A stretch of 48,103 nt of DNA from assembly GCA_016218965.1 (NCBI GenBank), contig JACRCP010000396.1, positions 1 through 48,103 on the forward strand, given 5' to 3'. Source of the DNA: Deltaproteobacteria bacterium. Its GTDB lineage: Bacteria > Myxococcota > SpSt-1050 > JACRCP01. Each line of letters begins with the position of its first letter. Positions within the stretch are counted from its first letter, which is position 1. Made by a program: the position numbers and the translations under genes. Below the pieces are notes generated by a model. The model did no database searches and was not told the DNA's origin. It was given only the letters and a program-made list of their open reading frames with translations. Positions 1-48,103 of the stretch are shown one piece after another.

Positions 1-155
1 CGATTTGCTACCCGGAAGCGGTTGCCGGTGTGGAAATCTGACCGCCATGATCCGATTGGCTCACGGCGGAACCGTCACGTTGTCACGAGCGCTGACAACG
101 CGCATGTCCGCGAACAGGGGGTTCTTACGGAAGGATCAACAAATTGCCCGACGGG

Positions 156-824
156 TCAGCAGAAACGGAGTCCCCGCCATCGATCCTGTTCGAACCGAAC
201 TTTTTTGCTCCATAGATGGTGGCCCGATTCATCATGTTTCACGACATAGGCATCGCTGTTGCCGACGCTGACAAACCGTTCGCCGCCGAAATCGACGGTA
301 TCGTCGAACGACCCGGTCAAAAAGACGTTGCCCCGAGGGTCACTGGAAACCGAATTTCCCCATGCAGACCCGGTCGATTGAAAATGTTTGCTCCACAAGT
401 GGCCACCATTCGCGTCGAATTTGGCGAGACAGATGCCCGGTGCGACACCGGCTACGATCAGGTCCCCACCTCCGAAGTCCATTGTCCCCTGGCAGGCCGC
501 GGTCAGAAATACACTCCCGGAGGTGTCAGCCGAAACGGAGATGCCTTCATCCCAATCGAATGATCCAAAAGACCTGCTCCAAAGATGGTCGCCGGCTGCG
601 TTGTATTTCGCGAGGAAGGCATCAGAGCTTCCCGCACTGGCGAGTTCCCCCCCGCCGAAGTCCACTGTTGCCTGAAAAAAACCCGTTACGAACAGCGGCC
701 CCGGGGCACTGGGGGTCAGACACTGGCAGTTGGCACATAGATCCCAAGTCTCACGACCTGGGCCAACACTGTGCTGCCCGCGGCGGGCTTCCGGGGGCGA
801 AATTCCTTGACGAAAGCGGACCAT
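156..824 (-). CDS. SBBP (beta-propeller) repeat protein, probably truncated or a remnant. It has no signal peptide.
   Basis: Three tandem ~60-aa repeats of the pattern D..G.hLWSK.FGS...G.SVS.D..GNVFLTG...DFGGG, typical of the SBBP beta-propeller repeat. The first Met at 824 has no secretion signal, and an in-frame stop lies at 903-905 upstream. The ORF overlaps the upstream region of the EF-G-like gene. Confidence 0.4.
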   Translation of the reverse strand: MVRFRQGISPPEARRGQHSVGPGRETWDLCANCQCLTPSAPGPLFVTGFFQATVDFGGGELASAGSSDAFLAKYNAAGDHLWSRSFGSFDWDEGISVSADTSGSVFLTAACQGTMDFGGGDLIVAGVAPGICLAKFDANGGHLWSKHFQSTGSAWGNSVSSDPRGNVFLTGSFDDTVDFGGERFVSVGNSDAYVVKHDESGHHLWSKKVRFEQDRWRGLRFC

Positions 825-883
825 CTGGCATACAAACTGCCCTCCACCCGGCCCCCCGGGGACCGACCAAAGGAGCTCTTTCC

Positions 884-2971
884 ATGGCAGGCAGGGACCC
901 CATCAGGAACATATCGGTGATCGGCTACGACGGCGCCGGCAAGACCGCGTTCACAGAGGCGCTGGCGCGCCTGGGCGCCCCCGATCGCGCGAGCAAGGAC
1001 GGCTCGACTTCGCGGCTGGACCATGAACCGGAGGAAGGCAAGCGCAACTTCTCGGTCACCACCCACGTCACCCACCTCCAGTGGAAAGGCCTCACGATCA
1101 ACGTGCTGGACACGCCCGGCTTCTCGAACTTCCTGACCGAGACCGCCAACATGGCGTCCATGACCGAGGCCGCGGTGATGGTCTGTTCGGCGACCGGCGC
1201 CGCCAAACACCTGACCGAACGTTTCTGGTTCATCGCCGAGGACGCAAAGCTGCCGGTCGCGTTTTACGTGAACCGCATGGACACCGAAAGCGCCAGTCTC
1301 GCGAACGCGGTCAAGGGGATCGAGGCCGAGATCCAGGCGCGGGTGGTGGTGTGCCAGCTCCCCGTCGGCACCGACTCGCTGCACCGCGGTGTCGTGGACC
1401 TTTTCACCGGCAAGGCGTGGATCATCGAGGGCGCGTTCGGGAAGATGGGTGAGAAGGACGTCCCGGCCGACATGAAGGACGAGGTCGCGACCTACCGGAC
1501 CCAGCTCATCGAGTCGATCGCCGAATGCGACGACGAGCTGCTCAACAAGTACCTCGAGGGCACCGAGCCGACGCCCGCGGAACTCGAGGCCGCCTTCGCC
1601 AAGGGGTTCGCCGCCCGCAAGATCTTCCCGCTTTTCTGCGGATCGGCCAAGAAGGGCACGGGGTTGGGCCTCCTCCTTGACTGCGTCGCGCAGTCGTTCC
1701 CCGCCCCCAATGAGCGGGCCGAGTGGGTCGGATCGGATCCAAAGGGCGGCCAGGCCATCATGCGCAAGCCGCTCGCCTCGGAGCCGTTCTCGGCGCTGGT
1801 GTTCAAGACGACCATTGACCGCTTCACCGGCAACGTCTCGTTTCTACGCGTGGTTTCCGGGACGCTCACTACCGACATGGCGGTCTACAACCCCGCGAAG
1901 AGGGTCGAAGAGAAGTTTGCCGGCCTCGCGAAGCTCGACGGGAAAAACCTCGTCCCCGTCAAACAGGCCGCCGCCGGAGACGTCGTCGCCCTGACCAAGC
2001 TCAAGGAAACCCAAACGGGAAACACCCTCTGCGATTCCGCCAGCCCCGTGCTGCTCTCACCGTTCGGCGCGCCGAAACGCGTCATGTCGGTCGCCATCAA
2101 GCCAAGAAACAAGGCCGACGAGGACAAGATGGCGCAGGGGATCCTCAAGCTGGTCGAGGAGGACCCCGTCCTCGAGTACTCGCGGGACCCCGTCACCAAG
2201 GAGGCAATCCTTGCGGCCATGGGGCAGGCGCACATAGAGGTGACCATCGAGAGGCTGCGCCGCAAGTTCGAGGTCGAGGTGTCCTCGTCGCCGCCCAAGA
2301 TCGCGTACCGCGAGACGGTCAAGGGCAAATCCGAGGCCCAGGGAAAGTACAAGAAACAGACCGGCGGGCGCGGGCAGTACGGCGACTGCTGGCTCAAGAT
2401 GGAGCCGCTCGCGCGGGGCACCGGGTTCGAGTTTGCCGACGAGATCTTCGGCGGCTCCATCCCCAAGAACTTCATCCCGGCTGTCCAGAAGGGCGTCGAG
2501 GGAGCGATGCTCGAAGGCCCGGTGGCCGGGTATCCGGTGGTCGACGTCAAGGTGACGGTCTACGACGGCTCGTACCACGACGTGGACTCGTCGGAACTCG
2601 CGTTCAAGATGGCCGGCTCGTTCGGCTTCCAGAACTGCATCGCCGAGGCGAATCCCATCCTCCTCGAGCCGATCATGAAGATCGAGGTGACCATTCCCGA
2701 GGAATACATGGGCGACGTCATCGGCGACCTCAACTCCCGCCGCGGGAAGATCCTCGGCATGGAATCGACGCGGCGCGGAAGCACCATCAGGGCGCTAGTC
2801 CCGCAGGCCGAGATCCTCACGTACTCGCCCGAACTCCACTCCCGAACGCAGGGGCTCGGTTACTACACCATGGAGTTCTCGCACTACGAGGAGACCCCGC
2901 CGCTCGTGGCGGCGAAAGTGAAGGAACAGACCGCCAAGGCCAGGGCTGCAGAGGAAGCGGCGAAGAAGTAG
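884..2971 (+). CDS. Translational GTPase of the EF-G family (EF-G paralog or EF-G-like protein)
   Basis: ATG at 884 with AGGAG 8 nt upstream. G1 P-loop GYDGAGKT, then DTPGF and NRMD G-motifs, and EF-G domain II-V-like sequence through the C-terminus. The long ORF 362..2971 has 174 non-homologous N-terminal codons, so the internal start was chosen. Confidence 0.85.
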   Translation: MAGRDPIRNISVIGYDGAGKTAFTEALARLGAPDRASKDGSTSRLDHEPEEGKRNFSVTTHVTHLQWKGLTINVLDTPGFSNFLTETANMASMTEAAVMVCSATGAAKHLTERFWFIAEDAKLPVAFYVNRMDTESASLANAVKGIEAEIQARVVVCQLPVGTDSLHRGVVDLFTGKAWIIEGAFGKMGEKDVPADMKDEVATYRTQLIESIAECDDELLNKYLEGTEPTPAELEAAFAKGFAARKIFPLFCGSAKKGTGLGLLLDCVAQSFPAPNERAEWVGSDPKGGQAIMRKPLASEPFSALVFKTTIDRFTGNVSFLRVVSGTLTTDMAVYNPAKRVEEKFAGLAKLDGKNLVPVKQAAAGDVVALTKLKETQTGNTLCDSASPVLLSPFGAPKRVMSVAIKPRNKADEDKMAQGILKLVEEDPVLEYSRDPVTKEAILAAMGQAHIEVTIERLRRKFEVEVSSSPPKIAYRETVKGKSEAQGKYKKQTGGRGQYGDCWLKMEPLARGTGFEFADEIFGGSIPKNFIPAVQKGVEGAMLEGPVAGYPVVDVKVTVYDGSYHDVDSSELAFKMAGSFGFQNCIAEANPILLEPIMKIEVTIPEEYMGDVIGDLNSRRGKILGMESTRRGSTIRALVPQAEILTYSPELHSRTQGLGYYTMEFSHYEETPPLVAAKVKEQTAKARAAEEAAKK

Positions 2972-2980
2972 GCACTGCCC

Positions 2981-4375
2981 GTGCAGGACAAGTTCCACGA
3001 TCACTGCGGGGTCTTCGGGATCTTCGGCCACGCCGAGGCCGCGAATCTGACCTACCTTGGACTGCACGCCCTCCAACACCGGGGACAGGAATCGGCGGGG
3101 ATCGTCTCTTCTGACCGCGACCGCCTGTACTCGCACAAGGCGATGGGGCTGGTGAGCGACATCTTCGACGCGCCCCTGCTGGCAACACTCAAGGGCGATA
3201 TCGCCATCGGTCACGTCCGGTACTCGACGACCGGGGGTTCCCACGTCAGGAACGCCCAGCCGTTCGCCGTCGACTTCTCGCTCGGCTCGATCGCCCTGGC
3301 CCACAACGGAAACCTCGTCAACGCCATGGACCTGCGCTACTCGCTCGAACAGCGCGGCTCGATTTTCCAGTCGAGTATGGACACCGAGGTGGTCGTGCAC
3401 CTGATCGCCACCTCGCGCCTGCCGTCGCTGGTGGACCGAATCCGGGAGGCGCTGGGCCTGCTGAAAGGGTCCTACTCGATGCTCTTCCTGACTGAAAAGA
3501 GCATCATCGCGGCCCGCGACCCGCTTGGCATCAGGCCGATGTGCCTGGGCCGGATCAAGAACGCCTGGGTGGTGGCATCCGAAACGACCGCGCTCGACCT
3601 CATCGAGGGCGAGTACGTCCGCGACGTCCAGCCGGGCGAGATGGTCATCCTGGACGAAAAAGGCATGCAGTCGGTCCGTTTCGCTGATCCGGTGCCGCAC
3701 AGGCACTGCATCTTCGAGTTCATCTACTTCGCCCGCCCCGACTCATTCATCTTCGGGCAGGAAGTGTACGGCGTGCGCAAGGCGCTGGGGCACGAGCTCG
3801 CCCGCGAGCACTGCGTCGAGGCCGACATGGTCATGTCGGTCCCCGACTCGGGCACGGTCGCCGCGCTGGGATTCGCCGAGGGGCGCCGGATCCCGTTCGA
3901 AATGGGCCTCATCCGGAGCCACTACGTCGGCCGCACGTTCATCGAGCCGCAGCAGCACATCAGGCATTTCGGGGTAAAACTCAAGTTGAATCCCGTCCGC
4001 AAATTCATCGACGGCAAACGCGTCGTCGTGGTCGACGACTCGATAGTACGGGGGACGACCTCGCGGAAACTCGTGAAGATGGTCCGCGCCGCGGGCGCGC
4101 GCGAGGTTCACGTGATCATCTCGAGCCCGCCCACGGTCTGCCCGTGCTTCTACGGCATCGACACCCCGACCCGGCAGGAGCTCATCGCGTCGAGCCACTC
4201 CATAGACGAGGTCCGGAAGTACATCACCGCCGATTCACTGGGCTATCTCTCGGTCGAAGGGCTCCACCGCGCCGTCGGCAGCAACGGCAACGGTTTCTGC
4301 GACGCCTGCTTCACCGGCAACTACCCCATCAAGTTCGACGACCACCCCTACCCCCGCCAGATGCATTTGTTCTGA
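2981..4375 (+). CDS. purF: Amidophosphoribosyltransferase (glutamine PRPP amidotransferase)
   Basis: N-terminal propeptide followed by CGVFGI (Ntn-hydrolase catalytic Cys) and a PRTase domain with DDSIVRGTT. The C-terminal Cys cluster (CPCFYGID...CDAC) suggests a 4Fe-4S-type PurF. GTG start at 2981. Confidence 0.9.
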
Positions 4376-4385
4376 ACTTTGGAGT

Positions 4386-4475
4386 GCGGCAGCTTGCTAC
4401 CGCTTTGAATTGAAGCGAGCTTGCTCGCGACACGCGGCAGCAAGCTGCCGCACAAAAGCGCAAGCAAGCTTGCGC
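4386..4475. repeat. Array of four tandem 14-18 bp perfect or near-perfect palindromes, with core GC(G/R)NAGC-WW-GCTNCGC, immediately 3' of purF
   Basis: GCGGCAGCTTGCTACCGC at 4386-4403, GCGAGCTTGCTCGC at 4415-4428, GCGGCAGCAAGCTGCCGC at 4434-4451, GCGCAAGCAAGCTTGCGC at 4458-4475. The last two recur almost identically at 40977-41021. Confidence 0.6.
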
Positions 4476-4579
4476 ACTCCAAACGCGGCGTCGCACTTGC
4501 GGGAGCGCCCGGAGTTGTATAGACTGCCCGCAGCCCGAAGGTCGAGCGACCGAAACTGCGGTTTCAAGGAGGCGCGGGG

Positions 4580-5113
4580 ATGGTGATCTTTTTGACGATC
4601 TGCGCGGTGGGGTTCACGATCCTGCTGGTGTCGCTCCTGCTCGGCGAGATCGCGGACCACGGCGGGGAGCTGCTGCACGACATCGGCGGCGACCATGACG
4701 CCCTCGAGACCTCCGGCCCGAGCTTTTTCAGCCTGAGGATGATGGCAAGCTTCGTCACCGGGTTCGGCGGCGCGGGGGCCATCGGGCGCCACCTCGATCT
4801 GTCGTACTTCGCGAGCTCGGCCGTCGGCCTCGGCGGCGGCATGGCGATCGCCGGGCTCGTGTACGTCGTCGTGAGCTTCGTCTACAAGCAACAGGCATCC
4901 AGCACCGTCGTGGTCTCCCAGCTGGTCGGGAAGATCGCCAAGGTTTCTATCACGATCCCCGCCGGGGGCGTCGGGCAGGTAACGCTGCCCGCCAAAGGCT
5001 CGACGATGACCGTAATGGCAAGGGCTCAGGACGGCGCGGAGATCGAGTATGGCTCCGTCGTCGTGGTGAAGGAAGTGGTGGGGGACCAGATCACAGTTGC
5101 AAGACAACCTTAG
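4580..5113 (+). CDS. NfeD-like membrane protein, the partner of an SPFH/flotillin protein
   Basis: ATG at 4580 with AAGGAGG RBS. N-terminal TM helices and a C-terminal OB-fold-like segment (KVSITIPAGGVGQVTL...VVVVKEVVGDQITV), directly upstream of a flotillin gene. Confidence 0.75.
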   Translation: MVIFLTICAVGFTILLVSLLLGEIADHGGELLHDIGGDHDALETSGPSFFSLRMMASFVTGFGGAGAIGRHLDLSYFASSAVGLGGGMAIAGLVYVVVSFVYKQQASSTVVVSQLVGKIAKVSITIPAGGVGQVTLPAKGSTMTVMARAQDGAEIEYGSVVVVKEVVGDQITVARQP

Positions 5114-5126
5114 GGAGGACAGCACA

Positions 5127-6917
5127 ATGCAGGCACGGATGCGGATTTTCGTGGTTTTCGGAACATTCCTGACCGTCGCGTTCGCCGCCTCAGAGGCGGC
5201 GGCGGAGTCGGCGGTCGAGGCGTTTAACCTGTCGGCCCTGTTCATACCGGTCATCGTCCTCGTCTGTGTTCTGGCGACGATCATCGCAATCGCGATATTC
5301 CTCCGGAACTACGTCAAGGTCCCGCCCAACCAGGTCGCGGTAATCTCGGGACGAAAGCGCTCGCTCGCCGACGGCTCGGCGGTCGGATTCCGGCTCGTGA
5401 GCGGCGGCGCGACGTTCCGCTGGCCGTTTCTCGAGATCGCCCACTACATGAACCTCGAGGTCATCAGCATCCCGGTCTCGACCAAGAACGTCATTACCAA
5501 GGAGGGCGTGCCGCTCAACGTCGATGCCATCGCCAACGTGAAGATCGGCGGCGACGAGAGTTCGATGGGCAACGCCGCCGAGCGGTTCCTCGGGATGCAG
5601 GCCGACGAGATGCGGCACATCGTCGAGAACACGCTCGAAGGACACCTCCGGGCGATCTGCTGCACGCTCACCATCGAGCAGATCAACTCGGACCGGCAGA
5701 AGTTCGCCCAGCAGATGATCACCGAGGCGGCCGACGACCTGCGGCGCATGGGGATTGTCATTGACGCGCTCGTCGTCCAGCATATCCAGGACGAGCAGGG
5801 ATACCTCGAATCTCTCGGCAAGAAGCGCACCGCCGAGGTCAAGCGCGACGCCGAGATCGGCCAGGCCGAGGCCGGCCGTGACGCGGCGATCCGCACCGCC
5901 GAGGCCCAGCGCGACGCCACCAAGAAGGGGACCGACGCCCAGCGCGAGGGCGCGGTGACAAGGAACAAGAACCTCGAGGAGATCGCCCAGGCGGAAAGGA
6001 ACCTCAAGGTCAAGCAGGCCCAACTCCAGTCCGAGATCGCGGCGGAAGAGGCGGTCAGGGACCAGGCCGGCCCCAAGTCGAAGGCCGAATCCGAGAAGGC
6101 GGTGCTTGTCGCCCAGGTCGACGCGCAGAAGGCCAAGATCGAGGCCGAGATCACGCTCCAGCAGAAGCTCGCCGAACGCACCCAGCAGGAACTTCAAGCC
6201 ACCGTTATCCGCCAGGCCGAGGCCGGGCGGCAGAAGGCGCTCATCGACGCCGAGGCGTACCAGACTGCCACGGTCGTCAGGGCCCAGGGCGACCGCGATG
6301 CGGCCATCACCAAGGCCGAGGCGGGCAAAGAGGTCGCCGTGCGTGAGGGTCAGGGCGAGGCGTCCAAGATCAAACAGATTGGCGAGGCCGAGGCGGCCAG
6401 GACCCGGGCGGTCATGCTGGCCCAGGCCGAGGGTGAATCGGCCCAGATCAGGCAGAAAGGCGAGGCCGAGGGCGCCGCGATCCGCGCGAAACTCCTGGCC
6501 GAGGCCGAGGGGACGCTCAAGAAGGCCGAGGCGATGCGCCAGATGGAGGAGGCCGCCAAGCTCATGTTCATCCTCGACCGCCTGCCCACGGTGATTGATT
6601 CGGCGGGCGAGGCGGCCGCCAAGGCCCTGACGCCGGCATTCCAGGCGGTCGGCAGCGGGATGGCGAGCATCGACAAGGTCACTATCATCGAGACGGGAGA
6701 CGGAAGCGGCCAGGGCGGCGTGGCCAGGTTCGCGAGCACGGCGCCGACGGTATTCTTCCAGGTCCTCCAGCAGGCCCGGGCGTTGGGCCTCGACCCGACG
6801 ACTCTGTTCGACAAGCTCGGCGTGAAGGTCGTCGAAAATCTCGGCGTCGAACAGGCTGTGAAGTCGGCGATTCCAACGGTCAGGGAAACAGCCGCTCCGC
6901 CGGCCAAAAAGGCCTGA
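5127..6917 (+). CDS. Flotillin-like SPFH/band-7 domain protein
   Basis: ATG at 5127 with AGGGAGG RBS. A TM hairpin, then an SPFH domain and a long Ala/Glu/Gln-rich coiled-coil (EA repeats) typical of bacterial flotillins (YqiK/FloT-like). Confidence 0.85.
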   Translation: MQARMRIFVVFGTFLTVAFAASEAAAESAVEAFNLSALFIPVIVLVCVLATIIAIAIFLRNYVKVPPNQVAVISGRKRSLADGSAVGFRLVSGGATFRWPFLEIAHYMNLEVISIPVSTKNVITKEGVPLNVDAIANVKIGGDESSMGNAAERFLGMQADEMRHIVENTLEGHLRAICCTLTIEQINSDRQKFAQQMITEAADDLRRMGIVIDALVVQHIQDEQGYLESLGKKRTAEVKRDAEIGQAEAGRDAAIRTAEAQRDATKKGTDAQREGAVTRNKNLEEIAQAERNLKVKQAQLQSEIAAEEAVRDQAGPKSKAESEKAVLVAQVDAQKAKIEAEITLQQKLAERTQQELQATVIRQAEAGRQKALIDAEAYQTATVVRAQGDRDAAITKAEAGKEVAVREGQGEASKIKQIGEAEAARTRAVMLAQAEGESAQIRQKGEAEGAAIRAKLLAEAEGTLKKAEAMRQMEEAAKLMFILDRLPTVIDSAGEAAAKALTPAFQAVGSGMASIDKVTIIETGDGSGQGGVARFASTAPTVFFQVLQQARALGLDPTTLFDKLGVKVVENLGVEQAVKSAIPTVRETAAPPAKKA

Positions 6918-6920
6918 GCG

Positions 6921-7376
6921 ATGCCCGCGGAAGAGCAAACACCGCGTGAGCAACGGGGGCGTCGGACGGACGCGCTGGTCGTCCAATGTTCGAGTTTCGA
7001 GTACCGTCCGTACTTCGAGAGCTTCGTCCTCCACAAGCTGGGCATCCACGAGTATGACCTGCTGGCCGTCCCCGGCGGAATCCAGGTCCTCACGATGGCC
7101 AACTACGTCCCGAAATTCGCATCGCTCCCGAGGCAGTGGCTCGAGTTCATGTTGAAAAAGCACGGCCTCATGCGGATCATCGTCTTCGGCCACGAGGATT
7201 GCGCCTGGTACAAGGACTTCCGCTGGGGACCGATTCACGTTGACCTTCGAAGGCGCCAGCAGAGCGATCTCGTTGCGGTCGCCTCTGACCTCCGCGAGCA
7301 GTACCACGTGCAGGTGAACGCCTTCTACGGCCGGCCTGATGAAGCGGGGAAGGTAGATTTCGAAATGGTGGTGTGA
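6921..7376 (+). CDS. Hypothetical protein, with a possible divergent beta-carbonic-anhydrase-like Cys/His/Cys arrangement
   Basis: ORF begins 4 nt after the flotillin stop. Cys23 (VVQCSS), then His101-x2-Cys104 (FGHEDCAW) with spacing like beta-CA zinc ligands, but the CxDSR dyad is not conserved. Confidence 0.5.
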   Translation: MPAEEQTPREQRGRRTDALVVQCSSFEYRPYFESFVLHKLGIHEYDLLAVPGGIQVLTMANYVPKFASLPRQWLEFMLKKHGLMRIIVFGHEDCAWYKDFRWGPIHVDLRRRQQSDLVAVASDLREQYHVQVNAFYGRPDEAGKVDFEMVV

Positions 7377-7379
7377 CGC

Positions 7380-8717
7380 ATGAGAACCGCAGCGTTGTTC
7401 GTAGTGGCGTTGCTGCTGGCCTCCTGCGCGGGCGAGTCCGAGACCTCCACGGACGCCGGCTCGCGCGATTCCGGCGGAGCCGCCGAAGGGGACTCGGGAG
7501 GCGCGCCGGGGGCCTGCGCGCGTGACGACGACTGCCTCGCGTTCGAGACGTGCGTTGATGGACGTTGCGTGATTCCGGACGTGCCGGACGCGGGGACGCC
7601 TGATTCGTCCGACATGTCAGACACGTCGGACCAGTCCGACACGGGCGTGACGCCCGACACCAACGACGCCGGTTCGCTGGACGGTCCTGATCTGTCCGAT
7701 GTGTCCGACATGTCCGACGTGTCAGACCTGTCCGATGCCGCCGACGCGGGGTTTGACGCCGGCGGCACTGACGGCGGCACCGACGCCGGCCAGGGCACCT
7801 GCCCGGTCGGCGTGACGTGCGTCGATTCATTCCCGTTCGGCGACGACCGCGACACCTCGGCCGAGCCGCCTGGCACGTTCTCGTCGTACTCATGCAAGCC
7901 GACAGTCAACGAGGGCGGGCCGGAGGTGATCTACCGCGTCACCGTTCCGGAGGCGGGGTTCCTTTCGGCGGCCGTGTACGAGGAGAGCGGCGTGGACGTG
8001 GACGTCCACATCCTCTCGGAACTGAACCAGTCTAAGTGCATCGACCGCGGGAATTTCCACGCCCGCGCGGACGTCGAGGCGGGAGTCCACTGGGTCGTGA
8101 TAGACACGTACGTCAGCGGCGGAACTCCCCAGGCCGGGAAGTTCCATGTGGACATCGGCTTCTACGTCCCGTCACGCGGTTCGTGCGCCATGGAGACGGG
8201 CGAGATGCCTCGCGTGGGTGACGGCGGCAATCATCTTCAAATGCCGGCCACCGGGCCGATGGTCCTCGAGGCGCACCTTGTCACGCAGGAAGAGTCTTAT
8301 CGGCCCGCTTCCTCGACACAGCACCTGACCGAGCACTACGCCCTCTCGCAGACGGAGACGGGTTTCGTGATGTATCGCGAGGAGGTCTGGGCGCCGCTCG
8401 AGGGCGGGAGTTTTTACGGCGCGGGGATCGGTGATCCGTCCCTGTTCCCCGTTCTGCACGAGGGTTGGTACGTCAACATGTACTGGACCGCGGCCGCCCG
8501 CCCGTCCCGCGGGACGAGAATGATCCTCAAGGACCCGGATTCGTCCCATGCGGTCGTCGTGGCGGCCGGATACGAGACCGGCCCCGGTGATCTCTCGAAC
8601 ATCGGCGGGACGCCCGAAGAGACTCATTTCTTTTTGCGCACCGGCCACGAGAGCACCCTGACGCTCGGCATCGCGGCCGACCAGACCCTGCCTTACGGCC
8701 CGCGCGTGTGCGAGTAG
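7380..8717 (+). CDS. Lipoprotein with an N-terminal CxxDDDC motif and a (D-x-S-D)n low-complexity linker, unknown function
   Basis: Signal peptide with lipobox LLASC, then GACARDDDCLAFETCVDGRC, then SDMSDTSDQSD...LSDVSDMSDVSDLSD linker, then a ~300-aa globular domain. Confidence 0.65.
   Translation: MRTAALFVVALLLASCAGESETSTDAGSRDSGGAAEGDSGGAPGACARDDDCLAFETCVDGRCVIPDVPDAGTPDSSDMSDTSDQSDTGVTPDTNDAGSLDGPDLSDVSDMSDVSDLSDAADAGFDAGGTDGGTDAGQGTCPVGVTCVDSFPFGDDRDTSAEPPGTFSSYSCKPTVNEGGPEVIYRVTVPEAGFLSAAVYEESGVDVDVHILSELNQSKCIDRGNFHARADVEAGVHWVVIDTYVSGGTPQAGKFHVDIGFYVPSRGSCAMETGEMPRVGDGGNHLQMPATGPMVLEAHLVTQEESYRPASSTQHLTEHYALSQTETGFVMYREEVWAPLEGGSFYGAGIGDPSLFPVLHEGWYVNMYWTAAARPSRGTRMILKDPDSSHAVVVAAGYETGPGDLSNIGGTPEETHFFLRTGHESTLTLGIAADQTLPYGPRVCE
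7607..7740. repeat. Strand-symmetric TCCGAC/GTCGGA-rich tract encoding (D-x-S-D)n
   Basis: Imperfect hexanucleotide repeats gtccgacatgtcagacacgtcggaccagtccgacac and ctgtccgatgtgtccgacatgtccgacgtgtcagacctgtccgat. They read as SD repeats on both strands. Confidence 0.6.
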
Positions 8718-8739
8718 ACAACAAAAAGAGAGGAGTGCG

Positions 8740-10632
8740 ATGAAGAACTTCACCATTGGGGAGCGCCTGCGGTACGCCTTTGACAATACCATGTCCAAGG
8801 GGACCATCGCGCTCATTGGCTGGCTGGCGGTCCTTTCGGTCGTAGTCATCGCCTTCATCTCGGCCATCGTGTGGGCGGTCGGCATCGCCCCGGAGGGAAA
8901 GGGCGATTTCGCGAAGCTCCTGTGGATGAGCCTCATGCGCACGCTCGACGCCGGCACGATGGGCGGCGACGAAGGCGATTGGGCGTTCCTGTTTGCGATG
9001 CTCGGCGTCACCATCGCGGGGATCTTCATCATCTCGACGCTCATCGGCGTGCTCACCACCGGCATCGAGGCCCGGCTCGGGGCGCTCCGAAAGGGCCGCA
9101 GCAAGGTGGTCGAGCAGAACCACACGGTCATTCTCGGATGGTCCGAGGCGGTCTTCACGATCGTCTCCGAGCTCACCGTCGCCAACGAGAACCAGAAGAA
9201 CCCCTGCGTGGCGATCCTCGCCGACAAGGACAAGGTCGAGATGGAGGACACCATCCGCGACAAGGTCGGCGACACCAAAAACACGCGTGTCGTCTGCCGC
9301 ACCGGCAGCCCGATCGATCTCAACGACCTCGACATCATCGGCATCCACTCATCGAAGTCGATCGTCGTCCTCGCCCCCGACGTGGCGGACCCGGACCCCG
9401 AGGTGGTCAAAGTGGTCCTCGCAATCACAAACCACCCCTTCCGCCGGCAGGAGCCGTACCACATCGTGGCCGAGCTGCACGACCCCAGAAACGTCGAAGT
9501 CGCGAAGATGGTCGGAAAGGACGAGGTCGAGGTCGTCCTCGTCTCGGACCTGGTCGCGAGGGTTATCGCCCAGACGTGCCGGCAGTCGGGACTGTCGGTC
9601 GTGTACCAGGAGCTCCTGGACTTCGGCGGTGACGAGATCTACTTCTTCGACGATCCCGCGCTCGTCGGAAAAAAGTTCGGCGACACGCTCAACCTCTTCC
9701 CGGAATCCACGGTCATGGGCTGGCACCCGCACGACGGCGCCCCGGCGCTCAATCCGCCAATGGATACCGTCCTGCGCGCCGGTGATCGGCTCGTGGTGAT
9801 TGCGGAGGACGACGACACGACGAAGATCGGCGCGGCCGCTCCCCGGGTGGACACCGCCGCCTTCTCGGACGCTCCCGTCCCGCCGCCCGCCCCCGAAAAG
9901 ACGATCATCCTCGGGTGGAACTGGCGCGCGCCGATCCTAATCAACCAGCTCGACGCCTACGTCGCCCCCGGCTCCCTGGTGACGGTGGTATCCACCAACC
10001 CCGACGCGACCGCGCAGTTCAAGAAGCTCTGCACCGACCTCAAGAACCTCAAGGCGGAAATCCGCGAGGGCGACCCCGCCGACCGCCGCCTGCTCGACTC
10101 GCTTAACATCCCCGGCTATCACCACGTCATCCTGCTCTCGAACTCCGACACGATGACCCCCGAGGCGGCCGACGCGCACACGCTCTTCACGCTCCTTCAC
10201 CTCCGCGACATCGCCGACAAGTTCGGAAAGTCGTTCTCGATCGTGAGCGAGATGCTCGACGTGAAGAACCGCGAGCTCGCAGAGGTGACGCGGGTGGACG
10301 ACTTCATCGTGAGCGACCGTCTGGTGAGCCTGATGCTCACACAAGTCTCCGAGAACAAACACTTGAACGCGGTCTTTGCCGACGTCTTCGACCCGGAGGG
10401 ATCCGAGATCTACCTCAAGCCCGTCGAGCGCTACGTGAAGACGGGCGTCCCGGTGAACTTCGCGACCGTGGTCGAATCCGGCAGGCAGAAGAGCGAGCTT
10501 GCCATCGGCTGGTCAATCAAGGTCCACGCCCATGACGCGTCAAAGGCCTACGGCGTGCGGACCAACCCCAAAAAGGACGAGACCGTCACCTTCGCCCAGG
10601 GCGACAAGGTCATCGCCGTCGCCGAGTCGTAG
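8740..10632 (+). CDS. CASTOR/POLLUX (DMI1)-like ion channel with tandem RCK/TrkA-like domains
   Basis: ATG at 8740 with GAGGAG RBS. Two TM segments flank a pore-like region (MRTLDAGTMGGDEGDW), followed by two RCK-like domains (HTVILGW..., KTIILGWNW...). Confidence 0.8.
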   Translation: MKNFTIGERLRYAFDNTMSKGTIALIGWLAVLSVVVIAFISAIVWAVGIAPEGKGDFAKLLWMSLMRTLDAGTMGGDEGDWAFLFAMLGVTIAGIFIISTLIGVLTTGIEARLGALRKGRSKVVEQNHTVILGWSEAVFTIVSELTVANENQKNPCVAILADKDKVEMEDTIRDKVGDTKNTRVVCRTGSPIDLNDLDIIGIHSSKSIVVLAPDVADPDPEVVKVVLAITNHPFRRQEPYHIVAELHDPRNVEVAKMVGKDEVEVVLVSDLVARVIAQTCRQSGLSVVYQELLDFGGDEIYFFDDPALVGKKFGDTLNLFPESTVMGWHPHDGAPALNPPMDTVLRAGDRLVVIAEDDDTTKIGAAAPRVDTAAFSDAPVPPPAPEKTIILGWNWRAPILINQLDAYVAPGSLVTVVSTNPDATAQFKKLCTDLKNLKAEIREGDPADRRLLDSLNIPGYHHVILLSNSDTMTPEAADAHTLFTLLHLRDIADKFGKSFSIVSEMLDVKNRELAEVTRVDDFIVSDRLVSLMLTQVSENKHLNAVFADVFDPEGSEIYLKPVERYVKTGVPVNFATVVESGRQKSELAIGWSIKVHAHDASKAYGVRTNPKKDETVTFAQGDKVIAVAES

Positions 10633-10642
10633 GCAGGCCGCA

Positions 10643-11641
10643 TCATTCGAAAACGGCCGCCATGATGGCGACGAGATGCGCGACGTCCTGGACGCGGCGG
10701 AACGACCCGGCGTTGACGTGCGACAAGGCCGGAGTGACCAGGAGCCGGTGACGCCCCGACCCGGCACTCCCGCGCAGTTCGGCGGATATCCTCTTCGAGT
10801 GGACCGGAGGGATGAGAGGGTCGTTTGCGTCGTGCAGAAGCAGGACCCGGCATCCGGGTCCGAACGTCCTGCCCGCCGGCGAAAGCTCGCGGAGCGTCTC
10901 GCGCGACAGGGTCTTCTCGTACAGGCGACGGAGATCGGCCGCGTTGAGCGCGCGTTCGCAGAAGGCGCGCCGCGGCGCGAGATCCCGGTCCTCGCACCAC
11001 GTGCGCAACAGACGCGCCACCTCGTCCCCATCCGCGCGGGAGATTCCGGCCCGCGTTCCGAGCGCGTGCGCCATCAGAAATCTCAGATACAGATGGTTGT
11101 CCCACTCCTCGTCCGTCCGCGGCGCTCCGGAATAGCGGTTCCAGACCCATTGAAGCGCCTCGTAAAGGGAGTGGTACGCACCGAACGATATCACGGTGTC
11201 AATCGTGCCCCGCCCCGCGTCGTCCGCCGCTGCGGTGAGCGAGATACCGGCCCCGAAGCTGAACGCGACGATCCCGGCCGGCCGGCCGTCCAGCCGCGCC
11301 AGATGCCCCGACAAGTCGGTGATCGCCGAAAGATCGCCGCGCTCGAACCGCCCGTTCTTGAGGCCCGGAAGCTCGACTGCGGCCGCACGCACACCCCGGC
11401 GCGCCAGCGCCCGCGAAAACCCCACGAGCCGCCGGTCCATTTCGCCCGCGAGCGTCATCCCGTGAACCGTGATCCACGTCCGCGCCGCGCGCGCCGGTTC
11501 ATACAGACAGTACGACGTACCGCCCGGGGTCCGGGGGCGTCGCTCCAAAACGCCAGGACCGTCGCCCACCGCCATCGGGTCTACGACCTCAAGGAGGAAA
11601 CGCGCGGACTTCGCCAGCGACAAGACCCGCCGCGCCTTCAC
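10643..11641 (-). CDS. Alpha/beta-hydrolase fold protein
   Basis: Nucleophile-elbow-like AFSFGAG and an HG-type motif (VHGMTLAG). Its start codon overlaps the stop of the upstream rhodanese gene by 4 nt. Confidence 0.7.
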   Translation of the reverse strand: MKARRVLSLAKSARFLLEVVDPMAVGDGPGVLERRPRTPGGTSYCLYEPARAARTWITVHGMTLAGEMDRRLVGFSRALARRGVRAAAVELPGLKNGRFERGDLSAITDLSGHLARLDGRPAGIVAFSFGAGISLTAAADDAGRGTIDTVISFGAYHSLYEALQWVWNRYSGAPRTDEEWDNHLYLRFLMAHALGTRAGISRADGDEVARLLRTWCEDRDLAPRRAFCERALNAADLRRLYEKTLSRETLRELSPAGRTFGPGCRVLLLHDANDPLIPPVHSKRISAELRGSAGSGRHRLLVTPALSHVNAGSFRRVQDVAHLVAIMAAVFE

Positions 11642-12078
11642 GGTGCCCCCCTGTCAACCGGTCCGCGCCACGCCTCGATCCCGCCGGCCAGGTTCCTGAC
11701 CTTCCCGAAGCCCCGGCTCATAAGCCTTTTGGCCGCCACTTTGCTCCGGTGCCCTTTTTGACAGTACGTCACGACGTCGGCGTCGGCACTCAGCGCGGCT
11801 GCGCTTCCGGGAAGCCCGCCAAGCGGCATCAGGACGGCGCCCGGGATGCGCCCGCGCGCGAATTCGGCCGGCTCCCGGACGTCCACGATCACCACGCCCT
11901 TCCAGTCCCGAAGAAGCGACTCGAGATCGGCGGCACTGATTTCCTTGACGCCAAAAAACCTCGCCGCGTCAAATGCAAACGCCACGGCAGCGGCCGCACC
12001 GGCAACAACGACGACCGTGGCGACGACACGCACCGGACCGCCGGGTCGCGAATCAGGTTTGTCTTCCGCGGGGTTCAT
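11638..12078 (-). CDS. Membrane-anchored single-domain rhodanese (sulfurtransferase)
   Basis: N-terminal TM helix, then a rhodanese fold with active-site loop CQKGHRS and DVREPAEF. ATG at 12078. Confidence 0.75.
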   Translation of the reverse strand: MNPAEDKPDSRPGGPVRVVATVVVVAGAAAAVAFAFDAARFFGVKEISAADLESLLRDWKGVVIVDVREPAEFARGRIPGAVLMPLGGLPGSAAALSADADVVTYCQKGHRSKVAAKRLMSRGFGKVRNLAGGIEAWRGPVDRGAP

Positions 12079-12132
12079 ACCTATAATTCGGATACTAAAC
12101 CGGCAGAGGTGCCCGTGGCAACCGAACTCAGC

Positions 12133-12951
12133 ATGCTCGAACAGATCGTCGCGTTCGCCTCGGGTTTCGTGATCAAACCCGCCTACATGATCGCGATGCT
12201 CGTGTTCGTGCTGATCGTCGGGCGAAACAGCGAGCCGGACGTCCGGCAACTCGGCGCCGGAACGGCGGTTTTCCTGCTCGGGGAGGTCTTCTGCGCGGCC
12301 GACTACCTTTTTGCCGGCGGAAAAAACGTTGCACTGGAGTGGCTTCACGGCCTTGGCATGATCGCCGGCTCCGGGATTTTGTTTCTCGGCTTCATCAACA
12401 CGGCGGACCGAAGAGTGCTTTTCTTCTCGGCGCCCGGCCGCGCCTGCGCGTTGACGCGTTTCTGCGGCACCTGCGCCAAAAACACCCGGACGCCGTGCCG
12501 TTTCGAGCATCTGTTCATGTTCTTCTCGCTGTCGCTCGCGGTCGTCTCGTGCATGCCTTTCGCCTCGCCGTTCATCCAGATCGACAGGACCGTCAAGGTC
12601 TTCGGCACCGACGTCTGCCAGAACCACCCCGTTTTCCTGCAACTCTTCGAGATGCGCATCTATCCGGCGACCGCCGTGGTGCTTTTCTGTGCGTCATTTC
12701 TCGCCCTGCTCTGGATCAGGAACTCGCCGGTGGGCGTTGCGAAGTACCCTTTCGCCTTCGGCCTCGGGTTCTTTTCGTACGGTACGTTCAAGTATTTCCT
12801 GCTTGCCGCGTACCGCGAGGCCGTCGTGCGGGCCGACTTCTGGGAGGAGGTCACCGAGCTCCTCCTGACCGCCGGACTGATCATCTTCGTCGCACTTTTC
12901 CGCAAGCGCCTTTTGTTGAAAGGCTCTCACGAAACCGGGGAGGCGGCATGA
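12133..12951 (+). CDS. Polytopic integral membrane protein with conserved Cys pairs, translationally coupled to a radical SAM gene
   Basis: At least seven hydrophobic segments, plus CGTCAKNTRTPC and CQNHP motifs. The stop overlaps the rSAM start (ATGA at 12948-12951). Alternative in-frame GTG starts at 12109 and 12115, and a TATAAT lies at 12082-12087. Confidence 0.6.
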   Translation: MLEQIVAFASGFVIKPAYMIAMLVFVLIVGRNSEPDVRQLGAGTAVFLLGEVFCAADYLFAGGKNVALEWLHGLGMIAGSGILFLGFINTADRRVLFFSAPGRACALTRFCGTCAKNTRTPCRFEHLFMFFSLSLAVVSCMPFASPFIQIDRTVKVFGTDVCQNHPVFLQLFEMRIYPATAVVLFCASFLALLWIRNSPVGVAKYPFAFGLGFFSYGTFKYFLLAAYREAVVRADFWEEVTELLLTAGLIIFVALFRKRLLLKGSHETGEAA

Positions 12952-13976
12952 TTCGCGCCCGGGACGTCCTCGAAGCGGCAAAGATGGCGCGCTACGCGGC
13001 GTCATTCCTCCGGAAACGGCTGGTCCACGTCAACCTTCAACTCCTTTACGACTGCCCAATGCGATGCCGGATCTGCGACTTCTGGACCGACCGCTACCGT
13101 GACGAACCGGCGCTCACCGCCCGGCAGGTCGAGACGATCTCGGAGAACCTCGCAAGGATCGGCCCGCAGATCGTATCAATCGGCGGAGGGGAGCCGCTTT
13201 TGCATCCGCAGATTGTCGATGTCGTCCGGGCGTTGGGCTCGCGGCATTTCCCGGTGATGATCTGCAACGGCTGGTTCGTGACGCCGGCGATCGCCCGGGC
13301 GGTCTTTTCGGCGGGGGCGTACGAGGTGAGCGTGTCGGTGGACTACGCCGACCCCCGGCGGCACGACTCCCAACGCGGGGTCGAAGGGGCACACCGGCGC
13401 GCCCTCGATGCGCTGAACATTCTCAACCAGGCCCGGTCGGGGCCGTGGCAGCGCGTCCACATGATCACGGTCGTCATGGACGACAACCTCGAGGAGATCG
13501 AGCCTTTGATCCGTCTGTGCCGTTCGATGGGGATCACCTACCTCGTCACGCTGTATTCCGACAGCCGCGGGAGCAAGGAGACGCGCGCGGTGCCGCGTGA
13601 CGTGAGCGCCCGCCTCGTCGCTCTGAAACGCAGGCACCCCGAGTTCGTCGCCCTGCGCGGCTACCTCGGCAAGTTCTCGGAATCGGTCGGGTCGGGAGGG
13701 ATAGGGCCGTGTTTCGCCGGGAGGAACCTGTGCAACATAGACAACCGCGGGAACGTCGCGCTCTGCATCGACAGGATGGACGAACCCGTGGGGAACATCC
13801 TCGCCGATGACCCGCTGGTGATCGAGGAGAGGCTCCTTTCAAAGCACGAGTCGAACACCTGCCGCGCGTGCTGGACCTCGTGCCGCGGGTCCATTGAAAC
13901 GCTCATGTACGGCGGCGGTGCGCCCGCCAACCTGCTCGACTACTATCGGATGACGAGGCCTGTTGCTATCGCCTGA
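12948..13976 (+). CDS. Radical SAM enzyme with a C-terminal Cys cluster (SPASM/twitch-like)
   Basis: CPMRCRIC (CxxxCxxC) about 30 aa from the start, GGGEPLL SAM-binding motif, and C-terminal C-x2-C-x3-C plus other Cys. GGAGG RBS at 12938. Confidence 0.85.
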   Translation: MIRARDVLEAAKMARYAASFLRKRLVHVNLQLLYDCPMRCRICDFWTDRYRDEPALTARQVETISENLARIGPQIVSIGGGEPLLHPQIVDVVRALGSRHFPVMICNGWFVTPAIARAVFSAGAYEVSVSVDYADPRRHDSQRGVEGAHRRALDALNILNQARSGPWQRVHMITVVMDDNLEEIEPLIRLCRSMGITYLVTLYSDSRGSKETRAVPRDVSARLVALKRRHPEFVALRGYLGKFSESVGSGGIGPCFAGRNLCNIDNRGNVALCIDRMDEPVGNILADDPLVIEERLLSKHESNTCRACWTSCRGSIETLMYGGGAPANLLDYYRMTRPVAIA

Positions 13977-14988
13977 GACCCGCCTTCGCCGCCAGCATCG
14001 CCTCCCGCAACACCGACGCCGGGTGATTGAACGCGAGCGAAAGCCCGAGCGCGCACGCCGAGTGGCAGCGGGTGTCGCACGAGGGCTCGGGGCCGATTTG
14101 TTCGCGCCCCGCCGCCCTGATTCGGTCGAGGTCGGGCTCGGAGAGCAGGTTCCCCGCCACGCGGCCGATCTCGAGGCACGGGTAGAACACGTCGCCGACC
14201 GGGGACACAGCCAGCACGGTCGAGGGGCGGCACAGGAACTTTGAAAGGTCGCGCATGTGCTCGAGATACGCGACGGTGCCGTGGACCTTTCCGCCGCGCC
14301 TCTTCCGGGCAATCAGGAAGTCAAACAGCCGGCGGTACTCCGGGTCGCCGTCGAACCGTGCCGGGGCCTTCACGCCCAGAAGTTGCGGGCAGAGGGCGAA
14401 CCGAAAACCGCACGAGCTCGCGTATTCGTAGACGTCGTAGAGGTCCGCGAGGTTGTCTTCGGTCGCGACCGACGAGATGATGATCTCGTAACGCCTGCCG
14501 GGAAACGTACGTGCCCTCTCAATCTGCCCCAAGATGCGGGCGTGCGCCCCCGGCCCCGCTCCAAGCCAGCGATCGGCCTTGGCGGCGTCGAGGGTGTCGA
14601 GGCTGAACACGAGATGTTTGACGGCTTCGTTGATGAGCGTAAGGTGCCGCTCGACGTCGTCGCCGATCGTCGTAAGCACGACGCCGTCGAAACCCAGCGA
14701 CGGCAGGCCGCGAAGGACGTCGTTGAGCGCCGGATACCTGAGCGGCTCACCGCCGGTGAGGACCAGGAAATCGGCATAGCGCCGAATCGTTGCAAGAACC
14801 CGCAGGACCTCGGGGGCCGAAAGCACCGGTGAGGCCAGCCGGTAGTACGGCGTGCCCGTCCCGTCGCTGCAATACGGGCACCGGTAGTTGCAGGCGTAGG
14901 TGAGGTAGTACACGGCAAGAAGCGGGTGCCACCTAAGCGGGTCGCGCGTGCCCAAATGAACGAGGCTGTTTCGGAGGGTCAGGAGCAT
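13966..14988 (-). CDS. Radical SAM enzyme with a C-terminal Cys cluster, convergent with and overlapping the previous rSAM
   Basis: ATG at 14988 with AGGAG context. CNYRCPYC motif, TGGEPL, and C-terminal CDTRCHSAC. The last 11 nt overlap the 3' end of the plus-strand rSAM. Confidence 0.85.
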   Translation of the reverse strand: MLLTLRNSLVHLGTRDPLRWHPLLAVYYLTYACNYRCPYCSDGTGTPYYRLASPVLSAPEVLRVLATIRRYADFLVLTGGEPLRYPALNDVLRGLPSLGFDGVVLTTIGDDVERHLTLINEAVKHLVFSLDTLDAAKADRWLGAGPGAHARILGQIERARTFPGRRYEIIISSVATEDNLADLYDVYEYASSCGFRFALCPQLLGVKAPARFDGDPEYRRLFDFLIARKRRGGKVHGTVAYLEHMRDLSKFLCRPSTVLAVSPVGDVFYPCLEIGRVAGNLLSEPDLDRIRAAGREQIGPEPSCDTRCHSACALGLSLAFNHPASVLREAMLAAKAGLRR

Positions 14989-14998
14989 GATCCCGGCA

Positions 14999-15436
14999 TC
15001 AGCCGCGATCGAGGTGACGCGAGCCGATGGCGCCGAAGACGCCGCCCAGAGTGCCGCCGATGATCGGCCCGGCGAGCCACATCGCGATGATGAAGGTCTT
15101 GGCTTCCTCCGGATGATTGCTGGCGATGAGCATCGTAAGCGGGGGGAGAAGGACCGAAAAAAGGCCCACTGCCGCCCCGACGAAAATCCCGTCCAAAGCC
15201 GTCGCCGGGCCGGCGGCGGACCGGTGCCTGGCAACCCAGAGTCTGGTCCCGAGATCGTTGGCGACCACGGCCGAGAGACCCCCGACGACAAGCGAAAGAA
15301 CGATCCGCAGGGCATAAACCGGCCGGAACGGAATTGAAACGAGCGATCCGACCGACCACAGCACCGTCGGCACGATGCTGTACAGCGCTCCGATGAGCCT
15401 CGCCCTCCGGACGTACGCTTCGCAGATATCCTTCAC
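14999..15436 (-). CDS. Small integral membrane protein (4 predicted TM helices)
   Basis: GTG start at 15436. Highly hydrophobic 145-aa product ending 11 nt upstream of the minus-strand rSAM start. Likely co-transcribed with it. Confidence 0.5.
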   Translation of the reverse strand: MKDICEAYVRRARLIGALYSIVPTVLWSVGSLVSIPFRPVYALRIVLSLVVGGLSAVVANDLGTRLWVARHRSAAGPATALDGIFVGAAVGLFSVLLPPLTMLIASNHPEEAKTFIIAMWLAGPIIGGTLGGVFGAIGSRHLDRG

Positions 15437-15463
15437 GCGTCCCCCTTTCCGATATTCGGAAAC

Positions 15464-15955
15464 CTATTCGACGTCCGCGGCGGGGGCGGGGCGGTTTGTG
15501 CCGCCGGCGGTGAGGGCCACTGTCCCGTCGTCGCACAACTCGGTCCGGGACAGCAGCGTTCCGTCGGCCGCCAGAACGGCCAGCGCGCGTTCGCCCAGCC
15601 TCACGACATCGAATTCGGTTTCGGACCCGTCGGTGAAGATCACCCGCACGCGCACGGTGGAGTCGTCCACGCGCGCGAACTCGGCGAGCGCCCCGTCGGG
15701 GAGGGCGCCGGACGTGAGCGGGTTGTCCCCGGTCCAAAACTCGATCAGGTTGAAGACAATCGCATCGGCAAGCGCGATGACGCCGTAGACCGGGATGATC
15801 GTGAACGCCCACAGCACAAGCGTCTTTACCCACTTGTTGTCGAGGCTGTCGTTCCACTTGTACACCGTCCGAATCGCCTTGAACGACCCGAAACACGACG
15901 CGAGCGAGAGCATCAGGACCGAACCGATGAGAACCGCGGCGATGGCTCTTTTCAT
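15464..15955 (-). CDS. Lipoprotein (lipobox LSLASC) of unknown function
   Basis: Internal ATG at 15955 with GGAGG RBS gives MKRAIAAVLIGSVLMLSLASC. The mature part has a hydrophobic hairpin (LVLWAFTIIPVYGVIALADAIVF). The longer ORF upstream lacks a signal. Confidence 0.6.
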   Translation of the reverse strand: MKRAIAAVLIGSVLMLSLASCFGSFKAIRTVYKWNDSLDNKWVKTLVLWAFTIIPVYGVIALADAIVFNLIEFWTGDNPLTSGALPDGALAEFARVDDSTVRVRVIFTDGSETEFDVVRLGERALAVLAADGTLLSRTELCDDGTVALTAGGTNRPAPAADVE

Positions 15956-16106
15956 GGGCGCCTCCCTCCTTCGATTGGACTCTACCAGCATCCACTTCGA
16001 GCGCCAACCGAATTGTGGCATTTCTGTCGCGCAAACACGCAGAGACGCAAAGGCGCACGGGTGCTCGATGAATGGATTTTCGGTTGCCTCGTGATACAAT
16101 GCGACC

Positions 16107-16343
16107 ATGCCGACGGTGATGCATCTGGGACCGTACCGGTTGTTTTTCTACGCCAACGACAGAGCGGAGCCGGTCCATGTTCACGTCGAGCGCGAGGCAT
16201 CGAACGCGAAGTTCTGGCTCGGGCCGGTGCGGCTCGCACGAAACAACGGTTTCAGGCCGATCGAGTTGGGGAGAATCGAACGCCTCGTGTCGGACCACGA
16301 GGACGGGATTGCGGAGGCATGGCATGACTACTTCGGGGATTGA
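16107..16343 (+). CDS. DUF4160-family small protein
   Basis: 78 aa (MPTV...RLFFYANDRAEPVHVHVEREASNAKFWL), overlapping the downstream DUF2442-like gene by 20 nt. Confidence 0.6.
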   Translation: MPTVMHLGPYRLFFYANDRAEPVHVHVEREASNAKFWLGPVRLARNNGFRPIELGRIERLVSDHEDGIAEAWHDYFGD

Positions 16344-16704
16344 GACGGCGGGGATCAGGGCTACTGATGTCCGGGTGAACCGGGACAGTCTGAGCGTCGA
16401 TCTCTCGGACGGGCGGACCATTTCGGTGCCCCTCGCCTGGTTTCCTCGTTTGCTCCACGGGAACATGGCGGAACGGGCGAACTGGCGGCTCATCGGAATC
16501 GGCGCCGGAATTCACTGGCCCGACCTTGACGAGGACATCAGCGTCGAAGCGCTGGTGGCCGGAGTCGGGTCGCAGGAAAGCCAGCGTTCGCTGGCCGCGT
16601 GGGTCGAATCCCGGCAAAAACGAGCGCCCGGCCGGAAGACCGCGCGAAACGGGCGCCGCGGCGCGGGAAGGTGCAAAGACACCGCACGCCACATCGCGAG
16701 GTAA
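16324..16704 (+). CDS. DUF2442-family protein, the usual partner of DUF4160
   Basis: Internal ATG at 16324. Contains the conserved LSVDLSDGRTISVPLAWFPRL segment. Confidence 0.55.
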   Translation: MTTSGIETAGIRATDVRVNRDSLSVDLSDGRTISVPLAWFPRLLHGNMAERANWRLIGIGAGIHWPDLDEDISVEALVAGVGSQESQRSLAAWVESRQKRAPGRKTARNGRRGAGRCKDTARHIAR

Positions 16705-17296
16705 AGGGTCCGCGTTGCCAACTTGAGCGGGGGACCCGTCGTGGGAGAAGAAGCTCAAAGAAACGACTTTCGCATCACCAGAGCCGGGTTTTTCCAAGTG
16801 GGCGTGGTCGCCGTTCCCTTGGCGTCGTTCTCTTTGTTGTTGACGTTTTCGGCCGGTGCTGATTCTCCTTGGGGTCTGGGATACGTGATGGGCGGCGGCC
16901 TGGCGGCGGCCGCGTGGTACGTCATTGCTTTCCACGAAGTGTATTCGATCCGTTTTTCCGGGAACTCCGAGGTCACGTTGGCCTCACTGATCTGGAAAAA
17001 GCGGCTCCGGCGCGACCCTACTGAACTCGATTCCTGTCCGCGTGGAAGCGACTTTCGAGCATTTTCGCCACGATCGCGGGAGCGCTCCTCGTCGTCAGGT
17101 TCTCGCTGTCGGCGCTTGACCTTTTGCGCATCATCAATACCACGCCCGGGTGCCGCCCACGTTCGTACACTCCGCCCGGGAAAAATTTTTTTCGCCGCCG
17201 CCAGGACCCGGCCCCGCGCCGAGGCGAGACCGGAAATCGGCTTGTAAAATCGCGTGACCGTGGTACCCTTGATGTAAGGAAACAAGGAGGCAAGGA

Positions 17297-17536
17297 ATGC
17301 TTGCCAAGAAGACGTCGAAAAACCAGATCACGCTGCCCAGGGACGCGGTAAAGGAATTCCCCGGAGTCGACTACTTCGACGTGTCCGTCGCCGACGGCAG
17401 AATCTGCCTCATTCCGGTGAAGTTCGAGTCCGCGGCCGGCACCATTGAAAAGGTCCGGAAGAAGATCGCTGCGCTTGGGATCACAGAGGAAGACATCCGG
17501 AATGCGATTTCGTGGGCGAGGGGCAAACGCAGGTGA
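17297..17536 (+). CDS. AbrB/MazE/SpoVT-type antitoxin
   Basis: AAGGAGG RBS. KNQITLPRDAVKEF swapped-hairpin motif. The stop overlaps the PIN gene start (GTGA). Confidence 0.7.
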   Translation: MLAKKTSKNQITLPRDAVKEFPGVDYFDVSVADGRICLIPVKFESAAGTIEKVRKKIAALGITEEDIRNAISWARGKRR

Positions 17537-17949
17537 AACGCCTCCGGGTCGTCGTTGACACGAATGTCGTTGTTTCGGCGCTCCTCTTTCCGGGCCTCAC
17601 GGCCGGGATAAGAGAACTTTGGAAATCCGGCGCATTCACAATGCTCGCATCCGGCGAAATGTTCGCCGAGTACGTCCGCGTTCTGGCTTACCCAAAATTC
17701 GCGCTTGCCGAAAACGAAGTGCGGGCGTTGCTGGACAACGAGGTAGTGCCGTTCATCACCCCCGTCAAACCGGGTTCGAAGTTCCCCCCGACCTGCCGCG
17801 ACCCCGATGACGACAAGTTCCTGGCCTGCGCGGCCGCAGGAAGGGCGGATTTCATAGTCACCGGCGACGACGACCTGCTCGTGTTGAAAAAACACGGCCG
17901 CTGCCGCATCGTGACGGTCAAGGATGCGCTGGCACTGCTCGGAAGCTGA
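17533..17949 (+). CDS. PIN-domain toxin
   Basis: VVDTNVVVSAL N-terminal PIN signature with later acidic residues (DPDDDKFLA, TGDDD). A GTG start at 17533 is proposed; the ORF track start is 17512. Confidence 0.7.
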   Translation: MKRLRVVVDTNVVVSALLFPGLTAGIRELWKSGAFTMLASGEMFAEYVRVLAYPKFALAENEVRALLDNEVVPFITPVKPGSKFPPTCRDPDDDKFLACAAAGRADFIVTGDDDLLVLKKHGRCRIVTVKDALALLGS

Positions 17950-17958
17950 CCGCCCCGG

Positions 17959-18891
17959 TCAACGTCTCTTCGTCGCCAGGTACACTTTTCCGTTCGGCGC
18001 GTCTTTGAGGTTTTCGGTGAAAACGATCTGCGGCAGGCCGCTCGATGTCACTGTGAGCGACGGGGTGTCCTCATCCATGTCGGGTGTGGCGGTCACTATC
18101 TCCTCGGTTTCAAAAGCGCCGCCGTTGCCTCGGATGTAGAGAACGTCACTCATCGAGTCAAAGAATCGCTTGAACGCGATGTGAACTCCTGCCACGGGAT
18201 CACCGGCGACTCCGAGGTAGTACGTCCGGTCGTCGGTCGACGTCGAGATCGCCTGCACTCCTTTCCACGCGCCGGCCTCGAGCCGATTGTACGTGAGCGT
18301 CTTGTGGTCCCAGTCCGCGCCATCTGCGTACGCGAGGTGCACGACCCCGGCCCCGTCGAGCCCGATCGCCGGCGACCAGACATCCCGGTCGAGTGCGGTG
18401 AGCCCCTTCTCCGCGTCCCAACCAGCGGCGGTCCTCTTCCGGCGGTACAGGACGTTGTTGAAGTCGCTGCTCCCGGGCTTGCTGTAGACCGCGTGGACAT
18501 TCCCCGCGTTGTCGACGGCGAGGTCGTAGTCGGGGGAGAGCGAGAACGGTGCGGTCATGTCGGCGACCGTCTCGGCAACCGACGGCGCACCGTTCTTTGT
18601 CGAGAGATAACTGTCCGCAGACGCATCAACGGCACTGGTATCAGGCGACTCCCCCGCATCCTCGCCGGTGTCGGGAACAATCCCGGCGTCGGTGCCGACG
18701 TCCCCTGTCCAGGCATCTGCTCCGGCATCTTCGATTGCGCCGGTGTCTACGATTGGCCCTGAATCCCCGCCCGGGGCCGCACCGTCCCCGGCGGCGCCCT
18801 GCCCCGCCTCGTCGGAGCTGCAGGCGGAAACGGCCATGAGGAAGGTGAACACCGAAATGAACAAAATCGCGAGCAATCGACGGGTTTTCAT
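17959..18891 (-). CDS. Lipoprotein (lipobox LMAVSAC) with a DAG/DTG-rich linker, unknown function
   Basis: ATG at 18891 with GAGGGGAG RBS. Signal plus lipobox, an Asp/Gly-rich linker and a ~200-aa C-terminal domain. Confidence 0.65.
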   Translation of the reverse strand: MKTRRLLAILFISVFTFLMAVSACSSDEAGQGAAGDGAAPGGDSGPIVDTGAIEDAGADAWTGDVGTDAGIVPDTGEDAGESPDTSAVDASADSYLSTKNGAPSVAETVADMTAPFSLSPDYDLAVDNAGNVHAVYSKPGSSDFNNVLYRRKRTAAGWDAEKGLTALDRDVWSPAIGLDGAGVVHLAYADGADWDHKTLTYNRLEAGAWKGVQAISTSTDDRTYYLGVAGDPVAGVHIAFKRFFDSMSDVLYIRGNGGAFETEEIVTATPDMDEDTPSLTVTSSGLPQIVFTENLKDAPNGKVYLATKRR

Positions 18892-19043
18892 GAACTTCTC
18901 CCCTCAGGCGACCGGGCTCGTCACCCTATACAACGGACGTGGCACGAACGCAACGCGGCCTACACAGTTCGATTCCTCACTTTCTCCATGCTATACTTTG
19001 AATGAGAATCTGGCTAATGAACGCCGTTCGCGGGAGTTTGATC

Positions 19044-19271
19044 ATGGACAAGGTCTTGGCAATAAAAGAAATCGAGGCGCGGTACAAATCCGAGTGGGTC
19101 CTGGTGGAAGACCCGACGACGGACGAGACCCTGGAGATCCGGAGCGGAAAAGTCGTGTGTCACAGCAAGGACCGTGACGAGGTCTACCGAGTGGCCGCAT
19201 CGCGAAAACCCAGAAACTTCGCCGTTCTGTACACCGGCCGGATGCCGAAGGACGCGGCGATCATCCTGTGA
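19044..19271 (+). CDS. Small protein upstream of a retropepsin-like gene (possible DUF5678-like partner)
   Basis: Internal ATG at 19044 with GGGAG upstream. 75 aa. The stop overlaps the next gene's GTG start (GTGA). Confidence 0.45.
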   Translation: MDKVLAIKEIEARYKSEWVLVEDPTTDETLEIRSGKVVCHSKDRDEVYRVAASRKPRNFAVLYTGRMPKDAAIIL

Positions 19272-19651
19272 TCCACCGGTTCAAAGCCAAACAGGGCCTT
19301 GTCGTCGTTCGGGCGGAACTGACCGGCCCGACTGGGAAAGCCTCCTTGCGGCTGGCACTCGACACGGGGGCGACGAACACCCTGATCAATGTCGGCATGC
19401 TTGTCGCGATCGGCTGCGATCCGGCGACCTCCAGGGAACGCGTCGAGGTGACCACAGGGAGCGGGGTGGAGTTTGCACCTCGGGTTGGGCTGAAAAGACT
19501 GTTCGTCCTCGGCTCAGAGAGACGTTCATTCCGCGTACTGGCGCATACCCTGCCGCCGAGCGCAGGTGTGGACGGGCTTCTGGGATTGGATTTCTTCCGA
19601 GACCGGAAGCTGGGGATCGACTTCCGGAAAGGCCAAATCACCGTCGCCTGA
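19268..19651 (+). CDS. Bacterial retropepsin-like aspartic protease
   Basis: LALDTGATNTLI (D-T/S-G-A catalytic motif) within a ~125-aa protein. Confidence 0.7.
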   Translation: MIHRFKAKQGLVVVRAELTGPTGKASLRLALDTGATNTLINVGMLVAIGCDPATSRERVEVTTGSGVEFAPRVGLKRLFVLGSERRSFRVLAHTLPPSAGVDGLLGLDFFRDRKLGIDFRKGQITVA

Positions 19652-19706
19652 CGCCGGCGGATTGCCGTCACCTCCCGTGCAAGGACACTGCGCAGCCGAG
19701 GCGTAC

Positions 19707-20141
19707 ATGCCCAACAACGAAAACAGGCCACCGGACTGGAAAACTTTCCTCACCACATGGAAGAACCTTTCAATCATTTTCGCATGGATACTGGGGGCGA
19801 TATTGGTCATCGGGATAATACTGATCGCACTGGATTATCTCCGTATCATCGGCCCGGCTGGACACGGTGTCCTGATTCCAGCCGCACTGTTCGTGTGGGT
19901 GTTTCTGTTCTGGGTTTTTCTGACGTTGGTGATGGTGACTTTGGTATTGTTGAGAAAAGGGCCGGCACGGAGCGAGTACCGCAACCGTTGTCTCGAGACC
20001 GATGGCCCCCGCTCGCGCAAACCTTGGGCCAAGGTCCTTACGTTGGTGGAGACGCCGAACGGAGTGCAAACGCGCACGGACAAGCAGGGCTTGTCCGTGG
20101 CACCCTCGGATTGGAACGGGCGGGTTCCGCACCCGCGATGA
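19707..20141 (+). CDS. Hypothetical membrane protein (3 TM helices)
   Basis: Internal ATG at 19707. Strongly hydrophobic core FAWILGAILVIGIILIALDYL...FVWVFLFWVFLTLVMVTLVLL. Confidence 0.45.
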   Translation: MPNNENRPPDWKTFLTTWKNLSIIFAWILGAILVIGIILIALDYLRIIGPAGHGVLIPAALFVWVFLFWVFLTLVMVTLVLLRKGPARSEYRNRCLETDGPRSRKPWAKVLTLVETPNGVQTRTDKQGLSVAPSDWNGRVPHPR

Positions 20142-20176
20142 ACGCGGGTGCTTCAGCCACCCCTACAGCGTCCCGC

Positions 20177-22060
20177 CTACTTGCAGCACTTCTCTATCAG
20201 GTCCGGCGGCTGGACGCCGTATTCGCAGGCGCAGCAGACGTCCTTGCACTCGGGCGGCGTGCAGCAATTGTCTATGATCGCCGGGTCCACGGTGCCGCAG
20301 TCCGGTTTCGGCGCACAGCACTTCTCGTTCACCTCGGGCGGCAGCACGCCGTAGTCGCACTCGCAGCAGACGTCTTCGCAGCTGACGCAGCACTCGGCGA
20401 ACTGCTCGGGCGTCACCGAACCGCAATCCGGCGGCTCCACTCCGTAGTCGAGCGTGATGCAGCATTGCGACGCCACGGTGCAGTCGACCGGTTCCTTGGG
20501 GCAGCATTCGTCTATCACAGCCGGATCGACCTTGTCGCAATCCGGGGGAGGGATGCCGTACTCGGGGGCGGCGCAGCACTGCTCGTAGACATCCGGGGGG
20601 ATCACGCCGTAGTCGCACTCGCAGCACACGTCGCCGCAGTTGATGCCGGCGTCCGGCGCGGGACCGGCGTCCTCGCCGATGACTCCGCCGTCCGGCGGCT
20701 CGACACCGTACTCCGGCTGGATGGCACAGCACTCTTCGTAAACGTCCGGCGGGATCACGCCGTATTCGCACTCGCAACAGACGTCCTTGCAGTTCGTTCC
20801 TCCGCCGTCCGGAGCGGGACCGGCGTCCTGTCCCACGGCGGCGTCCCCGGAAACGCCCCCGTCCTCGGCCGGGCCTCCCGAGTCCTCCACCACGGCACCC
20901 GCATCCCCGGAAGTGACCGCGACGTCGCACCCGCCGACTACCAGCGAAAACGCCGACGCAGCCGCGGCCATGTGCCGCGCCACGCGCCTAAGCGGCCGCT
21001 GGCGGACAAGCTCCGAGACCCTGTAGTAGCAGTAGGGGTCCTCGAAGACCGACGGTCCCATTGCCGCGGCCACGCATTTCGCGCCGCCCCGGCAGAGTTT
21101 TGCGTACCGGCAGGTCTTGCAGAATCCCGTGAGGTCGGCGGCCCGGAAGAGCCGGTTGTACGAAAATGCCGCCGGGTCGTTCCAGATGTCAGATAGCGCC
21201 CTCTCGCGGACGTTCCCTTCGACAAACGGGTCGCGATCGCGGTCCGAGAACGCCTGCATCGAGAGGCAGCCCTTGATGTTTCCGTTCGACTCGATCCCGA
21301 TCGCCTGGAGCCCTGCCTGGCACCCGCCCCAGCGCTGGGGTTTCCCGTCCCACGACATGGCCCGCAGGCGCGAGTCGTACGGCCCGTAGAAACCGATCGA
21401 ATCGCCAATGTGGACTCGAATCCCGCCCTTCGATTCGAGCCGGTAGAGGCGCGGGAGCAGATCAAGAAGGTCCTCGGGCTCGAGCACCCAGTCATCCCGA
21501 TCCTTCAAGTTCCCCATGGATTTGCCGAGCTGGACGCGCCACGACGCGGCGCCGAGCTTCTCGGCCATGCCGCAGGTCTCTTCGAGGTGCGCAAGGTTGA
21601 GCTTGTTGGCCGTGGTCATGATGGCCGTCGAGACGCCCGCGTCGGCAAGGAATGAGAGGGCGCGCACGGTCTTCGCGAACGTCCCCCTGCCGCGGATCTT
21701 CTCGTGCACCGCCTCGGGGCCATCGATGCTCACCGCGGCGTTGGCGAGCCCCGCGTCCTTCATTCGGCGTGCAAGCTCCGCCGTCATGGAGTTCCCATTG
21801 GTCACGATGTTGGCGATCATCCCGCGGTCGCGGATGGCTTTCGCCACGACCTCCCAGTCGGGCCGAAGTGTCGGCTCGCCGCCCGATAGCGTGATGAGCC
21901 TGCCCCCGAGCCTCGCGAGCGAGCCAACGACGCCAAGGCACTCGGCGGTGTCCATCTCGTCGGGCCGGGCCGTACCCGCCCGCGAGCCGCAGTGCCCGCA
22001 CCGCAGATCGCACGCCAGTGTGAACTCCCACACGCAGTTGACCGGCTTGAACTCAGGCAT
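20177..22060 (-). CDS. Radical SAM/SPASM-domain enzyme fused in frame to a signal-peptide-like hydrophobic segment and five tandem Cys-rich repeats
   Basis: ATG at 22060 with GGAGGG RBS (longer ORF to 22123). CDLRCGHC CxxxCxxC, SGGEPT, and a SPASM-like CKTCRYAKLCRGGAKC cluster. This is followed by RRVARHMAAAASAFSLVVGGCDVAV (signal/lipobox-like), then a Gly/Asp linker and repeats of C-x-DVCCEC-x-YGV-x-PPD-x3-CC. There is no stop between the domains in the sequence as given. Confidence 0.8.
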   Translation of the reverse strand: MPEFKPVNCVWEFTLACDLRCGHCGSRAGTARPDEMDTAECLGVVGSLARLGGRLITLSGGEPTLRPDWEVVAKAIRDRGMIANIVTNGNSMTAELARRMKDAGLANAAVSIDGPEAVHEKIRGRGTFAKTVRALSFLADAGVSTAIMTTANKLNLAHLEETCGMAEKLGAASWRVQLGKSMGNLKDRDDWVLEPEDLLDLLPRLYRLESKGGIRVHIGDSIGFYGPYDSRLRAMSWDGKPQRWGGCQAGLQAIGIESNGNIKGCLSMQAFSDRDRDPFVEGNVRERALSDIWNDPAAFSYNRLFRAADLTGFCKTCRYAKLCRGGAKCVAAAMGPSVFEDPYCYYRVSELVRQRPLRRVARHMAAAASAFSLVVGGCDVAVTSGDAGAVVEDSGGPAEDGGVSGDAAVGQDAGPAPDGGGTNCKDVCCECEYGVIPPDVYEECCAIQPEYGVEPPDGGVIGEDAGPAPDAGINCGDVCCECDYGVIPPDVYEQCCAAPEYGIPPPDCDKVDPAVIDECCPKEPVDCTVASQCCITLDYGVEPPDCGSVTPEQFAECCVSCEDVCCECDYGVLPPEVNEKCCAPKPDCGTVDPAIIDNCCTPPECKDVCCACEYGVQPPDLIEKCCK

Positions 22061-22232
22061 GACACCCTCCAGCGTTTGCTTTCGCGCCATTATACACTGA
22101 TGCCCCGAAAAACGGACAAACAACTTTCAAATCCGATGCCACGCGCAACATGCTGAAATGACTGCCCGTATTGGTCCCGGCACCGTTCAGAATTCCGACC
22201 GAAAGCGAATTTCCGGCGCCTATGGCCCGAGG

Positions 22233-23897
22233 TCACTTCCGGATCACGACCCAGAGCACTTGATCGTCCGTCCCCGGTTTGTCGATGGAGCGTTTTGCGC
22301 CGCCGGACACCTCGACGGGCGGCCCGGGTTTCCCGGTTTTTGGGTCGAAGAAACGCGCGTCGAAGGCGCCGGGCGCGTCGGAGAGATCGAGAGTGACGGA
22401 CTTCTGGGACTCGACATAGACGATGTACATGCGGCCGCGCTCGCAAAGCGCCGGGAGACCCGCCGCCACGGCTGCGTCTGGGCGCATCGCCTCGATGTTG
22501 AGCGAAGGATCGTCTAGGACCTTCGTGATGTGCCCCAGCCGGTCGAGCGCCGCATCGCGCTCCGCCGCTTTCGACGCGATGGCCGCCTTGGTGTCGAACC
22601 CGAACGACGCGTCGTTCTGCAACACGAAACCGGCACCGCCGAGCGCCGTGCCCCACGCCATCCGCATGAGGGCGTCCAGCCGGTCGGCCTCGCCCCTGAA
22701 CTCGGGGACCGGCTCGCTGAAGAAACAAGGCTTGGGCGGGGTCTTCCCGAACGCCGCAACATAGTGGTCAAAGAAGTCCCGCGCCGGCGGCATGGCGTCC
22801 CACCGCGGCGAGTGGTTGGTGATGACGTCGCACTCGGGATTGCCCTGGTAGTCGCCCGCGAGCACGTGGTCGTCGTTTACCGCGGTGATCGCGTCCGTCC
22901 GCTTCCTGAAGAACGACAGGAAGTGCGTCTGGTGCTTCAGGAGGTTGCCCTGGTCGTACCACTCGCCCTCGTTGAACATCTCGAACATCACGTTGTCGAA
23001 GCCCTTGAGCGTGTCAATCATGCGTTCGCAGAAGCGTTCCTGGAAGAACTGGTTCTTTTTTTGCCATCGCCACGAGGGGTCGAACGCGGCCGGGGCCTCG
23101 GCCCCGTAGTCGTCGAGCTCCACGTACCCGGCCTTGTCGGCAAGCGGCCCGCCGAGCGCGGAGTTGAACGGGTGACCGTCGAACCGCCACTTCACGCCGC
23201 CGTCGTGCACCGTGATCAGGACGACCATGTCCCTTGCGCGGGCCGCGCGGACGAACTCGCCAAGCTGTTCGAAATACACGGGGTTGAGGCTGTTCAAGTC
23301 GAACTTCCCCGGCCCACCGTTCCAGGGCCAGAACTCCGGCGCGTCGTAGCCGATCCGCTCGTCGTCCCTCTGGTCGGTGATCCCGATGTACGACCAGATC
23401 ATCACCACGTTGAGCCCCCTGCTCGAGAGCGCGTCGAGGTATTCCACGTAGTTGAAGTCGGCGCCCAGCTCCATCCAACCCTGCGTCAGCGAGTCGCCGA
23501 CAAGAATGACCGGTTTCCCGTCGAGCCGGAGGTAGTACCCCGAAGGCCCGACGGAAAGGCCCGGCAACACGCCACCGTCCGTCCCGCCCGCGTCGGCGCC
23601 GGCGTCCTGAGGGGCGGCAACATCGGACGGATCAGACCGATCGGACAGATCGGACACGCCGGGCAGATCGGACGCGTCTTCCGTCCCGTCGTCAATCGTC
23701 CCTTCGTCCTTCGTCCCGCTGTCCGCAAAGGCGCCAGCGTCCCGGCCCGACGGGCCGCCGTCCTTAGCCGATCCGGTCCCGGCGCCTTTCGGACCCCCGC
23801 CCCCGCCCTCCGTAGTGACCCCGCCGCCGCACGCCGCAAGGAACATCGTCGCGGCTGCAAACGAAACGGCAAGAGGGATCGTTCTCAACCGCATCAT
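22233..23897 (-). CDS. Lipoprotein, putative TIM-barrel glycoside hydrolase (clan GH-A/DUF4038-like)
   Basis: Internal start MMRLRTIPLAVSFAAATMFLAAC, then a Gly-rich/SD linker. The catalytic domain has FEMFNEGEW (NEx acid/base-like) and a conserved aromatic-rich TIM-barrel pattern. The family assignment is tentative. Confidence 0.7.
   Translation of the reverse strand: MMRLRTIPLAVSFAAATMFLAACGGGVTTEGGGGGPKGAGTGSAKDGGPSGRDAGAFADSGTKDEGTIDDGTEDASDLPGVSDLSDRSDPSDVAAPQDAGADAGGTDGGVLPGLSVGPSGYYLRLDGKPVILVGDSLTQGWMELGADFNYVEYLDALSSRGLNVVMIWSYIGITDQRDDERIGYDAPEFWPWNGGPGKFDLNSLNPVYFEQLGEFVRAARARDMVVLITVHDGGVKWRFDGHPFNSALGGPLADKAGYVELDDYGAEAPAAFDPSWRWQKKNQFFQERFCERMIDTLKGFDNVMFEMFNEGEWYDQGNLLKHQTHFLSFFRKRTDAITAVNDDHVLAGDYQGNPECDVITNHSPRWDAMPPARDFFDHYVAAFGKTPPKPCFFSEPVPEFRGEADRLDALMRMAWGTALGGAGFVLQNDASFGFDTKAAIASKAAERDAALDRLGHITKVLDDPSLNIEAMRPDAAVAAGLPALCERGRMYIVYVESQKSVTLDLSDAPGAFDARFFDPKTGKPGPPVEVSGGAKRSIDKPGTDDQVLWVVIRK
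23625..23680. repeat. TCGGAC-type SD-repeat tract
   Basis: tcggacagatcggacacgccgggcagatcggacgcgtc encodes DASDLPGVSDLSDRSDPSD on the minus strand. Confidence 0.5.
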
Positions 23898-23934
23898 CGA
23901 AGACCTCCTCATTGACCGAATCCCCCGCGAACTC

Positions 23935-25653
23935 TCAACGCACCGCCGAGCACGAACAGCCGGACGATTCGTCATTCCCCGAGCCGACGTCGGGTGCTTC
24001 GCCCGATCCCTGATCCTCCACCGCTCCCCCACCGCCGTCGGCCGGGGCCGGGACATCCGGGCCCCCGTTGTCGGCCGCGACCTGAGCATCGGCCTCGGAA
24101 CCGGAATCCGGCGCCGCCCCGTCAACCGGGGGTCCGGCATCGTCGAACCCGGCATCGGGCGCAGGACCGGCGTCCGGGACACCCGAATCCGCCGCGCCGG
24201 TATCGACCGGTCCCGCATCCAAACCGGCGCCGGAGTCGAATGTTCCGGCGTCCGCCGTTCCGGTGTCGGGCTGCCCCGCGTCGGGGATCTGCGTCGTCAC
24301 CGAAATGTCCCGCGAGAGCGTCTGCCCGAACCAGGCGACGCCGTCATGGACCATTCGGGCGCTGAAACGGGCCGTGCCTGGCGAGGCGGGCGCCACAAGG
24401 TCGAAGGTGAACTTGTTCGTCTGCCCCGGCGCCACCGGTGCCGCCATGTAGAGCCTCTGATCGGCCGCCGAGTTGTGGTACCCGCCGGCTGTGCCGTTGG
24501 CCCACATGACGGTGTTGTCCTGGACGGATCCCAGCCGTGTCCCCCCGATGTGGTCTTGCGGCTCCTGCCACGCGACCGTCCCCGTGTTCTTCATCGCGAC
24601 CTCGACGCGAACAGTCGAGCCCGGCGTCATGTACACGGGAATGGTGTGCGATTCCACGGCTGCGTCTTCGGTCTGCGACCCCATGTACTCGGCGAAGAAC
24701 GCCTGCCAGTCCCCCGCGTGGACGTAGAGCACCTCGGTCGCCGAGAGCGTCTGGCCGTTTGTGAACACCGGCGGGTGGTACGATCCGTCTATCGGCTCGC
24801 GGTCCCGGTTGACGAAGAAGAACTCGATCGTGCGCACCGGGTCTATCACCTCGACGTTGCGCCAGAAGTTGAACGTGGCGACCTGGGACGAACTCACCAC
24901 GCGCCCGATCCCGCCGTTGGGTCCCCAGATGTCGTACCACGAGTTCTGGAGCCCGCTCTGTCCGACCCCGGGGACGACCATGATCCCGCTGTTTGCCTGC
25001 CCCGGCCGCCGATCGGGAATAGGCCCGGCGGTCACTCCGGACGCCGTGTGATGTTCCCACGAGTTGCAGCAGCCGTACCACCATTCCCGCGTATCCCACG
25101 CGAAGTTGAGCAGCCCCGCGTCCACGCCCAGAACGTCCACGGGGCACGAGAGCATCATGACGCGGTGCTCGTCGAGACCTATTGCGTCCATCTCGGCCGT
25201 GTCGACCGTGATGAGGTGGCTCACGGCGATGCGTGACGAGTCCTTCTCGAACGTGTATGTGCGCGAGAAGCGCAGGCCCACCGACCTCCGCGCGGCCTCG
25301 GTGAGTCTGAGAGCCCCGGAAAAAGCGATCACGAGCCGGGAGGCCGTGTTTTCCTGGATTGTGACCTGCGCATTCTGCTCCCACGACTGGTCGAATGTGT
25401 TGTTCCCGACCCCGTCGCCGCCGTACAGGCTCCCGAGATAGTGGTAGCCGTCCCCCGCCAGAAACTGCACCCCGGCCCCCTTCCGCCACAGTTCGACCAT
25501 TGCCCCGCCCATGGCCGAATCCATGACCGCCTTGATCTTCGCGTCATCCCAGACGTGCCGCGTACCGGATTTCGAGTAACCGGAATGCGCGTAGCCGCCC
25601 TGAACACAGAAGACAGCCAGGGCCGTGATGCCTGCCGCAACCCCTCTGGACAT
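23935..25653 (-). CDS. Secreted protein of unknown function with a C-terminal DAG/DTG repeat region ending ...SSGCSCSAVR
   Basis: ATG at 25653 with AAGGGAG RBS. Signal peptide MSRGVAAGITALAVFCVQGGYA. The SD repeats in the 5' extension of the ORF are the shadow of the opposite-strand gene and are excluded. Confidence 0.65.
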   Translation of the reverse strand: MSRGVAAGITALAVFCVQGGYAHSGYSKSGTRHVWDDAKIKAVMDSAMGGAMVELWRKGAGVQFLAGDGYHYLGSLYGGDGVGNNTFDQSWEQNAQVTIQENTASRLVIAFSGALRLTEAARRSVGLRFSRTYTFEKDSSRIAVSHLITVDTAEMDAIGLDEHRVMMLSCPVDVLGVDAGLLNFAWDTREWWYGCCNSWEHHTASGVTAGPIPDRRPGQANSGIMVVPGVGQSGLQNSWYDIWGPNGGIGRVVSSSQVATFNFWRNVEVIDPVRTIEFFFVNRDREPIDGSYHPPVFTNGQTLSATEVLYVHAGDWQAFFAEYMGSQTEDAAVESHTIPVYMTPGSTVRVEVAMKNTGTVAWQEPQDHIGGTRLGSVQDNTVMWANGTAGGYHNSAADQRLYMAAPVAPGQTNKFTFDLVAPASPGTARFSARMVHDGVAWFGQTLSRDISVTTQIPDAGQPDTGTADAGTFDSGAGLDAGPVDTGAADSGVPDAGPAPDAGFDDAGPPVDGAAPDSGSEADAQVAADNGGPDVPAPADGGGGAVEDQGSGEAPDVGSGNDESSGCSCSAVR

Positions 25654-25747
25654 TGGCAACTCCCTTCCCGGTTCGGGCTCAAGGGTCCGGCGATCATTGT
25701 ACAGTACCCCGCGATGTGCTTCAATGTGTGACCAGAGGTCCACCTGC
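25654..25747. promoter_or_regulatory. Divergent intergenic region with a conserved ~45-bp block (CATTGTACA...CGCGATGTGCTTCAATGTG) duplicated at 30024-30111
   Basis: Sequence identity to the second copy is seen directly. Promoter function is an inference from its position between divergent start codons. Confidence 0.4.
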
Positions 25748-27067
25748 ATGAAAGCCACCGCATTTGTCGGCGTGACGTTCTGCCTTGCGGCCCTTGCCTG
25801 CGGCGAGGGCGTGACTGAAAACAGAGCGGACGCGCCGGCGGGTCGCGACGCGGGCGGCGGGCGGGACGAGGAGACGAGGGACGAAGGGACGACGGACGCG
25901 GGCGCGCAGGACGCGTCGGAACCGTCCGACCGGTCCGACACGTCCGACAGGTCTGACCTGTCCGATGTGGGTGGGTTTGACGCGTCCGATGCGTCCGATC
26001 TGTCCGATCGGTCCGATCCGTCCGACGTTGCAACACCGCAGGACGCCGGCACCGACGCGGGGCCGCCGCTTCACTATCCCGGGAAGACATGGGACGAAAA
26101 GGACCCCGGCGAGGCAGGGCTGGACAGCGCCAGGCTCGACTCGTACAAGGGCTCCGTTCTCGGCAGGGGCTGCGTGACGCGGGGCGGGTACATGGTGTAC
26201 ACGTGGGGCGATCAGGCCGCCAGGGGCGACGTCGCGTCCGCCTGCAAGCCTTTCTTCAGCCACTTCCTGTTCACGGCGGTCGAGGAGGGGCTGCTGGAGA
26301 ACATTGACGTACCGGCGAGGCAGTTCGAGCCGAGGCTCGACGCTATCAACAAGGACCTGGGCTACAAGGACCGCGGGATACTCTTCCGCCACTTTGCCAC
26401 GCAGACATCGTGCTACGGCGTCACCGAGTCCCCCGGAACCGCCTTCGACTACAACGACTTCCAGATGGCCCTGTTTTTCGACACGCTGTTTCTCAAGGTG
26501 TACGGAAAAACCTACGACAACCTGGACGCCGACGTGTTCAGGGCACGCCTGTGCGACGTCATCGAGTGCGAGGACAGTCCCACCTTCTTTGCCTTCGGGA
26601 AGAACGACCGCCCCGGGAGAACCGCGATCTCGGTCCGTGACTTCGCGCGCTTCGGCCTGCTGTACATGCGCGGGGGGCGATGGAACGACCGTGAACTGAT
26701 CCCGGCCGACGTCGTGCTCGCCGCAACGACCAGCCCTCTGCCGAACGCGATCCCGAGGACAAACGGCGTCGAAGCCGAGATGATCGCCGGACAAAGGTCC
26801 CTGGGCTCGAACACGATCCCCGACAACCAGACCGACCACTACGGGAGCTACAGCTACCTGTGGTGGACAAACGGCGTGGATCGGGACGGGAACCGGCAGT
26901 GGCCCGACGCGCCGCTCGACACCTACGGCGCTTTCGGACACGGCGGGAAGCGTGCGATGGTGGTGATTCCCAGCCTGGATATCGTGACGAGTTGGAACGA
27001 CTCCGGCATCGACACGCCGGAGAAGGCAAATGAGGCGCTGAAAAGGCTCGTCGCGTCGGTGCAATGA
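25748..27067 (+). CDS. Lipoprotein, beta-lactamase/transpeptidase-fold serine hydrolase (class C / family VIII esterase-like)
   Basis: MKATAFVGVTFCLAALAC lipobox, an SD-repeat linker, and a catalytic domain with the S-x-x-K motif (ASACKPF) and a later Tyr/HGG region. Confidence 0.75.
   Translation: MKATAFVGVTFCLAALACGEGVTENRADAPAGRDAGGGRDEETRDEGTTDAGAQDASEPSDRSDTSDRSDLSDVGGFDASDASDLSDRSDPSDVATPQDAGTDAGPPLHYPGKTWDEKDPGEAGLDSARLDSYKGSVLGRGCVTRGGYMVYTWGDQAARGDVASACKPFFSHFLFTAVEEGLLENIDVPARQFEPRLDAINKDLGYKDRGILFRHFATQTSCYGVTESPGTAFDYNDFQMALFFDTLFLKVYGKTYDNLDADVFRARLCDVIECEDSPTFFAFGKNDRPGRTAISVRDFARFGLLYMRGGRWNDRELIPADVVLAATTSPLPNAIPRTNGVEAEMIAGQRSLGSNTIPDNQTDHYGSYSYLWWTNGVDRDGNRQWPDAPLDTYGAFGHGGKRAMVVIPSLDIVTSWNDSGIDTPEKANEALKRLVASVQ
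25915..26030. repeat. SD-repeat tract (D-x-S-D)n
   Basis: ccgtccgaccggtccgacacgtccgacaggtctgacctgtccgatgtg...gcgtccgatgcgtccgatctgtccgatcggtccgatccgtccgac, about 90% identical to 30283-30396. Confidence 0.6.
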
Positions 27068-28563
27068 TGGGCATCAGCAAAACCATTCCCGGGCTTGCAC
27101 TCGTGTTCCTGTTGCCCTCTGCGCCGGCGTGCTGGGTGGCCGGTTGCAGCTCAGGCACGGAAGAGGACCGGGCCGGAGACTCCGGAAACCCGAAGGTCAT
27201 GGACACCGAAGACTTCGACGCGGAAAGCGATTCGGACTCACATCCGGACGGGGGGGCGGACGCGGGGACGTCCCATGATGCGGGATTGCAGGACGGCGCG
27301 GGCGCTTCCGATACGGGGAATCTCGAGGATTCCGGGCGAGAGGATGCGCGCGTCGACGCCGGCTCGTACGACGCCGGTTCGGAAACGCCGGACGCGGGCT
27401 CCCGCTCCGGACCGCTTGTCCCCGACCCCGCGAACGCACGCTGGCTCAAATGGAAGAACGGCCCGCACACGTTCATATGCGGCCCCGGGGACCCCGAAGG
27501 CTTCCTGTACCGCGGCGCCCGTCTTGCCGACGGGACGCGCGACGGCGACCAGGACGAGATCATCTCGAAGCTTGCGGGGACGGGCGCCAACGGGATCTAT
27601 TTCCAGGCTGTGAGGTCCCACGGGGGCGACGGAGATTCAACGCACAACCCGTTTGTGGACGGCGACCCCGCCAAGGGATTGAGTGACCCGATCCTCGACC
27701 AGTGGGAGCGGTGGTTTGAGGCCCTCGACGAGGCGGGCGTCGCGATGTTCTTCTTCGTCTACGACGACAGCGCACGAATCTGGGACACCGGCGGCGCAAG
27801 CGGCGCCGATGAACGGGCCTTCGTTCAGGGCCTCGTGGGACGCTTCAGCCATCATCGCGGGATTGTGTGGGTCGTTGCGGAGGAGTACGCCGAGAGATAC
27901 GCGCCCGCGAGGGTATCGGCGATTGCGGCCGCCATCCGCGCCGCCGACGCAATGCACCCGATAGGCGTGCACAAGAACCACGGTCTGGACTTCTCCGAGT
28001 TCGCGACCGACCCCGGCATCGATGTCTTCGCCATCCAGTACAACGTGGACACAGCCGGCGAGCTTCACGCCGGAATGCAGAGTGCCTGGGACACCGCAGC
28101 GGGGAGGTACAACCTCACGATGTCCGAGGCCGCAAATCACGGCTCGGGGGACTCGGCGCGGAGGAAGAACTGGGCCGCCGCCCTGGGCGGCGCCTACGTG
28201 CTCGTGCTCGGAATGGACGTGGCCTCCACGCCTGTCTCCGACCTGGAGGACTGCGGGAGGCTGGCGCGCTTCATGGAATCGGCCGGTTTCGCCTCGATGT
28301 CGCCCCACGACGAGCTGTCGTTTGGCGCGACGGAATACGTGATGGCGGACCCCGGGCGGGACTACATCGTCTACGCGGCGGGAAATGGCGACCCCGGCCT
28401 GCGCGGGCTGGACGCGGGAACCTATCTCCTGCGCTGGCTGGACACCGTCACCGGCACGGAAAAGGAGGAGGAGGTCACGACCGCGGCGGGCGACCGCACG
28501 TTCACCCGCCCCGGCGGGCTGGGAACCGAGGTCGCATTGCACATCCGGCACCTGCCCGAGTGA
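27064..28563 (+). CDS. Lipoprotein, putative TIM-barrel glycoside hydrolase-like protein
   Basis: ATGA overlap with the upstream gene. Lipobox LLPSAPAC, a DAG-rich linker, and a core similar in layout to the 22233-23897 product (FFFVYDD, VVAEEYAERY). Confidence 0.7.
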   Translation: MMGISKTIPGLALVFLLPSAPACWVAGCSSGTEEDRAGDSGNPKVMDTEDFDAESDSDSHPDGGADAGTSHDAGLQDGAGASDTGNLEDSGREDARVDAGSYDAGSETPDAGSRSGPLVPDPANARWLKWKNGPHTFICGPGDPEGFLYRGARLADGTRDGDQDEIISKLAGTGANGIYFQAVRSHGGDGDSTHNPFVDGDPAKGLSDPILDQWERWFEALDEAGVAMFFFVYDDSARIWDTGGASGADERAFVQGLVGRFSHHRGIVWVVAEEYAERYAPARVSAIAAAIRAADAMHPIGVHKNHGLDFSEFATDPGIDVFAIQYNVDTAGELHAGMQSAWDTAAGRYNLTMSEAANHGSGDSARRKNWAAALGGAYVLVLGMDVASTPVSDLEDCGRLARFMESAGFASMSPHDELSFGATEYVMADPGRDYIVYAAGNGDPGLRGLDAGTYLLRWLDTVTGTEKEEEVTTAAGDRTFTRPGGLGTEVALHIRHLPE

Positions 28564-28577
28564 CCCGGCCGGGCAGT

Positions 28578-30023
28578 TCAGAATACGTAGTTGCAGGCCT
28601 TCAGGTTGCGGAAGACGGCCCCAGTTTCGTCGCCGCCGGCGCTTTCGCTCCCGAACCAGAGATAAGGGTCCGTACCGAGGGTGATGCCGCCGTACCCCTC
28701 GCTCCCCCACTCGACTCCATCCACCAGCAGGCGCACCTCGGCGCCGTCCCAGGTCACCTTGAGCTTGTGCCACTGTCCGTCGGACTGGTCCGGCAGCCGC
28801 TTCGTATCCATGCAGCAGAAGGCGCCCGCGAGGATCACACGTAGGTTCCCGCGCGGCTGCCCGCAGTCCGAGGCCATGTTGGCGAGCACCATCCTTGCCT
28901 TCTGGGGGTTCTCGCCCTCGTGGATGTTCAGGTTGAAGACGAACCGCTCGCACCCGTGGGTCCCCGACTCGAAGGGGATGATCCTTAGCAGGTCCTTTGC
29001 CTCAAACTCCATGGCGCCCTTGTCAAAGACTCCCGAAAGCGTCCGCTCGATGCGGTCCCCCGTACCGTCCACGGCGTAGCCCCCGTCTCGGAAGCTGCCG
29101 CCCTTGAACCTGAAGCCGGCGGCCTCGACCTCCTGCTGGCTCGACAGGGACGAGGAGTAACACACCTGATCGGGCTGGCACACGCCGCCCTCGTCGATCT
29201 GGTTGTTGCAGTCGTTGTCCTTGCCGTCACACACCTCCGGTTCGGGCGTGCACTGGACCGTGCCGGAGGTAATGGTGATGAAGTTCAATGCCGTGTCTTC
29301 GGTCCCGTCGCCCGCCCGGAGCGTCAGCCGGCCGTCCGTCACGGTGACAGGCAGGTCGTTGACGCGTATGAACTGACCCGCCGCCGACATGACGGAGTCG
29401 ACGGCAACCACTCCCTCGATTTCGATGCGGTTGGGCCCCTGCTCGAACTCGTCACCGCTGGCCAGCGAAACCTTGTAGTCACCGTTGGGAACCACGATCT
29501 CCCACATGTCCACAACGCCAATGCCCCCGGGGAACATTACCGTGTCCAGGATCGGGTCGCCCGTGACGTTCCGTTTTCGGGTCGCCGAGGTCAGGTCGCG
29601 GGACCACCCGCGCCCGCGTCCGTTGTCAAATGTCGAGCCGTCGTCGTGCTGCCACCCAGCGGGCGGCGAAAACCCCGGCGGCCCGAAGTTGATCTTGAGA
29701 TCGACGGGCTGCTGGGTGCCCGCATCTGTTCCCACGTCCGCCGCAACAGCGCCTCCATCATCGGTTCCCGAGTCCGCCACATCCCCCGAATCGGGTGCGC
29801 CTGCCTCCGGCGTTCCTCCCGCATCGTCTGGTGCCTGTGCGTCATCCGGGGCGCCCGTGTCCTGGTGCGCCTGGCCGGTGTCATTCTGCCCGCCGCCGCC
29901 ATCCCCCGAACCGCCCGTGTCAGGGGCAACAACACCTTTGTCGGACAACGCCCCGTTGTCCCCCGTGTCGTAGCAGGCGTAAAGCGCCAACATGCACGCG
30001 ACGGCCGCAACCCATCTGGTCAT
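28578..30023 (-). CDS. Lipoprotein with a malectin-like carbohydrate-binding region, a MopE-type CxDxxDxDCxxxxDE Cys motif and a ConA/LamG-like C-terminal domain
   Basis: ATG at 30023 with GGAGG RBS. Lipobox MLALYAC, motif CDGKDNDCNNQIDEGGVC, and C-terminus ...FRNLKACNYVF. Confidence 0.7.
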   Translation of the reverse strand: MTRWVAAVACMLALYACYDTGDNGALSDKGVVAPDTGGSGDGGGGQNDTGQAHQDTGAPDDAQAPDDAGGTPEAGAPDSGDVADSGTDDGGAVAADVGTDAGTQQPVDLKINFGPPGFSPPAGWQHDDGSTFDNGRGRGWSRDLTSATRKRNVTGDPILDTVMFPGGIGVVDMWEIVVPNGDYKVSLASGDEFEQGPNRIEIEGVVAVDSVMSAAGQFIRVNDLPVTVTDGRLTLRAGDGTEDTALNFITITSGTVQCTPEPEVCDGKDNDCNNQIDEGGVCQPDQVCYSSSLSSQQEVEAAGFRFKGGSFRDGGYAVDGTGDRIERTLSGVFDKGAMEFEAKDLLRIIPFESGTHGCERFVFNLNIHEGENPQKARMVLANMASDCGQPRGNLRVILAGAFCCMDTKRLPDQSDGQWHKLKVTWDGAEVRLLVDGVEWGSEGYGGITLGTDPYLWFGSESAGGDETGAVFRNLKACNYVF

Positions 30024-30111
30024 TGGCAACCTCCGCTCGAAACTCTCGAAACTCTCGCCATTGTACATGACCTCGCGATGTGCTTCAATGTGCGCCGAAA
30101 GGACCAAACGC
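30024..30111. promoter_or_regulatory. Second copy of the conserved divergent intergenic block
   Basis: CATTGTACATGACCTCGCGATGTGCTTCAATGTGCGCC matches 25690-25735. It is flanked by the conserved starts CATTGGCAAC (minus strand) and CATGAAAGCCACCGCAT (plus strand). Confidence 0.4.
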
Positions 30112-31875
30112 ATGAAAGCCACCGCATGTGTCGGCGTGATGTCGTGCCTTGCGGCCCTTGCCTGCGGCGGGGGCGTGACGGAAAACGGAGCGGACGTGCC
30201 GGTCGGGCGCGACGCGGGCGGCGGAGGGGACGAAGGGCCGACGGACGCCGGGACGATGGACGCGGGCGCAGAGGACGCGTCCGAGCCGTCCGACCGGTCC
30301 GACATGTCCGACAGGTCAAACATGTCCGATGCGGGCGGGTTTGACGCGTCCGATGCGTCCGATCCGTCCGATCGGTCCGATCCGTCCGATGTTGCCACGC
30401 CGCAGGACTCCGGCGCCGACGCGGGCGGTGGAGGGGACGAGGGGACGACGGACGCGGGTACAGACACGGGCGTGCAAGCCGACAGCGGGGCCGATACGGG
30501 GGTTGCAGATACGGGGGTTCCGGACGCCGGCAACGGTTGTGTCCCGGTGGACGTCCCCCCGAAGGTCGAAGATTCGACGCTCCCCGGCGAGAATCCGCCG
30601 GGGAAATCCGAGGCGCGCCTTCAGGGCTCGTTCCACGACGAGTACCTCTACGACTCGACGAACTACATCAAGATCGGCGTGCGGCGCGAGTGGGGCGGCT
30701 CGGTGATCTTCTTCGGCCTCGTCTCGGGCGGAGCGGGGATGAATGGAACCAACACCATAGACGCCAACGACACCGGCCGCGAGGTGCAGGTGGCGTTCTA
30801 CGACCCCGACCGGGCGATGCAGAACTGCGCGTGGAACGCCTCGTGCCGGACCGTCCCGACATCGTGCGCGCAGTCGATCACTTTCTTGGGCTGGGACCCG
30901 GTTCAGGGCGGGAACCGCTGCAACAACGGCTCGGGAGTCGACTCGGTGGCGAACGCAAACGGACTCCTGTCAGTCGTCACCACGCCGCTTTTCTGGAACC
31001 CCGACTGGGACCGCCAGGACTGCAACTCGGGCGGCTGCAGCGACCCGCAGAAGAAGTACCGCAAATCCGACGTGCAGGTGACGCAGCGGTTGAGGTTCGT
31101 CCGGACGCACGTTGTCGAGATCGACTACACCATTTCCAACCTCGCCGACTTCGACCACGCCGAGACCGCTCAGGAGATGCCCACGCTTTACTCGGCCAAC
31201 GGCGAAAACGGCCCCGACCTCTGGAAACTCGTGGACTCGAACGGCACGGAGGTCCCGATAGATCAGCCCGCGGGCGGCGACGGCTTCAACTACAAGAACC
31301 TCACCAGCCCAGGCGGCTGGGTGACCATGCAGAACACGGCCGAAGACTACGGAGTGGGGATCTACTACGAGAACCGTCTGTCGTCGTTCCAGGGCTGGCA
31401 GCTCCGCTCGCTCCCGTTCAACAACGTGCGCGCGATCTTCCCGTTCGCCATTCCCCCGCACGCATCGGTTCGCGCAAGGGCGTATCTCATCGTCGGCGGC
31501 TACGGCACGGTTTCGGCCGAGGCGGCCTGGCTCGACGCACACCTCGCGCCGTTCGGCTCGCTCGACGTCCCCTCGGCCGATGCGACGGTTTCGGGAGCGG
31601 TGGAGATCTCGGGCTGGGCGCTCGACAACAAGGACGTCACGTCAGTTGAACTGCTGGTAGACGGAAAACCGGCGGGCGCAATGACGTATGGCTCTGCACG
31701 CCCGGACGTCTGCAAGGTCTGGCCGCAGTACAGAAAATGCCCAAACGTGGGATACGGCGGGACGCTCGACACATCTTCGCTTTCGGCGTGCCAGCACCTC
31801 GTCGAGGCTGTCGCAGAAGATGCCGACGGGAACTCGCGCGTGATAGACCGGAAGAGATTCAGCGTTTCGAGGTGA
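30112..31875 (+). CDS. Lipoprotein of unknown function with an SD-repeat linker and a C-terminal Ig-like domain
   Basis: MKATACVGVMSCLAALAC lipobox. The N-terminal ~110 aa are a near-duplicate of the 25748 gene, and the rest is unrelated. Confidence 0.7.
   Translation: MKATACVGVMSCLAALACGGGVTENGADVPVGRDAGGGGDEGPTDAGTMDAGAEDASEPSDRSDMSDRSNMSDAGGFDASDASDPSDRSDPSDVATPQDSGADAGGGGDEGTTDAGTDTGVQADSGADTGVADTGVPDAGNGCVPVDVPPKVEDSTLPGENPPGKSEARLQGSFHDEYLYDSTNYIKIGVRREWGGSVIFFGLVSGGAGMNGTNTIDANDTGREVQVAFYDPDRAMQNCAWNASCRTVPTSCAQSITFLGWDPVQGGNRCNNGSGVDSVANANGLLSVVTTPLFWNPDWDRQDCNSGGCSDPQKKYRKSDVQVTQRLRFVRTHVVEIDYTISNLADFDHAETAQEMPTLYSANGENGPDLWKLVDSNGTEVPIDQPAGGDGFNYKNLTSPGGWVTMQNTAEDYGVGIYYENRLSSFQGWQLRSLPFNNVRAIFPFAIPPHASVRARAYLIVGGYGTVSAEAAWLDAHLAPFGSLDVPSADATVSGAVEISGWALDNKDVTSVELLVDGKPAGAMTYGSARPDVCKVWPQYRKCPNVGYGGTLDTSSLSACQHLVEAVAEDADGNSRVIDRKRFSVSR
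30283..30396. repeat. SD-repeat tract (D-x-S-D)n, paralogous to 25915-26030
   Basis: Direct comparison of the two tracts in sequence. Confidence 0.6.
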
Positions 31876-31893
31876 ACCGGAAAGGGGTGGCAC

Positions 31894-33093
31894 ATGGATT
31901 CCCGCGGAGTCGGGTACTGGTCCCTGCGGATCGTCCTCTTCTCCTTCTTCTCCCTGCTCACCGTTCCTTCGCCGCCCGCCCGCGCCGCCGGCGAGGAGTT
32001 CACGGTGCCGAAAGAGGAACCGAACACCGTGTTCACCCGCCGCTGGAACTGGGCCCACCCGCGCCCCGAGTACTACAGCACCACGCGCCACGGCGACTCG
32101 GGCGAGCCCAGGCTCGACGAAACGCGCGACCCCGACCAGAGCGCGCCGTACCTCTACATGGGATCGGCGACCGCCGTCTTCAACAACCTCCCTCCCGGCA
32201 AGTACGAGCTCTGGGTCTTCTACCGCAAGTCCACCAACCGTTCGCGAAACGTCCCGTGGAAGGTCACGACCGACGCGGCCACGAACAATACGGCAGGGGG
32301 AATCATTGACCAGTACGAGGACGTGGCGTGCTGCGGCGAGTGGTACCTCATCCCGGAAACGAGGAGCAATCCGATAGGCGTCCAGAGCTCGTTCACGCTC
32401 AAGTGGAGCGCCGACAAGGGCGATTTCCCGGAATACGACGGCCGCTCGGTCGCGTACGGCGGCGCCAGGGTCAGGCGTGTATCCGACGACCCCACCCCGC
32501 TCGACGGAGGCGTCGCCGACACCGGCGGCCCGGCCGGGACGTGCGCCGCCATCCGATCGACGCCGGGATTCGAGCTGTGTGTGGAAACCGAGACAACCTG
32601 CGCGGGGGTGTTCACCAACGGCGCGGGCTGCGCCGCGTATTGCGCAACGGCGAACATGGTTTGCACGGAAGCGTTCGGCGCCTCGCCGGGCTGCAACAAG
32701 GAGCTTGAGAACCCGCTTGAGTGCGCCGCGACCGAGGGCCACAACTCCGACTGGTGCGAGTGCGCGTATCCGCCGGGGTACGACGGAGGAACGAAGGACG
32801 GGGGGACGACGGACGAAGGGACGCCGGACGCGCCTGACGCGTCCGACATGTCCGACACGTCCGACCCGCCCGACGCTTTCGACGCGGGAACTTTCGACGT
32901 CACCGGCCTGTCTGACCTTTCAAGCGCGCCCGATGCGGCGGCATCCGACCGGTCCGAGCCGTCAGATCTGTCCGATCTGTCGGATGCCGCGCGCCAGCCG
33001 CCGGACGCTGGCGCGGCTGGCGGCGACGCCGGCGCCGAGCCGTTCGAGTACGACGCGTTGGGCTGCGGGTGCGTAACCGTGAGAATGAACTGA
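31894..33093 (+). CDS. Secreted protein of unknown function with a C-terminal SD-repeat region ending ...ALGCGCVTVRMN
   Basis: Signal peptide MDSRGVGYWSLRIVLFSFFSLLTVPSPPARAAG, with AAGGGG upstream. Cys-rich mid region (CAGVFTNGAGCAAYCATANMVCTEAFGASPGC). Confidence 0.65.
   Translation: MDSRGVGYWSLRIVLFSFFSLLTVPSPPARAAGEEFTVPKEEPNTVFTRRWNWAHPRPEYYSTTRHGDSGEPRLDETRDPDQSAPYLYMGSATAVFNNLPPGKYELWVFYRKSTNRSRNVPWKVTTDAATNNTAGGIIDQYEDVACCGEWYLIPETRSNPIGVQSSFTLKWSADKGDFPEYDGRSVAYGGARVRRVSDDPTPLDGGVADTGGPAGTCAAIRSTPGFELCVETETTCAGVFTNGAGCAAYCATANMVCTEAFGASPGCNKELENPLECAATEGHNSDWCECAYPPGYDGGTKDGGTTDEGTPDAPDASDMSDTSDPPDAFDAGTFDVTGLSDLSSAPDAAASDRSEPSDLSDLSDAARQPPDAGAAGGDAGAEPFEYDALGCGCVTVRMN
32838..33000. 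repeat. SD-repeat tract at the 3' end of the 31894 gene
   Basis: gcgtccgacatgtccgacacgtccgacccgcccgac...gaccggtccgagccgtcagatctgtccgatctgtcggat. Confidence 0.55.
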
Positions 33094-33115
33094 TGCGAAA
33101 ACGCGAGGAGGTTCT

Positions 33116-36100
33116 ATGACAAGTCCGAGCGTGACTCACCGCCCTGCTGTTGTTCGGACGGTGTCGTCCGGCGCGCTGAAAGCGCGGGAACTCTTGAGCC
33201 TGGGGCAACGCCCCAGGTACACGGGGCCGAAACCCGGCGAAGCCCTGAAGGGGCGAAACGTTCGAGTCAGCGGTTGCGATCCGACGAGTCTCGCCCTTTC
33301 AGGGCTCGCATCGCGATCCCAACCCCCACCCGGGGCGCTTCCCCGGGCTGAAGAATCTCGCGCCTTCAGCGCTCAGCCTCACCGTCCTCGCAGAAGAACC
33401 GCGGCGGGCGAACCCAGGACATTGAGCGGCCTTTTCCTGGCGGCTGCTGTGCTCTCCGCCCTTGCGGGCTGCGGCGGTCACGCCGGGGCGGCCGACGCCA
33501 AACAGGCGGGTGCCGACGCGGGCGGCGCGGGCGCCGCCGAGGAGGTTGCGCCGTTGAAGGTAATCAAGTGGACCGGGAAGTTCTCCGACGGCTGGAAGGA
33601 ATTCGACAAGCTCGCAAACGAGCAGAAGCACGAGAAGGCCTCGGAGCTTGTCGAAAAGATGCTCGAATCGGCCAAGTCGTCGAAAGACTCCGAGGAGTGG
33701 GTCCGCTGCCTCATCAAGTGGACGACCCTCCGTGTCGCGCTCCACGGGTACGAAACCTCCGTGCGCTTCCTGCGCGAACAGCCGTGGCCTGAAGACCTTC
33801 TGGGAAGCACGGTCCTGAACCTGTACTACGCGCGGACGCTCGTGACGTACGCCCACAGCTACTCGTGGGAGATCAACAAGCGCGAGCGCGTCGAGACGAA
33901 GGGCGTCGTGGACCTCAAGGCGTGGACCATGGACCAGATCTTTGCCGAGGCCCAGCGCGCGTACGAGGAGGTCTGGAAACACAGGGAACAGCTCGGCGAC
34001 CTGCCGGCAAAACACCTCTCGGAATACCTTGAACCCAACACGTATCCCGAGGGAATCCGGCCGACCCTCCGCGACGCCGTTTCGTACCTTCGCGTCGAGA
34101 TCCTCGCCGACACGCAGGGCTGGCGCCCCGAGCAGTCAAACGAGGTCTTCAGGCTCGATCTCAAAAACCTCCTGTCGGACGCTCCGGCCGCGAAAGACGG
34201 CAAGGTGTTCGACCTCGCCGACCCCGGTGTCCACCCGCTGGAAAAGATCGCCGCGATCCTTGCCGACCTCGAGCAATGGCACGCAAAAAAGGCCCGGAAG
34301 GAAGCGGCGTTCGAGGCACGACGGGAACGGCTGGAGAGACTCCACGCGAGTTTCACCGAAGACCAGGACCGCGCCCGAATCAAGCACGATCTCGAAAAAC
34401 GTCTGGGTGGCGTTTCGGGAAAACCCTGGTGGTCGATGGGGATGGCGACGCTTTCGACCTTCGTGCAGGCCGAAGACGCCTCCGACGCGCTGATACGCGC
34501 GCGCAAGATCGCCATCGAAGGCCGCGAGGCGTTTCCCGACTCGGTCGGCGGAAAGCGCTGCAATCACGTCGTCAAATCGATCGAGGCGCCGGACTACTCG
34601 CTTTCGGGCATGTCAAGCGACGGACCGAAGAAGCGATCGATCGAGGTGACGCACAAGAACCTCGGGGCACTGCACTTCCGGGCATACGCCGTGGACATCG
34701 TGAGACAGATAGAAACCGCCGACGACTACCGCATTTACCCCGGCTGGAAGGCGCTCCAGAAGATGGTCGAGTCGGGACGCCCGGCACACACATGGTCCGT
34801 CGAGCTTCCCGCGACACCCGACTACAGGATGCACGAAACGTTCGTGACGCCGCCAATGACCAAGTCCGGCTTGTACGTCGTCATGGCCTCGGCGCGGAAG
34901 GACTACGCGCAGGACGACAACAAGATCCTCGGACTCGACGTGGTCGTGACGGACCTCGTGATGGTGACCAGGCAGGAGGGCGGCGAGGTCGAGGTCACGG
35001 TACTTGACGGCCCGGCGGGGAAGCCGGTCCCGGGTGCCGAGGTGACTCTCTACAAATACGACTGGCGGAACAAGCACAAGTCGGTCGATTCCGAGACGAC
35101 CGATGCAAAAGGCGTGGTTCGGTTCTCGCGGAAATCGCAGGACGGTTCGTACTTCCTATTTGCAAAAAAAGGCGTTGAGGTCGCGTACGACCCGAACTAC
35201 CTGTATTTCTACCGCCAGCAGCCCGCGCCCGACCAGCACGCGACCCTCATCTTCACCGACCGGAGCATCTACCGGCCGATGCAAAAGCTCTTTTGGAAGG
35301 CCCTCGTCTATCACGGAAGGTACGACAGGGCGGACTACAAGATCGCTACTAACACCTCGGTGACGATCTCGCTCGTGGACCCGAACCACCAGACCGTCGA
35401 GACAAAGACCGTGACGACCAACGCCTACGGCACGGCGTCGGGCGAGTTCACGATCCCGACCGGACGCATCCTGGGCCAGTGGCACCTGCAAAGCTCGCTC
35501 AACGGGACCGCCTACGTCCGCGTCGAAGAGTACAAGCGCCCGACGTTCGAGTCGAAGTTTCTGGACCCCGCAAGCGCCCTCCGCCTCAACAAGCCCGCGA
35601 CTCTAAAGGGCGAGGCCCGGTACTACTTTGGTCTGCCGGTGACCAACGGCGCGGTCAAGTGGCGCGTCACGCGCGAGCCGGTCTATCCGTGGTGGTGGGG
35701 TTGGTACTGGTGGGCCGAATCCCGCCCGGCGGCCGCGAAGATCCAGACCGTGGCGACCGGCACGGCCGCGCTGAAGGAGGACGGCACGTTCACGTTCACC
35801 TTCACCCCCGAAGCCGACGAGCGCGGCGCCGAGTCGAAGCACCTGACCTTCCGGTACGCCGTCACCGCCGACGTCACCGACGAGGGCGGCGAGACGCGGT
35901 CCGCGTCAAAATCCTTCAGGCTGGGCTTCGTCTCCGTCGAGGCCGCAGTGAGGATGGAAACCGGGTTCCTGATGGAAGGGCAGACGGGCGATCTCACGGT
36001 GCTTCGGACGAATCTCGACGGCGTTCCCAAGGCCGGCAAAGGCGCGTGGAAGCTTCTGGCGACGAGCGGCCCCAAAGAGGCCCTCACGCCGGCCGAACAA

Positions 36101-39100
36101 CCGTTCCCGACGCTTCCGGGAAAAGAAAAGAAAAAGGAGTTCGCGACACCGGGCGACTCGATCCGGCCCCGTTGGAATTTCTCGTACACGCCCGAGGCCG
36201 TGATGCGCGCGTGGGAGGACGGCGGCGTCAAGGGGAGCGGCGAGGTTTCGCACAACGACAAGGGCGAAGGCAAGGTTGCCATCCCCGCGCTCTCGGCGGG
36301 CGTCTATCGCCTCAAGTACGAGACACAGGACGAGTTCGGCGCCAAGTTCGAGATGTCAAAGGAGTTCGTCGTCGGCGGCCGCCGGGCGAACATCGCCCTC
36401 CCCTCGCTCCTGCTCGTCGAGGAATCGTCGGTCAAGGTCGGCGGCACGGCGCGGATTCTCGCGCTTTCGGGCCTGCGCGACCAGTACATGGTGCTCGACG
36501 TCTACCGTGAAGGGAAGCGCGTGGATCGGCGGCAGCTCGAATCGGGCCGGGACTCGACGCTCATAGAGATACCCGTGACCGAGAAAGACCGCGGCGGTTT
36601 CGGCGTGACGCTCTCGGTCCTCCGCGACCACCAGTTCATGCACTCGTCGCAGACGGTGTTCGTCCCGTGGGACGACAAGGAGTTGAAGGTCGAGTTCTCG
36701 ACGTTTAGGGACAAGCTCCGCCCCGGGCAGAAGGAGAAGTGGACGGTGAAGCTTTCCGGCCCAGAGGGAAAGGACACTGCAGTCGCGGCGGCCGAGGTTC
36801 TTTCGTACCTGTACGACCGATCGCTTGACGCCTTCGTCCCGCACAGTCCGCCGAGCCCGCTGTCCATCTGGCCCCACCGCGCCTCGGTCGTCTGGGCGCG
36901 TGCGAACCTCGGGACGGCACACCAGGAGTGGATCGAGAGCCGCGGGTTCAAGCCGCTCCCCGGTTGGCCCGACCTCCATCCGGACCGCCTGAAATTCTAC
37001 GAAGGCTACGGGATCGGCGGGCCCGGGAGGCGAAGGTACTACAAGGGCGGCGGCGCACCGGAAGGCGCGGCCATGCGCAAGTCGATGCCCATGAAGGCAA
37101 TGGCCCGGATGGATCGCGACGAGGCCGAAATGAAGGCCGAAGAGGCCAGGCCGCCCGCTGCGCCGGCCGCGCAGGCCCCGATGGAGGCCGCCGACAAGGC
37201 CGTGGCTACGTCGGAGACGAAACAAAAGGCCGGCGACGGGAGGGACCGCCGCGAACCCGAGGCGCCGGTGCAGATGCGCGCCGATTTTTCGGAGACCGCG
37301 TACTTTTTGCCGCACCTCATCACGGGCGCCGACGGCACGGCGTCAATCGAGTTCTCGGTACCCGATTCGGTCACCTCGTGGAACGTCTGGGTCCACGCGG
37401 TCACAAAGGACCTAAAATCCGGCTCGACGACAAAAGAGGCCAAAACCGTCAAAGACCTCATGGTCCGCCCGTACATCCCGCGCTTCCTGCGCGAGGGGGA
37501 CAAGGCCGAGATCAAGGTCGTCGTCAACAACGCCTCGGACAAGGAGATCAAGGGACATCTCGCATTCGACATCATCGACCCGTCTACAGAGAAGAGCGTG
37601 CTCGAGTCCTTCGGCCTGCGGCCAGAGGACACGAAGAAGCTCCCGTTCACCGTTCCGGCAGGCGGCGGAACAAACCTCGGTTTCTCGCTCGCGACACCTG
37701 CGAAGGTCGGCCTGATAGCATTCAAGGTCACCGCCGTGTCGGGCGATGTGTCCGACGGCGAGCTTCGGCCTATTCCGGTGCTCCCCGGGCGGATGCACCT
37801 TGCGCAGTCCCGGTTCGTGACGCTTCGGGGCAAGGGCCAGAGGGTCATGAAGTTCGCCGATCTTGAAAAGGCCGACGACTCGACGCTGATTAACGAACAG
37901 ATGGTCGTGACGCTCGACGCGCAACTCTTCTACTCGGTGCTCTCGGCACTCCCCTACCTCGTGAACTACCCGTACGAGTGCACCGAGCAGACGCTCAACC
38001 GCTTCGTCTCGACCGGGATACTCTCTTCGATGTACGCGAAGTACCCCGCCATCGAAAAGATGGCAAAGGAGTTCTCGACCCGGAAGACCGAGTTCGAGCA
38101 GTGGGACCAGCCTGATCCCAACAGGAAGATGGCGCTCGAGGAGACGCCGTGGCTCCGGATGGCCAAGGGCGGGACGCACGACTACGACGATCTCGTAAAC
38201 GTCCTCGACCCGCGGATCACCCGCGCCCAGCGCGACGCGTCGCTCGCGAAACTGCGCAAGGCGCAGACCAGCTCCGGCGGCTTCCCGTGGTTCCCCGGCG
38301 GCCCGCCGTCGCCGTGGATGACCGTCTACATGCTCTACGGCTTCTCGAAGGCCCTCGAGTTCGGCGTGGACGTCCCCAAGGACATGGTCCAGCGCGCGTG
38401 GTCGTACGTGCACCGGTACTACATTGACGAGATCGTACGCGACATGATCCGCCACGACTGCTGCTGGGAGACCGTCACGTTCATCAACTACGTGCTCTCG
38501 AACTATCCGGATTCGAGCTGGACCGGAGGCGTCTTCTCGGACGACGAGCGCCAGAAGATGCTGCTGTTCTCGTTTGGCAAGTGGAAGAAGCACTCGCCGT
38601 ATCTCAAGGGGTATCTCGCGCTTACGCTCAAGAGGATGAAGCGCGAGAAGGACGCGCGCCTCGTGTGGGAGTCGGTCCTCGATTCGGCAAAGGAGAAGGA
38701 GGACCAGGGGACGTTCTGGGCGCCAGAGGACCGCGGCTGGCTCTGGTACAACGACACGATCGAAACACATGCGTTTGCGATCAGGACGACCATGGAGCTG
38801 ATGCCCGAGGAGCCGAAGCTCGACGGGATGGTGCTCTGGATCTTCCTTAACAAGAAACTCAACCACTGGAAATCCACGCGCGCCACGGCCGAGGTGGTCT
38901 ATTCGCTTGCGCACTACCTCAAGAAGACCGACCAGCTCGGCGTGCGCGAGGACGCGGCGGTGACGTTAAACGGCGAGACGACGCGGTTCGTTTTTGAGCC
39001 CGACAAGTACACCGGGAAGAAGAACCAGATCGTCGTACCGGGCGAGAAAGTTGACCCGAAGCGCACATCGACGATCACGGTCGAAAAGGACAGCAAAGGC

Positions 39101-39607
39101 TATCTCTTCGCCTCGGCGACGTGGCACTTCTCGACCGAGAAGCTGCCCGAGGAAGACCGCGGCGACTACCTTGCCGTCTCGCGACAGTTCTTCAGGAGGG
39201 TCAACACCGGCCGCGAGTTCGTCTTGCAGCCGCTCAAGGACGGGACAGCGCTTTCTCCCGGCGACGAGGTCGAGGTCCACATATCGCTCCGCTCAAAGCA
39301 CCAGATGGAGTACGTTCACCTGCGCGACCCGAGGGGCGCCGGTTTCGAGCCCGAAGGCGCCGTGAGCAGGCACAAGTGGGAGCTGGGCATCTACTGGTAC
39401 GAGGAGTACCGCGACTCCGGGACCAACTTCTTCTTCGAAAGACTCCCGCAGGGCGAGTACACGTTCAAGTACCGGATAAGGGCCGCGACGGCAGGCACCT
39501 TCAAGGTCGCGCCGGCGACCGTGCAACCGATGTACGCGCCGGAGTTCAACGCGTACAGCGCGGGAGCGGTGGTGAAGATCAGTTCGTCGGAGGAAAAGGC
39601 GAAGTAG
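33116..39607 (+). CDS. Bacterial alpha-2-macroglobulin family protein (YfhM/ECAM-like) with an intact thioester motif
   Basis: ~2160-aa ORF. The thioester signature YPYECTEQ (CxEQ) lies at ~37960-37985 within LVNYPYECTEQTLNRFV. MG-domain-like repeats precede it. A lipoprotein-type signal (LSGLFLAAAVLSALAGC) lies ~102 codons inside the ORF at the TTG at 33422. The ATG at 33116 has a strong GAGGAGG RBS but encodes a 100-aa Arg/Pro-rich extension, so the true start is uncertain. Confidence 0.85.
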   Translation: MTSPSVTHRPAVVRTVSSGALKARELLSLGQRPRYTGPKPGEALKGRNVRVSGCDPTSLALSGLASRSQPPPGALPRAEESRAFSAQPHRPRRRTAAGEPRTLSGLFLAAAVLSALAGCGGHAGAADAKQAGADAGGAGAAEEVAPLKVIKWTGKFSDGWKEFDKLANEQKHEKASELVEKMLESAKSSKDSEEWVRCLIKWTTLRVALHGYETSVRFLREQPWPEDLLGSTVLNLYYARTLVTYAHSYSWEINKRERVETKGVVDLKAWTMDQIFAEAQRAYEEVWKHREQLGDLPAKHLSEYLEPNTYPEGIRPTLRDAVSYLRVEILADTQGWRPEQSNEVFRLDLKNLLSDAPAAKDGKVFDLADPGVHPLEKIAAILADLEQWHAKKARKEAAFEARRERLERLHASFTEDQDRARIKHDLEKRLGGVSGKPWWSMGMATLSTFVQAEDASDALIRARKIAIEGREAFPDSVGGKRCNHVVKSIEAPDYSLSGMSSDGPKKRSIEVTHKNLGALHFRAYAVDIVRQIETADDYRIYPGWKALQKMVESGRPAHTWSVELPATPDYRMHETFVTPPMTKSGLYVVMASARKDYAQDDNKILGLDVVVTDLVMVTRQEGGEVEVTVLDGPAGKPVPGAEVTLYKYDWRNKHKSVDSETTDAKGVVRFSRKSQDGSYFLFAKKGVEVAYDPNYLYFYRQQPAPDQHATLIFTDRSIYRPMQKLFWKALVYHGRYDRADYKIATNTSVTISLVDPNHQTVETKTVTTNAYGTASGEFTIPTGRILGQWHLQSSLNGTAYVRVEEYKRPTFESKFLDPASALRLNKPATLKGEARYYFGLPVTNGAVKWRVTREPVYPWWWGWYWWAESRPAAAKIQTVATGTAALKEDGTFTFTFTPEADERGAESKHLTFRYAVTADVTDEGGETRSASKSFRLGFVSVEAAVRMETGFLMEGQTGDLTVLRTNLDGVPKAGKGAWKLLATSGPKEALTPAEQPFPTLPGKEKKKEFATPGDSIRPRWNFSYTPEAVMRAWEDGGVKGSGEVSHNDKGEGKVAIPALSAGVYRLKYETQDEFGAKFEMSKEFVVGGRRANIALPSLLLVEESSVKVGGTARILALSGLRDQYMVLDVYREGKRVDRRQLESGRDSTLIEIPVTEKDRGGFGVTLSVLRDHQFMHSSQTVFVPWDDKELKVEFSTFRDKLRPGQKEKWTVKLSGPEGKDTAVAAAEVLSYLYDRSLDAFVPHSPPSPLSIWPHRASVVWARANLGTAHQEWIESRGFKPLPGWPDLHPDRLKFYEGYGIGGPGRRRYYKGGGAPEGAAMRKSMPMKAMARMDRDEAEMKAEEARPPAAPAAQAPMEAADKAVATSETKQKAGDGRDRREPEAPVQMRADFSETAYFLPHLITGADGTASIEFSVPDSVTSWNVWVHAVTKDLKSGSTTKEAKTVKDLMVRPYIPRFLREGDKAEIKVVVNNASDKEIKGHLAFDIIDPSTEKSVLESFGLRPEDTKKLPFTVPAGGGTNLGFSLATPAKVGLIAFKVTAVSGDVSDGELRPIPVLPGRMHLAQSRFVTLRGKGQRVMKFADLEKADDSTLINEQMVVTLDAQLFYSVLSALPYLVNYPYECTEQTLNRFVSTGILSSMYAKYPAIEKMAKEFSTRKTEFEQWDQPDPNRKMALEETPWLRMAKGGTHDYDDLVNVLDPRITRAQRDASLAKLRKAQTSSGGFPWFPGGPPSPWMTVYMLYGFSKALEFGVDVPKDMVQRAWSYVHRYYIDEIVRDMIRHDCCWETVTFINYVLSNYPDSSWTGGVFSDDERQKMLLFSFGKWKKHSPYLKGYLALTLKRMKREKDARLVWESVLDSAKEKEDQGTFWAPEDRGWLWYNDTIETHAFAIRTTMELMPEEPKLDGMVLWIFLNKKLNHWKSTRATAEVVYSLAHYLKKTDQLGVREDAAVTLNGETTRFVFEPDKYTGKKNQIVVPGEKVDPKRTSTITVEKDSKGYLFASATWHFSTEKLPEEDRGDYLAVSRQFFRRVNTGREFVLQPLKDGTALSPGDEVEVHISLRSKHQMEYVHLRDPRGAGFEPEGAVSRHKWELGIYWYEEYRDSGTNFFFERLPQGEYTFKYRIRAATAGTFKVAPATVQPMYAPEFNAYSAGAVVKISSSEEKAK

Positions 39608-39666
39608 TCCCGAGTCTTGAGCCCGTGCCCCGGTTGACCGCCGCGCCGCGCCGTCCGGGGTGCCAC

Positions 39667-39685
39667 GGACAACCGCAGGTTGTCC
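39667..39685 (+). terminator. GC-rich hairpin (GGACAACC-GCAG-GGTTGTCC) 60 nt downstream of the A2M stop, with no U-tract
   Basis: Perfect 8-bp inverted repeat seen in sequence. Terminator function is inferred only. Confidence 0.25.
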
Positions 39686-39799
39686 GTGTGCGACGCGCGA
39701 CGTCGTCGCGTGGCGCGAAACATCCCCGAGCCTGTCGAAGGGCTAAGGTTCCCGCCAATGCGGGCTGCCGGGTAGATGGATCGAGGATTGGAGGGATCC

Positions 39800-40252
39800 A
39801 TGGCACTGATGCTCTCGCGTGCAAAGAGGACCATCGGCGCGTTCATCTTCTCGCTTCTCATGTACACCTTCCCGTCACTCGGCGGCGGCTGCAACGTGGC
39901 CGAAGAAAAGGACGGCGGGGCGGAGGTGTTGCCCGCGGAAGATGCCGGTTCGTCAGACGCCGGCCCGTTGGACTACGGTTCTTCGGAAGCGGGTTACGGT
40001 CCGCCTTCCTGCACGACCGACGACGACTGCCGATCTCCCGAAGACCAGACTGCAGTCGCGTACTGCGATCAAGCGCGAGGCTGGTGCGAATACATCTTCT
40101 CGTGCGATTCGGATTCGGAGTGCCAAGAACACTTTGGAGAGTCCTTTTTCTGCGACCCCAAAAAAAAGCAATGCGTTTCCGGGCAAACAGACTTTGACGG
40201 CGGCTTCGACCCCGACGCGGACGCCACCCCCGATGCGGGCACCGCCGATTAG
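39800..40252 (+). CDS. Cys-rich secreted or lipoprotein-like protein, paralog A of the shared 45-aa leader family
   Basis: GGAGGG RBS. MALMLSRAKRTIGAFIFSLLMYTFPSLGGGCNVAEEKDGGAE is almost identical to the N-terminus of the 41072 gene. The mature part has CTTDDDC...C...C units (8 Cys). Confidence 0.7.
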   Translation: MALMLSRAKRTIGAFIFSLLMYTFPSLGGGCNVAEEKDGGAEVLPAEDAGSSDAGPLDYGSSEAGYGPPSCTTDDDCRSPEDQTAVAYCDQARGWCEYIFSCDSDSECQEHFGESFFCDPKKKQCVSGQTDFDGGFDPDADATPDAGTAD

Positions 40253-40297
40253 ACCGACGTGCGATGTCCTGAAGTTCGGCGGTTTGACGGCGCGCGC

Positions 40298-40630
40298 CTA
40301 CGCCCTTGTCAACCGTTCCAGCAGGACATCACCCAGGTTCCTCCTACTATCGAGAACGGCCGACACGTAGACCGTGCCGCCCACAACCTCGTATATGATT
40401 CTCCATGGCGCGACGATCAACTCCCGGAAACCTGTCAGCCCGACCAGCTCCAATTCCGGCACCCTGCGTCCACGGAACGGAGACATGTCGAGCGTCCGAA
40501 ATCTGGCCTCGATCGTGTCCATGATTCGCGCGGCTGTTTCGCGCGATTCCCGCTCGATGTAACGGCCTATCGACTCGAGGTCCTCCCTCGCCAAAGGAGA
40601 AGTGCTGACCTCGAATCTACGACCGCTCAT
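40298..40630 (-). CDS. RelE/ParE-family toxin
   Basis: 110 aa with the ParE/RelE fold signature (PFRGRRVPELELVGLTGFRELIV...YEVV). Overlaps the upstream antitoxin gene by 14 nt. Confidence 0.75.
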   Translation of the reverse strand: MSGRRFEVSTSPLAREDLESIGRYIERESRETAARIMDTIEARFRTLDMSPFRGRRVPELELVGLTGFRELIVAPWRIIYEVVGGTVYVSAVLDSRRNLGDVLLERLTRA

Positions 40631-40907
40631 CTCTCGCCTTCTTCATCGCGGCCCGCACGCGGGCAAATACCTGGTCCGTGGTTTCACCGCGGCCTTCCCG
40701 AAATTCCCTGTCGCTTTGCGCGATGATCTTGAGCATCGCCAGCGTTTCCTGCCAGCGGTCCCAGGTCGCGACGTCCATCAAGACGGCCTTGGCCTCGCCG
40801 TTCTGCGTGATGACCATCTGGCCGCCGGTCTCGACCACCTCTCGCACAACGTCCGCCGTGTGGTTCTTGAGATACGTGATGGGTTTGATCGCTTTAGCAA
40901 GCCGCAT
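40617..40907 (-). CDS. Phd/YefM-family antitoxin
   Basis: 96 aa with the YefM-like N-terminal region (KPITYLKNHTADVVREVVETGGQMVITQNGEAKAVLM). Confidence 0.75.
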   Translation of the reverse strand: MRLAKAIKPITYLKNHTADVVREVVETGGQMVITQNGEAKAVLMDVATWDRWQETLAMLKIIAQSDREFREGRGETTDQVFARVRAAMKKARDERS

Positions 40908-40976
40908 GTTTCACCTCCTGACATGTCCGAATTTAGCACCTTTTAAGGACCGCAACAACAGGATCGTTTTTGGCCT

Positions 40977-41021
40977 GCGGCAGCAAGCTGCCGCGAACGC
41001 AAAGCGCAAGCATGCTTGCGC
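40977..41021. repeat. Double-palindrome element (GCGGCAGCAAGCTGCCGC-N9-GCGCAAGCATGCTTGCGC), second copy of the element at 4434-4475
   Basis: Two perfect 18-bp palindromes. The first is identical to 4434-4451 and the second differs by 1 nt from 4458-4475. It lies in the divergent region between the Phd/YefM start and the Cys-rich gene, 17 nt upstream of a TATAAT (41039-41044). Confidence 0.55.
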
Positions 41022-41071
41022 ACCCCACCCGACCGGCGTATAATGTGCCTGCACCGGGCAAGGAGGGAAAC

Positions 41072-41818
41072 ATGGCGCTCATCATCACGCGGGCCAAAAG
41101 GACCATCGGCGCGTTCATCTTCTCGCTTCTGCTGTACATCTTCCCGTCACTTGGCGGCGGGTGCAACGTGGCCGACGAGAAGGACGGCGGGGCCGAGATG
41201 TCGGACGTGTCCCCCGGCGGGGACGACGCTGTTTTGGCGGATGGCAGCACCTCGCCCGACGGCGGCTCGGAGGACTTTGGAAACACCTGTGGCGCCTACG
41301 GACCTCCCCCCTGCGAGTCCGACGAGGACTGCGCCGCGTACGGCGACGGCTACTACTGCGACAAGGATCATCAGATCAACATGTGCGGCGAGACGACCAC
41401 GTGGCCAACCTGCAAGGGAGGCGTTGTCACGAGCGACGCCGGCCCGCAGGACGCAGGCTACGAGGACTACGGGAACACCTGCGCCGCGTACGGCCCGCGG
41501 CCGTGCGACACCGACCAGGATTGCCGCGACTGGAACGACGCCGGCAACTGGGTCTGCGACAAGGACCATGTCGCGGGCTACTGCAACGGAGAACCGATGA
41601 CGTGGCCGACCTGCATCGAGACCGCCGATGCGGACGCAGGCTACGCCGACTTCGGAACGCCCTGCGCCGCGTACGGTCCCCAGCCGGCGCCCTGCGAGAC
41701 CGATGCTGAATGCGTTGCGCAGAACGGCGCGGGGTGGTACTGCGACAAAGATTTCGTCATTGACGTCTGCGGAACGCTGACGACCCAGCCGACGTGCGTT
41801 CCCGGCGGGGACAAATAA
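41072..41818 (+). CDS. Cys-rich secreted or lipoprotein-like protein with three ~55-aa six-Cys repeats, paralog B of the shared leader family
   Basis: AAGGAGGG RBS. The leader MALIITRAKRTIGAFIFSLLLYIFPSLGGGCNVADEKDGGAE, then three repeats of G-N/T-T/P-C-x-AYGP-x-PC-x-[ST]D-x-[DE]C...CDKD-x6-C-x8-C. Confidence 0.75.
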   Translation: MALIITRAKRTIGAFIFSLLLYIFPSLGGGCNVADEKDGGAEMSDVSPGGDDAVLADGSTSPDGGSEDFGNTCGAYGPPPCESDEDCAAYGDGYYCDKDHQINMCGETTTWPTCKGGVVTSDAGPQDAGYEDYGNTCAAYGPRPCDTDQDCRDWNDAGNWVCDKDHVAGYCNGEPMTWPTCIETADADAGYADFGTPCAAYGPQPAPCETDAECVAQNGAGWYCDKDFVIDVCGTLTTQPTCVPGGDK

Positions 41819-41837
41819 ACCGGAACAGGCAAAGAAC

Positions 41838-41904
41838 GATGCTGGATGCTAGATGCTAGATGGCGCAGATCGAAATCCAGCATCCAACGTCCGGCATCCA
41901 GCAT
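41838..41904 (+). promoter_or_regulatory. Tandem GATGCT(G/A)GATGCTAGATG repeats paired with a downstream inverted copy (ATCCAGCATCC...GGCATCCAGCATCC), forming an extended stem-loop spanning the annotated rSAM start
   Basis: Direct and inverted repeats seen in sequence. A regulatory role is inferred. Confidence 0.35.
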
Positions 41905-42992
41905 CCGCTGTGCCGCGCACCGCATCTGACGCATTCCGACACTTTGCCGCGAAGCACCCGCTCGGGTACCTCTACCTCGAGATCACGCGCCGATGTAACC
42001 TCAAGTGCGTCTACTGCGGAAGCTCCTGCGGCCCGAAGACGCTCCCCGAGGAGATGCCGGTCGCTCGCTGGGTCGCGGTGCTCGAACAGATTGCTGCCGA
42101 CTTCGATTCGAAGAAGATCATGCTCGCCATCACGGGCGGCGAGCCGCTTCTCAAGCCCGACGTGTTCGACCTCTTCGGCGCGGCAAAAAGGCTGGGTTTT
42201 CCATTTGGGATGGTCACAAACGCGACGCTCATCGACGACAAGATGGCCGAACGACTCGCCGGATGCGGGATTGGGTCAATCTCGCTCTCGTTCGACGCCC
42301 CGCCGGAGGTGAACGACTCGCTCCGCGGGAAGGGGATCTCGGAGCGGGTTGCGCGCGCCGCGAAAGCACTTCAGGATGCCGGTTACCGCGGCAAGCTCGA
42401 GATCATGACGACGTTTACGAAACCCGTCACGCCGCACTTGGACGCCCTTCGCAAGTACATCTCCCAACTCCGGGTCGGCCTCTGGCGGATTGTCCCCGTT
42501 ATGCCCATAGGTCAGGCGGCGACGCGGCCCGACCTCCTACCGGACTGCGAGGACTTCAAGACCCTTCTCAAGTTCGTCGAGACCGCGCGCAAAGACGGCT
42601 TGCGCCCGGCGCCCGAGCTTGGAGAGGAGGGGTTTTTGGGCGACCCCTACGAGACCGAAAAGTCCGTCCGCCCGTACAAGTTCCTCTGCCGCGCGGGTCT
42701 CACCATCGCGGGCATCTCGTACGACGGGAAGATCGGCGCCTGCCCCGAGCTGACTCCCGCGTTCACACAGGGCCACGTGGACCGGGACCGTTTCAAGGAC
42801 GTGTGGGAGACGAGATACGAAGTCTTCCGCAAACGGGACTGGACGCGGGTCGGCCAATGCCACAGTTGCAGGTCGTTCGACCGTTGCCTCGGCGGCAGCA
42901 TGCACCTCTACGAAAAACCCGGCGACGCCACCTGCCGGTGCCTTTTTGAAATGATCGGAGGAGACCGGACGACCGCGGGCCGCACGTCGTAG
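41853..42992 (+). CDS. Radical SAM/SPASM-domain enzyme (anSME/peptide-maturase-like) downstream of the Cys-rich repeat gene
   Basis: RRCNLKCVYC CxxxCxxC, TGGEPLL, and a C-terminal SPASM-like CHSCRSFDRC plus further Cys. The start could instead be the GTG at 41910 just after the stem-loop. Confidence 0.8.
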   Translation: MLDGADRNPASNVRHPASAVPRTASDAFRHFAAKHPLGYLYLEITRRCNLKCVYCGSSCGPKTLPEEMPVARWVAVLEQIAADFDSKKIMLAITGGEPLLKPDVFDLFGAAKRLGFPFGMVTNATLIDDKMAERLAGCGIGSISLSFDAPPEVNDSLRGKGISERVARAAKALQDAGYRGKLEIMTTFTKPVTPHLDALRKYISQLRVGLWRIVPVMPIGQAATRPDLLPDCEDFKTLLKFVETARKDGLRPAPELGEEGFLGDPYETEKSVRPYKFLCRAGLTIAGISYDGKIGACPELTPAFTQGHVDRDRFKDVWETRYEVFRKRDWTRVGQCHSCRSFDRCLGGSMHLYEKPGDATCRCLFEMIGGDRTTAGRTS

Positions 42993-43104
42993 CGCCTTAC
43001 AGGATGTGTTTCTCTATGTGGCCGTATCCCGGCGTCCGTGAACGCCGATCCAACTGGCCATCACGAACCGCCGTGCCTTCGGGAACTTCTGCGTGAGCGC
43101 CATG

Positions 43105-43488
43105 TCAGTCGGAGTTCATTGGCACGGCGGTGTCCGGCAACTTGCGCACGCGGTGCCTGCCGGGTTCGACGACGATGAATGATCTCAGGAGATCGTCCTG
43201 TGAGTGATGGCTGAAAACAGCAGTCAATTCGTCGTGAACGGCTTCCAGCGTACCGGGCGACACCCGCAGGTAGATCACTCCCCCTCTCCGGCCCCCCAAA
43301 AAAACCAGCGAACCGAAGTCCCTGTCTCGCGTTACCACAACCCGGCCTTCGGCGGCGCCCTTCTTAAGGATGGCCTCGTCAGCGGCAAGATGCACTTGCA
43401 GCCGCGCCACCGTCACAACGTCGTGCCCGAGACTCAGAAGATGCCGAACAGTGGCCGCATAGACGTCCTGATCGACAAGAAGTCTCAT
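43105..43488 (-). CDS. DUF5615-type (Mut7-C/PIN-like) putative toxin
   Basis: MRLLVDQDV...VVTRDRDFGSL pattern typical of the PIN-like partner of DUF433 proteins. Confidence 0.6.
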   Translation of the reverse strand: MRLLVDQDVYAATVRHLLSLGHDVVTVARLQVHLAADEAILKKGAAEGRVVVTRDRDFGSLVFLGGRRGGVIYLRVSPGTLEAVHDELTAVFSHHSQDDLLRSFIVVEPGRHRVRKLPDTAVPMNSD

Positions 43489-43724
43489 GCCGGGGGCGCC
43501 GGGGTGGAAACGTGCAGCTCTTCGGCGTCAAGAACGTCGATCGCGTATTGCACGCACGCGCGGATGTCATCCTCGGAGATATCAGGATAGTAGTCGCGGA
43601 CGATCCGCTCAAAAGGGACGCTCTCCCTGACCAGCTCCAGCACGTCGTGAACGGGAATTCGCGTTCCCGCAACGCAGGGCTTTCCGAAATGTACTTTCGG
43701 GTCGACTTCGATTCTCTCCTTCAT
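43485..43724 (-). CDS. DUF433-family small protein (antitoxin-like partner)
   Basis: Internal ATG at 43724 with GGGAGG RBS. Conserved GKPCVAGTRIPV motif. 4-nt overlap with the DUF5615 gene. Confidence 0.65.
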   Translation of the reverse strand: MKERIEVDPKVHFGKPCVAGTRIPVHDVLELVRESVPFERIVRDYYPDISEDDIRACVQYAIDVLDAEELHVSTPAPPA

Positions 43725-44109
43725 CGCGCCTACCTCCCGGTCTACGACCAGCACCATTATGCATTCCGCCGGCGGGATCGTCAATGGACCAAGCACAACG
43801 GAAGGTTAGCCGTTTCGATGAAGTGGGCCCCGGCCGCGGCGTTCGACCCTCGCGGGCTGCTTGTCGCAGCCGGGGTGCGGACTCTTCGGCCCGGCGTCTG
43901 CCGGCCCGGGAGAAGGGCCAGGACGGCCTCGGCTCGCCCACGGCGCGATAAGATCCCAGGGTAGCCGCTGCAACACGCGACCCCCGTGGGGTCGTCCGTC
44001 ACCGGCCATTCGGAATGTGCAGAACGTTCCTTCCTTCCCGTTCGTCGTCCGACGCTTCTGCCGGAATGCCCCACGGGGGCATCGTATTGAAGCCCGGGGT
44101 TGCCGCAGG

Positions 44110-44397
44110 CTACCCCGGGATCGCGGAAAAAGAAAACACATCATACAACCCTGAAGGGGTTGCGTCCTTCTTTTCGTACAAGTCCAGCGCCGCCTCCTCC
44201 CACTCCGCCTCCGTCGGCAATCGCTTCCCCGCCCATGCGCAGTACGCCTTGCTTTGGTTCCAGTCCACGCAGTTGATCGGGTGGCTGTCCCTCCCCGAAA
44301 CGCCGTAGTTGCAGTAGGTGCCTGGACGGCCCAGCGGTACGTGGCACCGTCGTGTTCGCACCGTCGTGTTCAGCACCAAGCTCAGGGCCTCGGACAA
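44110..44397 (-). pseudogene. Fragment of a formylglycine-generating-enzyme/sulfatase-modifying-factor (FGE/SUMF1) domain gene
   Basis: Only ~95 aa, containing the central FGE signature [39 protein letters not shown]. The N- and C-terminal thirds of the ~250-aa domain are missing, and it overlaps the aminotransferase 3' end. Confidence 0.5.
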
Positions 44398-45578
44398 AGT
44401 CCTCGGCCGCTCAGCGCCGCTTTAACTCCGCGGACCGCCTGGCGGATCCGGTGCTCGTTTTCGACGAGGGCGAACCTGACGTAGCCTTCGCCGTGCTCGC
44501 CGAAACCCACGCCGGGCGAAACGGCGACCTTTCCCTTCTGCAAGAGCAGTTTGGAGAACCCGACGGAACCCATCGGCCGGAACGCCTCGGGGATCGGCGC
44601 CCAGACGAACATCGTCCCTTTGGGCTTCGGGAAATCCCAGCCGATCCGCGAAAGTCCGTTCACAAGGCAGTCCCGGCGCTTCCGGTAGACCTCGCGGACC
44701 TCGTCAACGGCCCTGTACGGCCCGTTGAGCGCGACGGTCGCGGCGATCTGGATTGCCTGGAACATCCCGTAGTCGAGGTAGCTCTTGAGGCGCGTGAGCG
44801 CATGGACCAGCCGGCCATTGCCGACGACGAAACCGACCCGCCATCCGGGCATCGAGTAGCCCTTGGACATCGAGTACAGCTCGACCGCGACGTCTTTGGC
44901 GCCGGGTACCTGGAGGATCGAAGGCGCCCTGTACCCGTCGAAGACGATGTCGCCGTACGCGTTGTCGTGCACGAGAAGGAGCCTGTGCTCGCGCGCGAAC
45001 TCGACCGCCCTCTTGAAGAAGTCGAGGTCCACCACCTCGGTGGTGGGGTTGTGCGGAAACGAGATGATCATCATCTTGGGCGCCGGCCAAAGCGATTTCA
45101 CGGCGCGCTCGGCCCGCTCGAGGAAGTCCCCGGCGCCCGGGACGAGCGGGATCGAGCGCACGTCGGCGCCGGCGATCACCACGGAATAGGTGTGGATTGG
45201 ATAGGTCGGGTTGGGCACGAGCGCTATGTCGCCCTGTCCCATCACCGCGAGCACGAGGTGCGAAAGCCCCTCCTTGGCTCCGATGACGGCGACAGCTTCG
45301 GTTTCGGGGTCGAGATCGACGCCGTAACGCCGGTGATACCAGTTGCAGATCGCCAGCCGGAGCTTGGGGATTCCCCGGGAAGCCGAGTAACGGTGATTCC
45401 GCGGCTTGCGCGCCGCCTCGATGAGCTTTTCGACTATGTGCGGCGGAGTCGCGATGTCGGGGTTTCCCATCCCGAGATCGACGATGTCCTCGCCGGCCCG
45501 CCGCATCCGGGTCTTGAGGTCCGAGACGACCGCCAGGATATACGGCGGCAGCCGCGCTATGCGCGGAAACTCTTCCAT
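44382..45578 (-). CDS. Class I/II pyridoxal-phosphate aminotransferase (aspartate/alanine/LL-DAP aminotransferase-like)
   Basis: 398 aa. PLP-lysine region [17 protein letters not shown]-terminal LGMGNPD and NPTYP motifs. Confidence 0.85.
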
Positions 45579-45590
45579 GTGTCTCGTCGA

Positions 45591-46091
45591 CTACGGTCCC
45601 GTGCAGTTCCCGCCGAGACAGGTCGTTTCGCATGTGCCCGTTGTCCCGCACGTGAACGTGCAGTTCCCGCCCGGGCAGTCCGTCTGGCAGTTGGCCGCGC
45701 CTGTGCATTCCGACTTGCAGTTCCCGCCGTTGCAGTTGAGATCGCAGGTCGCATTTTCGCCGCATTTCAGCCGACAGTTGCCGCCCTTGCAGTCGAAGTC
45801 ACACGTCACCGAACCCTTGCACTCGTAGTCGCAGTTGCCGCCGAAACAGTCCGCATTGCAGTCGGACGCGGACACGCAACTGTCGCAGTTGCCCAGCTCA
45901 CACAATGCCTCGCAGTTTTCTTCGGCGCACGAGCCGCCGCCACCACCGCCGCCGTCGTCACCGCCTCCCCCGCCGGTATCGCCGCCGCCACCGCCGGGTC
46001 CCGCATCGGTCCCGTCGTCAGTCGACGTGCAACTGACGAAGGTCGCGGGCGCCAAAAGACAAACCGCCAAGATCCCGATGAAAAGCCGCAT
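45591..46091 (-). CDS. Cys-rich lipoprotein with about 10 tandem C-x-GGNC-x3-C units (beta-helix-like), unknown function
   Basis: ATG at 46091 with AAGGAGGG RBS. Lipobox ATFVSC, a poly-Gly/Asp linker, then repeats such as CFGGNCDYEC, CKGGNCRLKC, CNGGNCKSEC, CPGGNCTFTC, CLGGNC. Ends 12 nt upstream of the aminotransferase start. Confidence 0.65.
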   Translation of the reverse strand: MRLFIGILAVCLLAPATFVSCTSTDDGTDAGPGGGGGDTGGGGGDDGGGGGGGSCAEENCEALCELGNCDSCVSASDCNADCFGGNCDYECKGSVTCDFDCKGGNCRLKCGENATCDLNCNGGNCKSECTGAANCQTDCPGGNCTFTCGTTGTCETTCLGGNCTGP

Positions 46092-46233
46092 GTCTCCCTC
46101 CTTGGAGAAGTGTCATAGCCGTCACTTTAACAGCAGAATACTCCGATGGTCAACATAGCGAAAGGCGGCGATATTCCCGCTGTGACATTTTTGTTGCGCT
46201 GCGCACCGTCGCGAATACAATGCGTTCGAACGG

Positions 46234-46710
46234 ATGAGTCGCACAATCGACAAGGCCCTGACCGCGAGATACCGCGCGCTCGACAAGAGCATCCGGCTCC
46301 CAATCGAGGGCGAGGACGCCATCCGACCCGACCTGCTGATTGTCTTCCCATACCGGGGCCCCGCGAGAGCGCCCGAGGTCGTCATCGAGACCGACGAGTT
46401 TTCCGCCGTCTGCCCGTGGACAGGGCTTCCCGACCAGGGCGCACTCACCATCACCTACACCCCGAGGCGCCTGCTTCTTGAGCTAAAGTCGTTGAAGCAC
46501 TATCTCCTCACATTCCGGCAGGTCGGCATCGTCCAGGAGCACGCCGCCGCACGAATCCTCCGCGATCTCGCCCGAGCCGCCAAACCCGCCCGGATGACCG
46601 TGACCGTCGACTACAACGTCCGCGGCGGCCTCCACACCGTCGTCACCGTGCGGCACCCGCAAAGACCGGCGCCCAAACCGCAGAGGACGCAGAGAGCGCA
46701 GAGACAGTGA
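46234..46710 (+). CDS. queF: NADPH-dependent 7-cyano-7-deazaguanine (preQ0) reductase
   Basis: Type-I QueF motifs: the catalytic Cys in EFSAVCPWTGLPD and the ELKSLKHYLLTFR (E-x-K-S-x-K) signature. Confidence 0.85.
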   Translation: MSRTIDKALTARYRALDKSIRLPIEGEDAIRPDLLIVFPYRGPARAPEVVIETDEFSAVCPWTGLPDQGALTITYTPRRLLLELKSLKHYLLTFRQVGIVQEHAAARILRDLARAAKPARMTVTVDYNVRGGLHTVVTVRHPQRPAPKPQRTQRAQRQ

Positions 46711-46772
46711 AGAACCTGAATAGGTCGCGGTTGAATGTCCGGATGCGCCCTTGCAGGCGGAAGGGGTAGAAA

Positions 46773-47879
46773 ATGGGATTCAGGTGCGGTGTCGTCGGAC
46801 TGCCGAACGTCGGCAAGTCGACGCTTTTCAACGCCATCACGGGCAATTCGGTCCCCGCCGAAAACTACCCTTTCTGCACCGTTGACCCCAACACCGGGGT
46901 CGTCCCGGTCCCCGACTCCAGGCTCGACGCGCTCGTCGCGCTGCTTTCGCCGGACAAGTGGACGCCATCGGTGCTCGAGTTCATCGACATCGCCGGGCTG
47001 GTGAAGGGCGCATCAAACGGCGAGGGGTTGGGGAACCAGTTCCTCTCGCACATCCGCGAGGTGGACGTCATAGCCCACGTGGTCAGGTGTTTTTCGGACC
47101 CCAACGTCGCCCACGTATCGGGCGCTGTGGATCCCGCGGGCGACGCGAAGACCGTTCAGACCGAGCTTCTGCTCAAGGACCTCGACACGCTTCGGAAACG
47201 CCGGGACAAGATCATCAACCACGCGAGGTCGGGCGAGAAGGCGTACAAGGACGAGCTTGAGATCGTGGACAGGTTCGTTGCGCATGCCGACGGAGGCACG
47301 GCCCTCCGCTCCGCTGTAAAGACCGACTCCGAACGGCGCATCTCGGCCGAGCTGGGACTCCTCACAACCAAACCGGCGTTCTTCGTGGCAAACGTGGGCG
47401 AGGCCCGTCCGCCAGAGGAGGAGGCCGCGCTCCGTGCGCTCAAGACCCACGCCGCGGCCGAAGGGACCGGGCTCCTGGAGATCCGCGCGCGCTTTGAGGC
47501 CGAGCTTTTGGGCCTCGGTCCCGACGACCGCGCCGCGTTCATGGCCGACGCGGGCATGAAGGAAACGGGCCTCGATGCGCTGGTGCGCGAAGGATACCGG
47601 CTCCTGGACATCATCACATTCTACACGACCGTCGGAACGGAGATACGCGCGTGGACGGTCCCGCGCGGGACGAGGGCGGTGGATGCCGCCGGAAAGATCC
47701 ACACCGACATGGCAAAAGGCTTCGTGAAGGCCGAGTGCATCCGGGCCGAGGACCTCCTGGCCTGCGGGTCAGAGAAGGAAGCGCGGGCGAACGGCAAGGG
47801 GACCGTGGAGGGAAAGGACTACGTGGTCCGGGACGGCGACGTGCTGCACATCAGGTTCACCCCAGCCGCCGCAAGGTAG
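46773..47879 (+). CDS. ychF: Ribosome-binding ATPase YchF (Obg-family P-loop GTPase/ATPase)
   Basis: GVVGLPNVGKSTLFNA P-loop, DIAGLVKGAS, and a C-terminal TGS domain (VRAWTVPRGTRAVDAAGKIHTDMAKGFVKAE). Confidence 0.9.
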   Translation: MGFRCGVVGLPNVGKSTLFNAITGNSVPAENYPFCTVDPNTGVVPVPDSRLDALVALLSPDKWTPSVLEFIDIAGLVKGASNGEGLGNQFLSHIREVDVIAHVVRCFSDPNVAHVSGAVDPAGDAKTVQTELLLKDLDTLRKRRDKIINHARSGEKAYKDELEIVDRFVAHADGGTALRSAVKTDSERRISAELGLLTTKPAFFVANVGEARPPEEEAALRALKTHAAAEGTGLLEIRARFEAELLGLGPDDRAAFMADAGMKETGLDALVREGYRLLDIITFYTTVGTEIRAWTVPRGTRAVDAAGKIHTDMAKGFVKAECIRAEDLLACGSEKEARANGKGTVEGKDYVVRDGDVLHIRFTPAAAR

Positions 47880-48103
47880 GTCGCCATTGTCAGCCCTTTC
47901 AAGGCGTGTGATGAGGTGAAAATCCTGATCGGATACACTGGGGTACAGAGCGCATCGCTTTCTACCCTCACCCTGACCCTCTCCCGCTGGGCTGGTCTTT
48001 ACCCACAAGTCGCGGCAGCACGATGAGACGGCGAGTTGTTGGTACGGTGGATGACGGGTGAATCAGTGGAAGATATCGTACGCCATTTCGATATCCGCCA
48101 GGC

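Follow-up and report, generated by a model that had tools for sequence, protein, structure and literature searches.

The question raised by this locus is what a radical-SAM/SPASM (rSAM/SPASM) enzyme might do to the Cys-rich lipoproteins encoded beside it. rSAM/SPASM enzymes are a main source of new peptide chemistry, and almost all of those that have been characterized act on short leader-core peptides. The window analyzed here, a stretch of 48,103 nucleotides from a Myxococcota assembly deposited as Deltaproteobacteria bacterium (contig JACRCP010000396.1), contains two paralogous genes, designated A and B, and an rSAM/SPASM gene located downstream of B. A first-pass annotation, which was based on the DNA alone, interpreted this arrangement as resembling a RiPP precursor family, with a conserved leader followed by a hypervariable Cys-rich core that serves as the substrate of the rSAM enzyme. 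The analysis presented here points to a different type of system, one that is common and compact, involving only two genes, with a sharply defined candidate site, Tyr-Gly-Pro-x-Pro, and with whole lipoproteins as the putative substrates. The system offers a testable route toward the function of the TIGR04133-type “rSAM/lipoprotein” families, and it may bring to light a post-translational modification that is new for surface proteins of bacteria. Two uncurated protein elements are also defined, the YGP motif and a 6-Cys mini-domain. In the literature on TIGR04133, on YGP-type or lipoprotein-linked rSAM/SPASM enzymes and on rSAM precursors of Myxococcota, nothing was found that describes a YGP-lipoprotein/rSAM system.

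Two Paralogous Lipoproteins With a Shared N-Terminus

The genes and signal peptides at this end of the window are as follows.

39800-40252, plus strand: gene A, an open reading frame with an upstream Shine-Dalgarno sequence (GGAGGG), encoding 150 aa with 9 Cys
39800-39892, plus strand: predicted signal peptide of A with lipobox (…FPSLGGG-C31), from a PROSITE-type lipobox regex
40298-40630, minus strand: ParE/RelE-family toxin (PF05016, 7e-16; TIGR02385), between A and B
40617-40907, minus strand: Phd/YefM antitoxin (PF02604, 8e-19; TIGR01552), between A and B
41072-41818, plus strand: gene B, an open reading frame encoding 248 aa with 19 Cys, the putative rSAM substrate
41072-41164, plus strand: predicted signal peptide of B with lipobox (…FPSLGGG-C31), from the same type of regex, with residues 3-27 predicted to form a single helix

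That A and B flank a ParE/Phd pair, that their N-termini are nearly identical and that their 5′ DNA is about 85% identical had all been noticed previously, and each of these observations holds. The common sequence, MAL(M/I)(L/I)(S/T)RAKRTIGAFIFSLL(M/L)Y(T/I)FPSLGGGCNVA(E/D)EKDGGAE, is identical in 36 of 42 residues and in 110 of 126 nt (87.3%). The likeness of the DNA starts at a common Shine-Dalgarno sequence (GGAGGGA), with only 25 of the 60 nt upstream being identical, and it stops at codon 42, after which 46 of the next 126 nt are identical. A search of the whole window gave no third copy of the leader. Sixteen codons differ in this region, 6 of them non-synonymously and 10 synonymously, the latter among the 36 codons for which A and B have the same amino acid. 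Because of this synonymous divergence the identity of the two leaders is attributed to purifying selection and not to very recent gene conversion, which is ruled out as its sole cause.

The N-termini of both proteins have the properties of bacterial lipoproteins, namely a basic n-region (RAKR), a hydrophobic h-region and, no further than about 35 residues in, the Cys of a lipobox. Residues 21-31 of both A and B match a regex equivalent to the PROSITE PS51257-type rule. The lipidation signal was previously described as non-canonical, with the sequence LGGGC; the lipobox site is confirmed, but LGGGC does satisfy the PROSITE-style rule. Judged by sequence, the 42 residues common to A and B comprise a Sec/lipoprotein signal peptide, which is long (the lipobox Cys is residue 31), and the first 11 residues of the mature protein. 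Both products are predicted to be acidic lipoproteins. That of B carries three modules, each with a YGP motif and six Cys, while that of A (mature pI about 4.05) is smaller, contains a single YGP motif followed by Cys units that are truncated and number two, and has zero Pfam or NCBIfam matches. Homologs of A, obtained by a phmmer search with full-length A against 1.84e9 representatives, have a canonical L-S-G-C lipobox where A has LGGGC, and those designated P0164-P0166 have in common with A both the leader and a G-x-YGPP-x-C motif. Mean column identity is 85% in the signal peptide compared to 62% over the whole protein. As far as can be read from these sequences, the A/B N-terminus is conserved within, and is specific to, a small clade of Myxococcota. 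The possible objection that it is merely a generic signal peptide shared by unrelated lipoproteins of the genome does not hold, yet it is still a lipoprotein signal peptide, albeit a clade-specific one.

The Radical-SAM/SPASM Enzyme

The rSAM/SPASM gene follows straight after B, as was reported in the first-pass annotation, starting 34 nt past its end, and contains the following features.

41853-42992, plus strand: radical-SAM/SPASM enzyme of a TIGR04133-like clade (PF04055, 2.6e-23; PF13186, 1.4e-7), predicted to be cytoplasmic and lacking both a signal peptide and an RRE
41994-42017, plus strand: rSAM cluster motif C48-x3-C52-x2-C55, invariant in 34 homologs
42687-42941, plus strand: SPASM auxiliary-cluster region C279-x12-G-x4-C297 … C336-x2-C339-x5-C345-LGGS … C363, from invariant columns and direct reading

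The protein scores 83.5 bits with the Radical_SAM model PF04055 (gathering score 29.5), with CxxxCxxC at residue 48, and 32.2 bits with the SPASM model PF13186 (gathering score 21.5), with six of the seven Cys of CX9-15GX4C…CX2CX5CX3C…C present. The fourth Cys of CX2CX5CX3C is a Ser in this enzyme and is followed by an invariant G-G-x2-H. An RRE/PqqD-like domain is absent, as the protein consists of Radical_SAM and SPASM only, with 47 residues before the cluster motif. The best match among 73 families is TIGR04133 ‘rSAM_w_lipo’ (259.5 bits, 3.9e-77), and the families that score next include the tetrapyrrole-modifying AhbD and NirJ and also MftC. TIGR04133 is a hypothetical equivalog of NCBIfam that represents the ‘rSAM/lipoprotein system’ of Haft, and we take its pairing with lipoproteins from the name and description of the model. 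The enzyme in the window aligns over positions 15-340 of the 350 of this model, it has the same organization (rSAM plus SPASM, about 350-380 aa, no RRE), and its gene likewise adjoins that of a lipoprotein, B, while more distant relatives that score 327-373 bits on TIGR04133 also follow genes for small exported proteins that bear YGP motifs. However, since 259.5 bits is well under the TIGR04133 cut-off of 425, the enzyme is assigned on the basis of sequence to a clade separate from TIGR04133 proper. In addition, partners of the A and B type are multi-module Cys-rich lipoproteins of 150-250 aa that belong to no curated family. The companion lipoprotein model of TIGR04133 is, we assume, TIGR04134, and neither A and B nor five other partners matched any lipoprotein model at E<=0.01 to 1, TIGR04134 included, where the presence of TIGR04134 in the searched library is unconfirmed. 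At least 326 homologs of the enzyme were found at E<=1e-30, the 120 listed being 51-90% identical to it, and carriers of the clade are MAGs labeled Myxococcota, Polyangia, and Vicinamibacteria. The YGP/rSAM system appears to be widespread in Myxococcota and to be related to the ‘rSAM/lipoprotein’ family of Bacteroidota.

Conservation of the Gene Pair

B-like proteins are encoded directly 5′ of an rSAM gene in five of six other contigs that were examined, one of which (L002) contains a B ortholog (P0002) followed by an rSAM that is 75% identical to the one in the window. All four distant B-homologs examined (30-38% identical) directly precede a Radical_SAM/SPASM gene, with unrelated flanking genes and with one pair overlapping by 4 nt, and nine further B-homologs are on contigs exactly as long as those of rSAM homologs. 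A B ortholog (P0003, L001) and an A-like protein (P0165, L163) are without an adjacent rSAM. Among the metagenomic loci of the rSAM family with at least 400 bp upstream of the rSAM (65 loci), 56 have an upstream ORF on the same strand with at least two YG[PVMI] motifs, and the median gap between this ORF and the rSAM match is about 95 nt. Such an upstream ORF was found at none of 80 control loci, which surround unrelated, generic rSAM/SPASM genes with 22-42% identity to that of the window, and no TIGR04133-like pair was present in the four control loci inspected. When the neighbors of the rSAM loci were clustered, the upstream partner was the sole conserved neighbor, with no conserved protease or exporter. 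From these sequence comparisons, B and the downstream rSAM are a conserved two-gene module. The link proposed earlier between a Cys-rich lipoprotein and an rSAM-SPASM gene is thus real and is conserved across contigs, and because of this a ribosomally made protein that undergoes radical-SAM modification would be the best reading of the locus.

These data also bear on whether the common N-terminus of A and B has any meaning at all. It could be a leftover of tandem duplication or gene conversion that was later split by the ParE/Phd cassette, with the adjacency of the rSAM being incidental. A and B are the sole carriers of the leader in the window, a mobile toxin-antitoxin pair separates them and their similarity begins exactly at the ribosome binding site, all of which fit such an origin, but their identical residues are encoded by synonymously diverged codons, the adjoining sequence has diverged to background, the leader is retained in orthologs and A-like proteins of other metagenomes, and rSAM adjacency recurs in many unrelated contigs. 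This explanation is largely refuted by conservation across contigs that are not near-identical strains (30-75% protein identity), and we regard it as scarcely credible.

The YGP Motif in the Partner Proteins

What all of the partners have in common is a short motif, Y-G-P-x-P, that was absent from the first-pass annotation. It takes the form Y-G-(P 80%, V 12%, M 4%, I 3%) with 2-10 copies per partner, and the density of YG motifs is 2.02 per 100 aa in partners vs 0.037 in other ORFs of the same loci (at least 150 aa). The motif is highly specific. In sequences of the form xGPxP the first residue is Tyr in 188 of 192 cases and is never Phe or Trp, and in those of the form YxPxP the second is Gly in 188 of 188. 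Each of the three repeats keeps its Y, G, and P without exception over 29 members of the family. The bodies of the partners are otherwise unrelated, and include acidic repeats, Gly-rich sequences, CCG-type modules and small proteins that combine a signal peptide with a TM anchor at the C-terminus. The partners have at least six unrelated signal peptides, some of only 17 aa, so that the leader is not what defines the rSAM-linked family, and 28 of the 56 partners contain zero Cys after the first YG motif. Judging by these sequences, it is likely that a protein modification targets the YGP motif rather than the common N-terminus or the cysteines.

In the contrasting proposal, the N-terminal 45 aa act as a leader of the RiPP type and steer the rSAM to a hypervariable Cys-rich core, in which thioether (sacti- or ranthipeptide-like) or other Cys cross-links are formed to give a protein-sized RiPP. 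Consistent with this, conservation is higher in the leader than in the body when the paralogs are compared (36/42 vs about 40-50%) and also among orthologs, with synonymous divergence indicating selection on the leader, the rSAM is adjacent and conserved, and the C-x2-D-x-[DE]-C of each module recalls the substrates in which PapB and QhpD form Cys-Asp/Glu thioethers. However, the leaders are wholly different between partner subfamilies, some of which have ordinary 17-aa lipoprotein signals, no RRE/PqqD is present in or beside the rSAM, a leader protease or exporter is not conserved in the neighborhood, and the bodies are moderately conserved rather than hypervariable. According to the prediction, the Cys modules fold autonomously and with confidence as mini-domains, and the absence of any donor Cys after the first motif in half of the partners shows that a Cys core is dispensable, which rules out a thioether or Cys-directed mechanism for the family. 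The RiPP-like leader and core organization is therefore not supported and we consider it to be very unlikely. It should be mentioned that a purely motif-directed model leaves the strong conservation of the signal peptide unexplained.

A further alternative is that the lipoprotein is not the substrate, and that the rSAM acts on a small molecule, a cofactor or another protein, with the YGP lipoprotein being either a co-expressed envelope partner that binds or carries the product or a structural surface protein kept in the operon. The enzyme lacks a recognition domain, the families nearest to it besides MftC are AhbD and NirJ (tetrapyrrole) and unknowns such as TIGR04053, and some lipoproteins of the family lack an adjacent rSAM, all of which are compatible with this view. 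On the other hand, a 5-residue motif that is repeated and strictly Tyr- and Gly-specific within unrelated, mostly disordered acidic proteins is typical of a site that an enzyme recognizes or modifies rather than of a ligand-binding fold. Moreover, the intergenic gaps are tight, to the extent of overlap in one pair, and a cytoplasmic enzyme and an exported partner would meet solely in the cytoplasm before export. Such a role for the lipoprotein is unlikely, and the YGP-bearing lipoprotein is treated below as the probable substrate.

The Cys-Rich Modules

The YGP motifs of A and B and the modules of B are located as follows.

39995-40003, plus strand: the only YGP motif of A, Y66-G-P (GYGPPSC), by sequence reading
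41288-41413, plus strand: module 1 of B (C73…C114), with Y76-G-P at 41297-41305, from a repeat HMM and invariant columns
41480-41614, plus strand: module 2 of B (C137…C181), with Y140-G-P at 41489-41497, from invariant columns and AF2
41663-41797, plus strand: module 3 of B (C198…C242), with Y201-G-P at 41672-41680, from invariant columns and AF2

The bodies of A and B were previously thought to be unrelated, which is contradicted by the alignment of A residues about 48-91 (DYGSSEAGYGPPSCTTDDDC...YCD) with each of the three repeats of B. The sequence of A can be read as containing the unit of B, C-x2-D-x-[DE]-C...[YF]CD...C, twice and in truncated form. The 6-Cys mini-domain is an uncurated protein element of roughly 47 aa with the consensus CEPVALYGPPPCTSDEDCVQRYGAGWYCDKENTVEDGCGGTVTWPVC. 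In the AF2 model of B, every module has a small domain, formed by its C2-C6 part, that is folded with confidence, and the YGP motifs are in low-confidence linker segments alongside; in module 1, for example, the C2-C6 part has a pLDDT above 85 and the C1-AYGP part a low value. The predicted mini-domains weakly resemble cystine-dense mini-proteins. Given that half of the partners are Cys-free after the first motif, that there is no other conserved neighbor and that a recognition domain is missing from the rSAM, the 6-Cys module has the appearance of a cystine mini-domain that is optional and that the rSAM would not need. The two objections that the first-pass annotation set against itself, a generic leader and a disulfide-rich structural body, thus give a mixed outcome.

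The string CxxDDDC in A (CTTDDDC) does occur, as reported, in a lipoprotein encoded at 7380 (CARDDDC), but the pairwise similarity of the two proteins is negligible (E = 0.005 for a single comparison) and a meaningful kinship between them is rejected.

Comparison With Characterized Systems

The anaerobic sulfatase-maturating type of enzyme, anSME/AtsB, is a cytoplasmic rSAM/SPASM of about 370 aa with no RRE that reads (C/S)-x-(P/A)-x-R in a full-length, Sec-bound sulfatase and modifies it before export. It provides a working analogy for the enzyme in the window, which may similarly read a short internal motif in a full-length exported protein. The enzyme in the window is not a member of that family, however, as its top matches do not include TIGR03942, on which the score of a relative is 67 bits compared to a cut-off of 349, and in the present case the motif is Y-G-P-x-P, in up to 10 repeats, in a non-enzymatic lipoprotein.

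The best-scoring characterized relative that modifies a peptide is MftC (TIGR03962; 112 bits, and up to 149 for relatives in the clade). MftC carries out Tyr-centered radical chemistry on a Gly-Val-Tyr peptide and depends on MftB, an RRE protein, and on a Tyr at the C-terminus. These scores are far under the cut-off of 265, the Tyr of the YGP motif is instead internal and occurs repeatedly, and there is no conserved MftB-like gene. The rSAM/SPASM or Twitch enzymes QhpD/QhpC, PapB, CteB, and SkfB form cross-links from Cys to Asp/Glu or to Cα, their substrates being Cys-rich peptides or a small protein subunit. The C-x2-D-x-[DE]-C of B is superficially similar to their substrates, and SkfB is the best sequence match in the PDB (3.6e-10), but this similarity is at the generic level of the superfamily, and half of the partners do not have the Cys that such chemistry involves.

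The precursors of triceptides are short leader-core peptides, with RRE-containing enzymes, proteases or exporters, and these accessory functions are missing here. Triceptide precursors contain repeated Ω1-X2-X3 motifs, which become cross-linked from the aromatic residue to a Cβ (PMC11499958). The repeated Y-G-(P/V/M/I) of the partners agrees with Ω1-X2-X3, the Cβ of X3 being sp3, and the chemistry is independent of Cys. On the other hand, none of the 3-CyFE families (XyeB, GrrM, FxsB) is among the best 25 NCBIfam matches of the window's rSAM, and positions that are strictly Tyr-only and Gly-only are atypical of triceptides.

A Proposed Mechanism

We propose, and think it somewhat more likely than not, that the enzyme catalyzes a motif-directed, Tyr-centered modification in the cytoplasm before export, a process that would be nearer to sulfatase maturation than to leader-guided RiPP biosynthesis. 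The rSAM would recognize the YGPxP motif itself, with no need for a leader or an RRE, by analogy with anSME and CxPxR, and a Tyr-centered, Cys-independent modification would take place at each YGPxP of the unfolded precursor. In B the motifs are modeled in a flexible segment just N-terminal to each 6-Cys mini-domain. Sec export and lipidation of B would follow the modification, and the 6-Cys units would then fold as cystine-stabilized mini-domains. The product of gene A, with its one motif, may be a second substrate of the rSAM in trans.

As to the chemistry, the leading guess, which is weakly held, is that Y-G-P becomes cross-linked, for instance as a three-residue cyclophane of the aromatic-to-Cβ type. 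A more far-reaching version is that an undescribed Tyr-specific cross-link or modification (e.g., a Tyr-to-Pro three-residue cyclophane) is introduced at every Y-G-P-x-P of full-length exported lipoproteins, as a leaderless, RiPP-type radical chemistry on structural envelope proteins, where the long conserved signal peptides may delay export and thereby give the cytoplasmic enzyme time to act beforehand. This is put forward tentatively and is somewhat doubtful. One difficulty for cross-linking before export is that the cross-linked precursor must still pass through Sec. The 15-mer DEEPMAYYGPAPVDA is proposed as a synthetic substrate for the rSAM.

Locus Organization

The window spans an entire contig of 48,103 bp (G+C ~64%; locus tags HY897_246xx) from a MAG that carries the label 'Deltaproteobacteria bacterium'. 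Two lipoprotein genes, A and B, and a radical-SAM/SPASM gene (rSAM) are arranged in it with their neighbors as follows.

Genes around A, B and the rSAM
33116-39607, +, alpha-2-macroglobulin lipoprotein, 2163 aa (domains bMG3, MG2, bait region, A2M, bMG10; lipobox LAGC)
39800-40252, +, gene A
40298-40630, -, ParE
40617-40907, -, Phd
41072-41818, +, gene B
41853-42992, +, radical-SAM/SPASM gene
43105-43796, -, DUF5615 (PIN-like)/DUF433 pair

This layout confirms that A and B lie on either side of ParE/Phd and that the rSAM gene directly follows B, and it suggests that ParE/Phd was inserted into a former tandem duplicate. The B-rSAM operon is bracketed by two toxin-antitoxin-type pairs, ParE/Phd (40298-40907, -) and DUF5615/DUF433 (43105-43796, -). 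The 3' end of the alpha-2-macroglobulin gene lies 190 nt before gene A, and the start codon listed for the former is doubtful because a long Pro/Arg-rich N-terminal extension precedes the signal sequence.

Lipoproteins A and B

The N-termini of A and B are nearly identical (36 of 42 residues), as is the 5' DNA (110/126 nt or 87.3%, against ~85% in the first-pass annotation). The similarity starts at a common Shine-Dalgarno sequence, GGAGGGA, with only 25/60 nt matching upstream, and ends at codon 42, the following 126 nt matching at 46 positions. Within this block 16 codons differ, 10 of them synonymously, and it is therefore old enough for silent changes and under purifying selection; very recent gene conversion as its source is ruled out by the same changes. 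The earlier statement that the bodies are unrelated was wrong, as residues ~48-91 of A align with each of the three B repeats. Gene A can be read as one YGP motif with two shortened copies of the repeat unit, C-x2-D-x-[DE]-C…[YF]CD…C, behind it.

The common N-terminus has a basic n-region (RAKR), a hydrophobic stretch (residues 3-27) predicted to be a single helix, and an end, FPSLGGG-C31, that fits the PROSITE PS51257-type lipobox rule. A phmmer search of 1.84 billion cluster representatives with A matched only seven proteins, among them three small A-like proteins (P0164-P0166) with the same leader and a canonical L-S-G-C lipobox, and the four closest relatives of B (P0002-P0005) have L-[ST]-G-G-C. 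The lipobox fit, the few matches and the lipoboxes of the relatives mark the leader, at the sequence level, as a lipoprotein signal peptide that is long and restricted to a small clade. It is not the generic signal peptide of this genome, since in the window 'RAKRT' occurs only in A and B, the other lipoproteins having short ordinary signal peptides (e.g., MRTAALFVVALLLASC at 7380). Nor does it mark the rSAM family as a whole, whose partners (the exported proteins encoded upstream of rSAM homologs) have at least six unrelated types of signal peptide, some of only 17 residues.

Gene B has 42 homologs, those with source labels coming from Myxococcota-type MAGs, that hold one to five copies of a ~47-aa 6-Cys unit (consensus CEPVALYGPPPCTSDEDCVQRYGAGWYCDKENTVEDGCGGTVTWPVC) matched by no Pfam or NCBIfam model. 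In an AlphaFold2 model of B built from a 29-sequence alignment, each C2-C6 segment folds with high confidence (pLDDT ~85-95) into a small domain with four short strands and one short helix, which fits an extracytoplasmic mini-domain stabilised by disulfides; the C1-x-A-Y-G-P stretch and the linkers have pLDDT <50, placing the YGP motif in a predicted flexible segment before the mini-domain.

Downstream of the B ortholog P0002 lies an rSAM of 75% identity, and all four distant B homologs on long contigs are directly followed by a Radical_SAM/SPASM gene (one pair overlaps by 4 nt), with unrelated flanking genes in each case. Nine more B homologs are on contigs equal in bp to contigs bearing rSAM homologs. 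An adjoining rSAM is absent for one B ortholog (P0003, contig L001) and one A-like protein (P0165, L163), and therefore extra paralogs may be served in trans. In two unrelated contigs (L002, 334-897; L164, 278-841) a gene whose 187-aa product matches no Pfam family and in L002 carries a lipobox (…LASGC) lies upstream of the A/B-type gene; this may be conserved synteny, and the gene is absent from the window.

Partners of the rSAM Family

The rSAM family comprises at least 326 proteins at E<=1e-30, the 120 listed being 51-90% identical. An alignment of 34 members, used to scan metagenomes, gave 80 loci, and in 65 of them the upstream sequence was 400 bp or longer; in 56 of these 65 a same-strand upstream ORF contained two or more Y-G-(P/V/M/I) motifs, and up to ten, at a median distance of ~95 nt from the rSAM. 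Motif density was 2.02 per 100 aa in partners vs 0.037 in the remaining long ORFs at those loci, and no ORF with two or more motifs was found at 80 control loci around unrelated rSAM/SPASM genes. All-against-all clustering of neighboring ORFs around the rSAM homologs found no conserved neighbor besides the partner gene.

The motif lies in the consensus (D/E)-E-P-(V/A)-(A/V)-(Y/L)-Y-G-P-x-P-(V/C)-D. The first residue of xGPxP is Tyr in 188/192 cases and never Phe or Trp, and the second of YxPxP is always Gly (188/188). The partner bodies are otherwise unrelated and include acidic repeats, Gly-rich T-G-G proteins, 'CCG…DGS' modules and ~100-aa proteins that combine a signal peptide and a C-terminal membrane anchor with two or three LYG(P/V)xP motifs. 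The 6-Cys unit is found upstream at only 24/80 loci, and 28 of the 56 partners have no Cys after the first motif, which excludes Cys-based thioether chemistry as the common reaction. At four loci whose rSAM homologs are 46-48% identical (L134, L136, L137, L149), the partners of L134, L136 and L149 alternate a ~35-45-aa 'CCG-x-DDGS…C…Y…C' module with YGP motifs, and thus a second, independent Cys-domain type was recruited into the same system; the L137 partner has LYG(V/M)P motifs instead.

The rSAM Enzyme

The only Pfam domains of the window rSAM are Radical_SAM and SPASM, and its CxxxCxxC motif at residues 48-55 leaves no room for an N-terminal RiPP recognition element (RRE). The best family match is TIGR04133 ('rSAM_w_lipo'), a hypothetical-equivalog model whose rSAM is encoded beside a lipoprotein. 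By the curated threshold the window rSAM is no member (259.5 bits vs 425), but it is the nearest relative of that family and follows the same genetic logic; the next matches are MftC, TIGR04053, AhbD and NirJ. Within the 80 loci, more distant rSAMs reach 327-373 bits on TIGR04133 and still lie behind small YGP-bearing exported proteins (e.g., the L162 partner, MSKQ…LVGCRKPATKYGPPTSKYGPPPVTS…), so the Myxococcota clade grades into TIGR04133. The enzyme belongs to none of the anSME, MftC, PapB/SkfB and known 3-CyFE families, and no close solved structure was found (SkfB 3.6e-10, PqqE 1e-7).

The SPASM segment (residues 336-363; 42858-42941, +) reads C-x2-C-x5-C-L-G-G-S, with Ser in place of the fourth Cys of CX2CX5CX3C, which suggests an auxiliary cluster whose ligand is open or other than Cys; G347, G348 and H351 (GG-x2-H) do not vary among 34 homologs. 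Just after the SAM-cluster motif comes a further invariant residue, C59 (CGSxC). A tandem ATGCTAG-ATGCTAG duplication (41846-41859, +) spans the listed ATG, and the true start is uncertain because the homolog with 75% identity does not conserve residues 1-22.

Proposed Function

The conserved unit pairs an exported protein that repeats the YGPxP motif with a downstream rSAM/SPASM gene. Because the enzyme resides in the cytoplasm and its partner is exported, the two can meet only in the cytoplasm before export, where the rSAM would modify the unfolded precursor as directed by the motif. We infer such modification from the motif itself, a short sequence that recurs at varying distances from the N-terminus, has strict specificity for Tyr and Gly, and sits in otherwise unrelated sequence. 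Anaerobic sulfatase maturases, which act on a CxPxR motif, follow a similar logic, unlike leader- or RRE-guided RiPP maturation. A putative Tyr cross-link is weakly favored, because MftC, the nearest characterised peptide-modifying relative, does Tyr-centred radical chemistry and Y-G-(P/V/M/I) fits Ω1-X2-X3. This is the triceptide cyclophane pattern (PMC11499958).

Motif-directed modification does not account for the strong conservation of the long signal peptide, which exceeds that of the rest of the protein (mean column identity 85% vs 62% for the whole protein); speculatively, it may concern the timing of export relative to modification. No description of this rSAM/YGP-lipoprotein system was found in the literature searched. 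The reading is sharper than the RiPP-like one of the first-pass annotation and open to a simple experimental test.

Other Genes in the Window

The 445-aa lipoprotein at 7380-8717 (+) does share a string with A (CARDDDC and CTTDDDC), but this is coincidence and the relationship drawn from it fell, homology being undetectable. This otherwise unrelated protein ends in …TLPYGPRVCE (8694-8717), a single YGP-x-x-C that is probably coincidental. The 166-aa lipoprotein at 45591-46091 (-; …FVSC) contains many short Cys repeats of the 'C-x-GGNC' type and a Gly-rich linker; it matches nothing in Pfam or NCBIfam, lacks a YGP motif, and is of a Cys-rich family distinct from A/B on the same contig. A 95-aa ORF (44110-44397, -) matches PF03781 (FGE-sulfatase, SUMF1-like; 6.8e-15) only over positions 78-122 of 255 and looks like a truncated gene remnant abutting an aminotransferase (44382-45578, -).

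Follow-up and report, generated by a model that had tools for sequence, protein, structure and literature searches.

A radical SAM/SPASM enzyme gene adjoining a gene for a putative YGP-motif lipoprotein, with a dispersed heptamer palindrome at their junction

The window analyzed here, a 48,103-nt stretch of DNA, carries on its forward strand two neighboring genes with an inverted repeat between them. The first (41072–41818 in the list of open reading frames) encodes a 248-residue putative lipoprotein, HY897_24660, which has a 100% identical protein on record and is called a "hypothetical protein" by NCBI. A Shine-Dalgarno-like AAGGAGG (41060–41066) can be read on the same strand 5 nt ahead of its ATG. 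The N-terminal segment (41072–41164) resembles a signal peptide and lipid anchor, with a basic n-region (RAKR), a hydrophobic core and a lipobox-like LGGGC, although glycines at both −3 and −2 make this lipobox atypical. Its putative lipidated residue, Cys31, is at least 90% conserved among 35 homologues. The other 18 of the 19 cysteines fall into three modules of six, as expected from the original prediction of a Cys-rich three-repeat protein. Homologue alignment, the AF2 model and the sequence itself place these modules at residues 70–117 (41279–41422), 134–182 (41471–41617) and 195–244 (41654–41803), with conserved acidic residues between the cysteines (PCxxDxxC). A YGP motif forms the N-terminal edge of each module (41297–41305, 41489–41497 and 41672–41680, respectively). 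The AF2 model shows a helix at the N-terminus and three confidently predicted modules with disordered linkers, and the motifs sit where linkers and modules meet. Across the 35 homologues, the Y-G-P columns are the only ones invariant in all three repeats.

A paralogous gene lies upstream on the same strand (39800–40252; HY897_24645, identified from the ORF list and its sequence). Its 150-residue product is near-identical to the first lipoprotein over the first ~40 residues and contains one GYGPPSC motif and eight further cysteines. Neither lipoprotein matched Pfam or NCBIfam, and nor did five partner proteins from related loci; when the AF2 model of the larger lipoprotein was compared with the PDB by Foldseek, no hit was better than E = 1.8. 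An exact-sequence look-up returned no record for this lipoprotein, nor for the downstream enzyme with either of its candidate starts.

The second gene encodes a radical SAM/SPASM enzyme (rSAM), an identity proposed earlier for the ORF at 41853–42992 and upheld by its domain matches and cysteine motifs. The ORF scores 83.5 bits for PF04055 (Radical_SAM; cutoff 29.5), which places it in the superfamily, and 32.2 bits for PF13186 (SPASM; cutoff 21.5), which places it in the SPASM subgroup. All three cysteines of its CxxxCxxC cluster motif (CNLKCVYC, 41994–42017) are invariant in 34 homologues, as is a fourth cysteine four residues further on. The SPASM cysteine region (42687–42941), delimited by homologue alignment and sequence, reads C-x12-G-x4-C, then CxxCx5C (CHSCRSFDRC) and a final C, with invariant columns C279, C297, C336, C339, C345 and C363. 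It lacks the usual fourth cysteine of CxxCx5Cx3C, the Cx3C cysteine of the canonical seven-Cys motif. The enzyme has at least 370 homologues, mostly in Myxococcota, and its nearest solved relatives are the peptide- or protein-modifying SPASM enzymes SkfB, CteB, PqqE, anSME and SuiB. Among NCBIfam models, TIGR04133 ("rSAM_w_lipo") matches best, scoring 259.5 bits compared with 112 for the next family, but this falls below the curated cutoff of 425 bits, so that TIGR04133 is the nearest family rather than one to which the enzyme belongs. Radical_SAM and SPASM were the only domains found, with no RRE domain; counted from GTG 41910, only ~16 residues precede the core, which leaves no room at the N-terminus for an RRE or PqqD-like domain.

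That GTG, which is in frame with the rSAM gene, is probably the native start rather than the ATG at 41853, giving an enzyme of 360 residues (41910–42992, forward strand). The 19 codons between the two candidates (41853–41909) have a GC3 of 0.37, compared with 0.82 over the remainder of the gene, and in neither the lipoprotein nor the rSAM gene does the GC3 of any 19-codon window drop below 0.63. The same codons are unconserved in every rSAM homologue, and the start of the closest homologue is at the position matching GTG 41910. We regard this in-frame extension as probably untranslated in the native protein. No Shine-Dalgarno sequence is visible at either start. The original prediction had taken the gap between the genes to be 35 nt, a figure that rests on ATG 41853, and had mentioned GTG 41910 as an alternative. 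The compositional and conservation data favor the alternative, and with it the spacer is most likely 91 nt long (41819–41909), a stretch marked out by its GC3 and GC content and, in alignment, absent from the three closest relatives (L081, L082 and L085). The entire hairpin then lies within the spacer, and the GTG follows 4 nt beyond the stem.

This hairpin is a degenerate heptamer-repeat palindrome (41838–41906), detected by repeat and fold analysis, with (GATGCTR)3.5 on the left (41838–41863) and (ATCCRRC)5 on the right (41873–41906). The predicted stem-loop of inverted heptamer arrays exists as described: its complementary arms (41838–41862 and 41881–41905) span 25 nt, and the minimum free energy of 41815–41925 is −43.2 kcal/mol (z = −4.1), with none of 200 shuffled sequences folding as well. 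The 48-kb window contains a single copy, and a 19-mer from it occurs only once there (0.00 occurrences expected by chance).

The function first proposed for this structure, coupling or attenuating expression of the maturase relative to its substrate, fared less well. In some RiPP operons, hairpins between precursor and modification genes set their ratio, and a hairpin dedicated to setting the substrate-to-maturase ratio, as an intercistronic attenuator or a processing site, would be consistent with the great stability of the structure and with its placement exactly between the genes, both candidate rSAM starts being in the stem or at its foot. A sigma-70 scan of 39500–43300 also found no promoter site, in the spacer or elsewhere, although the scan is uninformative for this phylum. 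Nonetheless, we consider a dedicated device unlikely. Conservation had been named as a check on the prediction, and none of the three closest relatives, among them L081 with its 90% identical rSAM, has the hairpin; their junctions fold no better than shuffled sequences (z = 0.0, −0.5 and −0.9 for L081, L082 and L085, respectively), and in L081 the two genes overlap at a stop/start (aTTGa). The stem lacks the T-run of an intrinsic terminator, being followed by CGCTGTGCCGCG, and the terminator scan did not list it. The copy in this window is also degenerate, with arms only 80% complementary, and the same palindrome stands beside unrelated genes in at least 120 unrelated contigs.

The palindrome core, (GATGCTR)n/(YAGCATC)n, was found in at least 120 metagenome contigs that vary in GC content, mostly between genes and near stop codons. 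For the 82 copies that we read, the median length is 72 nt and the median minimum free energy −47 kcal/mol. In contigs with a GC content below 0.58, no ORF of at least 100 aa spans 54 of the 61 copies, and for 40 of the 61 a stop codon is found no more than 40 nt away. Two soil contigs have two copies each, and the number of repeat units differs between orthologous loci. One palindrome-bearing contig has flanking genes close to Blastocatellia, and another carries a TonB-receptor-like ORF that appears Bacteroidota-like by eye only. No copy was found in 918 kb of other Myxococcota loci, and a BLAST search against plasmids gave no match. In viral contigs, the hairpin pattern and two permuted controls all returned zero matches, which gives neither a measure of enrichment nor a sign of phage carriage. 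Rfam had no match in 40900–42100 at E values up to 10, nor at the hairpins of 12 related contigs. An assembly artefact was rejected because the hairpin lies within many independent contigs with unique flanks; readings of the heptamer as a CsrA-type GGA decoy or as a restriction site (GGATG/GCATC) were considered and dropped.

Searches of the literature by hairpin type and by exact sequence found no description of this palindrome, and the exact-sequence search on the repeat had a single find, an intergenic (CTGGATG)8 array in Burkholderia pseudomallei that is deleted in some isolates (PMC4313173). Like REP/REPIN-type palindromes and heptanucleotide tandem repeats (VNTRs), the hairpin family is extragenic, is usually found just past stop codons and varies in unit number between orthologous loci. 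It differs from them in its mirrored arrays of tandem heptamers, whose arm length and loop both vary, and in the spread of one core over contigs of 41–70% GC. We interpret the junction hairpin as a degenerate member of this dispersed intergenic family that was probably inserted recently, and not as a built-in regulator.

The two genes flanking the hairpin form a conserved pair. Among the 71 loci that contain a relative of the rSAM, mostly in Myxococcota MAGs, 61 have a same-strand ORF with a YG[PVAI] motif ending just upstream of the enzyme gene, and the lipoprotein is the sole conserved neighbor. The co-conservation on which the original prediction depended is thus supported. Motif density is 1.80 per 100 aa in the upstream partners, compared with 0.030 in other ORFs. 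The association has exceptions: roughly 10 of the 71 loci have no adjacent partner, and a close lipoprotein homologue at another locus (L083) has no neighboring rSAM. Every partner has a basic stretch, a hydrophobic stretch and then [GAS]C, a lipoprotein-type signal. What the partners have in common is not cysteine but a repeated YYGPxP(V/C)D, more fully (V/A)(Y/L)-Y-G-P-x-P-(V/C)-D. At least 12 of them have no cysteine at all in the mature protein, and the enzymes at these loci are 48–58% identical and of the same family; the Cys-free partners instead carry five to eight copies of YYGPxPVD. The emphasis on cysteines as the substrate feature is weakened by the many partners that are Cys-free beyond the lipobox.

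These comparisons bear directly on whether the enzyme might target the cysteines rather than the YGP motifs, forming sulfur-to-carbon thioether cross-links in each six-Cys module. Such cross-links are made by sactipeptide and ranthipeptide maturases and by QhpD acting on QhpC. Thioether-forming enzymes of the SkfB and CteB type are among the nearest solved relatives, the lipoprotein in this window has 18 module cysteines with conserved acidic residues between them, and the missing SPASM cysteine might leave one iron site open to a cysteine of the substrate. We nonetheless hold cysteine modification to be improbable, given that the same enzyme family is paired with Cys-free partners and that Y-G-P alone is invariant in all of the repeats. 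Moreover, six cysteines per module in a confidently predicted compact fold could be accounted for by three structural disulfides formed after export.

A second radical SAM/SPASM protein on the same contig (20177–22123, reverse strand), recognized from Pfam, NCBIfam and its sequence, adds to the case for the YGP motif. A hydrophobic, lipobox-like segment (SLVVGGC) fuses the enzyme to a Cys-rich region at the C-terminus; this region, which matched nothing in Pfam or NCBIfam, contains seven (E/D)YG(V/I)xPP(D/E) repeats. On the strength of these repeats, the split and fused forms likely have a common target motif, and the parallel drawn in the original prediction holds and runs deeper than was claimed. 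The correspondence is not exact: the fused rSAM belongs to another subfamily, with TIGR03913 as its best match, and its motif YGVxPPD is out of register with YGPxPVD.

Even more doubtful is an arrangement in which the rSAM makes a small-molecule cofactor or matures another protein and the lipoprotein is a linked but unmodified carrier or receptor: cofactor enzymes (mycofactocin, heme b synthase, NirJ and PqqE) are among the second-tier NCBIfam matches, the enzyme has no RRE domain and the lipoprotein is exported whereas the enzyme is cytoplasmic, but the two genes are strictly adjacent, the one conserved feature of the partner, a short motif repeated in flexible stretches, is typical of modification sites, a natural fusion of rSAM/SPASM to a YG-repeat region exists on the same contig and no transporter, protease, exporter or cofactor-pathway genes are conserved near the rSAM loci.

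Instead, the synteny, the one line of evidence linking enzyme and lipoprotein, suggests that the rSAM probably modifies its neighbor. We favor, with somewhat better than even confidence, a model of a two-gene unit in which this modification takes place at the YGP motifs and the hairpin is an inserted copy of the dispersed palindrome. The precursor of the lipoprotein would come from the first gene, and a cytoplasmic enzyme from the second. Since the enzyme is cytoplasmic and its partner exported, modification would have to precede export. The enzyme would bind the unfolded precursor in the cytoplasm, needing neither a leader peptide nor an RRE domain, and act at or beside each Tyr-Gly-Pro motif; export, lipidation and disulfide bonding of the lipoprotein would follow. 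Our best guess at the chemistry is a cross-link or oxidation that is initiated by H-abstraction and centered on the Tyr or Gly of the motif. The palindrome would have been inserted between the genes in this lineage, where the ancestral arrangement was a stop/start overlap. Translation of the rSAM, with GTG 41910 as the likely start, is probably reduced or uncoupled as an incidental consequence, and the palindrome may also stabilize the 3′ end of lipoprotein-only transcripts.

If the enzyme does modify the lipoprotein, the pair would represent a widespread protein-maturation system without a characterized member, whose substrate is a lipoprotein at the surface or in the periplasm and not a secreted peptide. 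More tentatively, and with rather less than even confidence, we suggest that Myxococcota may have an undescribed class of radical SAM enzymes that act at the protein level, placing a new modification on every YGP of repeat lipoproteins exported by Sec/Lol, independently of a leader or RRE, and that occur in split (41072–42992) and fused (20177–22123) forms. The mirrored palindrome could, separately, be an undescribed element that spreads or recurs across phyla. Because the motif is short, repeated and easily mutated, the chemistry is directly testable by co-expression and mass spectrometry, with the natural Cys-free and fused variants as ready-made controls. The junction also carries a caution, in that a striking structure between two functionally linked genes may turn out to be a repeat that was inserted recently and not a regulator. 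The heptamer-palindrome family, unannotated in Rfam and in the literature that we searched, may merit a study of its own.

Among known systems, a close parallel in gene arrangement is the TIGR04133/TIGR04134 pair, two NCBIfam "hypothetical equivalog" families in which a radical SAM/SPASM gene likewise adjoins a putative lipoprotein gene. The present enzyme is below the TIGR04133 cutoff, however, and the lipoproteins are outside TIGR04134, which matched neither the window lipoprotein nor five partner lipoproteins at E values up to 10; its one weak match in the window (19 bits, E = 0.0011) is inside an alpha-2-macroglobulin, where Pfam bMG3 also matches. Literature searches on TIGR04133/4 and on SPASM enzymes with a lipobox or lipoprotein found no description of this cassette. 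The RiPP radical SAM/SPASM maturases (SkfB, CteB, PapB, PqqE, MftC and the three-residue cyclophane synthases) have the same catalytic domain architecture, and they modify repeated short motifs at several sites, as proposed here. The aromatic-x-x motifs targeted by cyclophane synthases (PMC11499958, PMC11851443) would, in formal terms, include Tyr-Gly-Pro. In contrast to classical RiPP pairs, the partner here is 248 residues long with a lipoprotein signal in place of a leader, and the system has neither an RRE nor a conserved protease or exporter. Bufferins, whose modified, Cys-containing precursors bear a Sec signal peptide where a classical leader would be (PMC12452194), provide a precedent for an export signal on a modified precursor. 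Their enzyme is an MNIO/DUF692 protein and not a radical SAM enzyme, and both chemistry and motif differ from those considered here. The anSME enzymes (AtsB/ChuR type), finally, are SPASM radical SAM proteins that modify a whole protein at (C/S)-x-P-x-R before Sec export. The motif in our system is Y-G-P-x-P, with no Cys or Ser at the equivalent site, and the partner is a repeat lipoprotein rather than a sulfatase. Even so, anSME counts as one of the nearest solved relatives, with an alignment that covers the enzyme from end to end; the similarity (50 bits) is only general to the superfamily. Like the enzyme proposed here, it acts on a whole protein rather than a leader-bearing peptide, and in its short motif Pro occupies position +2 of the target.

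Our comparison shows a SPASM radical SAM (rSAM) enzyme strictly coupled to a protein that bears an export signal and has a single conserved feature, a short motif repeated in flexible segments. In the window, a complete contig (48,103 bp) of a MAG labelled 'Deltaproteobacteria bacterium', this protein is a 248-aa lipoprotein annotated as hypothetical (locus tag HY897_24660; 41072-41818, forward strand), and the rSAM gene follows on the same strand (41910-42992). Homologues of the enzyme number at least 370 at E <= 1e-20, and the named ones come almost all from Myxococcota MAGs. We compared 68 loci of this family, at 48-58% identity, together with the two closest metagenomic relatives, L081 and L082. 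A profile grown from the window lipoprotein recovered a related same-strand ORF directly upstream of the rSAM gene in about 51 loci, and by motif count 61 of 71 loci had YG[PVAI] at least once in the adjacent upstream ORF, 54 of those ORFs having it two or more times. When all neighbouring ORFs were compared against one another, the lipoprotein partner was the only conserved neighbour, the next cluster being common to 6 loci. Some family loci (L045, L036, L026 and L012) contain tandem arrays of small one-module lipoproteins; three to five such genes lie beside one rSAM gene in L045 (4232-5781), L036 (253-2313) and L026 (7453-10082). L026 and L058 have their lipoprotein genes 3' of the rSAM gene instead of 5'.

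All partners start with basic residues followed by a hydrophobic run and [GAS]C, and beyond this the sequences diverge widely. One class, which includes the window lipoprotein, has one to six Cys-rich modules (YYGPxPCxxDxxCxxxxGxGWYCDxxNxxxDxCGxxxxWPxC). In another, (V/A/L)YYGPQPVD recurs five to nine times in acidic linkers and the mature part is Cys-free (for example, in loci L005, L002, L011, L013, L016-L018, L023 and L052), and a third mixes the two types. Common to the partners is the motif (D/E)(E/D)P(V/A)(V/A/T)(Y/L)-Y-G-P-(P/Q)-P-(V/C)-D, which has a density of 1.80 per 100 aa in partners versus 0.030 in the remaining ORFs of these loci. The Cys-rich lipoprotein form is a small group, as a search of 1.84 billion proteins yielded 164 representatives at E <= 1e-3.

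The original prediction of a Cys-rich three-repeat protein upstream of an rSAM-SPASM enzyme was borne out for both genes. The lipoprotein ATG is preceded at 5 nt by a strong AAGGAGG, as read from the sequence, and the protein begins with RAKR, a hydrophobic stretch and LGGGC (Cys31), after which come three six-Cys modules. Across 35 aligned homologues, only Y-G-P are invariant in every one of the three repeats. In the AlphaFold2 prediction, three compact modules (core pLDDT >90) are separated by disordered linkers, each module having one short helix, four short strands and YGP at its N-terminal edge; the module fold had no match among PDB structures. The rSAM ORF scores above cutoff for Pfam Radical_SAM and SPASM and contains CNLKCVYC. 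Family-wide, the SPASM cysteine at the Cx3C position is absent, and an invariant fourth Cys closely follows CxxxCxxC.

The spacing of the two genes required revision, as the predicted 35-nt gap assumed a start at ATG 41853, whereas the alternative GTG at 41910 is favoured. From ATG 41853, which an in-frame TAG immediately precedes, the ORF is 379 aa, but homologues cover only ~88-92% of it and show no conservation over the first ~20 residues. At 90% identity, P0001 is the closest homologue, and its opening LNTRQAFEHFA lines up with VPRTASDAFRHFA, the sequence read from GTG 41910. The GC3 of codons 41853-41909 is 0.37, compared with 0.82 for the rSAM gene and 0.85 for the lipoprotein gene, within neither of which does any 19-codon window fall below 0.63. 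No Shine-Dalgarno sequence is visible at either candidate start. Given the homologue coverage, the P0001 alignment and the low GC3, GTG 41910 is most likely the start, which would make the spacer 91 nt (41819-41909) and the hairpin within it wholly intergenic.

This hairpin was originally proposed to attenuate or couple expression of the enzyme relative to its substrate. The inverted heptamer arrays are as described, with a left arm of (GATGCTR)3.5 (41838-41863) and a right arm of five ATCCRRC units (41873-41906) that are 80% complementary, and they fold stably (MFE -43.2 kcal/mol; z -3.9 to -4.1; 0/200 shuffles fold as well). The hairpin is the strongest short-range inverted repeat of the contig, and its heptamer unit was found nowhere else in the 48,103 bp. 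The regulatory reading is not supported, however, because the hairpin is not conserved and belongs to a dispersed repeat family. In L081, whose rSAM is 90% identical, the lipoprotein stop codon overlaps the TTG start of the rSAM gene (aTTGa), so that no spacer is left, and GGAG lies just before the overlap; the spacers in L082 (rSAM 75% identical) and L085, another close relative, are 38 and 46 nt. None of the three junctions contains GATGCT units or folds better than shuffles (z 0.0, -0.5 and -0.9 versus -3.9 in the window), and from the stop codon to the conserved AFxxF segment the four junctions are unalignable. A search of the cassette family's other loci (918 kb) found no comparable hairpin. 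A different heptamer hairpin, (GTTTCGA)n with mirrored (TCGAAAC)n, lies just 5' of the lipoprotein gene in L007 (5214-5262), another Myxococcota locus of the family.

When metagenome contigs were scanned for the pattern GATGCTGGATGC-N15-45-GCATCCAGCATC, at least 120 of them matched; by rough estimate, chance expectation for its 24 fixed bases is well below one. The 82 copies that we read, on 80 contigs (L086-L165), are nearly perfect palindromes in which tandem heptamers (GATGCTR, GATGTTA, GATACTG) are mirrored on either side of a short, variable loop, with variant units mirrored between both arms, a median MFE of -47 kcal/mol and a median length of 72 nt. The contigs span 41-70% G+C. Flanking genes in the main soil group are nearest Blastocatellia (an oxoprolinase shares 80-82% identity with proteins that bear the name of this class), and on one 43%-GC contig a large ORF, read by eye as a SusC/RagA-type TonB receptor, would suggest a Bacteroidota host. 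On contigs below 58% G+C, no ORF of at least 100 aa spans 54 of the 61 copies, 40 of the 61 are no more than 40 nt from a stop codon, and 9 have convergent genes on either side. Several of the 82 palindromes are 10-20 nt ahead of a Shine-Dalgarno sequence and ATG. Orthologous palindrome loci differ by whole units, and in one pair the loop is inverted. In this pair, L087 (4040-4200) and L159 (570-760), one arm shows a 15-nt loss and each loop is the exact reverse complement of the other (GAGAAT versus ATTCTC), suggesting that the palindrome mediated an inversion of the loop. Some Burkholderia pseudomallei isolates have lost an intergenic (CTGGATG)8 array (PMC4313173). The palindromes have no Rfam match, viral contigs and plasmids gave no hits, and no description was found in the literature searched. 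With its unequal, 80%-matched arms, the window hairpin looks like an old, decaying member of this family.

Insertion of the repeat would have put the 91-nt structured spacer in place of a translationally coupled junction, leaving both candidate rSAM starts in or beside a very stable stem. It is reasonable, although unproven, that the hairpin lowers rSAM translation relative to the lipoprotein or shields the 3' end of lipoprotein-only transcripts. We treat such effects as by-products of repeat insertion, not as a conserved control device. A canonical terminator was rejected because there is no T-run.

The surroundings of the cassette, on a contig of 64% G+C, look like a hotspot for small insertions. 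The cassette is bracketed by two toxin-antitoxin pairs on the reverse strand, ParE/Phd (40298-40907) and DUF5615 (PIN-like)/DUF433 (43105-43796). The former sits between the lipoprotein gene and a forward-strand paralogue 1.3 kb upstream (150 aa; 39800-40252). In the related locus L083, an orthologous lipoprotein gene is followed by a DUF6036 gene where the rSAM gene would be. A second palindrome, GCGGCAGCAAGCTGCCGC, occurs at 4386-4403, 4434-4451 and 40977-40994 (3 copies versus 0.07 expected) and is possibly a REP-like element of this genome. One copy is 78 nt 5' of the lipoprotein ATG, in the region from which the lipoprotein and Phd antitoxin genes diverge. Further upstream is a bacterial alpha-2-macroglobulin (2163 aa; 33116-39607, forward strand).

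The parallel drawn originally with a second, fused rSAM/SPASM protein (20177-22123, reverse strand) also holds. The best families of this protein, TIGR03913 and TIGR04103, are both below cutoff. SPASM is followed by RRVARHMAAAASAFSLVVGGC, which is basic and hydrophobic and ends much like a lipobox, and the C-terminal part is a Cys-rich (CC-rich) region whose seven (E/D)YG(V/I)xPP(D/E) repeats sustain the parallel, the shared feature being a YG-x-x-P-x-D type motif. The ORF may encode an enzyme fused to its substrate, or it may comprise two in-frame genes, the second starting internally at MAAAASAF. Because the motif register differs (YGVxPPD fused versus YGPxPVD split) and the enzymes belong to different subfamilies, the likeness is supportive but not conclusive.

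The cassette is a SPASM enzyme beside its likely protein substrate. Conserved adjacency and the shared motif support the original maturase-substrate reading, and all of this support is comparative. The enzyme would modify the lipoprotein precursor at YGP in the cytoplasm, with export and lipidation coming afterwards. Among curated families, TIGR04133 ('rSAM_w_lipo') comes nearest; it is listed with TIGR04134 ('radical SAM-associated putative lipoprotein') as its companion, and each is classed as a 'hypothetical equivalog'. As the enzyme scores 259.5 bits against a TIGR04133 cutoff of 425 and neither the window lipoprotein nor any of five other partner lipoproteins matches TIGR04134, sequence comparison places the rSAM as a relative, not a member, of TIGR04133. 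The sole TIGR04134 match, a weak one (19 bits), is in the MG3 region of the alpha-2-macroglobulin (aa 624-676), where it coincides with a Pfam bMG3 domain match. The novelty of the cassette lies in its type of partner and in the motif that is the candidate target.

The Tyr-Gly-Pro of the partners formally fits the aromatic-x-x motif of radical SAM cyclophane synthases (PMC11499958, PMC11851443). Similar chemistry at Tyr-Gly-Pro is our working guess. Thioethers from Cys to carbon, of the kind found in sactipeptides or QhpC, are possible in the Cys-rich partner forms but are ruled out as the family-wide reaction, since many partners are Cys-free. Bufferins provide a precedent for modifying-enzyme precursors that bear signal peptides (PMC12452194). 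The cassette differs from classical RiPP systems in that its partner is a full-size protein, the rSAM N-terminus has no room for an RRE domain, and there is no conserved protease or exporter nearby. A closer likeness is to the anaerobic sulfatase-maturating enzyme, among the nearest solved relatives of the rSAM, which targets (C/S)-x-P-x-R before Sec export.
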